Positions 1 through 46,520 of a stretch of 46,520 nt of DNA are shown here, in pieces. A program made the translations under genes and the position numbers. Position 1 is the stretch's first letter. Every line of letters begins with the position of its first letter. This stretch comes from Candidatus Sigynarchaeum calidifontis (GTDB taxonomy: Archaea > Asgardarchaeota > Lokiarchaeia > Sigyniarchaeales > Sigyniarchaeaceae): NCBI GenBank assembly GCA_030587475.2, contig JAUQYZ020000256.1, forward strand, positions 1-46,520. The letters are read 5' to 3'. The notes below the pieces were generated by a model, which was not told the origin of the DNA, did no database searches, and saw only the letters and a program-made list of their open reading frames with translations.

Positions 1-322
1 GGCTATCTTTCTCATCCTTCAAACCACTTACATCCTTGCCATTAACAGTGAATTTATCTTTGTCTCTGTCATCTTTGTCTGTCTGAATACCACAATCAAC
101 TGTCTTGCCATCTATTTAATCCTTTTTTAAAAGAAGGGGAGAATTTACCCGTTTCTCTAGTTTTGGCTCCTAATATCCCTCTAAAAAAGAAATCGCCGTT
201 GACTGAGAAAACTCAGACAGTTTCTATAAATAAAAAATGCTATTTTTTCAATTCAGGTAATCTTGACACAATTTTTGGCATTATTTTGCAAGAAAGAATT
301 GTAGTTATAAAAAGAGCATTTG

Positions 323-2020
323 TTAAAACAAGCCCGTGATGTTCTCATTGTCGTCGATGTCCATGCTCTCGGCGGCGGGGACGTCCGGCAGCCCCGGCAT
401 CAGCAATACCCCGCCACAGACGGGCACGACAAACTCGGCGCCGGTGTACACGCGGACATCATCGACCGTGAGCGTGAACCCCTTCGGCACGCCGAGCTTG
501 GCCGGGTCGTCGCTCAAGGATGCTTGCGTCTTGGCCATGCATATGGGGAAGTTCCTCGCCCCGTCACGTGCCTCGATTTGCTGGATTGCCCTGGCAGCGT
601 CTGCAGAATAGACGACATTCGCGGCCCCGTATATTTTCGTCGCGATCTTGGCAATTTTTTCCTTGATGGGATCTGCGAGATCATAGGAGAACTTCAATTG
701 CGGGGTATCCCCAGACTCGGCCACTTCGATCACCTTTCGAGCGAGCTCCATCCCCCCGTCCGCTCCTTTCTCGTAGACATCCGAGATAGCGGCCGGTACG
801 CCGAGCGCCTTGCAATGGTCAAGGAGCCAATCGAGCTCCTCGACGCTGTCGGTAGTGAACTTGTTGATGGCTATCACGGGCTTGAGGCCGAAATTTCTCA
901 CGATGTCGACGTGCGCGTCGAGGTTCGCAACGCCAGCCTTGAGCGCGCCGAGGTCAGCCATCTTGCATCTCTCGAAGGGTACCCCGCCGTGTTGTCGCAA
1001 CGCGCGGCAGGACACGACGAGCACGACGGCGCGCGGGACGAGCCTGTACCGGCGGCACACGATGTTGACGAACTTCTCGAGCCCGAGATCCGAGCCGAAG
1101 CCCGCCTCGTTGATCACGTACTCGTTCATCTTCAATGCCATCAATATCGCGATGATGGATGCCGTGCCGTGTGCCACGTTGCCGAACGGGCCGCAATGGA
1201 TCGAAACGGGCGCGCCGGACAAGGTCTGCACGAGGTTCGGCTTGAGGGCATCGCGGAGAACCAGCGCCATGGCGCCTGTTGCTTTCAAGTCCTTGGCCAG
1301 CACGGGCTTGTCGTCGTAGGTATAGGCGACCGTGATGTTGCCGAGCCTTGCCTTCAGCTCGGAAATATTGCGTGATAGGGCCAGGATGGCCATGATCTCC
1401 GATGCCGCGGTGATGATGAAGCCGTCCTCCCGAACGATGCCGCCCTTGGCACGGCCGCCCAGGCCCACGATGACCTTTCGCAGCGCCCGGTCGTTGATGT
1501 CGATCGTGCGAGGCCACGTGACCTTGGTAGGATCGATGCGTAGCTTGTTTTCCTTCGATAGATGGTTGTCGATTAGCGCGGCGAGCAAGTTATGCGCCGC
1601 GGCGACCGCGTTGATGTCGCCCGTGAATTCCAGGTCGATCTTCCACATGGGATAGACTTGCGCATAGCCCGCGCCCGTGGCTCCGCCCTTCACGCCGAAC
1701 ACGGGTCCCATCGAGGGCTGGCGCAGCGTCGCTTGCACTCGCTTGCCAAGCTTGTCCAGTGCCTGGGTGAGGCCGATGGTCGTGGTCGTTTTCCCCTCGC
1801 CTGCCTTGGTGGGCGTGATCGATGTCACGAGAACGAGCTTGCTTTCGTTCTGCTGCTGGTTCGACCCGTTCATGTACCCGTTCAGTGCCTTCAGCGCGAG
1901 CTTGGCCACGTGATCGCCGTACGGGATGATCTCGTCGTCCTTGAGGCCGAGCTTTTGCTTGGCGACCTCGCCAATAGGGCGAGGCTTGTGATCAAGAGCT
2001 ATCTGGATGTCGGATTTCAT
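323..2020 (-). CDS. fhs: formate--tetrahydrofolate ligase (FTHFS)
   Basis: 565 aa with FTHFS hallmark motifs ITPTKAGEGKTTTTIGL, RQPSMGPVFGVKGGATGAGYAQV, GFIITAASEIMA, HCGPFGNVAHG, EAGFGSDLGLEKF, PICMAKTQ and MPGLP. Confidence 0.97.
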   Translation of the reverse strand: MKSDIQIALDHKPRPIGEVAKQKLGLKDDEIIPYGDHVAKLALKALNGYMNGSNQQQNESKLVLVTSITPTKAGEGKTTTTIGLTQALDKLGKRVQATLRQPSMGPVFGVKGGATGAGYAQVYPMWKIDLEFTGDINAVAAAHNLLAALIDNHLSKENKLRIDPTKVTWPRTIDINDRALRKVIVGLGGRAKGGIVREDGFIITAASEIMAILALSRNISELKARLGNITVAYTYDDKPVLAKDLKATGAMALVLRDALKPNLVQTLSGAPVSIHCGPFGNVAHGTASIIAILMALKMNEYVINEAGFGSDLGLEKFVNIVCRRYRLVPRAVVLVVSCRALRQHGGVPFERCKMADLGALKAGVANLDAHVDIVRNFGLKPVIAINKFTTDSVEELDWLLDHCKALGVPAAISDVYEKGADGGMELARKVIEVAESGDTPQLKFSYDLADPIKEKIAKIATKIYGAANVVYSADAARAIQQIEARDGARNFPICMAKTQASLSDDPAKLGVPKGFTLTVDDVRVYTGAEFVVPVCGGVLLMPGLPDVPAAESMDIDDNENITGLF

Positions 2021-2320
2021 ACACGGCTCTTACCGGCATGATATATACCCGTAAAACAAGGTGGAGAATGCCGCCCCGGTTAAAAGAATTCTATTTTTCA
2101 CGTGCCTTTTAAATCGTAACAAACTTGAATGAAAAATCTACAAAAACATCGAGTGGTCTTGTGCAGAATTGGCAATTTCTTACACGTTTTTCGAAATGGC
2201 GGTATCGATCACGGCACGCGAGCTGCATTACCAAGTGCGAGATCGTGTTACATTTCGAAAGCCTCAACTTACCAATCGTGCGACTTTATACGGCGAAGGA
2301 ATTAAGACCGCAGCAATACA

Positions 2321-2725
2321 TTATCGATATTCGACAACGGTTAGGCCGGAGACACGCTTGAAATGGTCGGCATTGCTGGTAACGATCGTGCTGCCGTGCT
2401 GGAGCACGATCGCGGCTATGAACGTGTCCCGCCATCCGATCGCCTTCCCTTTCAACAAGGACGCGAATAATTTACCCGCAACGAGGGCCGTCTCATAATC
2501 AACGCCGAACGGGTGGAGCGTGAAGAAAAAGTCCTTCAATTTTTCCAATTCGGCGGTGGAGGCTTCCCTTACCTTATACAATCCTATGAAAAACTCGGTA
2601 ACGTTGATCGTCGTGGTATACACGTCAAAACCTTGCTGCTGGAATTCGTCGATGACCTTTTTCGCCTTGGCCTTCTTGTTCAAGTATTGGGAGGGCACGC
2701 GTGTATCGAGACAGACAGCTTTCAC
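2321..2725 (-). CDS. vapC: PIN-domain VapC-type toxin ribonuclease
   Basis: 134 aa with PIN acidic residues (VCLDT, NVTEF, WRDTFIAAI, TSNADHFKRVSGL). Overlaps the upstream antitoxin by 4 nt (GTGA). Confidence 0.9.
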   Translation of the reverse strand: MKAVCLDTRVPSQYLNKKAKAKKVIDEFQQQGFDVYTTTINVTEFFIGLYKVREASTAELEKLKDFFFTLHPFGVDYETALVAGKLFASLLKGKAIGWRDTFIAAIVLQHGSTIVTSNADHFKRVSGLTVVEYR

Positions 2726-2955
2726 GTTCCTTCACCCCGGAACAGATCAGCAGCGTCGTTTGCTTCCCTCGCCTCTTCAATAGCTTTCTCGATCTGGTCG
2801 CCGTCCTTTCCTGAAATGATGCCAAAATATGGTGTCAAATCTTGATAGTTGTATATGAGGCGTTGGATGAGATCATTAAACGATTCATTCCCTCGCCTCA
2901 ATTCCGCGAGCTTTCGATAGGTTTCCTCTTGAATCATGATGGTTTTTGACGCCAT
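2722..2955 (-). CDS. vapB: VapB-type antitoxin (archaeal RHH-like, DUF217-type)
   Basis: MASKTIMIQEETYRKLAELRRGNESFNDLIQRLI fits the archaeal antitoxin pattern KTI.I..E.Y..L...K...ESF.D.I.RL. Directly upstream of the PIN gene. ATG at 2955 chosen as start. Confidence 0.85.
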   Translation of the reverse strand: MASKTIMIQEETYRKLAELRRGNESFNDLIQRLIYNYQDLTPYFGIISGKDGDQIEKAIEEAREANDAADLFRGEGT

Positions 2956-2980
2956 TTTTCTCACGACATCTGTATGTAAC

Positions 2981-2995
2981 TATATATAGATAAAA
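2981..2995 (-). promoter_or_regulatory. TATA-box-like element for vapBC (probably leaderless transcript)
   Basis: Minus strand reads TTTTATCTATATATA about 26-40 nt upstream of the ATG at 2955, consistent with archaeal promoter spacing. Confidence 0.5.
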
Positions 2996-3019
2996 ATATG
3001 CATTGCGATGGTAGAGATA

Positions 3020-4831
3020 TCATCTTTGCGTGATTACCGGGAGTTGAACAGACGACGGGTGGCTCGTGTTGCGCGAGATCACGAGTTTCGGCTCTCCCGT
3101 TTCTGGAATCCGGGCGAAGCTGTCCTTGTCCGCGCCGGCAATAGCTATGCGGATGCAATGCCCTTTTCGCACGAGCACCGACGTGGCGAGCATCCCGAAC
3201 GTGATCTCGGTGATCTCGCCTCGAGTCATGGGTATGCCATCCTTCCGCAAGTAGGTGTGGCAGTGCACGAGCGATTTATATGGCAAGTCTCCTTTCGCGA
3301 GCTTCCTGTGGATGAGCCGTAGCAGGCCCTCCGTGATGTAGGTCACGCGCCCGTTCTCGGCCACGTCTTCCAGGTACGCGATCACGATGCCGTCATCATG
3401 TGTCGACGAGAGGTGGATGGTCACGATCGCGTTTCCCGTGATCTCCATGTCCTGTGCTAATGGTTGGCTCGTGTAGGTCAGCAGTTTCTTGTCTTGCTTT
3501 GCCCTGTTCGGGTACATGATGCGGTATCCCATCCCGGACCCCCATCTGTTGTATTTCCCCGTCGTCGCGCTGAAATCGACGGCGTACTCGTCTTCCCCCG
3601 AATCATCATCGGGTGGAGCCGTGACCAGCTGGCGATCCTTTGAAAAATACCAGGTTTGCATTTCACAGTTGTCCGGTGGCCACGTGCGAGTTTTTTTCCA
3701 CTTTTCCTCGACAAGCGTGTAATAATAGATGGCTTTCTCGTTTGGGATGTTGCCGGTCAAGCATCGATCGAAGAAATTTGCCCACTCGATGAATTGCTCT
3801 TTTCTGGGCGGAACCACCTTTATCTTGAAAGGGAAGAACTGGTTCGACCTGAAGCTCGCGCCGTGGTTCCAATCCCCGATCACGGCCCGCTGCTTGTTCT
3901 GGATATTCAAGAACCGCGTGATCGCAACGTCGGCGGTTCCCGCATCCAGCCACGAGCCCCAGTAGTAGTAGGGCACGCCGGACTTCTCGATCTTCTCCTT
4001 GTAATTGTAGATGCACATTGACGCGACCATCGACCCGTCAGCATCGATAGGATCATCCCTGTACTTGATTACCCTGGTGAGATCGAAGGGATACACGTTT
4101 TTCTCGTGCTCCTTCACCGCCGCCTTCACCATGCTGCCGTCCTTGTCCTCGTCCACGGGCTTGACGTGGTTCACCACGAGGATTATCAGCGGCATCTCCT
4201 TTGCGAGTGCCTTGCTCGAGTTCTGGTCCATGCTTTTCCCGATGTCGGACCATTCCTTCAAGAAGCGCGTGTTCGGGACGCCGCCGGGTGCCCCGACGTC
4301 AGCGAGCACGTCCCAGTAATCGTGCATCGGCATCACGCCCTTCAAACCGGGATGGCCGTGCATGCCCGCCAGTTCCGCGGTCAGGCCGAGGTACGAGATC
4401 CCCCACGAGATGATGTTCCCGTCGGACCATGGCTGCTCGACGATCCAGTCCATGATTTCCTTGCAGTCGGAGAATTCCTTCTCGGAATTTGCATTTCGCC
4501 AATTACCGGTCGATGCACCTGTACCCCGGACGTCGGTGTAAACGACGGCGAACCCGTAGCCCGTCGCCATGTCGATGATGTTCCGCGCCAGCGGCGGTTG
4601 ATCCCCGAGGATCCACCGGAACGGCGCGCGGAACTGGTGGGCGCGCCAGTACCGCGTCTGGACCAGGATCGCCGGGAATCGTTCTCCGGCGTTCGCGCCG
4701 GCGGGGATGGTCACGTCGACCGCGATCTTGACCCCGTCCTTCATGGGCAGATACAACGAGACCTTCCGGGAACCCTTGTATTTCCTCTTTCGGCGAGGAA
4801 TCTCGTCGAACTTGAAAATGAGCTGGCTCAT
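3020..4831 (-). CDS. CocE/NonD family serine hydrolase (peptidase S15-like), soluble
   Basis: MKDGVKIAVDV, ILVQTRYWR, DVRGTGASTG, nucleophile GISYLG, Asp in SWLDAG, His in GDWNHG, and a C-terminal jelly-roll (LTYTSQPL...YITEGLLR...IRIAIAGAD). Confidence 0.92.
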   Translation of the reverse strand: MSQLIFKFDEIPRRKRKYKGSRKVSLYLPMKDGVKIAVDVTIPAGANAGERFPAILVQTRYWRAHQFRAPFRWILGDQPPLARNIIDMATGYGFAVVYTDVRGTGASTGNWRNANSEKEFSDCKEIMDWIVEQPWSDGNIISWGISYLGLTAELAGMHGHPGLKGVMPMHDYWDVLADVGAPGGVPNTRFLKEWSDIGKSMDQNSSKALAKEMPLIILVVNHVKPVDEDKDGSMVKAAVKEHEKNVYPFDLTRVIKYRDDPIDADGSMVASMCIYNYKEKIEKSGVPYYYWGSWLDAGTADVAITRFLNIQNKQRAVIGDWNHGASFRSNQFFPFKIKVVPPRKEQFIEWANFFDRCLTGNIPNEKAIYYYTLVEEKWKKTRTWPPDNCEMQTWYFSKDRQLVTAPPDDDSGEDEYAVDFSATTGKYNRWGSGMGYRIMYPNRAKQDKKLLTYTSQPLAQDMEITGNAIVTIHLSSTHDDGIVIAYLEDVAENGRVTYITEGLLRLIHRKLAKGDLPYKSLVHCHTYLRKDGIPMTRGEITEITFGMLATSVLVRKGHCIRIAIAGADKDSFARIPETGEPKLVISRNTSHPSSVQLPVITQR

Positions 4832-5014
4832 CGGTCACCATCTTTCGTGCGGGCACGGCAGTGATGCGATCTCATGCTCGCCGTCGAAAAACCATCCATT
4901 GGACCAACGCTTACTTCCCCCCCAGAGAAATAAAATGCTTGTGTCAAATCTCGAATCGACCGATGCTAAGGAGTAAAACCCGCTTTTATATCCAATGCTC
5001 GGTACTGGTGACTC

Positions 5015-5665
5015 ATGGACGAATACATCCGTCCCACCTACTTCATCGACTTTGAATCGCCCGCCGTCGCGCGTGCAGCGCGGGAGACCGTGGCCGGCCA
5101 CGATCCGGCCGACAAGGCTGGCATGGCAGTCAAGCTGTTCTATTTCGTCCGCGACACGATACCGTACCGCGTCATTTGGGGCCTGCCAACCCGAAAGTAC
5201 CTGAAAGCGAGCGAGACGCTCTCCCGGGGTTATGGATTCTGCATACCAAAGGCGACACTGCTCGTGGCACTGGCAAGGGCAAACGGCATCCCTGCACGGC
5301 TCCACTTTGCCGATATCATCAACCATCTCGCCTCCGACAACTTGCAGAAGGTTATGGGCTCGAAGCTGTTCGCGTTCCACGGCTATGCCGAGTTGCTGCT
5401 GAACGGCACGTGGTTCAAGGTCAACCCCGCGTTCGACCTCGCGCTCTCCGAGGACAAGGGCTATTTTCCCGTCGATTTCGATGGACGGCGTGACGCGGTC
5501 TTCCAGAAGACCGACAAGCTCGGCAACCCGCATTTCGAATACGTGCTCGACCGCGGCACGTACGCTGATGTCCCCTATAAGGAGATCATCGACACGTGGA
5601 TCGAGAAATACGGGGATGCATTCTTCAAATTGCAACCAAATCCCAAGGACTTCCAGCATTCTTGA
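5015..5665 (+). CDS. transglutaminase-like cysteine protease family protein
   Basis: KLFYFVRDTIPY, ASETL..GYGFCIPKATLLVALARANGIPARL (catalytic Cys), FHGYAE (His), WFKVNPAF. Confidence 0.88.
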   Translation: MDEYIRPTYFIDFESPAVARAARETVAGHDPADKAGMAVKLFYFVRDTIPYRVIWGLPTRKYLKASETLSRGYGFCIPKATLLVALARANGIPARLHFADIINHLASDNLQKVMGSKLFAFHGYAELLLNGTWFKVNPAFDLALSEDKGYFPVDFDGRRDAVFQKTDKLGNPHFEYVLDRGTYADVPYKEIIDTWIEKYGDAFFKLQPNPKDFQHS

Positions 5666-5674
5666 GCGCGGCTT

Positions 5675-6358
5675 TCACTCGAAGGGCTGGAAATCGGTCG
5701 TGGGCACCTGGAAGATTTCCCAGACAGGCGCGGCAGACTCGTTAACCTTAGAGATGGCCTTCATCAGCTGCGCCCGGTATTGCTTCGGGATGTCGCCTAG
5801 CATCGGGATGATGTTTTCCCCGCTCGATGCCAATTCCATGAGGGGCAAGCACCATTTTTGCGGGACCTGGGCGTACATGGCCTCGATGAGGATGAGTTTT
5901 TGATAGAGCTCGAAGGTCTCTTGCATGTATTTTTCCAGGATCGTCTGGATCTCCGCGTTGAAGCCGTCGAACGTGGCACTCTTGAAAAACTTGGCCTTCT
6001 TGCCTGCGGCAAGCTCTTTCTCGTAGCGTTCCTCGAACCGCTCCGTGATTTCGGAGGCGAAGCCAGAAAGCACTGGCTCGGTCATGGCTCCGAGGGGCAT
6101 GGCATAATCGATGATGAGAACGGTGAAGATGTATTTCCCGGCCGTGTACCTTGCTTCCAGGGATCCAGACCGGATCAGCGATACGCCTGCTGGAAACCCG
6201 ACATCATTAGCAAAGTTGTTGAGGGCAGCAAGGAATCCAGAAATGAGCTGGTCTTTTTCCTCGTTTTTTTCACCGAGAATATCGAACGTGACGAGATTGC
6301 TTCCCTCGTCCTTGGTGATAACGTAAATCTTGACGCGTGGTTCCCCGCAGATACTCAT
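5675..6358 (-). CDS. Asgard-type longin/roadblock-like domain protein
   Basis: 227 aa. IYVITKDEG...DQLISGFLAALNNFANDV...SLIRSG...FTVLII...ITERFEERY follows the 'LISGFLxAxxxF' longin-like pattern common in Asgard proteomes. Fold is inferred. Confidence 0.6.
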   Translation of the reverse strand: MSICGEPRVKIYVITKDEGSNLVTFDILGEKNEEKDQLISGFLAALNNFANDVGFPAGVSLIRSGSLEARYTAGKYIFTVLIIDYAMPLGAMTEPVLSGFASEITERFEERYEKELAAGKKAKFFKSATFDGFNAEIQTILEKYMQETFELYQKLILIEAMYAQVPQKWCLPLMELASSGENIIPMLGDIPKQYRAQLMKAISKVNESAAPVWEIFQVPTTDFQPFE

Positions 6359-6509
6359 CGACGATCGATCCTCTACTTAGCGCGGCGGGTTAATTAATCA
6401 AATTCCCGCCTTCGTGCTCGTGCATGTCCTTGCGTTACTCGGTCCGTACAAGCCATGTTCGACGCAATGATATATTGTTTCCAACCAAGATCCCATCGAG
6501 GAATATTAC

Positions 6510-7556
6510 ATGAGAGAACATGCAAGCCTGGCGGGCGAGCTGGAGCAGGAGCGCCATCCATTGTCCAGGACATTCTTGCGCGATCACGGCTATGCTGCAG
6601 CTGCCATCGACGATTACTATGCGATCCTTGGCCGGTTCCGCGATCGCTTTCACCCCGCAGATCAGCAGGCTCCAGACCCCCGCGAGCTGTACGTCGAAGC
6701 ACCCGACGGGGCCCGCATCTTCGTGCAAGAGTTCATCCCGGAGCATCCCCAGGCCGTCGTCATCGGGCAGCCGGGCAACAATTGCCAGTCCGATCTGTAT
6801 TACCCGCTGGCCGATCACCTCTATCCGAAAGGTATCGGTCTCGTGGCCGTCGACAATCGTGGCCATGGGCGTAGCGGGCCAGGACGCGGGAAGTTCAACA
6901 AGCCAGCCTTGATGTTTCCCGTCTACGATGCACTGGTGGAGCGGTTCGCTGCAAGCGGCGTGCCCGTGCACGTGCTCGGGGAAAGCCTGGGCACGACGAT
7001 GTTCGCCTCCTACATCGCGAGTGGCTCGGCCGCTTCGAGGAAAGTCGCGTCCGCGATCTTTCTCGTGCCCCCGTACAAGCTCCGGCGCCAGCAATTGCTC
7101 GATCGGATCAAGTGGCTCGCCAAGCTCTTGCTCTGGCTAGGACGCGCGTTCACGCTCGACCGGCCGGTGCTCGCGTTCAAGCCAGACCTGCGGCCAACCT
7201 ATTTTCCCGAGTACCACGAGATAGACGCGAGCGATATCATAAGGGCACCGAAATCGACATTGGTGCATTTACTTTGCGTGCTCAAGCAAATCGAACGGTT
7301 CCATCGTGATATCAAGGCCATCACGATCCCGCTTCTCGTGCTCGCGGGTACGGGCGACAAGGATCTCGACCCGGCCGGCGCCGAGCAGTTATCCCGCGAA
7401 TCAAATAGCGTGAACCTTGCCTTGCACATGTACGAGAACGCCGACCATAGTCTCATGTTCGACCGCAACTCGCAAGGATCCTACGACATGATCCTCCGGT
7501 GGGTGCAAAATGGGTGGCGCGTGCGACATTCTAATACTTCTACCCCGAATATCTAA
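6510..7556 (+). CDS. alpha/beta hydrolase, lysophospholipase/monoacylglycerol lipase-like
   Basis: DNRGHGRS, nucleophile elbow GESLG, PLLVLAGTGDKDLD (Asp), YENADHSL (His). Confidence 0.88.
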   Translation: MREHASLAGELEQERHPLSRTFLRDHGYAAAAIDDYYAILGRFRDRFHPADQQAPDPRELYVEAPDGARIFVQEFIPEHPQAVVIGQPGNNCQSDLYYPLADHLYPKGIGLVAVDNRGHGRSGPGRGKFNKPALMFPVYDALVERFAASGVPVHVLGESLGTTMFASYIASGSAASRKVASAIFLVPPYKLRRQQLLDRIKWLAKLLLWLGRAFTLDRPVLAFKPDLRPTYFPEYHEIDASDIIRAPKSTLVHLLCVLKQIERFHRDIKAITIPLLVLAGTGDKDLDPAGAEQLSRESNSVNLALHMYENADHSLMFDRNSQGSYDMILRWVQNGWRVRHSNTSTPNI

Positions 7557-9685
7557 TGAGTGTTCGATCCATGAGCGACGACGATCCCGCTTGGGACGAG
7601 TTCTTGCGGGAACTCGCCCGGAAGACCAAAAGCAAGGGCAAGAGAGACGGCACGCGCCGTCTCGATTTACCAACCGCCCTCAACAACGCAATCGTCCGGC
7701 CCGAGATCTTCCTGCTACACGGCATCCACGGCAACATCCTCTTTCCTGACGTGGGTTATTGCGAGTTCGACAACCCCGCGAGTGCATGGCAGCACATCCA
7801 CGCCTGGTCCGACATGGCCATGCGAGCCAAGGGTGATCCAGCATCGTGGCGAGGCTGCTTCCCGGTGGGATTTGAAATCGGCATCGCGTCGCTGGAGGAG
7901 CTTTCAAAAAAGGAGCCCGTCTGGCCGCTGTTCAAGGAATGCGGGATCGAGATCATCAACCCGCTATATTCCCAGCCGTACTTGCGCCACTGTGGAGAAG
8001 AGTCCACGATCCGCCAGTTCGAGGTTGGTTTAGGCATCATGGCGCGTAACGGGCTCGTGGCGAAGGTGTTCGCGTCCTCCGAGCACGCGCTGCACCCGCA
8101 ATTACCGCAGTTACTGAAAGGTTTCAAGATCGGTCTCGCGTTCGCCACCGCTAGGCTTGCCGGCGGCGCGCCGACCTCCTACCAGCCGAAGGTCGAGTGG
8201 GAAGGGCTTGACGGGACGACCATTCCGGCCATCGTGGCACAGTCCGGGCTTTCCAGCGGCCATGTCTGGCACGGGCGGTTCTTCGAGGAGATCCCGGGCT
8301 TGATCTTCAGCGCCGTGTCGCGGCCGGACCTCCCAGCCGTCGTGTATGCCAACATCGAGGACTTCGCGAACCCCATGCCAGGCTCCGAGGCCATCGCGAA
8401 CCACGTCGCAGAACTCGAGCGCGCCCGCATCCGACTGCGCGGCTTTTCGAGCATGGCCGATATCCTGCCGCTCAGCCGCCGCGCCAGGTGGTCCATCGAG
8501 GACTTTCCGATCCGCTCGATGGAGTCCAAGCTGGTGCATCTCGTTCGCCGGTGCGAGGATTTCATGGTTCTCGCCGAGGCCGCGGACGTGCTTCTTTCCG
8601 CGTTTGGTTCGCCCACGCACGAGACACAGCTCGATGAAGCATGGCGGCATCTGCTCATGGCACAGAACCACGATGCTTACATCGTCCCGTTCATCGTTCC
8701 CGGGTTGTATTCAGAGGTCCAAGGCCTCCCGGACGGGAACCCGTGGACGAGCGAGGAGACCATCGAGGAACGCAGCATCCGCGAGGTCGAGGTCGCCACG
8801 AGCATCGCGCGCTCGGTGCTCGATGCCACGACCGGGATCGACGATGAAACCAGAAAAATAGCCATTAGAGGCTCCAAGGCTGGCATTGCGATGCTCAACA
8901 TGCTCTGGGATCGGGAGGAGATCATTGGTGGTCTCAAATATACATTGCCGTCGGCGGGATACGCTTCAATTGGTACACCATTCAAGAGTAACGCGAGCTT
9001 GACATTTGAGGGTCAAACGGCAATCATTTACGGCCGCAAAATCGAGATCGGTGACCGTGCATTCCCCGTGACACGAAGCAGCGAGGGCATCGTCATGGAC
9101 GCGGGCAGGTACAAGGCGGTGCTCAAGGACGCGGGAAGCCGCATCGAGATCCATCTCGTGAACCAGTCACCCCTGGAGATCTCGGTCGAGGCCCAGAGCA
9201 AGGTGGTCATCACGTACCCGTTCGGCGCCGAGCCATCGACCGAACGCGAGGGCCATTCGAGCCGGTTCGCCTGGATCGATGATACCCTCGTGATCGCCCA
9301 CAACGGAACGCCATACTTCAAGCAAAGCCCGGGAAAATACAAGATACGTGTCCCAGCTGGCGAGCACGCGTATTGCATCGCGAAAGCGACGTGCCTCCTC
9401 GACGCATACAAGCGGGCGTGGGAATTTGCGTATCCCCCGGTCCCGTTCTCGCTGCCCGCGGGGAGCCCTCCCGAGGGAAAATTCGCCCGCATTGCTTTCG
9501 AGGGCTGCGTGCCCGTATCATTCCGTGCGAGGGGCGGTTTGTGCAACGCTCGGTTCTTGAGCATCGATGGATCGGAACCCATTATCGAAGGTGGCGCGGC
9601 AGTGGATTTTTACGGGCAATTGTCCAAGCATGATCCCGTGCCGTGGCGCATCATGAATTTCGAGCTCCCCATCTCGTTAAAGTAA
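7556..9685 (+). CDS. glycoside hydrolase with GH57/GH38-like N-terminal barrel and helical middle domain
   Basis: HGNILFPD, IEIINPLYSQPYL..GEESTIRQF..G, SSEHALHPQLPQLL.GF, EWEGLDGT, AWRHLLMAQNHDA. The start overlaps the upstream stop (TAATG). Confidence 0.7.
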   Translation: MSVRSMSDDDPAWDEFLRELARKTKSKGKRDGTRRLDLPTALNNAIVRPEIFLLHGIHGNILFPDVGYCEFDNPASAWQHIHAWSDMAMRAKGDPASWRGCFPVGFEIGIASLEELSKKEPVWPLFKECGIEIINPLYSQPYLRHCGEESTIRQFEVGLGIMARNGLVAKVFASSEHALHPQLPQLLKGFKIGLAFATARLAGGAPTSYQPKVEWEGLDGTTIPAIVAQSGLSSGHVWHGRFFEEIPGLIFSAVSRPDLPAVVYANIEDFANPMPGSEAIANHVAELERARIRLRGFSSMADILPLSRRARWSIEDFPIRSMESKLVHLVRRCEDFMVLAEAADVLLSAFGSPTHETQLDEAWRHLLMAQNHDAYIVPFIVPGLYSEVQGLPDGNPWTSEETIEERSIREVEVATSIARSVLDATTGIDDETRKIAIRGSKAGIAMLNMLWDREEIIGGLKYTLPSAGYASIGTPFKSNASLTFEGQTAIIYGRKIEIGDRAFPVTRSSEGIVMDAGRYKAVLKDAGSRIEIHLVNQSPLEISVEAQSKVVITYPFGAEPSTEREGHSSRFAWIDDTLVIAHNGTPYFKQSPGKYKIRVPAGEHAYCIAKATCLLDAYKRAWEFAYPPVPFSLPAGSPPEGKFARIAFEGCVPVSFRARGGLCNARFLSIDGSEPIIEGGAAVDFYGQLSKHDPVPWRIMNFELPISLK

Positions 9686-9721
9686 AGCCCGCGCTCCGCT
9701 GCATAGGATCAAGATCACGCC

Positions 9722-9979
9722 TCATTTTTCCCTCTTCTCAGGCTGCTTGAACATGGCATCGTATCTCTCGAAGAGCACGGAGACATCAAACGTGAAGGAT
9801 TTTTCAGCGCCGCATTCCCGGCACTTGCATTCGAGGATGTCATGTGGTTTTTCACCGATCTGCACGAGTTTTTGCATTTTCACTTCGTATGAGCCCTTAA
9901 ACCCGCAACCATCGCATTCCTGAATGCGCACAAAATCATATTCGTCCGAAACGTTGTCGACGATCATGTCCGGGGTCAT
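9722..9979 (-). CDS. small zinc-ribbon protein
   Basis: 85 aa with CDGCG...CKCRECG and FTFDVS. Coding-like composition. Confidence 0.7.
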   Translation of the reverse strand: MTPDMIVDNVSDEYDFVRIQECDGCGFKGSYEVKMQKLVQIGEKPHDILECKCRECGAEKSFTFDVSVLFERYDAMFKQPEKREK

Positions 9980-10190
9980 GGGATATCATTCCTACTGCGC
10001 GTTTGGTCTTGGATATCATGACGATATTTACTCCGAATGCGCTTCCTGGGAATTTATATATCTCGTCTTGGCTTTATCTTTAGCGGGTTACCAGCAGTGA
10101 ATATCTGAAATCGCATGGAGAAAGCAATGCTCCGTCGCGCTTGAAGAGAATTCAGTGCCTTCCGAGCGACCAATAGATGGTTTTCACGCT

Positions 10191-11087
10191 ATGTCACCGA
10201 TCTGCCGGGCGACGCGGGATCTACCCACCAAAGTGCGGATTATCAAGATCTTCAATTCCCCGCGGGACCGGGTCGAGGATGGTGGCCCGAGACCTTTTTT
10301 TAGCAGGAACGTGGGCATCGTTCTACCGGCCCTCGATGAAGGACCCAATCTGCAGCGACTCGTGCCGGAGATCGAGACCATTTTCAGCCGGCTCGATATA
10401 AAAGGCCATTTATTCATTGTCGACGACAATTCTCATGACGGGACTGAAAACATCGTGAAGGAACTCGCGATGAAATACAAGAATGTTACCCTCATCCAGC
10501 GACCAGCCAAGCTTGGCCTCGGCAGCGCGTACCGGCTCGGTTTCAAGCAAGCCTTGAAAGCTAAAATGGATGTAATCTTCGAAATGGATGCAGACTTGAG
10601 CCACCGTCCATCATATATTCCCGCATTCCTCGATTGCATGAAGAAAAGCGATGCAGATCTCGTGATCGGGTCCAGATATTGCAACAAGGGTGGCACTTTT
10701 GGGTGGTCGCTGAGTCGCCGGGCGATCAGCTTCATGGCGAACGTGTTAACGCAAATAATGCTCGGCGTGAACCAGACCCGTGACATGACATCTGGATTCC
10801 GGACATACAAGGCAAGCACGCTAGAAGCGATCGGCTATGGCTCGCTCGTGACCAACGGGTACGCGTGGCAGATAGAAACGCTGTACAAGGTACATTTGAA
10901 GAAAGGCGTGATCCGGGAGATTCCAATCATCTTTTACGATCGGGAGATTGGCAAGTCCAAGCTCGGGCTTGAAGATGTCCGGGAATTCATCGTGTTCTTG
11001 ATAAAAGCGCTCGTGTATCGGATGAACGACACCGTGCGGCGCGTGGCTGGAGGAAAATCCTGGCCCGTCTCCCGTTCTTGTCGGTGA
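10191..11087 (+). CDS. polyprenol/dolichol monophosphomannose synthase-like GT2 glycosyltransferase
   Basis: IVLPALDE, IVDDNSHDGT, KLGLGSAY..GF, EMDADLSH, DLVIGSRY, DMTSGFR, EIPIIFYDREIGKSKL. Start uncertain (GTG 10155 or ATG 10191). Confidence 0.9.
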   Translation: MSPICRATRDLPTKVRIIKIFNSPRDRVEDGGPRPFFSRNVGIVLPALDEGPNLQRLVPEIETIFSRLDIKGHLFIVDDNSHDGTENIVKELAMKYKNVTLIQRPAKLGLGSAYRLGFKQALKAKMDVIFEMDADLSHRPSYIPAFLDCMKKSDADLVIGSRYCNKGGTFGWSLSRRAISFMANVLTQIMLGVNQTRDMTSGFRTYKASTLEAIGYGSLVTNGYAWQIETLYKVHLKKGVIREIPIIFYDREIGKSKLGLEDVREFIVFLIKALVYRMNDTVRRVAGGKSWPVSRSCR

Positions 11088-11174
11088 ATCCGGAAACACT
11101 TCGGCTGGACCGGATCCTCGACCTCGAACGTGCTGAGATTTTTATGCGGGATGTGATTATCCTAGCGCGTATCC

Positions 11175-11813
11175 ATGAGCGACTCAAAAATCGACGTGAC
11201 GATTGGCCTCGTCGGGGATGATCACGTGTTGAGCCTTTTCAACATTCAAACCGACGATGACTTGAAGCAGAAGTTCCAGATGGTGACCCCGACCGAATGG
11301 AAGGACGTTTTTCGCATCAAGGTGAAAAATTATGGGGTTGTCGGGGACACGACGCGTGAGTTGCTCAAGAAGCTCAACGGCAGCTTCAACGACACGATCA
11401 CGACCATGGACTATGCCATCGTGCTGATCGGCACGAACGACGTGTTGCTCGGTGTGCCAATTGACGAAATCGTGCAGAACCTCCGTGACATCTTGTCCAT
11501 CATCAACAAGAGCAACGTGACCCCGATCTTTTGCACGCTGCTCCCGATATCCCGAGAGGAGTACTCGCAAACCGTCGCGGACATCAACAGCATGATGACC
11601 ATCTTCTGTGCCAAGGAGCGATTTAACGTGTTTGACCTCAACCTTGCCTTCAACAATGGCGAGGACATGCTCGAGAAGTTTTATGATGTCGGCGATGGCA
11701 TCCATCTCACGCAAGACGGGCTAATGCATCTCGCGGACAACTTGCTGCTGCGCGTGCTGGAGGTCATCGCCGCCGAGTTCGAGGAGTTCCAGGGTGGGCT
11801 TGCTTCTGAATAA
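11175..11813 (+). CDS. SGNH/GDSL hydrolase-fold protein lacking the catalytic Ser
   Basis: Block II NYGVVGDTT, block III LIGTND and block V DGIHLT are present, but block I reads GDD instead of GDS. Confidence 0.8.
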   Translation: MSDSKIDVTIGLVGDDHVLSLFNIQTDDDLKQKFQMVTPTEWKDVFRIKVKNYGVVGDTTRELLKKLNGSFNDTITTMDYAIVLIGTNDVLLGVPIDEIVQNLRDILSIINKSNVTPIFCTLLPISREEYSQTVADINSMMTIFCAKERFNVFDLNLAFNNGEDMLEKFYDVGDGIHLTQDGLMHLADNLLLRVLEVIAAEFEEFQGGLASE

Positions 11814-11917
11814 GAGACCCACGCCTTTCCCACGTTTCCTTGCATTCCTTTCCAAGCCCGCACGTGCCTTCGATTTCGAATCCCGGCCGTAGTACGATTC
11901 CTAGCAAATTCGCTAAC

Positions 11918-11923
11918 TTTAAG
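11918..11923 (+). promoter_or_regulatory. TATA-like box upstream of the candidate ncRNA
   Basis: TTTAAG in an AT-rich stretch, about 50-60 nt before the GC-rich structured block. No credible + strand protein gene follows. Confidence 0.35.
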
Positions 11924-11970
11924 AAGGAGAATTTTCCTACATATTACCAGACAGAAATCACGTTCGCAAT

Positions 11971-12120
11971 CCAAGCGGGCAGGCTCGCACTCGATTCCGA
12001 GTGGCACGCTTGGGAACAAGTCTGGGTGCCGGGCGGCAGCCCCCGGGTATCCGCGGGCTGACACGTATTCACGGCTCCCCAAGGCTGGAACATGCCTTGA
12101 AAAAGCTGGCCGCGAGCCCC
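11971..12120 (+). ncRNA. candidate structured non-coding RNA of unknown family
   Basis: Hand count about 67% GC versus about 36% upstream and about 23% in the 30 nt downstream. Closing stem GGCTCGC 11982-88 / GCGAGCC 12112-18 encloses four hairpins, one with a GGAA tetraloop. Followed by a T-tract. Confidence 0.5.
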
Positions 12121-12130
12121 TATTCTCTGA

Positions 12131-12149
12131 TTCTTTTTTTTTTGCTTTT
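12131..12149 (+). terminator. oligo-T archaeal terminator-like tract
   Basis: TTCTTTTTTTTTTGCTTTT just downstream of the structured block. Confidence 0.55.
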
Positions 12150-12320
12150 GCTAAGGCCGATTCTCGACATGTTCCAGCTGGAACGAACGCGTTTCCTTCA
12201 TATTCCTGCACCAGAAAAACTATGGTGCAATGCATTGCGTTCTTCCGACCAAATTAAGCAATCGTGCACCACGCTACGCGGTTCTTTTTACTTGCGGATC
12301 GGGGGGCTTCGCGACGCGTG

Positions 12321-13052
12321 TTACTTGACACGTTCCCAGACTTGTTTTCCTGCAGACTTGTAGATCAGTCTCGTGTCGTCGATATCGAGGACTTCGAATC
12401 TCGAAAGCCCCTCCCGCGTGACGACCTTTCCGCTTATCGTGTAATTCCCGCTCGTCGAGTATTCCTTGTCCAGCGTTTGTAATTCGGTATACGTGCCATC
12501 CGGCCGGTATTCCGCGACCCATTTTTCACAAGCGACGACCTTTATCTCCATACCACCCGTGTCATTGATCGTGTGCACGTATTTCCATTTACCGACCAGA
12601 AATCTCGCGATGTCTTCTGGTTTGATGTCTTTCGCGGGTGTTGTTGCTGCCGGCTTGGGTACTGCAAGTTGGGCTTTTGGGAATTTGGAGGTGTCCCACA
12701 GGAAGTCACCTTGCACGATCAGTTTTTTTCCAGCACGATCCTCAAGCTCCATCGTGGCCTTGAAAAAGCCGAACATGGTCGGGACTTGCTTGTTCATGAA
12801 GACCTGCTGCGTGGTTTCTCCCGAGTAGTGCTCGGAGAAGGTCTTGCCGTCGTGCTTCTTAAGCACGACCGTGAATTTTTGTGCGCCCTGGGTGTTGGTC
12901 GCCTCGGTGACATCCATCATCCAGTAATCGTCCTTGATGCGCAATTTGAGAAGCAAGTATTTCGGGGTGGCATCGACCACGACATCGCCCTCGAAGCTTC
13001 TCACGGGAATCCCGTTGACCGTGCCATTGAATAACGCTGGTTGTGGTGGCAT
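12321..13052 (-). CDS. two-domain hypothetical protein with C-terminal lipocalin-like beta-barrel
   Basis: 243 aa: unknown beta-rich N domain, Pro/Ala/Thr linker (VPKPAATTPAK), then LVGKWKYV...YRPDGTYTE...SGNYTISGKVV...FEVLDIDDTRLIY, resembling lipocalin-like domains. Confidence 0.6.
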   Translation of the reverse strand: MPPQPALFNGTVNGIPVRSFEGDVVVDATPKYLLLKLRIKDDYWMMDVTEATNTQGAQKFTVVLKKHDGKTFSEHYSGETTQQVFMNKQVPTMFGFFKATMELEDRAGKKLIVQGDFLWDTSKFPKAQLAVPKPAATTPAKDIKPEDIARFLVGKWKYVHTINDTGGMEIKVVACEKWVAEYRPDGTYTELQTLDKEYSTSGNYTISGKVVTREGLSRFEVLDIDDTRLIYKSAGKQVWERVK

Positions 13053-13130
13053 GCGTGTTCTCCTCTATTTTGATCAGTCCTGTTATCCAAGGTCTTCCTT
13101 GAACTGTGAAAAATCATAAAAAGGAGGGAA

Positions 13131-14282
13131 TTAATACGTGGACCCATAGTACTTCGTGAACAGCTTGCCTATCACCTCGTCGTTCACGAGAGGTTTTATC
13201 GCCTTGTCCCAGATCCCCTTGTTCGTGTGCAATTCGTTCATGGCGAGGCGCAGCTTGTCCTTGTACTTGTTGATGAACTCGATCGACCAGGGCAGCCCAG
13301 TATTCTGCGTGATCGTGCGCGGCGCCCACTTCGCCAGCCAGGTCTCTATAAGCCGCTCCGACCACGGGAGCGACGGGTTACCCGACAAGCCCGAGAGGCG
13401 CCATTCATCCCGCCCGGTACTTTGCCATATCCATTTCTTTTCGTATTTCTTGATGAGATCCTCGGTGAACGGAATCGAGGTATTTCCGCTTAATTCCCAC
13501 CAGTCCAACTTTTCCGCGTACGTGGCGATGAACTGTTCTGTCCAGGGGAAATTGCGGAGCTTGCTCATCCGGTTGAGATAGAAAAAGTCCTTGTACTTGT
13601 TGTATAAGTCCAACGACCAGGGCAAGCCTTCGTTCGCGCTTAGCTTGTCCCACGCCATCGGCGCTGCTTGATGGGTCTTGAACTCATCCAGCTCCTTATC
13701 GGTCCACTTCATGCCCTCCGCCTCGGTCAGGTATAACAAGTCGATATCCTCGTTGCCCGTGCCTTTTCGCACGCGGTCGATTATGTCCCTTGTCCACTTG
13801 ACGCCGGGATTGAGCCTGATATGTTTCCATGACAGCTTCTTCCCGTACGTGATCAAGATCTCCTCGGTCCATTCCACCGACGGGTTCTGGCTCAGCTCCA
13901 CGAAGTCAATCTTATCGGCATACTTGTCGATCATCTCCTTCGTGAACTTGATACCCGGGTTGGAGCACAAGTAGTTCCAGCGCCAGTCATTCTTGAAGAG
14001 ATCGATCATCTCTTGCTCTCGACCTGCGAACACCTTCGGATTGGCGCTTAGATCATCCCACGGGATCTTAGTCTTGTATTTGGTGATGAATTCCTTTGTC
14101 CAGTCCATTGTCACGTTCTTACACAGCTCGTCCCAGTTGATCGCGCCATCGGAGGACTTCCCGAAGTGCTTGGTGAGCACGTCATCCGTTAATGGATAAT
14201 ATCGGAGGAGCATGCGCTTGAAGGCACGCTTATTGTCCTTTACAAAACTATCGAGGAGAGCGAATTGTGAATCTTCGGCCAT
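13131..14282 (-). CDS. tryptophan-rich ~25-aa tandem repeat (solenoid) protein
   Basis: 383 aa with roughly a dozen repeats of consensus W..LS.N..(L/I).W(T/S).E.I.KY..K, e.g. LDWWELSGNTSIPFTEDLIKKYEKK and IDFVELSQNPSVEWTEEILITYGKK. Confidence 0.8.
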   Translation of the reverse strand: MAEDSQFALLDSFVKDNKRAFKRMLLRYYPLTDDVLTKHFGKSSDGAINWDELCKNVTMDWTKEFITKYKTKIPWDDLSANPKVFAGREQEMIDLFKNDWRWNYLCSNPGIKFTKEMIDKYADKIDFVELSQNPSVEWTEEILITYGKKLSWKHIRLNPGVKWTRDIIDRVRKGTGNEDIDLLYLTEAEGMKWTDKELDEFKTHQAAPMAWDKLSANEGLPWSLDLYNKYKDFFYLNRMSKLRNFPWTEQFIATYAEKLDWWELSGNTSIPFTEDLIKKYEKKWIWQSTGRDEWRLSGLSGNPSLPWSERLIETWLAKWAPRTITQNTGLPWSIEFINKYKDKLRLAMNELHTNKGIWDKAIKPLVNDEVIGKLFTKYYGSTY

Positions 14283-14680
14283 GCTATGAAAACACGATGG
14301 CTCCTTAAAAAAGCGATTTTTTTCCCCCGTTCACGATTTCGGCCTCAAATCTGGCATCTCTATAGATTCCTTGCCTTAATCGACCGGGAAATTATTATTC
14401 CTTGGGCTCCACGCTAGATCGCGTGGAGCTTTGGTGTGTTTCTCTTCGTTATCACCATCACCCCCTCGTCCGGGCATAGTGTCCGGGCATAGCGCTCGTT
14501 CCCGTGCCGGCCGGCACGACGTGCGACCATTCCTACAGCATGTACCTTAGCAAAGCGTTCGAGATCCTCGATTACGAAGGTTAATCCATTATATCTTCTT
14601 TTTCAACCTCCTTGCTGCAAGCACGCGAGATCGCGCCGCCTATCAATTTTAAAGGGCACTTATCCCGTGCTAGGCACGTC

Positions 14681-15712
14681 ATGAAAGATTTCGCACTTGT
14701 ATACAATCCATCAAGCGCGGCGGGCAAATCGAAGGAAAGCTTCCAGTTTGCGCTCGCCACGCTCGAGAAGCTCGGGGTTTCTTTCGAGGCAAAGCAGACA
14801 GAGTATCCGGGTCATGCCATCCCCCTTGCTCGCGAATTGGCCAACGACGGCTATCGCATCATCGGCTGTGGCGGGGATGGCACCTGCAACGAGGTCTTCA
14901 ACGGGGCCATCTCGTCCAACAAGAAGCCGCCGGTCGGCTTCATCCCGATGGGTAGCGGCAACGACATTCCCGGTGCCATCGGCATCTTGCCCGACATCAA
15001 GCGGGCGTGCGAGATCATATCCGAAGGATTCTCCGAGACGTGCGACATTGGTCTCGCGACGAGCAGCACGGGCGAGAAGCGGTATTTCATCGGCATCGGG
15101 TCGCAAGGATTCGACGCCGAGGTGACCCGGCGTGCCAACAAGGGGACGAAGCGGTTCAGCGGCACGTGGAACTACGTCGTTGCAACCCTCGTGACGGCAA
15201 CGTATTTCAAAAACCGGCGCATCAAGGTTACCATGGACAATGATACCTTCGAGGACGAGGCTTATCTCGTCGCTGTTGGCAATGGCCCGAGCTATGGTGG
15301 TTGGATGTACATGTGTGCTAATGCATGTATTTATGACGGTGTTTTCCACGTTGTCATTCTCGGCAAGATGAGCAAATTTCGCGTGATGCTCAATTTCACG
15401 AAGATGTACTACAAGCAACACTTGTCCTTGCCGGCCATCCATTCCTTCGAGAGCAAGAAAGTAATTATCGAGATGGCCGATCCCGTCAAGCCTTATCTAT
15501 ACCAAGTCGACGGCGAGGTCATCGGTTCCTTGCCAGTGACCTACGAGGTCCTCGCAGATGGCTACGAATTCATCAAGCCACGCAAGAACGAGGTATTGCT
15601 CGAGTTCAACAAGAAATACGAGCACTTCATCAAGGAAGGAAAGACGAAGGATTACCTTTGGCAAATTGACAAGCAGACCAGCCGCGTCGCCAGGCCGAGG
15701 CCGTCCAAGTGA
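14681..15712 (+). CDS. diacylglycerol/lipid kinase family protein (YegS/BmrU/DagK-like)
   Basis: VYNPSSAAG, GGDGT.NEV.NG, IPMGSGND, GFDAEV, GNGPSYGG, QVDGE. ATG 14681 preceded by TTTTAAA. Confidence 0.92.
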   Translation: MKDFALVYNPSSAAGKSKESFQFALATLEKLGVSFEAKQTEYPGHAIPLARELANDGYRIIGCGGDGTCNEVFNGAISSNKKPPVGFIPMGSGNDIPGAIGILPDIKRACEIISEGFSETCDIGLATSSTGEKRYFIGIGSQGFDAEVTRRANKGTKRFSGTWNYVVATLVTATYFKNRRIKVTMDNDTFEDEAYLVAVGNGPSYGGWMYMCANACIYDGVFHVVILGKMSKFRVMLNFTKMYYKQHLSLPAIHSFESKKVIIEMADPVKPYLYQVDGEVIGSLPVTYEVLADGYEFIKPRKNEVLLEFNKKYEHFIKEGKTKDYLWQIDKQTSRVARPRPSK

Positions 15713-15766
15713 CATTCTCGCATCCCAAAGGTACTTTTTTTTTCATGATTATCATATGGCGAAAGC

Positions 15767-17725
15767 ATGAAGACCCCTTTTTTCCAAAACCGTAAAATTT
15801 GGATGTGGCTGCTGGCCATCGGCATCGCCCTTGGAGTCACGTCCGCGCTCGTTTTCTTCCTTATCCCCCAGGTCAACACGGTCACGTTTCAATCGATAGC
15901 CTATGGCGTCACGGCTGAATACTTGATTTACGGCCTTTTCATCGGTGGTCCGATCGCGCTGTTCTCCATCTTGTTTGGCGTCGCGCTCGGGTCGACGATC
16001 AAGAAAAAGGAATGGACGTTCCAGCGGCCCCGCAGCCGCGCGTGGCAAGTGTTCTTGATCCTCTGGATCGTGTTCTTTGGCCTATACTGCAGCGTTTACG
16101 TGTACATGCTGCCGAAGGCGATCGGCTTTGAAACGGTCTTGGTCGAGATGTCCGACGGGACCCGGTTGAACACGGTCATCTACCGGCAGAACACGTGGGA
16201 AGCCCGCCCGGTCGTCCTGTTCCGCACGCCGTACGGCAGCATCACGTCGAAAGGCTCGGTCGACGATTACGTGGAGCTCGGCTTCCACGTCGTCGTGCAA
16301 GACTGTCGTGGCTGCCCGCCGGTCATCCGCGGCATCATCGACGAGCACCTCTCCGAGGGAACCTTCATCCCGTTCATCTACGACGTGCTCGACGGCAACG
16401 ACACGATCAACTGGATCGCCGCGCAGCCGTGGTGCGATGGCCGGGTCTTCATGGCAGGCGGTTCCTACCTTGCCTGGACGCAATTCGCCGCGGCGCTCGC
16501 TCGCCCGGCGGCACTCCGTGCCATCACCCCGATCGTGTTCGGGTCCACGCCGTACGATGCTGCTTACTGCAACGGCATGTTCCAGCAGAACCTGGCAGGG
16601 CTGTGGCTGCTACTCATGAGCGAGTGCTACGGGAACGGCGTGAACGCACTCGCCGACTTCGCGCCGCCCTTGTCGGCCCTCGATGGCCTCGCGTGCTCGG
16701 GCGGGTTCGAGTACTGGGACCAGGCCTTGAATCATTCCTTGCCGGGTGCGTTCTGGCAGCTGCATGGTGTCCTTTCCGGCATGGACCGCATCGAGGTCCC
16801 CGTGTACCAGGAGCTCGGATATTTCGATTATTTCGCATGGACTGGCATCCGTGATTTTAAAAAGTTGTCGGCGCGCAGCGACTATGCAGCGAATCACTCG
16901 GTCCTGGTCATAGCCCCGCACGGCCACGGGGGCGTCCCCAAAAGCCTGATCAGCGCGGAACCGTTGTCGCGATACTCGTCGGACAAGGATGCCAAGCTTT
17001 TCCTCGCCGCCGCGGCGAGTGGCACGTTTCCTTCCAGACAAGTCCGCGCTTACATCGTCGGGGCGAACACGTGGCTCAACGGCACGACGTGGCCGCTCGC
17101 GGGCACCACGAACGTTACATACTACCTCCGCACGGGCAAGGCACTTAGCACGACCGCGCCAGCAGGGGCCGAGCCTGCCGACACGTTCACGTACAACCCC
17201 CTGACCACGATCAATTACGTGAGCGCGGGACTCGAGTGGGGCGATTGGGCGGACCATGCCGTGATCACCAGGCAAGCCGACTCGATCGTATACGAGCTTC
17301 CTGTCGGAAGTGGCGGGCTTGCGCTTTGCGGGCAGATCGGGATCCACTTGAACGCCACGTCGAACTGTACCGACACGGACTGGGTCGTCGAGGTGCTCGA
17401 CCACGATCCCGCGACGAACAAGTCGATGTTCTTGTGCCACGGGTTGATGCGCGCCGCCGCCCGCAACATGGGCACGACGCTCGAGTATTTAACGCCCGGC
17501 CAGTCTTACTTGTACAGGTTCGACAGCTGGCCCATCGGTGCCTATTTCAAGCCCGGCCACGTGCTCCAGCTCGTGATCCGGTCATCGAAATATCCATACT
17601 ATGCCAAGAACTTCAACGTCATGAACACGTATTTCAACAACTCGATAGCAGTCGCGTTGAACACGATCCACCATTCTGCCGCGAGCCCGAGCTATATTAC
17701 CCTGCCCGTGATCGCGCTCCCGTGA
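15767..17725 (+). CDS. membrane-anchored CocE/NonD family hydrolase
   Basis: Three N-terminal hydrophobic segments, then MSDGTRL, LFRTPYG, VVQDCRG, GGSYLA, GYFDYF, APHGHG, and a C-terminal jelly-roll (DTDWVV...FKPGHVLQL). Confidence 0.88.
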   Translation: MKTPFFQNRKIWMWLLAIGIALGVTSALVFFLIPQVNTVTFQSIAYGVTAEYLIYGLFIGGPIALFSILFGVALGSTIKKKEWTFQRPRSRAWQVFLILWIVFFGLYCSVYVYMLPKAIGFETVLVEMSDGTRLNTVIYRQNTWEARPVVLFRTPYGSITSKGSVDDYVELGFHVVVQDCRGCPPVIRGIIDEHLSEGTFIPFIYDVLDGNDTINWIAAQPWCDGRVFMAGGSYLAWTQFAAALARPAALRAITPIVFGSTPYDAAYCNGMFQQNLAGLWLLLMSECYGNGVNALADFAPPLSALDGLACSGGFEYWDQALNHSLPGAFWQLHGVLSGMDRIEVPVYQELGYFDYFAWTGIRDFKKLSARSDYAANHSVLVIAPHGHGGVPKSLISAEPLSRYSSDKDAKLFLAAAASGTFPSRQVRAYIVGANTWLNGTTWPLAGTTNVTYYLRTGKALSTTAPAGAEPADTFTYNPLTTINYVSAGLEWGDWADHAVITRQADSIVYELPVGSGGLALCGQIGIHLNATSNCTDTDWVVEVLDHDPATNKSMFLCHGLMRAAARNMGTTLEYLTPGQSYLYRFDSWPIGAYFKPGHVLQLVIRSSKYPYYAKNFNVMNTYFNNSIAVALNTIHHSAASPSYITLPVIALP

Positions 17726-18051
17726 GCATCACCGGCTTTTCGTGGCATTTCTACCTTCCTTTTTCCCTTATTCCCGTCCAAAGTCGCCATTTGAAGCCGC
17801 TTCCGCGTGCAAGAAGAACGCGCAAGCCCCTCCGCGAGTTGTTAATAAATTCTCGGCAATACTCTCATAAAAGCTCGGAGAATGCGGCATTCATATGGGC
17901 ACCCCATGACTGCTGCACATCGAGGATCGGACCATCTCCCACCTTTCCCCGTGGCAGCTGCCGGGGAAGATTTTAATAGGATCGCGCCCCTCGAAGCATG
18001 TTTGATCTCTTGCCATTTCTACCTAGTATCCTACATACAAAGGTCTGCAAA

Positions 18052-19473
18052 ATGAACATATTATACGTGAACGCGGCCAACGCCGGCTCCCTGGGGCTGG
18101 ACTCGTTTCTTTGCGCCCCCCCGCTGGCGCTCATGTATCTCACGCCCACCGTGCCGCAACACAAGAAATTCCTCATCGACTTGAAGGCCCGCCCTAACAC
18201 TCCCGAAGACTTCATCCGCCGAATGATTCAAAAGGCGGACCTGGTCGCGATCACGTCGTACACGCCCTCGATCAAGAGCGCTATGCGGGTGGGATCGATC
18301 GCGAAGGAATACGGCAAGCCCGTCATCATCGGCGGGTACCACGCGTCGCTCGTCCCCGAGGTCGTCAAGGAACCGATGTTCGACGTCGCCGTGCAGAACG
18401 AGGGCGAGCTCACGTTCCCGGAAGTTGTTGGCATCCTGGAAAGGGATGGCAAGTGGACGCCACGGAACTTGAAAGGTGTTCAAGGCATCTCCTACAAAAA
18501 CAACGGGGATGTCATCATTAACGAGCCCCGGCCGCTCATCAAGGACCTGGACACGCTCCCCATGCCTGACCGGACGCTCATCGGGAACACGAAATACGAG
18601 TACTTCGGCGTGACCATGGATGCCCTTGAGAGTTCTCGCGGCTGCGTCGGGCAGTGCGATTTCTGCTGCGTGAAAGAACACACGCCCACCTGGCGTAAGA
18701 AATCCCCTGAACGCGTCGTGCGGGAGATCGAAGCGTTGTCGCGAAAGACCCGCTGGATCGGCTTTCAAGATTCCGAGTTCTCGATAAACATGAACCGGGT
18801 CAAGGATATCTGTGACCTCATCATCGAGCGTGGCCTGGACAAGCAATGGTACTCGGCGCAAGTCCGTGCAGACGACTTGCTCCGGGACCCCGCGGCGTTC
18901 GCGCGCATGGTCGATTGCGGCTTCAAGATGCTCTTCATCGGCATCGAATCGGCTCACCAGGCGAGCCTCGATCGCATAGGAAAGCGCGAGTCCGTCGACA
19001 CGATCAAGAAAGCAATCAAGCTATGCCACGACAACGGCATCGCCGTGTTCGGTGCCATCATCATCGGCAACATCGGCGAGACGTACGACGACGTGCTCAA
19101 GACGATCAAGTACGCGAACGAGCTGGAGATCGACATCGCGCAATTTACCGCCCTCACGCCCTTGCCCAAGACCAAGCTCTGGGAGGAGGCGAACAAAAAC
19201 GGCTGGATTGAAGAACGGGACTGGACAAAATATGACTTTACCCAGGTCGTGATGCACACGCCGCAACTTACCAAGAAACAGATTGCCGAGCTCGTACACA
19301 AGGCTTACCACGATTTCTACATCGGATCAGGCTTCGGAGAATATTTTTGGAACAAGGCTCCCCGGTATTTTGGTAACAAGAAGAACTGGTGGTTCTTCCA
19401 AATGATCGGTGATTATCTCAAAAACATTCCAAAAATCATCAAGCTCGTGGACGATTTCTCGCGCATCAAGTGA
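18052..19473 (+). CDS. cobalamin-binding radical SAM protein
   Basis: PPLALMYL, IIGGYHAS, EGE (B12-binding domain), SSRGCVGQCDFC (CxxxCxxC), FIGIES, LTPLPKT.LW. ATG 18052 preferred over 17998. Confidence 0.93.
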   Translation: MNILYVNAANAGSLGLDSFLCAPPLALMYLTPTVPQHKKFLIDLKARPNTPEDFIRRMIQKADLVAITSYTPSIKSAMRVGSIAKEYGKPVIIGGYHASLVPEVVKEPMFDVAVQNEGELTFPEVVGILERDGKWTPRNLKGVQGISYKNNGDVIINEPRPLIKDLDTLPMPDRTLIGNTKYEYFGVTMDALESSRGCVGQCDFCCVKEHTPTWRKKSPERVVREIEALSRKTRWIGFQDSEFSINMNRVKDICDLIIERGLDKQWYSAQVRADDLLRDPAAFARMVDCGFKMLFIGIESAHQASLDRIGKRESVDTIKKAIKLCHDNGIAVFGAIIIGNIGETYDDVLKTIKYANELEIDIAQFTALTPLPKTKLWEEANKNGWIEERDWTKYDFTQVVMHTPQLTKKQIAELVHKAYHDFYIGSGFGEYFWNKAPRYFGNKKNWWFFQMIGDYLKNIPKIIKLVDDFSRIK

Positions 19474-19582
19474 TTTTCCCCCCGTGCACTCGATGCTGGC
19501 CATCGGGGCATGCATTTCTCGGACTTTATATACATCATCGCACTTCTTTTGCGAATCAATCACGAAAAAGGTTCTGGCGCGC

Positions 19583-19846
19583 ATGGTGGTCGAAACGGCA
19601 CGCGAGGATATCATCCTTGAAAATGCTGAATGGGACGAGATCAACGACATCACGTCCCAGCTCGTTCGCATGATGGATTCGCTCGTTGACCCGGACATGG
19701 ATCATGTACTGGCACGCCGGGCCCTCGCCCGCTCGATAGCAAACATGCGTGCCGACAAATCCGCGGAAAGTGACCAATTCTTCGCTGGCCTGGTGGCCCG
19801 GCAGCTGTTATGCTTCAAGATCATCGACGCCGGCGTCTTGGCTTGA
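19583..19846 (+). CDS. small helical hypothetical protein (87 aa)
   Basis: MVVETAREDIILENAEWDEINDITSQLVRMMDSL... has protein-like composition. A TTTATATA box lies near 19526. Confidence 0.55.
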   Translation: MVVETAREDIILENAEWDEINDITSQLVRMMDSLVDPDMDHVLARRALARSIANMRADKSAESDQFFAGLVARQLLCFKIIDAGVLA

Positions 19847-19946
19847 AATCTTGTTTTTTCACCAAACACGAGCCTCCAACCCAGCCGAGGGACATGGCCA
19901 TAGTTTTTTATCCGCGCAGCGCGGATCGCGCAACCGGGAAGGCATC

Positions 19947-21473
19947 ATGACAAGCATCCTGGAGAAGCTGCAATCCATCGTCTCGGAGCAGTTCGTCAAG
20001 CATGACATCTACACGCGCCATGCCTACTCGCGCAACGTGGATCCCGTGCTGCAAGGCGTCCCGGACTACGTCGTGCGGCCGAAGGACGCGCGTGAGGTCG
20101 CCGAGATATTAAAGCTCGCCAACGAGCAAGACATGCCTGTCATCGTGCGTGGCGGCGGGGATTGCGAGTTCGGGGGCAGCAAGCCGGTCGGCGATGGCGG
20201 GATATTGATCGACATGAAACGCATGGACAGCGTCATCAACATCGACGAGGACAACTTGATCGTCACGGTCGAAGCGGGAATCTCGTGGGGGAAGTTGAAC
20301 GAGCAGCTCTCGCGCCTGGGCCTTTACACGGGCTGCATGGGTCCCGGCAGCGGCATGACCGCGTCGGTTGGTGGCGGCATCTCCCACCACTCGGTCGGCG
20401 GCGGGGGCTGTGCACGGTACGGCGCGTGCACGAACGGGCTCGTCGGCCTCGAGGTCGTGCTGCCGACCGGCGAGATCATCGAAACGGGTTCCCGTGCAAA
20501 CAAGTTCACTGCTGCCCCATTTAACAGGTTCGGGAACGGCCCCGACCTGGCGGGCTTGTTCTGCGGCGACAATGGCATCCTCGGCGTGAAGACCAAGGTA
20601 TCGCTGCGCATCTATCCCCGTCCGCCGCGCGCCGCTTACAAGACGTTCGTCATGGGCCGGAAGTCGGCCGAAGCAGCGGCCAACATCTTCATGGCCATCC
20701 GCCACAAGGGCATCGACGTCTACGATGCCATGTACATCATGGACCTGGTCGTGCTGGTCGGTTGCGAGAAGGGCCTCTTCCCCCTGTGGGAATCGCTGAA
20801 GAAAAAGCGCGGGATTTTTTTCTACACGGTCGAGGCAAATTCCGACGCGGAACTCGATGCCAAGGTCAAGCAGCTCGACGAGATCGTCCTCGCGCAGAAA
20901 TGCGAGGCTCTTGGCCCGGAGATCGCTGACGGGAACTATGCCAAGTGGCATTACGTCGAGCAAGGTGGCTGGCAAAACTACCATAACCTGTGGGGGATCG
21001 AGCGCGGCGGGTACGAGCCGTTGACCGCCGAGTGTTTCGTGCCGGCCAAGCAATTCCCGGCAATCCTGGAGGACCTCGATGTATGGGATGGCGAGAACGT
21101 GCATGACATAGAAATCATCTTGAAGACGTGCGGCACGCGGCCTGTCACTGGCAGCGGCCCCATCTTGCTCGTCGACGGCTGCAACGTGGAGCTCACGTGC
21201 GGATTCACGACGTTCAACGCGTATTTCAACGGTTCCTACCATCCCGAAATCGCCGAGGCCAATTTGCGGCTCTGGAAATCCATTCTGGAGCGCGTCACGC
21301 GCCACGGCGTGCAGTGGTACATGATGGGCGACATCACGTCGCGGCTCATGGTCGACATCGGCGCCTACTCGCCTGCATACCTCGATGCCTTGCGAACTAT
21401 CAAGGACTGCCTCGATCCGAAGCACGTGCTCGGCCGCGGCAAGTTCGACTTCTGGGGGGTGGGCGGCCGGTGA
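19947..21473 (+). CDS. FAD-linked oxidase/dehydrogenase, GlcD / alkyl-DHAP-synthase-like (VAO/PCMH fold)
   Basis: PDYVVRP, VIVRGGG, ILIDMKRM, VTVEAGI, ASVGG, GLEVVLPTGEII, GPDLAGLFCGDNGILGV, LDPKHVLGRGK. ATG at 19947. Confidence 0.9.
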   Translation: MTSILEKLQSIVSEQFVKHDIYTRHAYSRNVDPVLQGVPDYVVRPKDAREVAEILKLANEQDMPVIVRGGGDCEFGGSKPVGDGGILIDMKRMDSVINIDEDNLIVTVEAGISWGKLNEQLSRLGLYTGCMGPGSGMTASVGGGISHHSVGGGGCARYGACTNGLVGLEVVLPTGEIIETGSRANKFTAAPFNRFGNGPDLAGLFCGDNGILGVKTKVSLRIYPRPPRAAYKTFVMGRKSAEAAANIFMAIRHKGIDVYDAMYIMDLVVLVGCEKGLFPLWESLKKKRGIFFYTVEANSDAELDAKVKQLDEIVLAQKCEALGPEIADGNYAKWHYVEQGGWQNYHNLWGIERGGYEPLTAECFVPAKQFPAILEDLDVWDGENVHDIEIILKTCGTRPVTGSGPILLVDGCNVELTCGFTTFNAYFNGSYHPEIAEANLRLWKSILERVTRHGVQWYMMGDITSRLMVDIGAYSPAYLDALRTIKDCLDPKHVLGRGKFDFWGVGGR

Positions 21474-22726
21474 ATGATTCCAGTAACACCAGTAGCACCA
21501 GCAACGCCGGCACGATCGAGCACGTGAAAGCCCGGTGGGCCGACATCATGTCTTGCATCGGCTGCGGCGATTGCGGGTATTCGATACGCCCCGCGGTCGG
21601 CCGGTACCTCGTGTGTCCCGTGAAGGAGGCCAAGGGACCGGCCGGCTTCGAACCCACGTTCTCCCGCGGGCGCATGGGCATCTTGAAGAGCCTTCTCGAA
21701 GGCAAGGTCGAGCTCGGCGCCGGGCTCGTGGACATGGCATATGAATGCACCGAATGCGGCTCGTGCAACGAGGTATGCCACAAGACCCACAACCCCGGCA
21801 TCGTGCTCAACACGTCGAAGTGGATCGACCATGTCGAGGTGTGGCACGCGCTGCGGCAAGACCTCGTCGCTAGCGGGCTCGCGCCGCTCGGCAAGCACGC
21901 GAAGCTGCTCGCCGCCATGAACGACCCGTCCATGCGCAACCCGTACGGCGAGCCCAAGGCCAACAAGACCACGTGGGCCGCGGGCTTGCCCGGCATCGTC
22001 AAGGGATCCGAGCTCGTGCTCTTCGCGGGGTGCACCTACCCGCTCCGGCTGCCGGGGACGCTGGAGAACCTCGCGCGCGTTTTCAAGGCGGCCGGGCGGG
22101 ATTTTTCGCTGCTCGAGGACGAGTGGTGCTGCGGTTCGGTCGCGCTGCGCATCGGCGACGTGGTGGCTGCCAAGGATACCATCTTACACGACATCGAGCA
22201 AGTGAAGGCGAGCGGTGCAAAGGCGGTCTTCGCGCTGTGCGCTGGCTGCTACCGGACAATGTCGAAAGACTGGCCGGCAATCGCGGGTGGTGCCCTTCCT
22301 TTCGAAGTGCTGCACGTGACGCAAGTGCTCGCAGATATAATGGGCAAGAAGGGCATTTCGCTCGCCCCGCGGGTCGACCAGAAACGCGTTGCCTTTCACG
22401 ACCCGTGCCATCTCGGCCGGCACATGCACGTCTACGAGCCGCCGCGCGACGTCATCAAGGCACTCCCCGGCACCGCGCTGGTCGAGCTGCAGCGCAACCG
22501 TGGCAATGCATGGTGCTGCGGTGCCGGTGGGGGCGTGAAAAGCCAGTATCCAGCCCTGGCCAATGACATCGCGCGAAACCGCATCGATGAGGCCCTTCAA
22601 GCGAAAGTAGACGTGCTGCTCTCGGCGTGCCCGTTTTGCGAGGCAAACTTGAAGGATGCCGTCCACGCAAGCGATGCCCGTCTACAAGTTCAAGACATCA
22701 TCGATCACGTTGCTTCATTACTCTGA
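21470..22726 (+). CDS. Fe-S protein with CCG domains (GlcF/HdrD-like), partner of the upstream FAD oxidase
   Basis: CIGCGDC...CP and CTECGSCNEVC clusters, EWCCG, CAGCY, FHDPCHLGR, WCCGAGGG, SACPFC. GTG 21470 overlaps the upstream TGA. Confidence 0.92.
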   Translation: MNDSSNTSSTSNAGTIEHVKARWADIMSCIGCGDCGYSIRPAVGRYLVCPVKEAKGPAGFEPTFSRGRMGILKSLLEGKVELGAGLVDMAYECTECGSCNEVCHKTHNPGIVLNTSKWIDHVEVWHALRQDLVASGLAPLGKHAKLLAAMNDPSMRNPYGEPKANKTTWAAGLPGIVKGSELVLFAGCTYPLRLPGTLENLARVFKAAGRDFSLLEDEWCCGSVALRIGDVVAAKDTILHDIEQVKASGAKAVFALCAGCYRTMSKDWPAIAGGALPFEVLHVTQVLADIMGKKGISLAPRVDQKRVAFHDPCHLGRHMHVYEPPRDVIKALPGTALVELQRNRGNAWCCGAGGGVKSQYPALANDIARNRIDEALQAKVDVLLSACPFCEANLKDAVHASDARLQVQDIIDHVASLL

Positions 22727-22842
22727 TTCACCATAACTCCCTTTTAAAAGGCGTTAATAACGCCCTTCCGAAATCTTAATAAGGGTGAATTATTTAAAGT
22801 TTTTCTACAGATCCACCAGAATAACTCGGTAAGGTGACCTTG

Positions 22843-22950
22843 ATGAAAATCGTCAAACTGGGCAGCTTGACCGTGATACTGGCCATTTTCGCGATTGTCA
22901 TGACAGTGTCATCGATAGGGTTCTTGTTACTCTTGAAAGCGCTGCTATGA
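22843..22950 (+). CDS. 35-aa single-pass membrane microprotein (absent from the ORF track)
   Basis: MKIVKLGSLTVILAIFAIVMTVSSIGFLLLLKALL*. SD-like AAGGTGA at 22831-22837 and TTTAAA at 22793-22798. Confidence 0.6.
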   Translation: MKIVKLGSLTVILAIFAIVMTVSSIGFLLLLKALL

Positions 22951-23047
22951 TCGTCGTGTTAATGGCTAGCCTTTCGATACCATGCATCTAATCGCACGTC
23001 ACTTTGCCTTACGAAAAGGAGGGCAACATACGTGCTGAAAAATGCGA

Positions 23048-24073
23048 TCAGAGCCTGTTGAACCGTAGCCATTTCTCGAATTCGCGGCTCAAGATCTCCA
23101 GTTCAGGTTTCGACGGGTTGTAAAAATGCACGGTTTGCGTTTTTTCGTTGTATGATATCAAGAAATCGTTGTTGATGCGCTGGATGAACCCTATGATGTA
23201 TTTCCTATCGAGATTCTTTAACATCCTGCTTAGCTTTTCGATTGGATATGCTGAAGCACCGATGGCCGCTTTTTCGAATTCCAACACGCGCAAGTAAGTG
23301 ATGTTCGCCTCTATCTCGACGATCTGGCGGAGCCGGTCATCCCTCTCGGCGCGCAGTTGTTCCTCCGATTTCTTTTGCACGGCGGTTGGGACGAGAATTG
23401 CGAGTGGCTTGACCAGCTTTTTCACCGCGACCTTCATCTGGTCCTCGAGCGAGACGAGCTTGCTTGCTCTCCTGGTTTGCTGCTTGAGCAAGAAATCATC
23501 GAGTTCCTCGCTTCCCTCGATGAACCTGTCGAAGTCAAAGTCTTCCACGTCATCCTTTGGTGTTTCTTTCTGGGCATATGACGTGCAAACGTGGTCGATG
23601 ACCTCGAACGAGCGGTTGATGACGACCGTGAACGGATGCCCGCATTTTGGATTGACCTTGATCGCCACCGATACCCCGTCATCCATTTTCTGGAAGATCG
23701 CAGCGGGGACGCGCTCGTCCATGCAGAACTTGCACGACTTGCACTTCAATTCCTTCCTTTTTGGTGGCTGTGCATCGACCGGGCTTTCTAACGCGGTCTC
23801 TACCGCGGGCTTGGAAGAATCTGTTGGCGTTTCGGCGGTGGCGGTCTTGAGGATCCGTGGTGAATCGGCAATGTTATTTGTCACTTGTTGGGCCTTAATC
23901 GGGACCGCAACCGCTGCATTGCTGGCTGCATCGAGTTCCGGCTTGATCAAATCTTTCGGCCTAGAATTTTCATCATGTTCCATGCAAGTGTTCGTCTTGG
24001 AAGCCTCTCTTTCTTGACTGCTCGAAACTGGCTTGCTATACTCGGCCATGTTATCCGGGCTCGTTTCTGTCAT
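23048..24073 (-). CDS. hypothetical protein: disordered N-terminus, CxxC...CxH Zn-binding module, coiled coil, C-terminal winged-helix/PCI-like segment
   Basis: LKCKSCKF...NPKCGHPFTVVINRSFEV. C-terminus YPIEKLSRMLKNLDRKYIIGFIQRI...ISYNEKTQTVHF. Confidence 0.6.
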   Translation of the reverse strand: MTETSPDNMAEYSKPVSSSQEREASKTNTCMEHDENSRPKDLIKPELDAASNAAVAVPIKAQQVTNNIADSPRILKTATAETPTDSSKPAVETALESPVDAQPPKRKELKCKSCKFCMDERVPAAIFQKMDDGVSVAIKVNPKCGHPFTVVINRSFEVIDHVCTSYAQKETPKDDVEDFDFDRFIEGSEELDDFLLKQQTRRASKLVSLEDQMKVAVKKLVKPLAILVPTAVQKKSEEQLRAERDDRLRQIVEIEANITYLRVLEFEKAAIGASAYPIEKLSRMLKNLDRKYIIGFIQRINNDFLISYNEKTQTVHFYNPSKPELEILSREFEKWLRFNRL

Positions 24074-24751
24074 GATTTTCCTAGTCTTACTTTCACTACT
24101 AGCTCCGGTGTTGCGTTAAACGGGGATGGACGGACGATGATTTGATCATGCATTCGAGCCTATAAAAAATCTTCGTGTATAGACGCGAGGCCTCCAGTTT
24201 GCCGCGTCTACGCGTGTCATAAGAGACTTAACTTCCGGTTCGCGGCGGAAGCATGCGTGGAGCCAGACAACATGCTTGGTCTTCCAGGCCTGCCGTATCT
24301 CTTTTAGATGCTGGCTAATATATATCGCGGTCAAAGACTTATTCATCTAGTAAGAACGTCAGCCGCCATCAAGCCAGGTGGCGGTTCATCTTAGCCAACA
24401 TCTTTTCTACTTTCATTTTGGATTTCGTTCCAAGTGCCCCTGGTATTTCAGCACGTGTCGCGAGCCCGGAGTTCTTGGCTGGTGCGGGTGAAATTTCCTT
24501 GGTGGGTGTTCAGGTGGATGTCCGGATTAGGCGAGTCTTGTTTTACAGAAGGAAACGAAATCCGTTGGATTCGTTTAAGGCATACAGAGACCGTGAAAAA
24601 ACCGAAAGGCCCTCGTTTGTTTCATAGGTTAAAAAGGAACCATCGTTTCTGCGATTTCCCATAATCAAGGCTTTACCAGGCTTGACAAAGCTTGATAATC
24701 CTTGTCCTCGTTATTAAAATGGAGAATAGATCGTCCCGCCCATGATCCACC

Positions 24752-25444
24752 ATGTCCTGGCACGTCGACGAGCTCGTTGAAACTGAAGAAAAGCGGCCAG
24801 TGAAGGAAACCGCGCAAACTGCCGGCCATGCGGAGCAACAACAAGACACAGCGCAGCAACCGGCCGTGGTACAGACAAAGATACTGCAAAACGTTTCCCA
24901 GGACAAGATACAGTTCCGGTGGAAGATCTGCGTCGTCGGCCCCGGCGGTGTTGGTAAAAGCACGATGCTACACAGGTATTTTTACAAGCAATTTATCCCG
25001 GACATGATCATGACCATCGGCGTTTCACACATGAGCCACGTGATCGAACGTCATGGCAAGATCATCAATCTAATAATATGGGACCTCAGTGGCCAGAAGC
25101 GGTTCGAAGTTTTGCACCCTGCCTATGTTGGTGATTCGACTGGTGCCTTCGTCGTCTTCGACATGTCCCAGCCCGACACGCTTGATGATGTGAATAAATG
25201 GGTGGACTTGATCCGGCGGTACAACGCTAATAACAAGGCGTTGCCGATCATACTAGTTGGCACCAAGGTCGACCTCCTTACAGATCAATCCCAGCTCGAT
25301 GCGATCTACAAGAAGATCGAGGAAAAGATGGCCGAACTCGAGCTGCAATACGTCTGCGTCACGTCGTCGAAAACGAACTACAACGTGACCGAAACGATCG
25401 ATTTCCTCGTCGATTATATCCTTTGGTCGCGTGGAATCAAGTGA
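24752..25444 (+). CDS. Rab-like small GTPase (Ras superfamily)
   Basis: KICVVGPGGVGKST (G1), MTIGV (G2), IWDLSGQKRF (G3), VVFDMS, LVGTKVDL (G4), TSSK (G5). Confidence 0.93.
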   Translation: MSWHVDELVETEEKRPVKETAQTAGHAEQQQDTAQQPAVVQTKILQNVSQDKIQFRWKICVVGPGGVGKSTMLHRYFYKQFIPDMIMTIGVSHMSHVIERHGKIINLIIWDLSGQKRFEVLHPAYVGDSTGAFVVFDMSQPDTLDDVNKWVDLIRRYNANNKALPIILVGTKVDLLTDQSQLDAIYKKIEEKMAELELQYVCVTSSKTNYNVTETIDFLVDYILWSRGIK

Positions 25445-25459
25445 AAGAAAATCGATTAT

Positions 25460-26617
25460 CTATCTCCCGAAGATCTTTTTCTTGGCGCGGCGGCGCGCAT
25501 CCTGGTCGAGCCCGAAAAACCGGCTCGTGTTCAAGTTCTTGCGCATGGCACCTAGCGAAAACAGCTGCAGCTCCGCGCCTATCTTGTTCATCGTGATCGC
25601 TTTTTTTGCCCATTGCTCGCAATACCTGCACTCGCCACAGTTCGCATCGCAATCTTGCTTCTTGAAGAAATCGATGAACCCGTCAAGCTTCGTGTTGTCG
25701 ATGCGCAAGTGTGGCTTCAGCGAGTCGCCACTCGGCTTTTCCTCCATGATGCCATCCGCGATAAACGCGAAACCCTCGAGAATATCGGCGAGGTTGCCAT
25801 CATACCGCTTCTCGGAATAGGCCTTGATTGACACGAGCAGCCGGTCGGTCGTGAGCCGCCGGCCGCCGATCTTGAAACTGTGTATCCCGATCGCCTCGTA
25901 GTGCGTGATGTCCTCGGGTCGCACCCAGCGACACCGCATGATCTCGGCTGGATCCGACAGCTTGGTGATGCTACACGCGATGACCGGATAGTCCTGGTAT
26001 GCACGGTTCCCGCATGTCTGGGACGCGTGGCCACAAATCGTGTAGTGGTAGAGCCGATAGGGGCACTCGTACAAGCAGCCATCGGTCAAGAGCAAGTTGA
26101 TCTCGCACTTCGTGGCTTGCACCATCTTCTCGAGTACCTTGAAATTGCGGTTGATCATGACATCGGGCGTGATGGCGCTCGCGCCAAGCGATTCGAAATA
26201 CTTGGCCTTGTTGACCGTGTTTACCTTCGCGATCGTCGAGACGCGTATTTTCAATTTCGGGAATTGTTCTTTCACGATCTCCATCAAGTACGGGATCGTG
26301 AGGACGACACCATCGCAGCCGATGTCCTGGATCCATTGAAGCTCGTCGATCAGCTTCTCGTGGGTTTCCCGCACGAATTCTTGGCCAGCCATGCACGGGG
26401 CATTCAAGACATAGGTAAACTCGATCTTGTTCTCGTGCATCTGCGCGATCTGGGCTTGAATTGTCTCTCGATCAGGCCCGGGCAGGATAAACGAGGGTCT
26501 GCCGCCACCAACCATCGTGTGCTGCGCTGATGCATAGAAATCGTAGACGGGATACTTATTTTTCACGACCTCTTCGATAAGACGCGGGTCCCAGTTATAC
26601 GCGACTGATAATTGCAT
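25460..26617 (-). CDS. U32 family Fe-S protein (peptidase U32 / O2-independent hydroxylase family)
   Basis: YVLNAPC, DGVVLTIPYL, VSTIAKV, INRNF, GCLYECPYR..H, WVRPED, FKIGGR, plus a C-terminal CDANCGECRYC cluster. Confidence 0.88.
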   Translation of the reverse strand: MQLSVAYNWDPRLIEEVVKNKYPVYDFYASAQHTMVGGGRPSFILPGPDRETIQAQIAQMHENKIEFTYVLNAPCMAGQEFVRETHEKLIDELQWIQDIGCDGVVLTIPYLMEIVKEQFPKLKIRVSTIAKVNTVNKAKYFESLGASAITPDVMINRNFKVLEKMVQATKCEINLLLTDGCLYECPYRLYHYTICGHASQTCGNRAYQDYPVIACSITKLSDPAEIMRCRWVRPEDITHYEAIGIHSFKIGGRRLTTDRLLVSIKAYSEKRYDGNLADILEGFAFIADGIMEEKPSGDSLKPHLRIDNTKLDGFIDFFKKQDCDANCGECRYCEQWAKKAITMNKIGAELQLFSLGAMRKNLNTSRFFGLDQDARRRAKKKIFGR

Positions 26618-26796
26618 TGCACGTTACCCACGTACTGACATTCATCGCGCCGATTAAACTTTTAACCCGTGTGCATGTCGATACATGCAATGGTGGCTAT
26701 ATGGGCAAAGAATGCCGTGTCCAGTATCGAGCAGAGCATGAAATGCCACGGTTCCCGCGTGGATCTATCGATACGAGTTTTTTTTTGCTGCACGCG

Positions 26797-27597
26797 TCAA
26801 GACAGCGCCTTCAGCCCGTCAACAAAGAGTGCGATAGACCGTGGGGAAATGGAGACGCGTTCCCGAGCCCACGGCGTCCGCTTCAGCATTGCATCGATCT
26901 CGGGCGGCGTATAGGATGCCAGCATGGAGCGGTACGGGTCGCCGGCAGACTTGAGGGGCTCGGGCATGCGTGGCGTGAACCAGTGGTTGAACGCGTGGTG
27001 AAAGAACTTCCGTGCATCCCGCCGCAAGTCAAATATTACCATCCTGCCACCCGGCCGGAGTACCCTATGGATCTCGGCGAGCACGGTCTCTGGTTTCGAC
27101 CAGTGGTGCATGGACAACGAGGCGATGACGATATCCATGGTGCTATCCGGCACGGGCATCTGGGCACCATCGCCCTCTTTGATGTCGATGCCACGCAAGC
27201 CCGCGCGGGACAAGTATTCCTTGCACTCGCGGATCGACGCCGCCCCGATATCGATACCGTGCAAGGATACATCCCACCCTAAGCTCCCGATCTCGTCGTG
27301 GAGGTCCTTGAGAAGATGCCCTGTCCCGCACCCGAGGTCGATGATGCGGAGCGGCTTGGCGAGAGCACTTTTCTTGATGATGTTAACCACGTGATCGACG
27401 ACTGTCCGGCGAATGCTCCTGAACTCGAGCCGGTCCTGGATTTCCGCGTACCCGGCTCCAGTCGCGCGGTCATCAAATCCCTCATCCGGTTCGGGCTGCC
27501 GGGGGATATCCACGCGCGGCAAGCCCGCCACGATGGGGAAAAGCAATGCGACTGCGATCCCTGCCACGACGAGGATCCATAACCAGGCGAGTTCCAT
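26797..27597 (-). CDS. class I SAM-dependent methyltransferase (UbiE-like) with N-terminal membrane anchor
   Basis: IIDLGCGTG, GIDIG, EGDGAQMP, SLSMHHW, EIHRVLRPGG. Hydrophobic N-terminus MELAWLWILVVAGIAVALLF. ATG 27597 chosen. Confidence 0.88.
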   Translation of the reverse strand: MELAWLWILVVAGIAVALLFPIVAGLPRVDIPRQPEPDEGFDDRATGAGYAEIQDRLEFRSIRRTVVDHVVNIIKKSALAKPLRIIDLGCGTGHLLKDLHDEIGSLGWDVSLHGIDIGAASIRECKEYLSRAGLRGIDIKEGDGAQMPVPDSTMDIVIASLSMHHWSKPETVLAEIHRVLRPGGRMVIFDLRRDARKFFHHAFNHWFTPRMPEPLKSAGDPYRSMLASYTPPEIDAMLKRTPWARERVSISPRSIALFVDGLKALS

Positions 27598-27718
27598 CGT
27601 TTGAACACTATCCGAGAAAAGGAAATGAAGGGTAATAACATTCTCTGAAGCCATCAAAAATCCCTCGCATGCTCTTGCGCGTTCATGTTTATAAGGTATC
27701 GAGCCGTGATCGACCATC

Positions 27719-30067
27719 ATGAACACGATCGTACACGTGGTGGACGTGCTCGTCGTTGGCGGGGGCTTCGCGGGCACGTGCGCGGCCATTGCCTCTGCGA
27801 GGCAAGGTGCCACGACCGCGCTGGTCGAGCAGCGAGGTGTGCTCGGTGGAAATGGTTCCAGCCTTGTCCGTGTCCATATCGGTGGCGCGCCGGATCATGG
27901 CTGGCAATTCGACGCGCGGGAGACGGGTATCATAGAGGAGATTCGGCTGACCTATGCGATCAAGGATCCCAAAAACTCTTACGCGTGGATCGATCACGTG
28001 TTACACGACATGTGCGTTTCCGAGCGAAACCTGACCGTGTATTATGACATGGCCATCGATGATGTGAAAACCGAGGCTTTTGTAGCAGATGGATATGCGA
28101 AGCGCATCATCGAATGCAGCGGGCTGCAACAAGGCACCGAAACGAGGCACGTGTTCAAGGCCAAGGTTTTCGTTGATGGTACGGGCGATGGCACCCTCGG
28201 AGCGCTGGCCGGGGTCGAGTTCCGCATGGGCCGCGAGGCGAAGGCCGAGTTTGGCGAGACCCTTGCCCCCGACATCGCGGACTCCGCCACGCTGGGCAGC
28301 TCGATCCTCTTCGAGGCTCGAGACACGGGCCATCCCGTGTCGTTCACGCCACCTGCATGGGCGAAAAAGCTCCCGAAGGACTATTCTGACCAGCGGCGGA
28401 ACCGGCAGCCAACGGGTGGCAGGGAGGGGAACGGCTACTGGCACGGGGCGATGCACGTCGGCTGGTGGTGGGTCGAATACGGCGGGAGACTCGATACCAT
28501 CCGGGATAACGAGGCCATCAAGCAAGAGCTGCTGTCGATCCTCTACGGGCTCTGGGATCACGTGAAAAATAGTGGCGACCCGCGGTATGCCAACGCGGCG
28601 AATTACGACATCACGTGGGTCGGCGCGATCCCCGGCAAGCGCGAGTCGCGGCGGATCATCGGCGATTACATCTTGACGCAGCAAGACGTCATCGCAGGAA
28701 CGGTCTTTGCAGACCAGGTCGCGGCAGGTGGCTGGAACATCGATCTCCACCCGCCCGATGGTTTTTACGACAACAGTCCTCCCTGCTCCCAGACGAGATT
28801 GAAAGACTTGTACACGATACCGTACCGCAGCATTTACTCGAAAACCGCCAGCAACCTCTTCATGGCATCCCGGTGCTTGAGCGTGACCCACGTGGCGCAC
28901 GGCACGACCCGGTTGCAAGGCACCCTCGCTGCAGTCGGCCAGGCGGCTGGCATCGCAGCGGCTTGGTGCTCAAAGGACGGCATATCCCCACGCGTTCTCG
29001 GCAAGGAACGGTTCGTGGCATACCAGCAAGAGCTGCTCAAGAACGACGGGTTCTTGATTGACCTTCGCAATTCCGATCCGGCCGACCTCGCACGGCATGC
29101 GATCGTTGCCGCCTCTTCCACTCACCCGTTGCATTTCGATCAGCCAGGCGCGTGGATTCCTCTCTTCTTTCCCGTGGCCCAGCAATTTCCCGCAATACCA
29201 GACGGCGACCACGGGGAGATCCACTCGATCTCTATCCTCGTAAAAAATTCCTCCGGCGAAGCAGTGCACCTCGATGGCGGTATCCGGGAATCCGATCGCG
29301 TGGGTGATTTGAACGCCCAAGAAGACATCTCGAGGATGGCGGGCGAGTGCCCGGCGAGGTCCACCACGTGGGTGCCATTCGAGCTCGACCGGCCAATCTC
29401 GGTCGAAGCGCCACGCGACCTCGCACGCCCGCGCTTGCTCTGGTTCCACGTCGATAGCACGACTGGAACACCGGGTGACGTGTCTCTCGGTAAGGACATC
29501 GACCACTATCCCGGGTTTCGCGGGGGATATTTCGACGAGGACGCCGCCGCGTGGAAGGTGGCCCGAATCCACGATGGTGCGATGTTTTTCTCCGCCGTCG
29601 TGAAGCCACGCGGGGTCTATTGCTTCTCGATCCCCGGGTTCACGGCTTTCCCCGCGGGCAACGTCACGAACGGCTTTCACCGCCCCGGCAAGCACGGGCC
29701 AAACCTCTGGATGTCCGATCCGGCCAAGGGCTTCCCCCAGTGGCTCGTGCTCGATTTCGGGATTGCACGGGAGTTGTCCGAGATCCATCTCACGTTCGAC
29801 AACGGCCTGGACAAGCCCTACCCCCACTTTTACCGGGACGATTACGCACCGTGGCCTGTATATGGGCGCCCTCCGAGATGCCCCAAGGATCTTGATATCG
29901 TTGCCATTAAGGGCGGGAAGGAAAGAATCGTGGCAGTCTTGCGTGAGAACTACCAGCGAAAGATCACCGTGAAAACGGGCAATGTAACAGCGGATCAAGT
30001 CAAGATTGTCTTCCACGCCAGTAACGGGGCCAGGGAAGTCGGTGTTTACGAGATCCGCGTTTATTGA
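27719..30067 (+). CDS. FAD-dependent oxidoreductase (FAD_oxidored-type) with C-terminal beta-sandwich/discoidin-like domains
   Basis: DVLVVGGGFAGTCAAIASAR.G, LGGNGSS, FVDGTGDG, GKRESRRIIGDY, IPYRSIYS, HGTTRL; C-terminus W.SDP..GFPQWLVLDF...YEIRVY. Confidence 0.88.
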   Translation: MNTIVHVVDVLVVGGGFAGTCAAIASARQGATTALVEQRGVLGGNGSSLVRVHIGGAPDHGWQFDARETGIIEEIRLTYAIKDPKNSYAWIDHVLHDMCVSERNLTVYYDMAIDDVKTEAFVADGYAKRIIECSGLQQGTETRHVFKAKVFVDGTGDGTLGALAGVEFRMGREAKAEFGETLAPDIADSATLGSSILFEARDTGHPVSFTPPAWAKKLPKDYSDQRRNRQPTGGREGNGYWHGAMHVGWWWVEYGGRLDTIRDNEAIKQELLSILYGLWDHVKNSGDPRYANAANYDITWVGAIPGKRESRRIIGDYILTQQDVIAGTVFADQVAAGGWNIDLHPPDGFYDNSPPCSQTRLKDLYTIPYRSIYSKTASNLFMASRCLSVTHVAHGTTRLQGTLAAVGQAAGIAAAWCSKDGISPRVLGKERFVAYQQELLKNDGFLIDLRNSDPADLARHAIVAASSTHPLHFDQPGAWIPLFFPVAQQFPAIPDGDHGEIHSISILVKNSSGEAVHLDGGIRESDRVGDLNAQEDISRMAGECPARSTTWVPFELDRPISVEAPRDLARPRLLWFHVDSTTGTPGDVSLGKDIDHYPGFRGGYFDEDAAAWKVARIHDGAMFFSAVVKPRGVYCFSIPGFTAFPAGNVTNGFHRPGKHGPNLWMSDPAKGFPQWLVLDFGIARELSEIHLTFDNGLDKPYPHFYRDDYAPWPVYGRPPRCPKDLDIVAIKGGKERIVAVLRENYQRKITVKTGNVTADQVKIVFHASNGAREVGVYEIRVY

Positions 30068-30074
30068 TTTTCTC

Positions 30075-31928
30075 TCACACCTTCAGCCCGGTCTCGCGTG
30101 CCTTGAGCATCGTGAGCTCCATGGCCTCGCGCTCGCCCGCATCGTGGTCGATGGGAAACCGGTTGCCAAGCTTGCTCTTGCGATGTGCCCAGCTCGTGAC
30201 GTTGTAAAGCAACTTGACAAAGGGTTTTGATGGCCCGGATATACACATGGCATTGCGGAATTGGCGTAATTGATAATCGTCCCATCCGCCCACGAGTCCA
30301 TACACGAAGAATAGTATGATCGGGAGAGCGAACAAGATGGCGAGCAGGAAGCACGCCGCGACGGCGAGGGGCACGAGAATATCAGGCGCGTGCTGCAAAT
30401 ACAACGCGTTGAAGACCTGCACGAACAGCAAGTTAACCGGGATCAGGCACGCGACCGAGATGGCCGGGGCCACGAACACCTGGTACGGGCTGGAAAACCG
30501 GGTCTTGATCGTCTTCTTCTGCACGAACCACCATTGCACGGCCAGCTTGGTGAGATATGCGGGAAGGTCGGCGAGCAAATACGTGTAGATGGCATAGGAT
30601 TCCCCGATGATGCGCAATATGCCGAACGGGCTGATCATAAAAATGTACGAGAAGAACCTGGCGGTTTGCTCGAAAATGAGGGCGTAGGTTCTATACTCTG
30701 GCTTGTCCGCGCCCTGGCATATGTCGCTGCCGAAGTTGATGGGGAACACGAAGAATCTCGATATCATCAAGACGGGAATCATCCACGCGGCAGCGGCGTA
30801 CTCGCCACCCACGGCCTTGAGAACGGGCGGGATGAAAATGGCCACCTCCGTGGAAAGGAACATGGACAGCAAGAACCAATTCTTCCACTGGCTCTCGATG
30901 ATGAGTTTCGTGAGTTCCTTTTTCTGGTTGTTAAACGATTCGGAGATGGCGGGGGTGATCGTGAACGAGATAGAGATGACGCGGGCGATGCCATCGGCGA
31001 TCGAGTAAAGGCCAGTGATGACCGCGTAGTTCGGGAGCCACGCGATTACCATCCACAAAATGGCGAAGTTAATACCTGTATCGAATATGTAGGCGAAAAG
31101 AAGCTTCCCACCAAAGGTGAGGCAATTTTTCGCGATCTTGCGGTCGAAATCCGGGACGAAAACATCGCGGAGGCGCAATCCAAAAGGCCGCAAGACCCTG
31201 GAAAAATAATAGCCAGCGATTGCCATGGCCATGAAATCATCGAGATATGTCCCGATGATGAAACCATACGTGGCGCCCATGAGCTCGCCGACCGCGGGCA
31301 GCTGGATGCCGATCCACCTGCCGAGCATGATGAACCCGATTTGCGTCGCTGATTGCAACAACACGGATTGGATGATCGTGATCTTGTTCGAATCGTTGAA
31401 CCGCTGGAACCCGATGAGTGCACCATTAAAAGAACCGAGCCATCCAGGATATTGAGTCGTTGAATATATCAAGAAAAACCAGATCGCGTATTCCAAGTTT
31501 CTTGGCATGAAATAGAAACAATATATCGCCACGCCCGTGACCTGAACGAGCCCGGTGAACATTTGAAACCAAATAAAGAACTGGATGTATCGAATCGCCA
31601 TGCGCGGATCTTTTACCGAGTATTCCGCCACGTAACGCTCCACGGCTGGCACGGTCGCCACGTCCATGATCGTGAAAAACAAACCGAAGAATTGGGTCGT
31701 GAGCGAGCTGAATCCGAGCGCCGCGGGGAACGGCAAGATGAGTTGTGGTATCACGTAACCGACGACGAGCAGCGCGGGCAATGCCAAGACCAGGATCAGC
31801 GTGTAGCTCCACCAAAACTGGGCCAGCGGGCGATGATAGCCAGGCTTTCTCCACAAGTAGTCGGCGTCGCCCCTTTCCTCGAGCTCGCGTAGCTTGGCCT
31901 CGGTCACGTCGGATAGCGTGGCGTCCAT
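30075..31928 (-). CDS. MOP-superfamily (oligosaccharide/lipid flippase-like) polytopic membrane protein
   Basis: About 617 aa with roughly 12-14 hydrophobic segments; AVERYVAEY, FNGALIGFQRF, GLYSIADGI, PAISESF. ATG 31928 chosen. Confidence 0.7.
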   Translation of the reverse strand: MDATLSDVTEAKLRELEERGDADYLWRKPGYHRPLAQFWWSYTLILVLALPALLVVGYVIPQLILPFPAALGFSSLTTQFFGLFFTIMDVATVPAVERYVAEYSVKDPRMAIRYIQFFIWFQMFTGLVQVTGVAIYCFYFMPRNLEYAIWFFLIYSTTQYPGWLGSFNGALIGFQRFNDSNKITIIQSVLLQSATQIGFIMLGRWIGIQLPAVGELMGATYGFIIGTYLDDFMAMAIAGYYFSRVLRPFGLRLRDVFVPDFDRKIAKNCLTFGGKLLFAYIFDTGINFAILWMVIAWLPNYAVITGLYSIADGIARVISISFTITPAISESFNNQKKELTKLIIESQWKNWFLLSMFLSTEVAIFIPPVLKAVGGEYAAAAWMIPVLMISRFFVFPINFGSDICQGADKPEYRTYALIFEQTARFFSYIFMISPFGILRIIGESYAIYTYLLADLPAYLTKLAVQWWFVQKKTIKTRFSSPYQVFVAPAISVACLIPVNLLFVQVFNALYLQHAPDILVPLAVAACFLLAILFALPIILFFVYGLVGGWDDYQLRQFRNAMCISGPSKPFVKLLYNVTSWAHRKSKLGNRFPIDHDAGEREAMELTMLKARETGLKV

Positions 31929-31981
31929 GCATACAAAAAACCAAGGTAACAATAAAAAACGTGCGAATAGATCATCTATTG

Positions 31982-32767
31982 ATGAGCGAGCAGATCCTGG
32001 TAGAAAAGGGGGTATTAAACCTCGCCGGCATGAAGATCCACTACATAGACGAGATTCAAGGCCTGGGGCATCTCACGTCCGTGCGAAAGCTCAACCTCAG
32101 CGACAACTGCATCCCGGAGATCGAATCGCTCGGGAAATTCGAATCCCTCGTGCCAATCGAGGAACTATCGCTTTTCAACAACAAGCTCCGTGATATGAAG
32201 GGGATCGAGAATTTTGTCAATCTAAAGAGCCTCACGCTCAGCCGGAACAAGATCGCCGAGATATCTGGCCTCGACAAGCTCGTGAACCTCCGCGAGCTGT
32301 TCCTAGACGATAATTGCATTTCCGAGATCAACGGCCTTTCGTCACTTGCCAACTTGAAAATCCTCTGGCTCGGTGACAACCGGATCCGCGAGATCAAGAA
32401 CCTGGACAAGCTCGTCAATCTCGAGGAGCTATACATCGGCTACAACGCTATCAAGCACATCGCGGGACTAGATAACCTTGTCAACTTGCGCGAGCTCGTT
32501 CTCATCTACAATGACATAGAGGAGATCGAGGGGCTCGATAATCTCCGTTCCCTCGAGAGCATCAACCTCAATTACAACCGGATTCGCGAGATCAAGGGCC
32601 TCGGGAATACCATGAAGATCAAGCACCTTGCCATCGGGAAAAACCCCATCCCCGAGGCCGACATCAAGAAGTGTGGTGGTGTGGATGGCGAGGGGCACGC
32701 GCTCGATCCCATCCGGTTCCACTTGCATTGTCGCCGGGAACTGACAAAGCCAATAGAAAAGAAGTGA
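31982..32767 (+). CDS. SDS22-like leucine-rich repeat protein
   Basis: About 8 repeats of 22 aa, e.g. LVNLRELFLDDNCISEINGL. ATG at 31982; the longer upstream extension overlaps the flippase gene. Confidence 0.92.
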   Translation: MSEQILVEKGVLNLAGMKIHYIDEIQGLGHLTSVRKLNLSDNCIPEIESLGKFESLVPIEELSLFNNKLRDMKGIENFVNLKSLTLSRNKIAEISGLDKLVNLRELFLDDNCISEINGLSSLANLKILWLGDNRIREIKNLDKLVNLEELYIGYNAIKHIAGLDNLVNLRELVLIYNDIEEIEGLDNLRSLESINLNYNRIREIKGLGNTMKIKHLAIGKNPIPEADIKKCGGVDGEGHALDPIRFHLHCRRELTKPIEKK

Positions 32768-32782
32768 ATATCGAAAATAGAT

Positions 32783-33970
32783 TCAGAAGTCGATGGCCTT
32801 CCCGTCGACCATGCAATAAAGCATCTTTTTTACGATGTCCGAGGTCACGTCGACGGGCGTGATGGAGATAGCCCCCGACTGGAGTATCAGCTCGATGAAC
32901 TTGTCGATGTTGGCATCAAGCTTCTCTTTCGTGATGCCGTGGTCGCTGAGCTTGGTCGGGAACTCGACCTTTTTTTGCAAATCCTGGACCGCCTTGAGTA
33001 ACTTGTTGGCAGCCACTGCATCCGTGTCCTTCCATTCCGCGATGCCGATGGTTTTTGCCGTGTTCGAGAAGACCTTGACTGAATTCTCGTCGTGCTTGAT
33101 GACATACTCCATCACGTAAGGAAGCGCCAGGCCGACACCGAACCCGTGGGGAATGTGGAAGGTCCCGCCCAGGGCATGGGCGATGCTATGGCCGAGATGG
33201 ACCTGGGCATTCCCGAACGAGAGCCCGGCGATCGTCGCCGCGTTGTGCACGGCCTCGCGCGCGTCCGGGTCCGATTTTTCGTATGCGGCTGGCAAGTGCT
33301 TGAAAAGGAGGCGCAGGGCCACGCCGGCGAGGCCTTCTGAATAGATGTTGTTCCATTTGCCGCAAATGTTCTCGATACAGTGACCTATGGCGTCGAACGC
33401 GGTGCTCGATGTGAGCTTCTTCGGCATCGCATCCACGAATATGGGATCGACGATAGCAATCGTCGGGATCGTGGCCTTGTTGAGCAGCTCCAGCTTCAAG
33501 CCAGTGGCATCGTCCGTGAGGACGACCGCGGATGTCGTTTCGGCTCCCGTGCCGGAGGTCGTCGGGATCGCGATGAGCTTCGCTTTCGTGCCCGTCGGGA
33601 TGGCGATGAACGGGTTCAAGCCGTTGATGTCGAAATCGAGCCCTGCCTCATACAGCACCCAGATTGCCTTCGCCGTGTCGATGGCACTGCCACCACCGAG
33701 CGCGATGATCAAGTCAGGCGCATATTTCACGCACATTTCCGCGCCCGCTTTCACGGTGGAAATAGGCGGGTCGGGTAAAACGCCGTCGAATATCGTGTAT
33801 TCGATGTTTGCTTCTTTCAACTTGCTCGTGACGATGTCGACCTTCTTGAGCTTTACAAGGTCCTTGTCTGTCACGATGAACGCTTTCGTGCCCGTAACGT
33901 AAAGGGAATTGGCCAGCTGATCCACGGACTCGCGTCCGAAGATGATCCGGGGAGAGTTAAAGAACCACAT
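32783..33970 (-). CDS. iron-containing alcohol dehydrogenase
   Basis: ALGGGSAIDTAK, IPTTSGTGAE, DAIGHCIE, HSIAHALGG..HIPHG. Confidence 0.95.
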   Translation of the reverse strand: MWFFNSPRIIFGRESVDQLANSLYVTGTKAFIVTDKDLVKLKKVDIVTSKLKEANIEYTIFDGVLPDPPISTVKAGAEMCVKYAPDLIIALGGGSAIDTAKAIWVLYEAGLDFDINGLNPFIAIPTGTKAKLIAIPTTSGTGAETTSAVVLTDDATGLKLELLNKATIPTIAIVDPIFVDAMPKKLTSSTAFDAIGHCIENICGKWNNIYSEGLAGVALRLLFKHLPAAYEKSDPDAREAVHNAATIAGLSFGNAQVHLGHSIAHALGGTFHIPHGFGVGLALPYVMEYVIKHDENSVKVFSNTAKTIGIAEWKDTDAVAANKLLKAVQDLQKKVEFPTKLSDHGITKEKLDANIDKFIELILQSGAISITPVDVTSDIVKKMLYCMVDGKAIDF

Positions 33971-34091
33971 GGTTATCATCCTTTGGTTAACAGTTTTATT
34001 TAGGAACGGTATTCACATTTCGTTTAAAAGTTATTTAAGTCATCGTGCCTCCATTTGATACGAATTGCCTTTTCTCGTCTGGTAATAAACC

Positions 34092-35549
34092 ATGCCCCCG
34101 ACCTTGCATATAAGCTTTCTCACGGATTGCGGCGAGGTGTGCGAGAAATACCCCACCGGTTGCGCGGATTGTTGGAAAGATCGCTTGATAAAAGCCGGGA
34201 TCCCCTTCCGAGAGTACGATGCCGTGTTGGAACAAAACCAGGGCGAAGACATCGAGGGTTCACGCGATCTTATCTACCGGAAATATCAAGATGTCTTGAA
34301 CATAAAATCCATCATGGTACTCAGCAAGGGAGGGGTATGCGTGTATAACCATCCCGTAACGGGAGCGGGCATGGACGCGGACCTCGTCGCGGGATTTCTC
34401 CAAGCAAACATCGCCTTCTCCCAAGAAGGCGTGCGTGGGGAACAAGTGCAATCCACACGGGAAATGGAAGATGCGAAATCCGGGCTCGATTTTGTCCCCG
34501 TGGACGGTGATGCCGTGTTATCATTCACCGAGCCGCCAGGCGAAGCTACGCCCGCCACGGACAAGTCACAAAACCTGGTCGAGCTACATTACCAGAAATT
34601 CGTGCTGCTCGTGCACGAGGCACGCCAGATCCGATCCGTTCTTATTCTCGACCACCAGCCTAGCTTCGCCCTCAGGAATCTCCTTATTAGCTTCTCGACC
34701 TATTTCGAGCGCGTTTATAGCGATGCCCTAGCACGATTCGTGGGCGATATATCTGCTTTCGAGGACGCGCGGATCATCGTCGAGAAGGTGTTCGAGACCG
34801 ACCTCCTCTTCCCCTATGCTGCCGTGTTGATCCCTCCTGACGATCAAAACGCGCTCGGGAGCTTGGAACGGCTCGTTTACAAGCACGGCTACGACAAGGC
34901 ACAAAAGGCCGGGTTTTTTTTCATCGGCACCCTCGTCGAGGAGATCAAGAACATGCTCCAAAAGCCCGCGAAGGACATCGTCCACGACATCTACGAGCTC
35001 ATCAAGAAGGAGTATTTCGTTCCCCAGCAGATCGAAACCGCAGCCAAATATATCGAGGAAGTCAAAGCGCAGAAGGCCGAACGGGAGGCCGCCGCGTCCC
35101 AGATGGCAGCGTTGTATGGCAAGGCCGAGGCAGATGAAATGCGTACTTTAACCGAGGATCTCAAGACCATCTCGGAAAAGGATGCAAAAAGCCGGTACAA
35201 GAAGTACATGGCGGCGGCAGCGACCCGGCTCGAGCTCGGGATCCACGCGGATGCCATGCGGAATTACGAATTGGCAAGGCTCGTGGCAAGCACGGTCGGG
35301 CTTACGCGGGAACTGGAGCAAGTTAATTCGAAAATCCAGCAGCTGAACGACACGGTGTTGATGCTGGAATACAACAATGCGATGAAACTCGCGGTCACGG
35401 CGGAGAAAAATAAAGATTGGCTCAAGGTAGTGCAGCATTACACGACTTGTCGGAAATTGCTTATCGAGGGCTTTAAATACGACTTGAATGACAAGCGGGT
35501 CAAGGAGATCGACCGCCGGATAAGCAATGCGCAGCTCAAAGCGCGATGA
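34092..35549 (+). CDS. Asgard-type protein: N-terminal 4-Cys motif, longin-like domain, C-terminal helical (TPR/MIT-like) region
   Basis: CGEVC...CADC; DVLNIKSIMVLSKGGVCVY...DADLVAGFLQA...ELHYQKFVLL...IRSVLILDHQPS; C-terminal A..L.....A...YE.A repeats. Confidence 0.65.
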   Translation: MPPTLHISFLTDCGEVCEKYPTGCADCWKDRLIKAGIPFREYDAVLEQNQGEDIEGSRDLIYRKYQDVLNIKSIMVLSKGGVCVYNHPVTGAGMDADLVAGFLQANIAFSQEGVRGEQVQSTREMEDAKSGLDFVPVDGDAVLSFTEPPGEATPATDKSQNLVELHYQKFVLLVHEARQIRSVLILDHQPSFALRNLLISFSTYFERVYSDALARFVGDISAFEDARIIVEKVFETDLLFPYAAVLIPPDDQNALGSLERLVYKHGYDKAQKAGFFFIGTLVEEIKNMLQKPAKDIVHDIYELIKKEYFVPQQIETAAKYIEEVKAQKAEREAAASQMAALYGKAEADEMRTLTEDLKTISEKDAKSRYKKYMAAAATRLELGIHADAMRNYELARLVASTVGLTRELEQVNSKIQQLNDTVLMLEYNNAMKLAVTAEKNKDWLKVVQHYTTCRKLLIEGFKYDLNDKRVKEIDRRISNAQLKAR

Positions 35550-35560
35550 GCCGGTATCCT

Positions 35561-36226
35561 TCACGTGTTCTTGAAAACTTCGTCCACGCCGGCTAGCAAC
35601 TCTGCCTTCGTGTCTTTCATCCCCCTGACGAGCACCCGCGTGATCAATTCCTTTCCGATGGCGATATCCATGATGTTCGGGTCTGATTGGATCTTTTGGA
35701 TGCCCATCTCCATGTTCTGGATCTGTTCTTGGAGGGCGGCACGGGCGTTATCCCGGGTCTTATAAGTCGCGATTATGAGCTCGTCGTAGTTTTTCACATC
35801 AGGGGCCTCGCATTTCAAAACTTCGACCATGTGCTTCACTTGTGCCCTGAAGGTGTTTTTCACGTTTTCCACGAACCACTTGTAGTTCTTGTTTCGCTTG
35901 TTCGCGAAGCGCGCGGTCGAATCATTCTTGAAATATCGGCTAACATTTCGTTCAATGACATCCTCGATGTTCTTGGAAGGGTCGAGAATGATTTCCTTGG
36001 CACACTCGATATCGAGCTCCAGGTTTCCCTTGCTGCCGTCGCGCAAGATGGGTTTAACAAAAGTATCATAAAAACCACGCACTGCCGGGCGGATCAAGAA
36101 ATTCTGCGGCCCTTCCAATTCCTGGTTGATATATTCAGAACCCTTCCTTAACGACGATTCCAGCTGCTCCAGCATGCGAGCTCGAATGAGTCTGACGTTC
36201 CGCTCGAGCGTGGCGGCATCGATCAT
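35561..36226 (-). CDS. helical hypothetical protein
   Basis: About 221 aa charged, helical ORF filling the gap between convergent genes. No motif recognised. Confidence 0.7.
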   Translation of the reverse strand: MIDAATLERNVRLIRARMLEQLESSLRKGSEYINQELEGPQNFLIRPAVRGFYDTFVKPILRDGSKGNLELDIECAKEIILDPSKNIEDVIERNVSRYFKNDSTARFANKRNKNYKWFVENVKNTFRAQVKHMVEVLKCEAPDVKNYDELIIATYKTRDNARAALQEQIQNMEMGIQKIQSDPNIMDIAIGKELITRVLVRGMKDTKAELLAGVDEVFKNT

Positions 36227-36420
36227 GTGCAAATACCTTGGTCTCGCGTTCTTAGCCTAATGAAGTATAGGACGCATAATAATGAAGGCATTAACATGGA
36301 GGGCGGGATCGACCATCCACCTTGGCGTGCAGTGGCTGGGATGTTCAGATATTCGATCCAAACCAGATCTTGATATGAATGAATATTCATTTAAAACAAC
36401 AAGGAATGGGGAATTGAAAA

Positions 36421-37830
36421 TCAAGGAGACTTCAGCAGCTTGATCAAGGTCTTGCCGACAGATTGCACGTCCATCTTGAGAAGGTCATCGAAGTTTGCAC
36501 CGTCCTTGAACACGATGATATAGAAAACTTTTTTCTCCTCCTCAACGATCTGGCTCCATAAAAACGAGTATTTCTCCAACTGGATGATGATGTAATTTGA
36601 TTTCAAGAACGGGTAGAATTGAAAGTTTTCGTTGAGATAGAGAAAGGAGAGAAGCGTGTTTTGCGCGAGCTTGACGAGCTCCTCGTATTGGATGTCGGAT
36701 GACGCGACGATGTTTTGGCCAAGCAAGTTCCGCTTGTCATCGAGGATGATGATGATGTTTGCACCCGTCTTCGAGGCGAGTTCTTGCAGCGCGTAATCCA
36801 CGACGTTTTTATCCGGAAAGAGGTTGAGTAAAGTCTTGGAAAACGCATCGATGACCGTGTATCGATTAAAGATCGACGTCCGGAAGAACAGCAAGTCGCG
36901 ACCGTAAGCGAGCACCTTGATCTTGTTCGTGAGGGCAGTGATCTTTAGCTCGATGCGGTTTTTCTTTGAATCACGTTCCACGTCGGGATCGTACTTGTGG
37001 AACAAGATCGAGATCAGCGGGTTCACGTTGAGCTTGTCGAAGAGCTGGAGCGTGTCGTAAAGGAAGTCGATGGCCTCGTCGTAGCGTTCCTCGTCGAGGA
37101 CGTCGATCACGTAGAAGAGTATGCTCGTGTCCGCGTAGTAGATCATGGGCCGCTTGAGGTATTGGATCCTGTATAGTCGCTGCCCTCCCATGTCCCAATC
37201 ATGAATGGATTGCCCGAGGAAGGTGAACTCGCTGCGTTCCGTGAGCTTCGTGGGCTGCGGGTTCACGATCTTCTCGAATTCGTTCTTCACGGTCGCGATG
37301 ATTGACGATTTTCCAGCGAAATCCAGGCCGGAGAACAATATCTTCCACGCTTCCCGGGGCTTCGACTCTTGGGCCTTCATCGACTCGATCAAGTCTGGTG
37401 GTGCGACCTCGTCCTCGTCGATGAGACCCGGCACGAGGAGATCATCCGGTTTTTCAGCGGGCGCTGCAACCTTTGCCGCTCCCTTGGATTTGGCATCCGC
37501 TTTCGAGGTTTTTTTCTTCGGTAATAGCTTGCTCGCTTTCTTGGCTGGCTTGGTGTGGGCTTCTTTTTCTCCTGGCTCCGCGAGGACCTCGTCAACGCTC
37601 ACGCGCGTATCCGTTGTAGATTCTGGGACCTTTATTTCTTCTTTTTTGGCCAGATCGATTGTCTCCCCTTCTTTTTTCGGCGATTCGGTTATTTTCTTTT
37701 CTGGTTTCGTCTCATCCGCTTTTCCGGACACCGGGACCTCGGTAGTCTCCTCGAGCTCGATCTGATCGGTGTTAGCTATGTCCTTGTCCGAGGTCGAAAC
37801 CTTTTTTGTCTTCTTCCCCACAGTTTTCAC
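36421..37830 (-). CDS. Arf/Rag-like small GTPase with Lys/Glu-rich N-terminal extension and C-terminal roadblock/longin-like domain
   Basis: KILFSGLDFAGKSS (G1), PT (G2), WDMGGQ (G3), FHKYD (G4), RTSIF (G5). About 155 aa disordered N-terminus and about 125 aa C-terminal alpha/beta domain. Confidence 0.9.
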   Translation of the reverse strand: MKTVGKKTKKVSTSDKDIANTDQIELEETTEVPVSGKADETKPEKKITESPKKEGETIDLAKKEEIKVPESTTDTRVSVDEVLAEPGEKEAHTKPAKKASKLLPKKKTSKADAKSKGAAKVAAPAEKPDDLLVPGLIDEDEVAPPDLIESMKAQESKPREAWKILFSGLDFAGKSSIIATVKNEFEKIVNPQPTKLTERSEFTFLGQSIHDWDMGGQRLYRIQYLKRPMIYYADTSILFYVIDVLDEERYDEAIDFLYDTLQLFDKLNVNPLISILFHKYDPDVERDSKKNRIELKITALTNKIKVLAYGRDLLFFRTSIFNRYTVIDAFSKTLLNLFPDKNVVDYALQELASKTGANIIIILDDKRNLLGQNIVASSDIQYEELVKLAQNTLLSFLYLNENFQFYPFLKSNYIIIQLEKYSFLWSQIVEEEKKVFYIIVFKDGANFDDLLKMDVQSVGKTLIKLLKSP

Positions 37831-38097
37831 CCTTGGGAACAGATTTAACTCGCGACTTTGCGAATGCCACTTTGATGACTATGTATTGTCGATTCTTGTT
37901 AAAAGCCTTATTGTTTGCAGTCTTGGCTGATCGACAATAATGGGGAGAATAAATAATTTAAATTCGTGAAAGTACTCTTGGTGCTGATGCTTTCGTTTTG
38001 CCACGATTTTGGACAAAATTTCGATTATTTTAACTCGCTATTGATGTACGAAATTTTTTCCATCAAATCATCTGGTTGGATTTATTATCGAAAAGTC

Positions 38098-38644
38098 GTC
38101 GGCAAGGATGCCATTGCAATGGCCTTGTAAAAATATTGCAATGGCATTGCATATGGCTTTAGTAAAAGTACACCCAGCCCGCAGTTGATAGGTGATGTCA
38201 CCATTATCGAGCATCCCGCTATTGAACGTTAGGCCAGCAGCCAAAAGAGCTCGGCTCGATTTCGCCGTCAACAATGACGGCCTAGTCTTGCCGGGGCGAA
38301 TTGACCAGAAAAACATCGAGACTTGGGATGAGGTAATGGTGGTGACCGTCCGGGGAACGCATTTAATGTAATTGCACGCGCTGAATCGTGCTATGGTTGC
38401 GGATTATGCGAGCGACAAGGTGCGCGGGAATTGCTTCTGTCCCGGCATAACAGACACTCCTTTTTTCCTTGATCGCTCAGGAAATCCTCCCGATCACGAC
38501 CATGCTGGTAAAAACTTCATAGCTCGCCAGTCATTCAGCCGGTTCGGCAAGACGTGGGAGATCGCAGAGGGGATGTTATTTCTCATTACCAACGATTTCT
38601 GCACGGGCACCATCTTGTCGGTCGATGGCGGGATGAGGATGTGA
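38098..38644 (+). pseudogene. degraded short-chain dehydrogenase/reductase (SDR)
   Basis: Fragments VGKDAIAMAL*...GIAYGFSK, RLDFAVNNDGLVLPGRIDQKNIETWDEVMVVTVRGTHLM*, ALNRAMVADYASDKVRGNCFCPGITDTP...TGTILSVDGG. Contains stops, a frame change and loss of the YxxxK segment. Confidence 0.75.
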
Positions 38645-38757
38645 ATTGCCGTCTCTTCTATTCTGTTTCGTGACTAGCCCGGCTTGGTCGCAATAGATTA
38701 AATGCTTTTTCTCCCAAGATCAAAATTGGTATTGATATCCTATATCACGGTGCGATC

Positions 38758-40089
38758 ATGTCCAAGCTCCGCTTCCGGCCTTCCCCGCTCTCGAAAAAGG
38801 TGAAGATTTCGATCAGCCTGCTCTTGGTTTTTGGAATCATCGCAATATCCCCCGGGATCTACCTCGCGGTAAAGGTCGGTAGTGACGGCGCGTGGAACCC
38901 GGCTTCCGTGCACCAGCGATACCGTGCTGGTGAATATCCCGCCAGCAAGCCGTTTTTCCAGTGGTGGTATTTCTCGCTCAAGGATTACTCGACTAGCATG
39001 ACGTTTGCATTTTGTTACAGTTTGAGCAAGCCGGCTGAAAATCAAGAAAATCGTGGATGCTACGTGATGGCGGCCCTGGTAAACACCACGTCCCGGTTTC
39101 ACTTGTACTATAAATATCCATTGGAATCGCTCGTGATTGCCAACCAGTTCGACTTCAGCGTGGACGACCAGGCACTTCACGAGATCGACAGCGGCCGCTA
39201 CCACGTAAAGGGGAGAATGGAAAACGCGTCGCGAACCTGGGTTGCCGAGGGCATTTCCAATTCGAGTACGGTGACATGGGATCTCGACGTGTACCGATTG
39301 GTTGGCTGGTATGGCCAGCATGACATGGAGGACTTGATCAAGCGTTGTGGGGTCATCTCGTGGAACACCTATGCCTACGATTCGGAGGTCAACGGGTCGA
39401 TCTGGATCAACAGCACCCGGTACGACATCGACCGCAGCCCGCGGTTTCGCATCTACTGCGACATGAACTGGGGCGAGACGTTCCCCCACGGTGATCCGGC
39501 CATCGAACACATGTGGGGCTGGTTCTACACGGGACAGCCTGACGGAACGCCTTCCCGCGATTTCTCGATCATCGCGGGGATCGGGCGGTCAGATACGACG
39601 ATCGGCTTCGGCAACCCCTTCCATGGCAAGTTCGCATCGCTCTACTTGCACGGCCAGCGGATCGGTGCACGCCAAGGTCGGATATTCGACAACCCGCAAG
39701 ACTCGGGTGCCATCGTGTTCCAGCGGGCGACAGACGGCAATTGCCACGTGTTTCACGTCGACCGGGGTGATTGGATCGACTATACGGACGCGTTCGGCAC
39801 TGCCAGGATCCCGCTAACGCAGATCGTGACGATCGAGACCGAGACGAAGCGAGTGGTCATGACCTTTCATAGCAAGGCGTCGCACTACAACCGCTTGCTG
39901 TTCCCAACGGATGGCTATGTCTTCAGCGATTTCGAAGGATTGGGGGTCAATTGTACCACTCAAATCTACGATCGATCTTTTGCAATCTACGATTGGTTTA
40001 GAACAGTCCCTGTTTACACGCTTATCGAGACGATCGTCGATCACAATGCAGGCATCGAGTACGGGTATAAGATCGCCACCATCGTGTGA
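38758..40089 (+). CDS. tocopherol-cyclase-like beta-barrel protein with N-terminal membrane anchor
   Basis: FFQWWYF, FAFCYSLSKP, VNGSIWIN..RY, YCDMNWGETFP (compare Y.EKNWG.SFP of the tocopherol cyclase family), WGWF, SIIAGIG. Hydrophobic segment at about aa 17-37. Confidence 0.65.
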   Translation: MSKLRFRPSPLSKKVKISISLLLVFGIIAISPGIYLAVKVGSDGAWNPASVHQRYRAGEYPASKPFFQWWYFSLKDYSTSMTFAFCYSLSKPAENQENRGCYVMAALVNTTSRFHLYYKYPLESLVIANQFDFSVDDQALHEIDSGRYHVKGRMENASRTWVAEGISNSSTVTWDLDVYRLVGWYGQHDMEDLIKRCGVISWNTYAYDSEVNGSIWINSTRYDIDRSPRFRIYCDMNWGETFPHGDPAIEHMWGWFYTGQPDGTPSRDFSIIAGIGRSDTTIGFGNPFHGKFASLYLHGQRIGARQGRIFDNPQDSGAIVFQRATDGNCHVFHVDRGDWIDYTDAFGTARIPLTQIVTIETETKRVVMTFHSKASHYNRLLFPTDGYVFSDFEGLGVNCTTQIYDRSFAIYDWFRTVPVYTLIETIVDHNAGIEYGYKIATIV

Positions 40090-40091
40090 TC

Positions 40092-41639
40092 TCATTCCTT
40101 GTATAATGCTCGCAATCGGGCAAGATCTTCTTTCGTGAGGGGTTCTGCATCGCCGCGTTTCACCTTAAGTATCAACACGAAGCCCACGATGAGGCCGCAC
40201 AGGAAATAGGGAAAGAACGCGAGCCATTGATCGCCACCCGCGTACGCGATGATCGCGTAGATGCTCGACATCGCGATTGGAGAAAGGATCGCGCCCAGGG
40301 CCGAGATCATGTAGTACACGCCCGTGTAGGCGCCGATCTTGTTTTTCGGGGCGAGCTGCCAGACCACGGGAAGCGCGTTGATGTGCGTGAGCCCGTATCC
40401 CATGCCCGCGATGCTCAACAAGATGATTGCCGGCACCAACTCGGTGATCGTGAGCGGCACGAGTGGCTTGAGCAAGGGCATCGTGATGATGAGCCCGGCC
40501 GTCATTGCCATCATGACCACGAGGCCGATCTTCATGATCTTGAGGCGGCCGTATTTTTCCGCCCAGTATCCCGCGGGAATGGCAAATAATATGAGGACGG
40601 CGGGCATGATGGCGAGTAACAAGGACGCGATGCCTTCTGGAAGTTCGAGATAGCTCGTGGCATAGCGCCCGAACGAGTATTCGATGGCGTTGAATCCGAA
40701 GAGATAAGCAAACACGGTCATTAATATCCAGAACGCGGACTTGTCTTGTTCCTTGATGATTTCGCGCCACTCGTCGAAGAATCCGCCTTTTTTAGTCTTA
40801 TGTTCGCTCGCGTCTCGATCATGACGGCGAATTTCTTGGGAAAAAACGTCAACGTCGATGGGATATTTCCCTACGTGGAAAAAGCCAGTACCCGTGGGTG
40901 TTTCCCGCACTTTCTTGAGAAACACGACGAGGCACGCGATCATGAACCCGCCAGTGAAAAGGAATCCCCAAAAATCCTGGAAAAAATAATCCTGGGTCGT
41001 GAAATCATTACCTGTTGCGATGATGGGTGCCGTCCCGGGAACGAGCGATGCGAGGGGAGCCACGAGCATTCCAACGACGAAACCGAGACCGCCCATGAGC
41101 GAGATATAGGAGTTGGCGCTCGATCTCACCTGTGCAGGGGTCTTGTCTGGCATCAAGGCCATGACGGGTGGCCTGTAAAAGGCCATGGCTAGGTTGAACA
41201 CGAAGATGATTGCAATAAAGAGTACCGTGATGGTGAATGGATCGCCGAGCAATTCCGAAAACGGGAGAAGAACAAGGCACGTCACGGCGGTCGGTATGCC
41301 TATGATGACGAAAGGCGTCCGGCGGCCCCATTTACTTTCCATGCGATCGGATATGCGGCCAAAATAGGGTTGCAACAAGATGGCGATGATGTTGTCAAGG
41401 GTCATGAGGAAGCCGCCCAGGATTTCCATGGCTGGTTCGGTGCCTAGCAAGCCAACACGCGTGTAAATCCCTGATGATAACTTGATCCCGTTCAATATGA
41501 TAGGTATCTTGAAATTGTAAAACGTCCAGGCTATCATTGCTGAGAAAAATCCCAATCCAATGAAGAGCGTTTGCTTGATGTTTACCTTCAGCTTTTTAGC
41601 AACTATCTCGGTTGCATTGTCCTTGTTATCGTTAGCCAT
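40092..41639 (-). CDS. MFS transporter (SLC45 / maltose-sucrose symporter-like)
   Basis: About 12 TM segments; DNIIAILLQPYFGRISDR...WGRRTPF, ALMPD.TP, AGYWAEKYGR, IGAYTGVYY. Confidence 0.92.
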   Translation of the reverse strand: MANDNKDNATEIVAKKLKVNIKQTLFIGLGFFSAMIAWTFYNFKIPIILNGIKLSSGIYTRVGLLGTEPAMEILGGFLMTLDNIIAILLQPYFGRISDRMESKWGRRTPFVIIGIPTAVTCLVLLPFSELLGDPFTITVLFIAIIFVFNLAMAFYRPPVMALMPDKTPAQVRSSANSYISLMGGLGFVVGMLVAPLASLVPGTAPIIATGNDFTTQDYFFQDFWGFLFTGGFMIACLVVFLKKVRETPTGTGFFHVGKYPIDVDVFSQEIRRHDRDASEHKTKKGGFFDEWREIIKEQDKSAFWILMTVFAYLFGFNAIEYSFGRYATSYLELPEGIASLLLAIMPAVLILFAIPAGYWAEKYGRLKIMKIGLVVMMAMTAGLIITMPLLKPLVPLTITELVPAIILLSIAGMGYGLTHINALPVVWQLAPKNKIGAYTGVYYMISALGAILSPIAMSSIYAIIAYAGGDQWLAFFPYFLCGLIVGFVLILKVKRGDAEPLTKEDLARLRALYKE

Positions 41640-41681
41640 GCCGATCTACCATCATTTTATATTAAAAATGACGAGATAATT

Positions 41682-42150
41682 TCATTTGGCCGTCCAACCG
41701 CCGTCGACGCGCAAATCCGGCCCTGCCATGCAACTTGAGTCGTCTGTGGCGAGAAACAAGATGCACGACGCGATCTCTATCGGGCCTGCCAAAAGAGGGA
41801 TCGCCCTTTCCTGGTCGAGCTCCTTTATTAACGTCTTGTATGGCACGCCGCGCTCCTGTGCATCGACCAAGCAATCATCTTGGAGCATCGGCGTGTCAGT
41901 CGATCCCAGGCTCACGCTGTTGTCGTGCACGATGCATGGTATCTTGTCCACGGGCAAGACACGCCAATGACCGAGCCCTCGCGCCTTGGTGGAGCAATAG
42001 TTCGAGCGGTTCTGCTGGCCGATATGGGCTGGCACGGTTGCAAGCGATATGATCGAGCCGCTCTTTTGCTTCTTGAAATGTGGCACGGCGAACTTGCAAG
42101 TGTCATACGTGCCTTTAGGATTAACGTTTGTGGAAAAGTCGTAATCCTCG
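41682..42150 (-). pseudogene. truncated/degenerate SDR (C-terminal half only)
   Basis: NVNPKGTYDTCKFAVPHFKKQKSGSIISLA...NYCSTKA...TDTPML...EIASCILFLATDDSSCMAGPDLRVDGGWTA. The N-terminal Rossmann TGxxxGxG is missing and the upstream in-frame sequence is not SDR-like. Confidence 0.75.
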
Positions 42151-42423
42151 TCCGGAAATGATAAATAATGTCTTGCAACTATCACTCCTATCCACGCTGT
42201 TCTGAGTTTTCGCGCTGCTATTTTTTTGCGTTTTTTTACTCGTCCAGGGTATCCACGTTCCACCGACACATGGTTTATCCTTAATATTTCAAATCTTGAG
42301 TAAAAGCCTAATACGCATTGCACAATATTTTTGCCCGTAGGTCAATGCTCAAGATTACCTTCAGCCCGAGCCCTTTTTTACAATTTCGTACCTCCATCAT
42401 TCACGTCCCGCGTGACGCCGGCC

Positions 42424-44895
42424 ATGGCACAAACAATGAAGGAACCGCAAGAGACACATAAAAAGGTTTCATTTTTCGCGAGGATACGTAATACCTTTCG
42501 TATTTCCGCAATTGCCCGGAATACGTTTCCAACACTGTTCGGATACTTGTGGCGGCTCAAGGGAGAGTTCATAGTCCGCTTGATCTTGAATGCGCTCGGG
42601 ACAGCACTTATATCACTTCCCATCCTTTTGATCAAGAACCTGGTTCAAGATGTGTTCAAGTCTGGAAGCTTGATGATGCTGGGCCTCTACTTGATCGGGA
42701 TGCTCATTATCGTGGGTGGGGCCGGGATTCTCAGCTACTTTTCAGGTTACATGAATGCGCGAATCGGGGAGCGACTGATTTACAAGCTCAGAAACGACTT
42801 GTACCTCGCGCTGCAGCGCCAGAGTTTTTCGTACTTCGACGAGAATCGGACCGGGGATATCATGTCGAAGGTGACCTCTGATGTCGACCAGACACGCCAC
42901 TTTCTGACCGATGTTCTCGTGCAATTCCTCAACTCGATGATCCAGATCGGTATCGTGATCACGTTGATGCTCATCTTGAGCGTCGAGCTCACCCTTGCCG
43001 TGATCCCGATATGTGCCAGCATCTTTACCATGATCATCCTCTACCGGCGTCGCATCCGTCCCTTGTATCGCCGCGTACGGGAGGTCTACGGCAAGCTTAG
43101 TGCCACGCTGCAAGAAAACGTTACTGGTGTTAGAGTAGTGCGTGCATTTGCAAAGGAGGACGTCGAGATCAAGAAGTTTTCATCAAATAACTATGACTTG
43201 CTCAATGCAAATATGGGACTCATCAAGCTCAATACGCTCTTTGGTCCCACGATGGATCTCGTCGCGAACGTGAGCTTGGTCATCGTAATCATCCTTGGGG
43301 CATACGTGGCGATCAATAGCCCAGGCACCATAGAAGTGGCAACACTCGTGAGTTTCTTCATCTATTTGCAGATGATCCTGGGGCCAATTCGTTTCCTTGC
43401 AAATTTCGTTGGGAGTTACCAGCAGATGGTCGCCGCGGGGGATCGCATCGTCGGAATCCTTCATCATACCTCTGAGATCGTGGAAAAGCCCGGGGCCATC
43501 AAGATGCCAAGGGCGATCGGGCGAATCACGTTTAAAAATGTCTATTTCGCATATCCAGGCACGAATCGGGATGTCCTGAAAAATATTTCATTAGATATCA
43601 AACCCGGTGAAAAAGTGGCCATTCTCGGGCCGACAGGGTGCGGAAAATCATCATTAGTTAACTTGATACCCCGGTTCTACGATATCAAGTCGGGACAACT
43701 CCTTATCGACGATATCGACATCCGGGACGTTCGCATCAAATCCTTGCGATCGCAAATCGGCATCGTCGCCCAGGATACCTTCCTCTTCTCCGTATCGATA
43801 AAGGATAACCTCCTTTATGGAAATATCAAGGCGACTCGGGAGGAAATGGAAGCAGCAGCGAAGATCGCCAACATCCACGACTTTATTGTCAGCTTGCCCG
43901 AGGGATATGACACGATCGTGGGCGAGCGAGGCATATCGTTGAGCGGCGGCCAGAGGCAGCGCATCTCGATTGCTCGCTCGCTCTTGATCGACCCGCGAAT
44001 CTTGATCTTCGATGATTCCCTCAGTGCCGTCGACGTGGAGACCGAGTATCTCATCCAACAAGCATTGAAAAGGGTCATGGTGGGCCGGACGACGCTGATC
44101 ATCACGCAGCGCCTCTCATCGATCCGTGATGCGGACAAGATCGTGTATCTGGACAACGGCACGCTCGTAGAAGTAGGAACCCATGATGAATTGATGAAAC
44201 TGAACGGGCATTATGCCCGGCTCTATAAAACGCTCTATCGAGACCAGGAGAAGCAGCTCCTCGAGCTCGAGGCGTATGCACGGCAGCGCGAGGCCGAAAT
44301 ACCCGCGTTTCTCCCCTCGGAAATGGTTACTACTGCTGATCCTGGTGAAAAGACTTCCAGACAGATTGCCAGGGAACAAAAGAAGCTCGACAAGATCGAA
44401 CAAAAACGTGCACAAAAAATAGACGAGGTCAAGAAAAAGATCGAGGAAACCAAGCTTCGAGAGGAGGAGCTGAAGAAAAGAGAAGAAGAGGCCGCGATCG
44501 AGGCTGCCCAAAAACTCGAGGCGAAAAAACGTGAAGCGATCGAGAAGTGGTTCGAGCGAGCTGAAAAAGTTGAGCAAATGCCGCAAACTGAACAAAAATC
44601 TCCTCCTGAACGACCTGCAAGTCTTAAAGCTCTTCAAGCCTCTATTTCAGATGAAAAGATGGGAGCGGCGCAACCAAGCATGATTGCTGGTGAGAAAGAG
44701 GCTCTTGTCAGCAAGAAAAAACGTGTAAAACCCCCTCCTCCACAATCTACGAGTGCCGGTACAAACCCCGGCCAACCCGTTTCCCGTGATGGAACCGTGG
44801 TCCCTCGAAAGGGTTCGACACGAAAAAAAAAGACACCAACAACAAGCAATGATACCAATGAGAGCAACAAAACGGAGGCGGGAATGGACAAATGA
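42424..44895 (+). CDS. ABC exporter (TMD+NBD), degenerate-site subunit of a heterodimer, with ~200-aa charged C-terminal tail
   Basis: 6-TM domain, Walker A GPTGCGKS, signature LSGGQRQR, Walker B ILIFDDSLSAVD (E to D) and switch ITQR (H to Q). Confidence 0.93.
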   Translation: MAQTMKEPQETHKKVSFFARIRNTFRISAIARNTFPTLFGYLWRLKGEFIVRLILNALGTALISLPILLIKNLVQDVFKSGSLMMLGLYLIGMLIIVGGAGILSYFSGYMNARIGERLIYKLRNDLYLALQRQSFSYFDENRTGDIMSKVTSDVDQTRHFLTDVLVQFLNSMIQIGIVITLMLILSVELTLAVIPICASIFTMIILYRRRIRPLYRRVREVYGKLSATLQENVTGVRVVRAFAKEDVEIKKFSSNNYDLLNANMGLIKLNTLFGPTMDLVANVSLVIVIILGAYVAINSPGTIEVATLVSFFIYLQMILGPIRFLANFVGSYQQMVAAGDRIVGILHHTSEIVEKPGAIKMPRAIGRITFKNVYFAYPGTNRDVLKNISLDIKPGEKVAILGPTGCGKSSLVNLIPRFYDIKSGQLLIDDIDIRDVRIKSLRSQIGIVAQDTFLFSVSIKDNLLYGNIKATREEMEAAAKIANIHDFIVSLPEGYDTIVGERGISLSGGQRQRISIARSLLIDPRILIFDDSLSAVDVETEYLIQQALKRVMVGRTTLIITQRLSSIRDADKIVYLDNGTLVEVGTHDELMKLNGHYARLYKTLYRDQEKQLLELEAYARQREAEIPAFLPSEMVTTADPGEKTSRQIAREQKKLDKIEQKRAQKIDEVKKKIEETKLREEELKKREEEAAIEAAQKLEAKKREAIEKWFERAEKVEQMPQTEQKSPPERPASLKALQASISDEKMGAAQPSMIAGEKEALVSKKKRVKPPPPQSTSAGTNPGQPVSRDGTVVPRKGSTRKKKTPTTSNDTNESNKTEAGMDK

Positions 44896-46520
44896 AAAGC
44901 GGCGGAAAAATGAGCCGGATGCGCAAAGCGGGTCTTGGAGATGATGATGACCCTGATGACCGGGATATCCAAACATATCCCAGCCTGGTGCTGATCAAGC
45001 GAACATGGCGATACTTGCGGCCGTACCTTCTCCAATTCTCGATCGTGCTTGTCATCATCGTCATCAACGCGTTCGTGAAGGTCTACCCCGTGCGGATCCT
45101 TGCTTCGGCCATCGACACCGCGGAGAAGTTGATGGCAGGAGAAATTCCGCTGAGCCAAGCCACGAGCTTGTACGGCTTCGGGCTCGAGTTGATGCTCTTC
45201 TACTGCCTTTCATGGGCACTCACGACATCGAACCACTATTTCATGGGCTACATCTCCCAGCACACGACGTTCGACTTGCGGCAAGAAATGTTCATCAAGC
45301 TACAGCACCTCTCTTTTTCCTACTACGACAAGCGAAAAGCGGGAAAGATCATGAGCCGGGTATTGAGCGATGTAGAGACCATCCACAACTTGATGACCAA
45401 CGGGTTCCCCTTGCTGCTCGGTGACACGATCTCGATCGTGTTCATCGTGTACTTGTTGATCGAGTACTCGTGGCAGCTCACCCTCCTCACCTTCATCGTC
45501 GGCCCGCTGTTTCTCCTCGTGACAAGCATCGTGTCGAAGCGCGCCCGGCGCATATACGACAAGTCCCGCAAGACGATCGCGGAGGTGTACACGAAGCTGG
45601 AGCAAGGCGTATCGGGAATGAAGACCACCATGGCGTTCACGCGGGAAGAGCAATCCGCGCAAGAATTCGACGTGGCAAATCGTGCGAACATGGAAACAAA
45701 TATCCAAGCCGGCAAGCTCATGGCGTCGGTCGGGCCCATTTTCCAAACCATCGGATTCGGCGTCCTATCGTTGGTTTTCATCGCGGCATTCTTTTTCTTG
45801 CGGGTGGAAACGTCGCCCGGCGTGTATGATTTCGAAACCGACAAGTTCGTCGCCTTCATCCTCCTCGTGCTCCAGTTCTATTCCCCGATCACCCAACTCG
45901 CGGGTTTCTACAACCAGATCCAAGCCGCGTTTGCAGGTGGATCGCGCATTTTCTCGACGCTCGATGAGGAGGTCGAAATCAAGAACAAACCTGGCGCGAT
46001 CTCAGACCACGTGATTTCAGGACGAGTGGAATTTAAAGGCGTGCATTTTCATTACAAGGAAGGAATCCCCGTCCTTAAAAACGTGAGCGTGACCATCCCG
46101 GCGCGTTCATCGCTCGCGATCGTCGGTTACACGGGCGCTGGGAAGACCACGTTCATCAACCTTCTTTGCCGGTTTTACGACGTCACGCAGGGCCAGATCC
46201 TTGTCGACGGGATCGACATCCGTGACATGACCCTATCATGCCTTCGCAGGCAGCTTGGCATCGTGCTCCAGCACCCGTTTCTCTTCACGGACACGGTCAA
46301 GGAAAACATCAAGTACGGGGCGAATGTTAGCGACGAGGAGATCGTCGCTGTAGCAAAAAAAATAGGCGCGCACGAGTTCATCATGGCCCTGGAGAAGGGA
46401 TACGACACGGTCGTTCGCGAGCGGGGATTGTTGCTTGCCCAAGGCCAGAGGCAGCTCGTTTCATTCGCGCGGGCGCTCCTCGTGAACCCGAAGATCCTCA
46501 TTCTCGACGAGGCCACGAGC
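44892..46520 (+). CDS. ABC exporter (TMD+NBD), consensus-site subunit; 3'-truncated by the window end, absent from the ORF track
   Basis: ATGA overlap with the upstream stop; frame MKSGGKMSR...WRYLRPY continues to Walker A GYTGAGKT, signature LAQGQRQL and Walker B ILILDEATS at the window edge. Confidence 0.93.
   Translation, partial: MKSGGKMSRMRKAGLGDDDDPDDRDIQTYPSLVLIKRTWRYLRPYLLQFSIVLVIIVINAFVKVYPVRILASAIDTAEKLMAGEIPLSQATSLYGFGLELMLFYCLSWALTTSNHYFMGYISQHTTFDLRQEMFIKLQHLSFSYYDKRKAGKIMSRVLSDVETIHNLMTNGFPLLLGDTISIVFIVYLLIEYSWQLTLLTFIVGPLFLLVTSIVSKRARRIYDKSRKTIAEVYTKLEQGVSGMKTTMAFTREEQSAQEFDVANRANMETNIQAGKLMASVGPIFQTIGFGVLSLVFIAAFFFLRVETSPGVYDFETDKFVAFILLVLQFYSPITQLAGFYNQIQAAFAGGSRIFSTLDEEVEIKNKPGAISDHVISGRVEFKGVHFHYKEGIPVLKNVSVTIPARSSLAIVGYTGAGKTTFINLLCRFYDVTQGQILVDGIDIRDMTLSCLRRQLGIVLQHPFLFTDTVKENIKYGANVSDEEIVAVAKKIGAHEFIMALEKGYDTVVRERGLLLAQGQRQLVSFARALLVNPKILILDEATS

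What the first reader, a model, noticed from the sequence alone, without database searches (positions are those of the whole stretch)
11918..12149. Candidate stand-alone structured ncRNA (four-hairpin junction, possible switch) with its own promoter and terminator signals
Seen: a 150-nt GC island (about 67% GC by hand count) in the 500-bp gap between convergent genes, preceded by TTTAAG (11918) and followed by a T-tract (12131-49). Hand pairing gives: P1 GGCTCGC 11982-88 / GCGAGCC 12112-18; P2 CACTCG 11988-93 / CGAGTG 11998-12003; P3 GGCAC 12003-07 / GTGCC 12026-30, extended by GCTTG-GGAA-CAAGT (GNRA loop); P4 CAGCCC 12037-42 / GGGCTG 12055-60 with an inner CGG-GTAT-CCG; P5 CGGCT/AGCTG plus CAAGGC 12080-85 / GCCTTG 12094-99. 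A leader CCAAGCG (11971-77) is perfectly complementary to CGCTTGG (12007-13) and is mutually exclusive with P3, as a conformational switch would be. On the minus strand a 7-bp closing stem stacks on a terminal hairpin, a tRNA-like geometry, but the TTC and GG signatures are absent. I cannot match it from memory to tRNA, 5S, SRP, RNase P, H/ACA or common riboswitches. Inference: an undescribed archaeal ncRNA. Caveat: GC-rich DNA folds easily and alternative folds exist.
Basis: partly seen in the sequence, partly recalled or inferred. Interest (0 to 1): 0.72.

Follow-up and report, generated by a model that had tools for sequence, protein, structure and literature searches.

The report
Pseudoknotted small RNA of Asgard Sigynarchaeum
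This is a real, separately encoded, folded RNA of about 185 bases, found so far only in one genus of Asgard archaea and matching no catalogued RNA family; it most likely folds into a knot-like shape rather than the switch first proposed, and its job is not yet shown.

Summary
The element is real and longer than reported: a single-copy, stand-alone RNA gene of about 185 nt (about 11948-12133, + strand) in Ca. Sigynarchaeum, with BRE/TATA and a T-tract. Seven distinct homologues were found, all apparently in this genus. The RNA is more conserved (80-88%) than the neighbouring protein gene (74-83%). Two metatranscriptome contigs (one study) cover 11962-12127, a weak hint of transcription. There is no Rfam match. 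It fails tests for tRNA, 5S, SRP, HDV-like ribozyme, Y RNA and RNase P RNA. Notably, no RNase P RNA was found in any of four Sigynarchaeaceae genomes that keep its proteins. Best guess: a trans-acting, protein-binding RNA. The scan holds no look-alike on other DNA but has noted other undescribed Lokiarchaeia RNAs.

The parts
11892..11908 (+). Conserved element upstream of the promoter (possible factor-binding site)
   Evidence: Kept in all 8 upstream regions aligned, while the spacer further 5' diverges; function inferred
11912..11925 (+). BRE plus TATA box
   Evidence: Conserved at fixed spacing in all homologues; nearly the same promoter precedes another RNA candidate on contig C208
11948..12133 (+). 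Inferred RNA gene, about 185 nt (start 11946-11950 inferred from TATA spacing)
   Evidence: Conservation block; metatranscriptome contigs cover 11967-12127 and 11962-12120
11953..11965 (+). 13-nt single-stranded segment, apparently dispensable
   Evidence: Missing at the same distance from TATA in G001 (end of L040); that copy lies at a contig end
11971..12013 (+). Leader helix 11971-80 / 12004-13 (pseudoknot stem 1)
   Evidence: 48 of 49 cells paired over its outer 7 bp; 3 pairs with double-sided changes
11982..12118 (+).
   Evidence: 54 of 54 cells paired, one G-C to G-U change; near-invariant, so covariation support is thin
11989..12002 (+).
   Evidence: Refolds in every homologue despite sequence and length changes
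12014..12023 (+). Nearly invariant linker; its 3' part can pair with the RNA's 5' end
   Evidence: Alignment A4; 27 of 27 cells pairable but no double-sided change
12024..12079 (+). Central helix 12024-26/12077-79 plus 12028-31/12072-75 with a U-U mismatch, enclosing the hairpin 12037-12060
   Evidence: 98% of cells paired, G-U changes only; inner hairpin has a double-sided change in L048 and A-U to G-U in the RNA contigs
12080..12099 (+). Invariant 6-bp hairpin with an 8-nt loop, followed by an A-run
   Evidence: 48 of 48 cells paired, no variation in the stem; loop varies at two positions
12131..12149 (+). T-tract, probable terminator
   Evidence: Present in all homologues that extend that far
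11175..11813 (+). Upstream GDSL/SGNH hydrolase gene (positional neighbour only)
   Evidence: Pfam; precedes the RNA in 7 loci but is followed by other genes, with no RNA, in L046 and in more distant relatives

Best explanation
A separately transcribed, trans-acting structured RNA of about 185 nt. Shown: gene-like layout, purifying selection, and several helices. Inferred fold: during transcription the leader helix (11971-80/12004-13) forms first and leaves 11982-88 free; when the 3' end appears, 12112-18 pairs with it and closes a pseudoknot that clamps the whole molecule, with the central helix and two hairpins hanging from the long loop. Inferred function: it works as a folded shape that binds a protein or protein complex (scaffold or decoy) through its near-invariant unpaired parts (12014-23, the loop 12086-93 and the A-run 12100-03), not as a leader of a neighbouring gene. 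My odds: real RNA gene about 0.9, pseudoknot as main fold about 0.7, protein-binding role about 0.5.
For: Single copy in the genome. Seven distinct homologues. RNA 80-88% identical against 74-83% for the end of the adjacent coding gene, 43-71% for the upstream spacer and 46-48% downstream in four of five. Conserved promoter and T-tract; downstream gene differs in identity and direction. No reading frame stays open in all homologues. Leader-helix fold lowest in energy in 6 of 7 full-length copies before any pseudoknot energy is added. Two RNA-library contigs of 160 and 164 nt lie on 11962-12127 with three differences, two in loops and one A-U to G-U.
Against: Only 8 close sequences of one genus; kin are not independent and the model was chosen after seeing the alignment, so the shuffle counts are not probabilities. 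The pseudoknot's second stem is almost invariant, so the crossing itself is not shown by covariation. In this genome nested folds without the leader helix are about 3 kcal/mol lower. No protein partner was identified; no Ro60 or reverse transcriptase was found in G000 or G001. The RNA contigs come from one study, have no DNA control, and cannot show strand, ends or level.
Confidence: 0.5

Rival explanations
1. Two-state RNA: segment 12003-13 alternates between the leader and a second partner, controlled by a ligand, a protein or removal of the leader.
For: The helix 12003-08/12105-11 has one double-sided change. In G000 the three folds lie within about 3 kcal/mol.
Against: Neither alternative beats shuffled controls; pairability rests on G-U wobble against invariant strands. 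There is no fixed downstream gene to control, and a T-tract follows directly.
Confidence: 0.13
2. Base-pairing small RNA or guide that targets another RNA through a single-stranded part.
For: It has conserved unpaired stretches. An inverted 10-nt copy of the invariant hairpin's loop region lies at 12168-77 here and in L034.
Against: No C/D or H/ACA boxes are conserved. The longest unpaired part is missing in G001. Best complementarity to SRP RNA and four other candidate RNAs is 9-11 nt including G-U, which looks like chance. rRNA targets could not be tested: no 16S was found in this assembly.
Confidence: 0.12
3. It is the unrecognised, strongly reduced or rearranged RNase P RNA of Sigynarchaeum.
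For: RF00373 finds RNase P RNA in 31 of 35 genomes of two sister families but in 0 of 4 genomes of this family; three further RNase P models also fail. All four keep Pop5, Rpp21 and Rpp29 and none has HARP. tRNA genes seem to carry short leaders. This lineage appears to permute its 5S gene. The RNA has a pseudoknot and short stretches reminiscent of CR-I, CR-V and the P5/P15 junction (my reading, from memory).
Against: No P4 helix with the bulged U in normal or permuted order; even minimal type T RNAs keep it (PMC3579882). No similarity to a profile of 19 Lokiarchaeia RNase P RNAs, also when doubled. The CR-V-like motif is missing in G001. The loop triplet that could read the tRNA CCA end is changed in the RNA contigs. 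Not detected in the other two genera of the family. The four genomes are 63-89% complete.
Confidence: 0.07
4. Self-cleaving ribozyme of HDV-like topology.
For: The order of helices (leader helix, 7-bp helix, small hairpin, leader helix partner, large domain, 7-bp partner) is that of HDV P1-P2-P3-P1-P4-P2 (sequence; architecture per PMC13635239).
Against: The small hairpin's loop is 3-6 nt and variable, so no conserved P1.1; the first helix is 10-11 bp without a 5' G; the linker before the 3' helix strand is not of the catalytic C-purine-A type. No Rfam HDV-type hit.
Confidence: 0.04
5. Not a functional RNA: remnant of a gene or mobile element, or a 5' leader of the next gene.
For: Found in one genus only; absent from the same locus in L046; weak folding z-scores in homologues.
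Against: More conserved than coding DNA, compensatory changes, single copy, conserved promoter and T-tract, downstream gene convergent in this window.
Confidence: 0.06

Closest known systems
raiA motif RNA (bacterial orphan ncRNA; PMC12968392, PMC10861870)
   Same: Stand-alone, compact, pseudoknotted non-coding RNA of unknown function with a conserved core and variable peripheral stems; raiA binds the KhpA/KhpB proteins (section heading).
   Different: No sequence or model match; raiA is in over 2700 bacterial species and has two pseudoknots, this RNA is known from one archaeal genus and one pseudoknot is inferred. An analogy only.
Archaeal RNase P RNA, types A, M and T (RF00373, RF02357; PMC3579882)
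   Same: Size close to type T; long-range pseudoknot; stacked central helix followed by a short hairpin; the family lacks a detectable RNase P RNA.
   Different: No P4 with bulged U, no conserved CR-I/CR-V pairing in any order, no model or profile score.
HDV-like ribozymes (PMC13635239)
   Same: Same order of crossing helices with a small hairpin in the inner loop.
   Different: No conserved L3/P1.1, no cleavage-site G, no J4/2 catalytic C context; twice the size; own promoter and terminator.
Telomerase RNA core and reverse-transcriptase template RNAs (from my own knowledge)
   Same: Single-stranded stretch followed by a pseudoknot, possibly enclosed by paired ends.
   Different: No reverse transcriptase found in G000 or G001; the template-like stretch is missing in G001; end pairing is broken in two homologues.

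Membership tests
Any Rfam family | Score at or near a family's gathering threshold | tested here: not met
   None in the window; only chance-level hits at E up to 10 or 5 on the region and four homologue loci
RNase P RNA | P4 pseudoknot of 3+5 bp with bulged U between CR-I and CR-V | tested here: not met
   Descriptor searches of the whole genome, normal and permuted order, do not return this locus
RNase P RNA | Similarity to RF00373, RF02357, RF00009, RF00010 or a Lokiarchaeia profile | tested here: not met
RNase P RNA | Universal presence where RNase P proteins are kept | tested here: inconclusive
   Proteins present in all four family genomes; this RNA detected in two of them only, model built from close sequences
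RNase P RNA | Cleaves pre-tRNA leaders | not testable with these tools
   Needs reconstitution
tRNA / tRNA-like RNA | Cloverleaf with D-loop GG and T-loop TTC, acceptor ending in NCCA | tested here: not met
   ARAGORN finds nothing; RNA contig X1 runs past the 7-bp helix to at least 12127
5S rRNA (also permuted) | Loop C motif and 5S profile match | tested here: not met
   No hit on the doubled RNA; a 5S-like gene lies elsewhere, on C97
SRP RNA | Helix 8 motif in a 300-nt RNA | tested here: not met
   The genome's SRP RNA is on C173; only a 9-nt match to it
HDV-like ribozyme | Order of crossing helices P1-P2-P3-P1-P4-P2 | tested here: met
   Model
HDV-like ribozyme | Conserved L3 forming P1.1, G at the cleavage site, catalytic C in J4/2 | tested here: not met
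   Loop variable in length and sequence; alignment; features from PMC13635239 and own knowledge
C/D or H/ACA guide RNA | Conserved C/D boxes or kink-turn plus ACA box | tested here: not met
   The only D-box-like and ACA-like words vary among homologues
Y RNA | Ro60 (TROVE) protein in the genome | tested here: not met
   Not found in the four family genomes, 63-89% complete
Cis-acting riboswitch | Fixed place in the 5' leader of a functionally related gene | tested here: not met
   Downstream gene is convergent here and differs among homologues

The most novel reading that the evidence does not exclude
This RNA is the missing RNase P RNA of Sigynarchaeum: a 185-nt catalytic RNA that has lost the otherwise universal P4 signature and works with the retained Pop5/Rpp21/Rpp29 proteins through a different pseudoknot.
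Probability: 0.07. Interest if true: 0.93.

Novelty: new member of a known kind. Interest (0 to 1): 0.52.

Why it matters
The non-coding RNAs of Asgard archaea, the closest prokaryotic relatives of eukaryotes, are barely described; my paper searches found no account of this RNA or of RNase P RNA in this family. This adds an uncatalogued family with a testable fold and a covariance model. I file it as a new family within a known kind (stand-alone structured RNAs of unknown function) because no new function is shown. The work also exposes a sharper question: Sigynarchaeaceae keep RNase P proteins but show no RNase P RNA under four models. If this RNA filled that gap, it would overturn the view that P4 is universal; the evidence here makes that unlikely.

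Tried and rejected
Minus-strand and tRNA-like readings: rejected (promoter, T-tract and G-U changes fit the + strand). Overlapping ORFs 11681-12235(-) and 12001-12363(+): no frame stays open across homologues. Terminal helix 11948-51/12126-29: one double-sided change but broken in L043 and G001 and partly upstream of the likely start; left uncertain. Distant homologues: models R1 and R2 found none in 139 relatives, 150 phylum genomes, or G002, G003, G005; pattern scans of GTDB and viral contigs gave only G001 after profile filtering; a look-alike hairpin in G003 is coding; loci found through the DAGK gene did not carry the neighbourhood. These are 'not found', not 'absent'. RNase P RNA at positions syntenic with sister families: none; a second piece pairing in trans: chance-level hits only. 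BHB intron or circularisation motif, kink-turn, T-arm mimic at 11963-72, T-box-like loop, and resemblances to U6, U5, vault and group I RNAs: considered by eye and dropped; none is conserved or scores. The RNA runs show no cover on the flanking genes, but that is not counted as evidence (contigs, one study, no DNA control).

Full report
Observation. The island is 66.7% GC over 11971-12120, in a 507-nt gap (53% GC) between a GDSL hydrolase gene (11175-11813, +) and a convergent ORF (12321-13052, -). Neither Rfam nor ARAGORN finds anything. The core folds better than shuffles (z -3.2). The closest named relative of the upstream protein is from Ca. Sigynarchaeum springense at 86% identity, so the window is from that Asgard genus or very near it.

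Homologues. The element is single copy. Seven distinct homologues were collected: the same-genus genome G001, a metagenome contig, and loci reached through the upstream gene. In six of them, over the RNA they are 80-88% identical to this copy, against 74-83% for the last 300 nt of the coding gene, 43-71% for the upstream spacer and, in four of five, 46-48% downstream. BRE, TATA, an element at 11892-11908 and the T-tract are conserved. The gene downstream differs in identity and direction. One close locus (L046) and more distant ones have the GDSL gene without the RNA. No homologue was found outside the genus; with a model from eight close sequences this does not show absence.

Extent. Conservation starts near 11948, about 30 nt after the first T of the TATA box, and ends at the T-tract. 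Two contigs of 164 and 160 nt from two RNA libraries of one study lie on 11967-12127 and 11962-12120, with no loose ends and three differences: two in loops and one A-U to G-U. This is a weak hint of transcription: contigs cannot show strand, ends or level, and there is no DNA control. G001 lacks 11953-65 at unchanged distance from its TATA box, so that part seems dispensable; the G001 locus is split over two contig ends.

Fold. Across eight sequences it is no better than shuffled controls, its P3 has no double-sided change and its outer P5 pairs in 62% of cells. The 7-bp helix 11982-88/12112-18 is intact in all eight and starts inside the leader helix, so the two cross. The combined model has 97.4% of cells paired and five pairs with double-sided changes; 1 of 500 shuffles reaches it on three measures. 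A 7-bp second stem with a 0-1 nt first loop is known pseudoknot geometry (own knowledge). Cautions: the model was chosen on this alignment, the sequences are kin (tree), and the second stem hardly varies.

What it is not. Not tRNA. Not SRP RNA, which lies on C173. Not 5S: no hit on the doubled sequence, and a 5S-like gene lies on C97, apparently with its halves swapped (lead from finding e1-3785436). Not a Y RNA or a reverse-transcriptase template: no partner protein was found. The order of helices matches HDV-like ribozymes, but the loop that should form P1.1 is variable and the catalytic context is missing. Not a cis-acting leader.

The RNase P question. RNase P RNA was found in 31 of 35 genomes of two sister families but in none of four genomes of this family, and three other models also fail. 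Yet all four keep Pop5, Rpp21 and Rpp29 and none has HARP. I tested this RNA as the missing subunit. It has no P4 with a bulged U in normal or permuted order, a feature kept even in minimal type T RNAs (PMC3579882). It shows no similarity to a profile of 19 Lokiarchaeia RNase P RNAs. Its CR-V-like word is missing in G001. I give this reading 0.07; the gap itself stays unexplained.

How it most likely works. Shown: gene-like layout, selection on sequence and on several helices. Inferred: it is made from its own promoter; the leader helix forms first, and the 3' end then closes the pseudoknot. The stems tolerate change while the linker 12014-23, the hairpin 12080-99 and the A-run after it barely vary, and no target, reading frame or catalytic motif was found. 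The most likely role is therefore a folded RNA that binds a protein or complex in trans, as a scaffold or decoy (about 0.5). Rivals: two-state RNA 0.13, base-pairing RNA 0.12, RNase P RNA 0.07, non-functional remnant or leader 0.06, HDV-like ribozyme 0.04.

Comparison and verdict. The nearest analogy in kind is the bacterial raiA motif RNA, an abundant pseudoknotted RNA of unknown function (PMC12968392); there is no evidence of kinship. Paper searches found no description of this RNA. The scan's index has no look-alike on other DNA but lists several other undescribed RNAs in Lokiarchaeia and in this genome; these are unchecked notes and are not counted as support. Verdict: a real, uncatalogued RNA family of narrow known range, with a corrected fold and no shown function. 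Interest 0.52.

Noticed in passing
G000, G001, G002, G003 (family f1) and G005 (f3), whole genomes: No RNase P RNA under RF00373 and RF00010 (and, for the four f1 genomes, RF02357 and RF00009), although Pop5 (f1), Rpp21 and Rpp29 are kept and HARP is not found; sister families have it in 31 of 35 genomes.
   Followed up: partly
G000:C97:9830-9949 (+): Probable circularly permuted 5S rRNA gene: the 5' half matches a small 5S profile (E 1e-7) and a plausible 3' half lies directly upstream; reordered it is 119 nt and helix II pairs across the halves. A second loop-C copy lies on the other strand about 290 nt away. Rfam misses both.
   Followed up: partly
G000:C208:7099-7133 (-), locus L002: Nearly the same promoter (83% over 35 nt) precedes another stand-alone structured RNA candidate of about 190 nt with an 11-bp closing stem.
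   Followed up: partly
G000:C207, minus strand, about 16610-16917: Stand-alone RNA candidate of about 310 nt with paired ends; shares a 12-nt word with this genome's SRP RNA. No RNase P P4 seen.
   Followed up: partly
window 12168-12184: A 10-nt inverted copy of the invariant hairpin's loop region overlaps a perfect 14-bp palindrome (12171-84) just past the T-tract; a related hairpin is in L034 but not in the other homologues.
   Followed up: no
window 11874-11888: A tRNA T-loop-like word lies in the spacer upstream of the promoter; it is not conserved in homologues, probably chance.
   Followed up: partly
G000:C212:11601-17719: Array of about 20 tRNA genes on a 17.7-kb contig, while the rest of the assembly yields few convincing tRNAs; may be a mobile element or a binning passenger.
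   Followed up: no
G000:C88:23669-23761 (-): Selenocysteine tRNA gene.
   Followed up: no
L039 (G002:C411:7263-7556): The Pop5 match in G002 contains one in-frame TGA.
   Followed up: no
window 4835-6358, 7556-9685, 12321-14282: Five ORFs of 227-709 aa without any Pfam match; a 705-aa gene sits at the same place upstream of the glycosyltransferase-GDSL pair in related loci.
   Followed up: no
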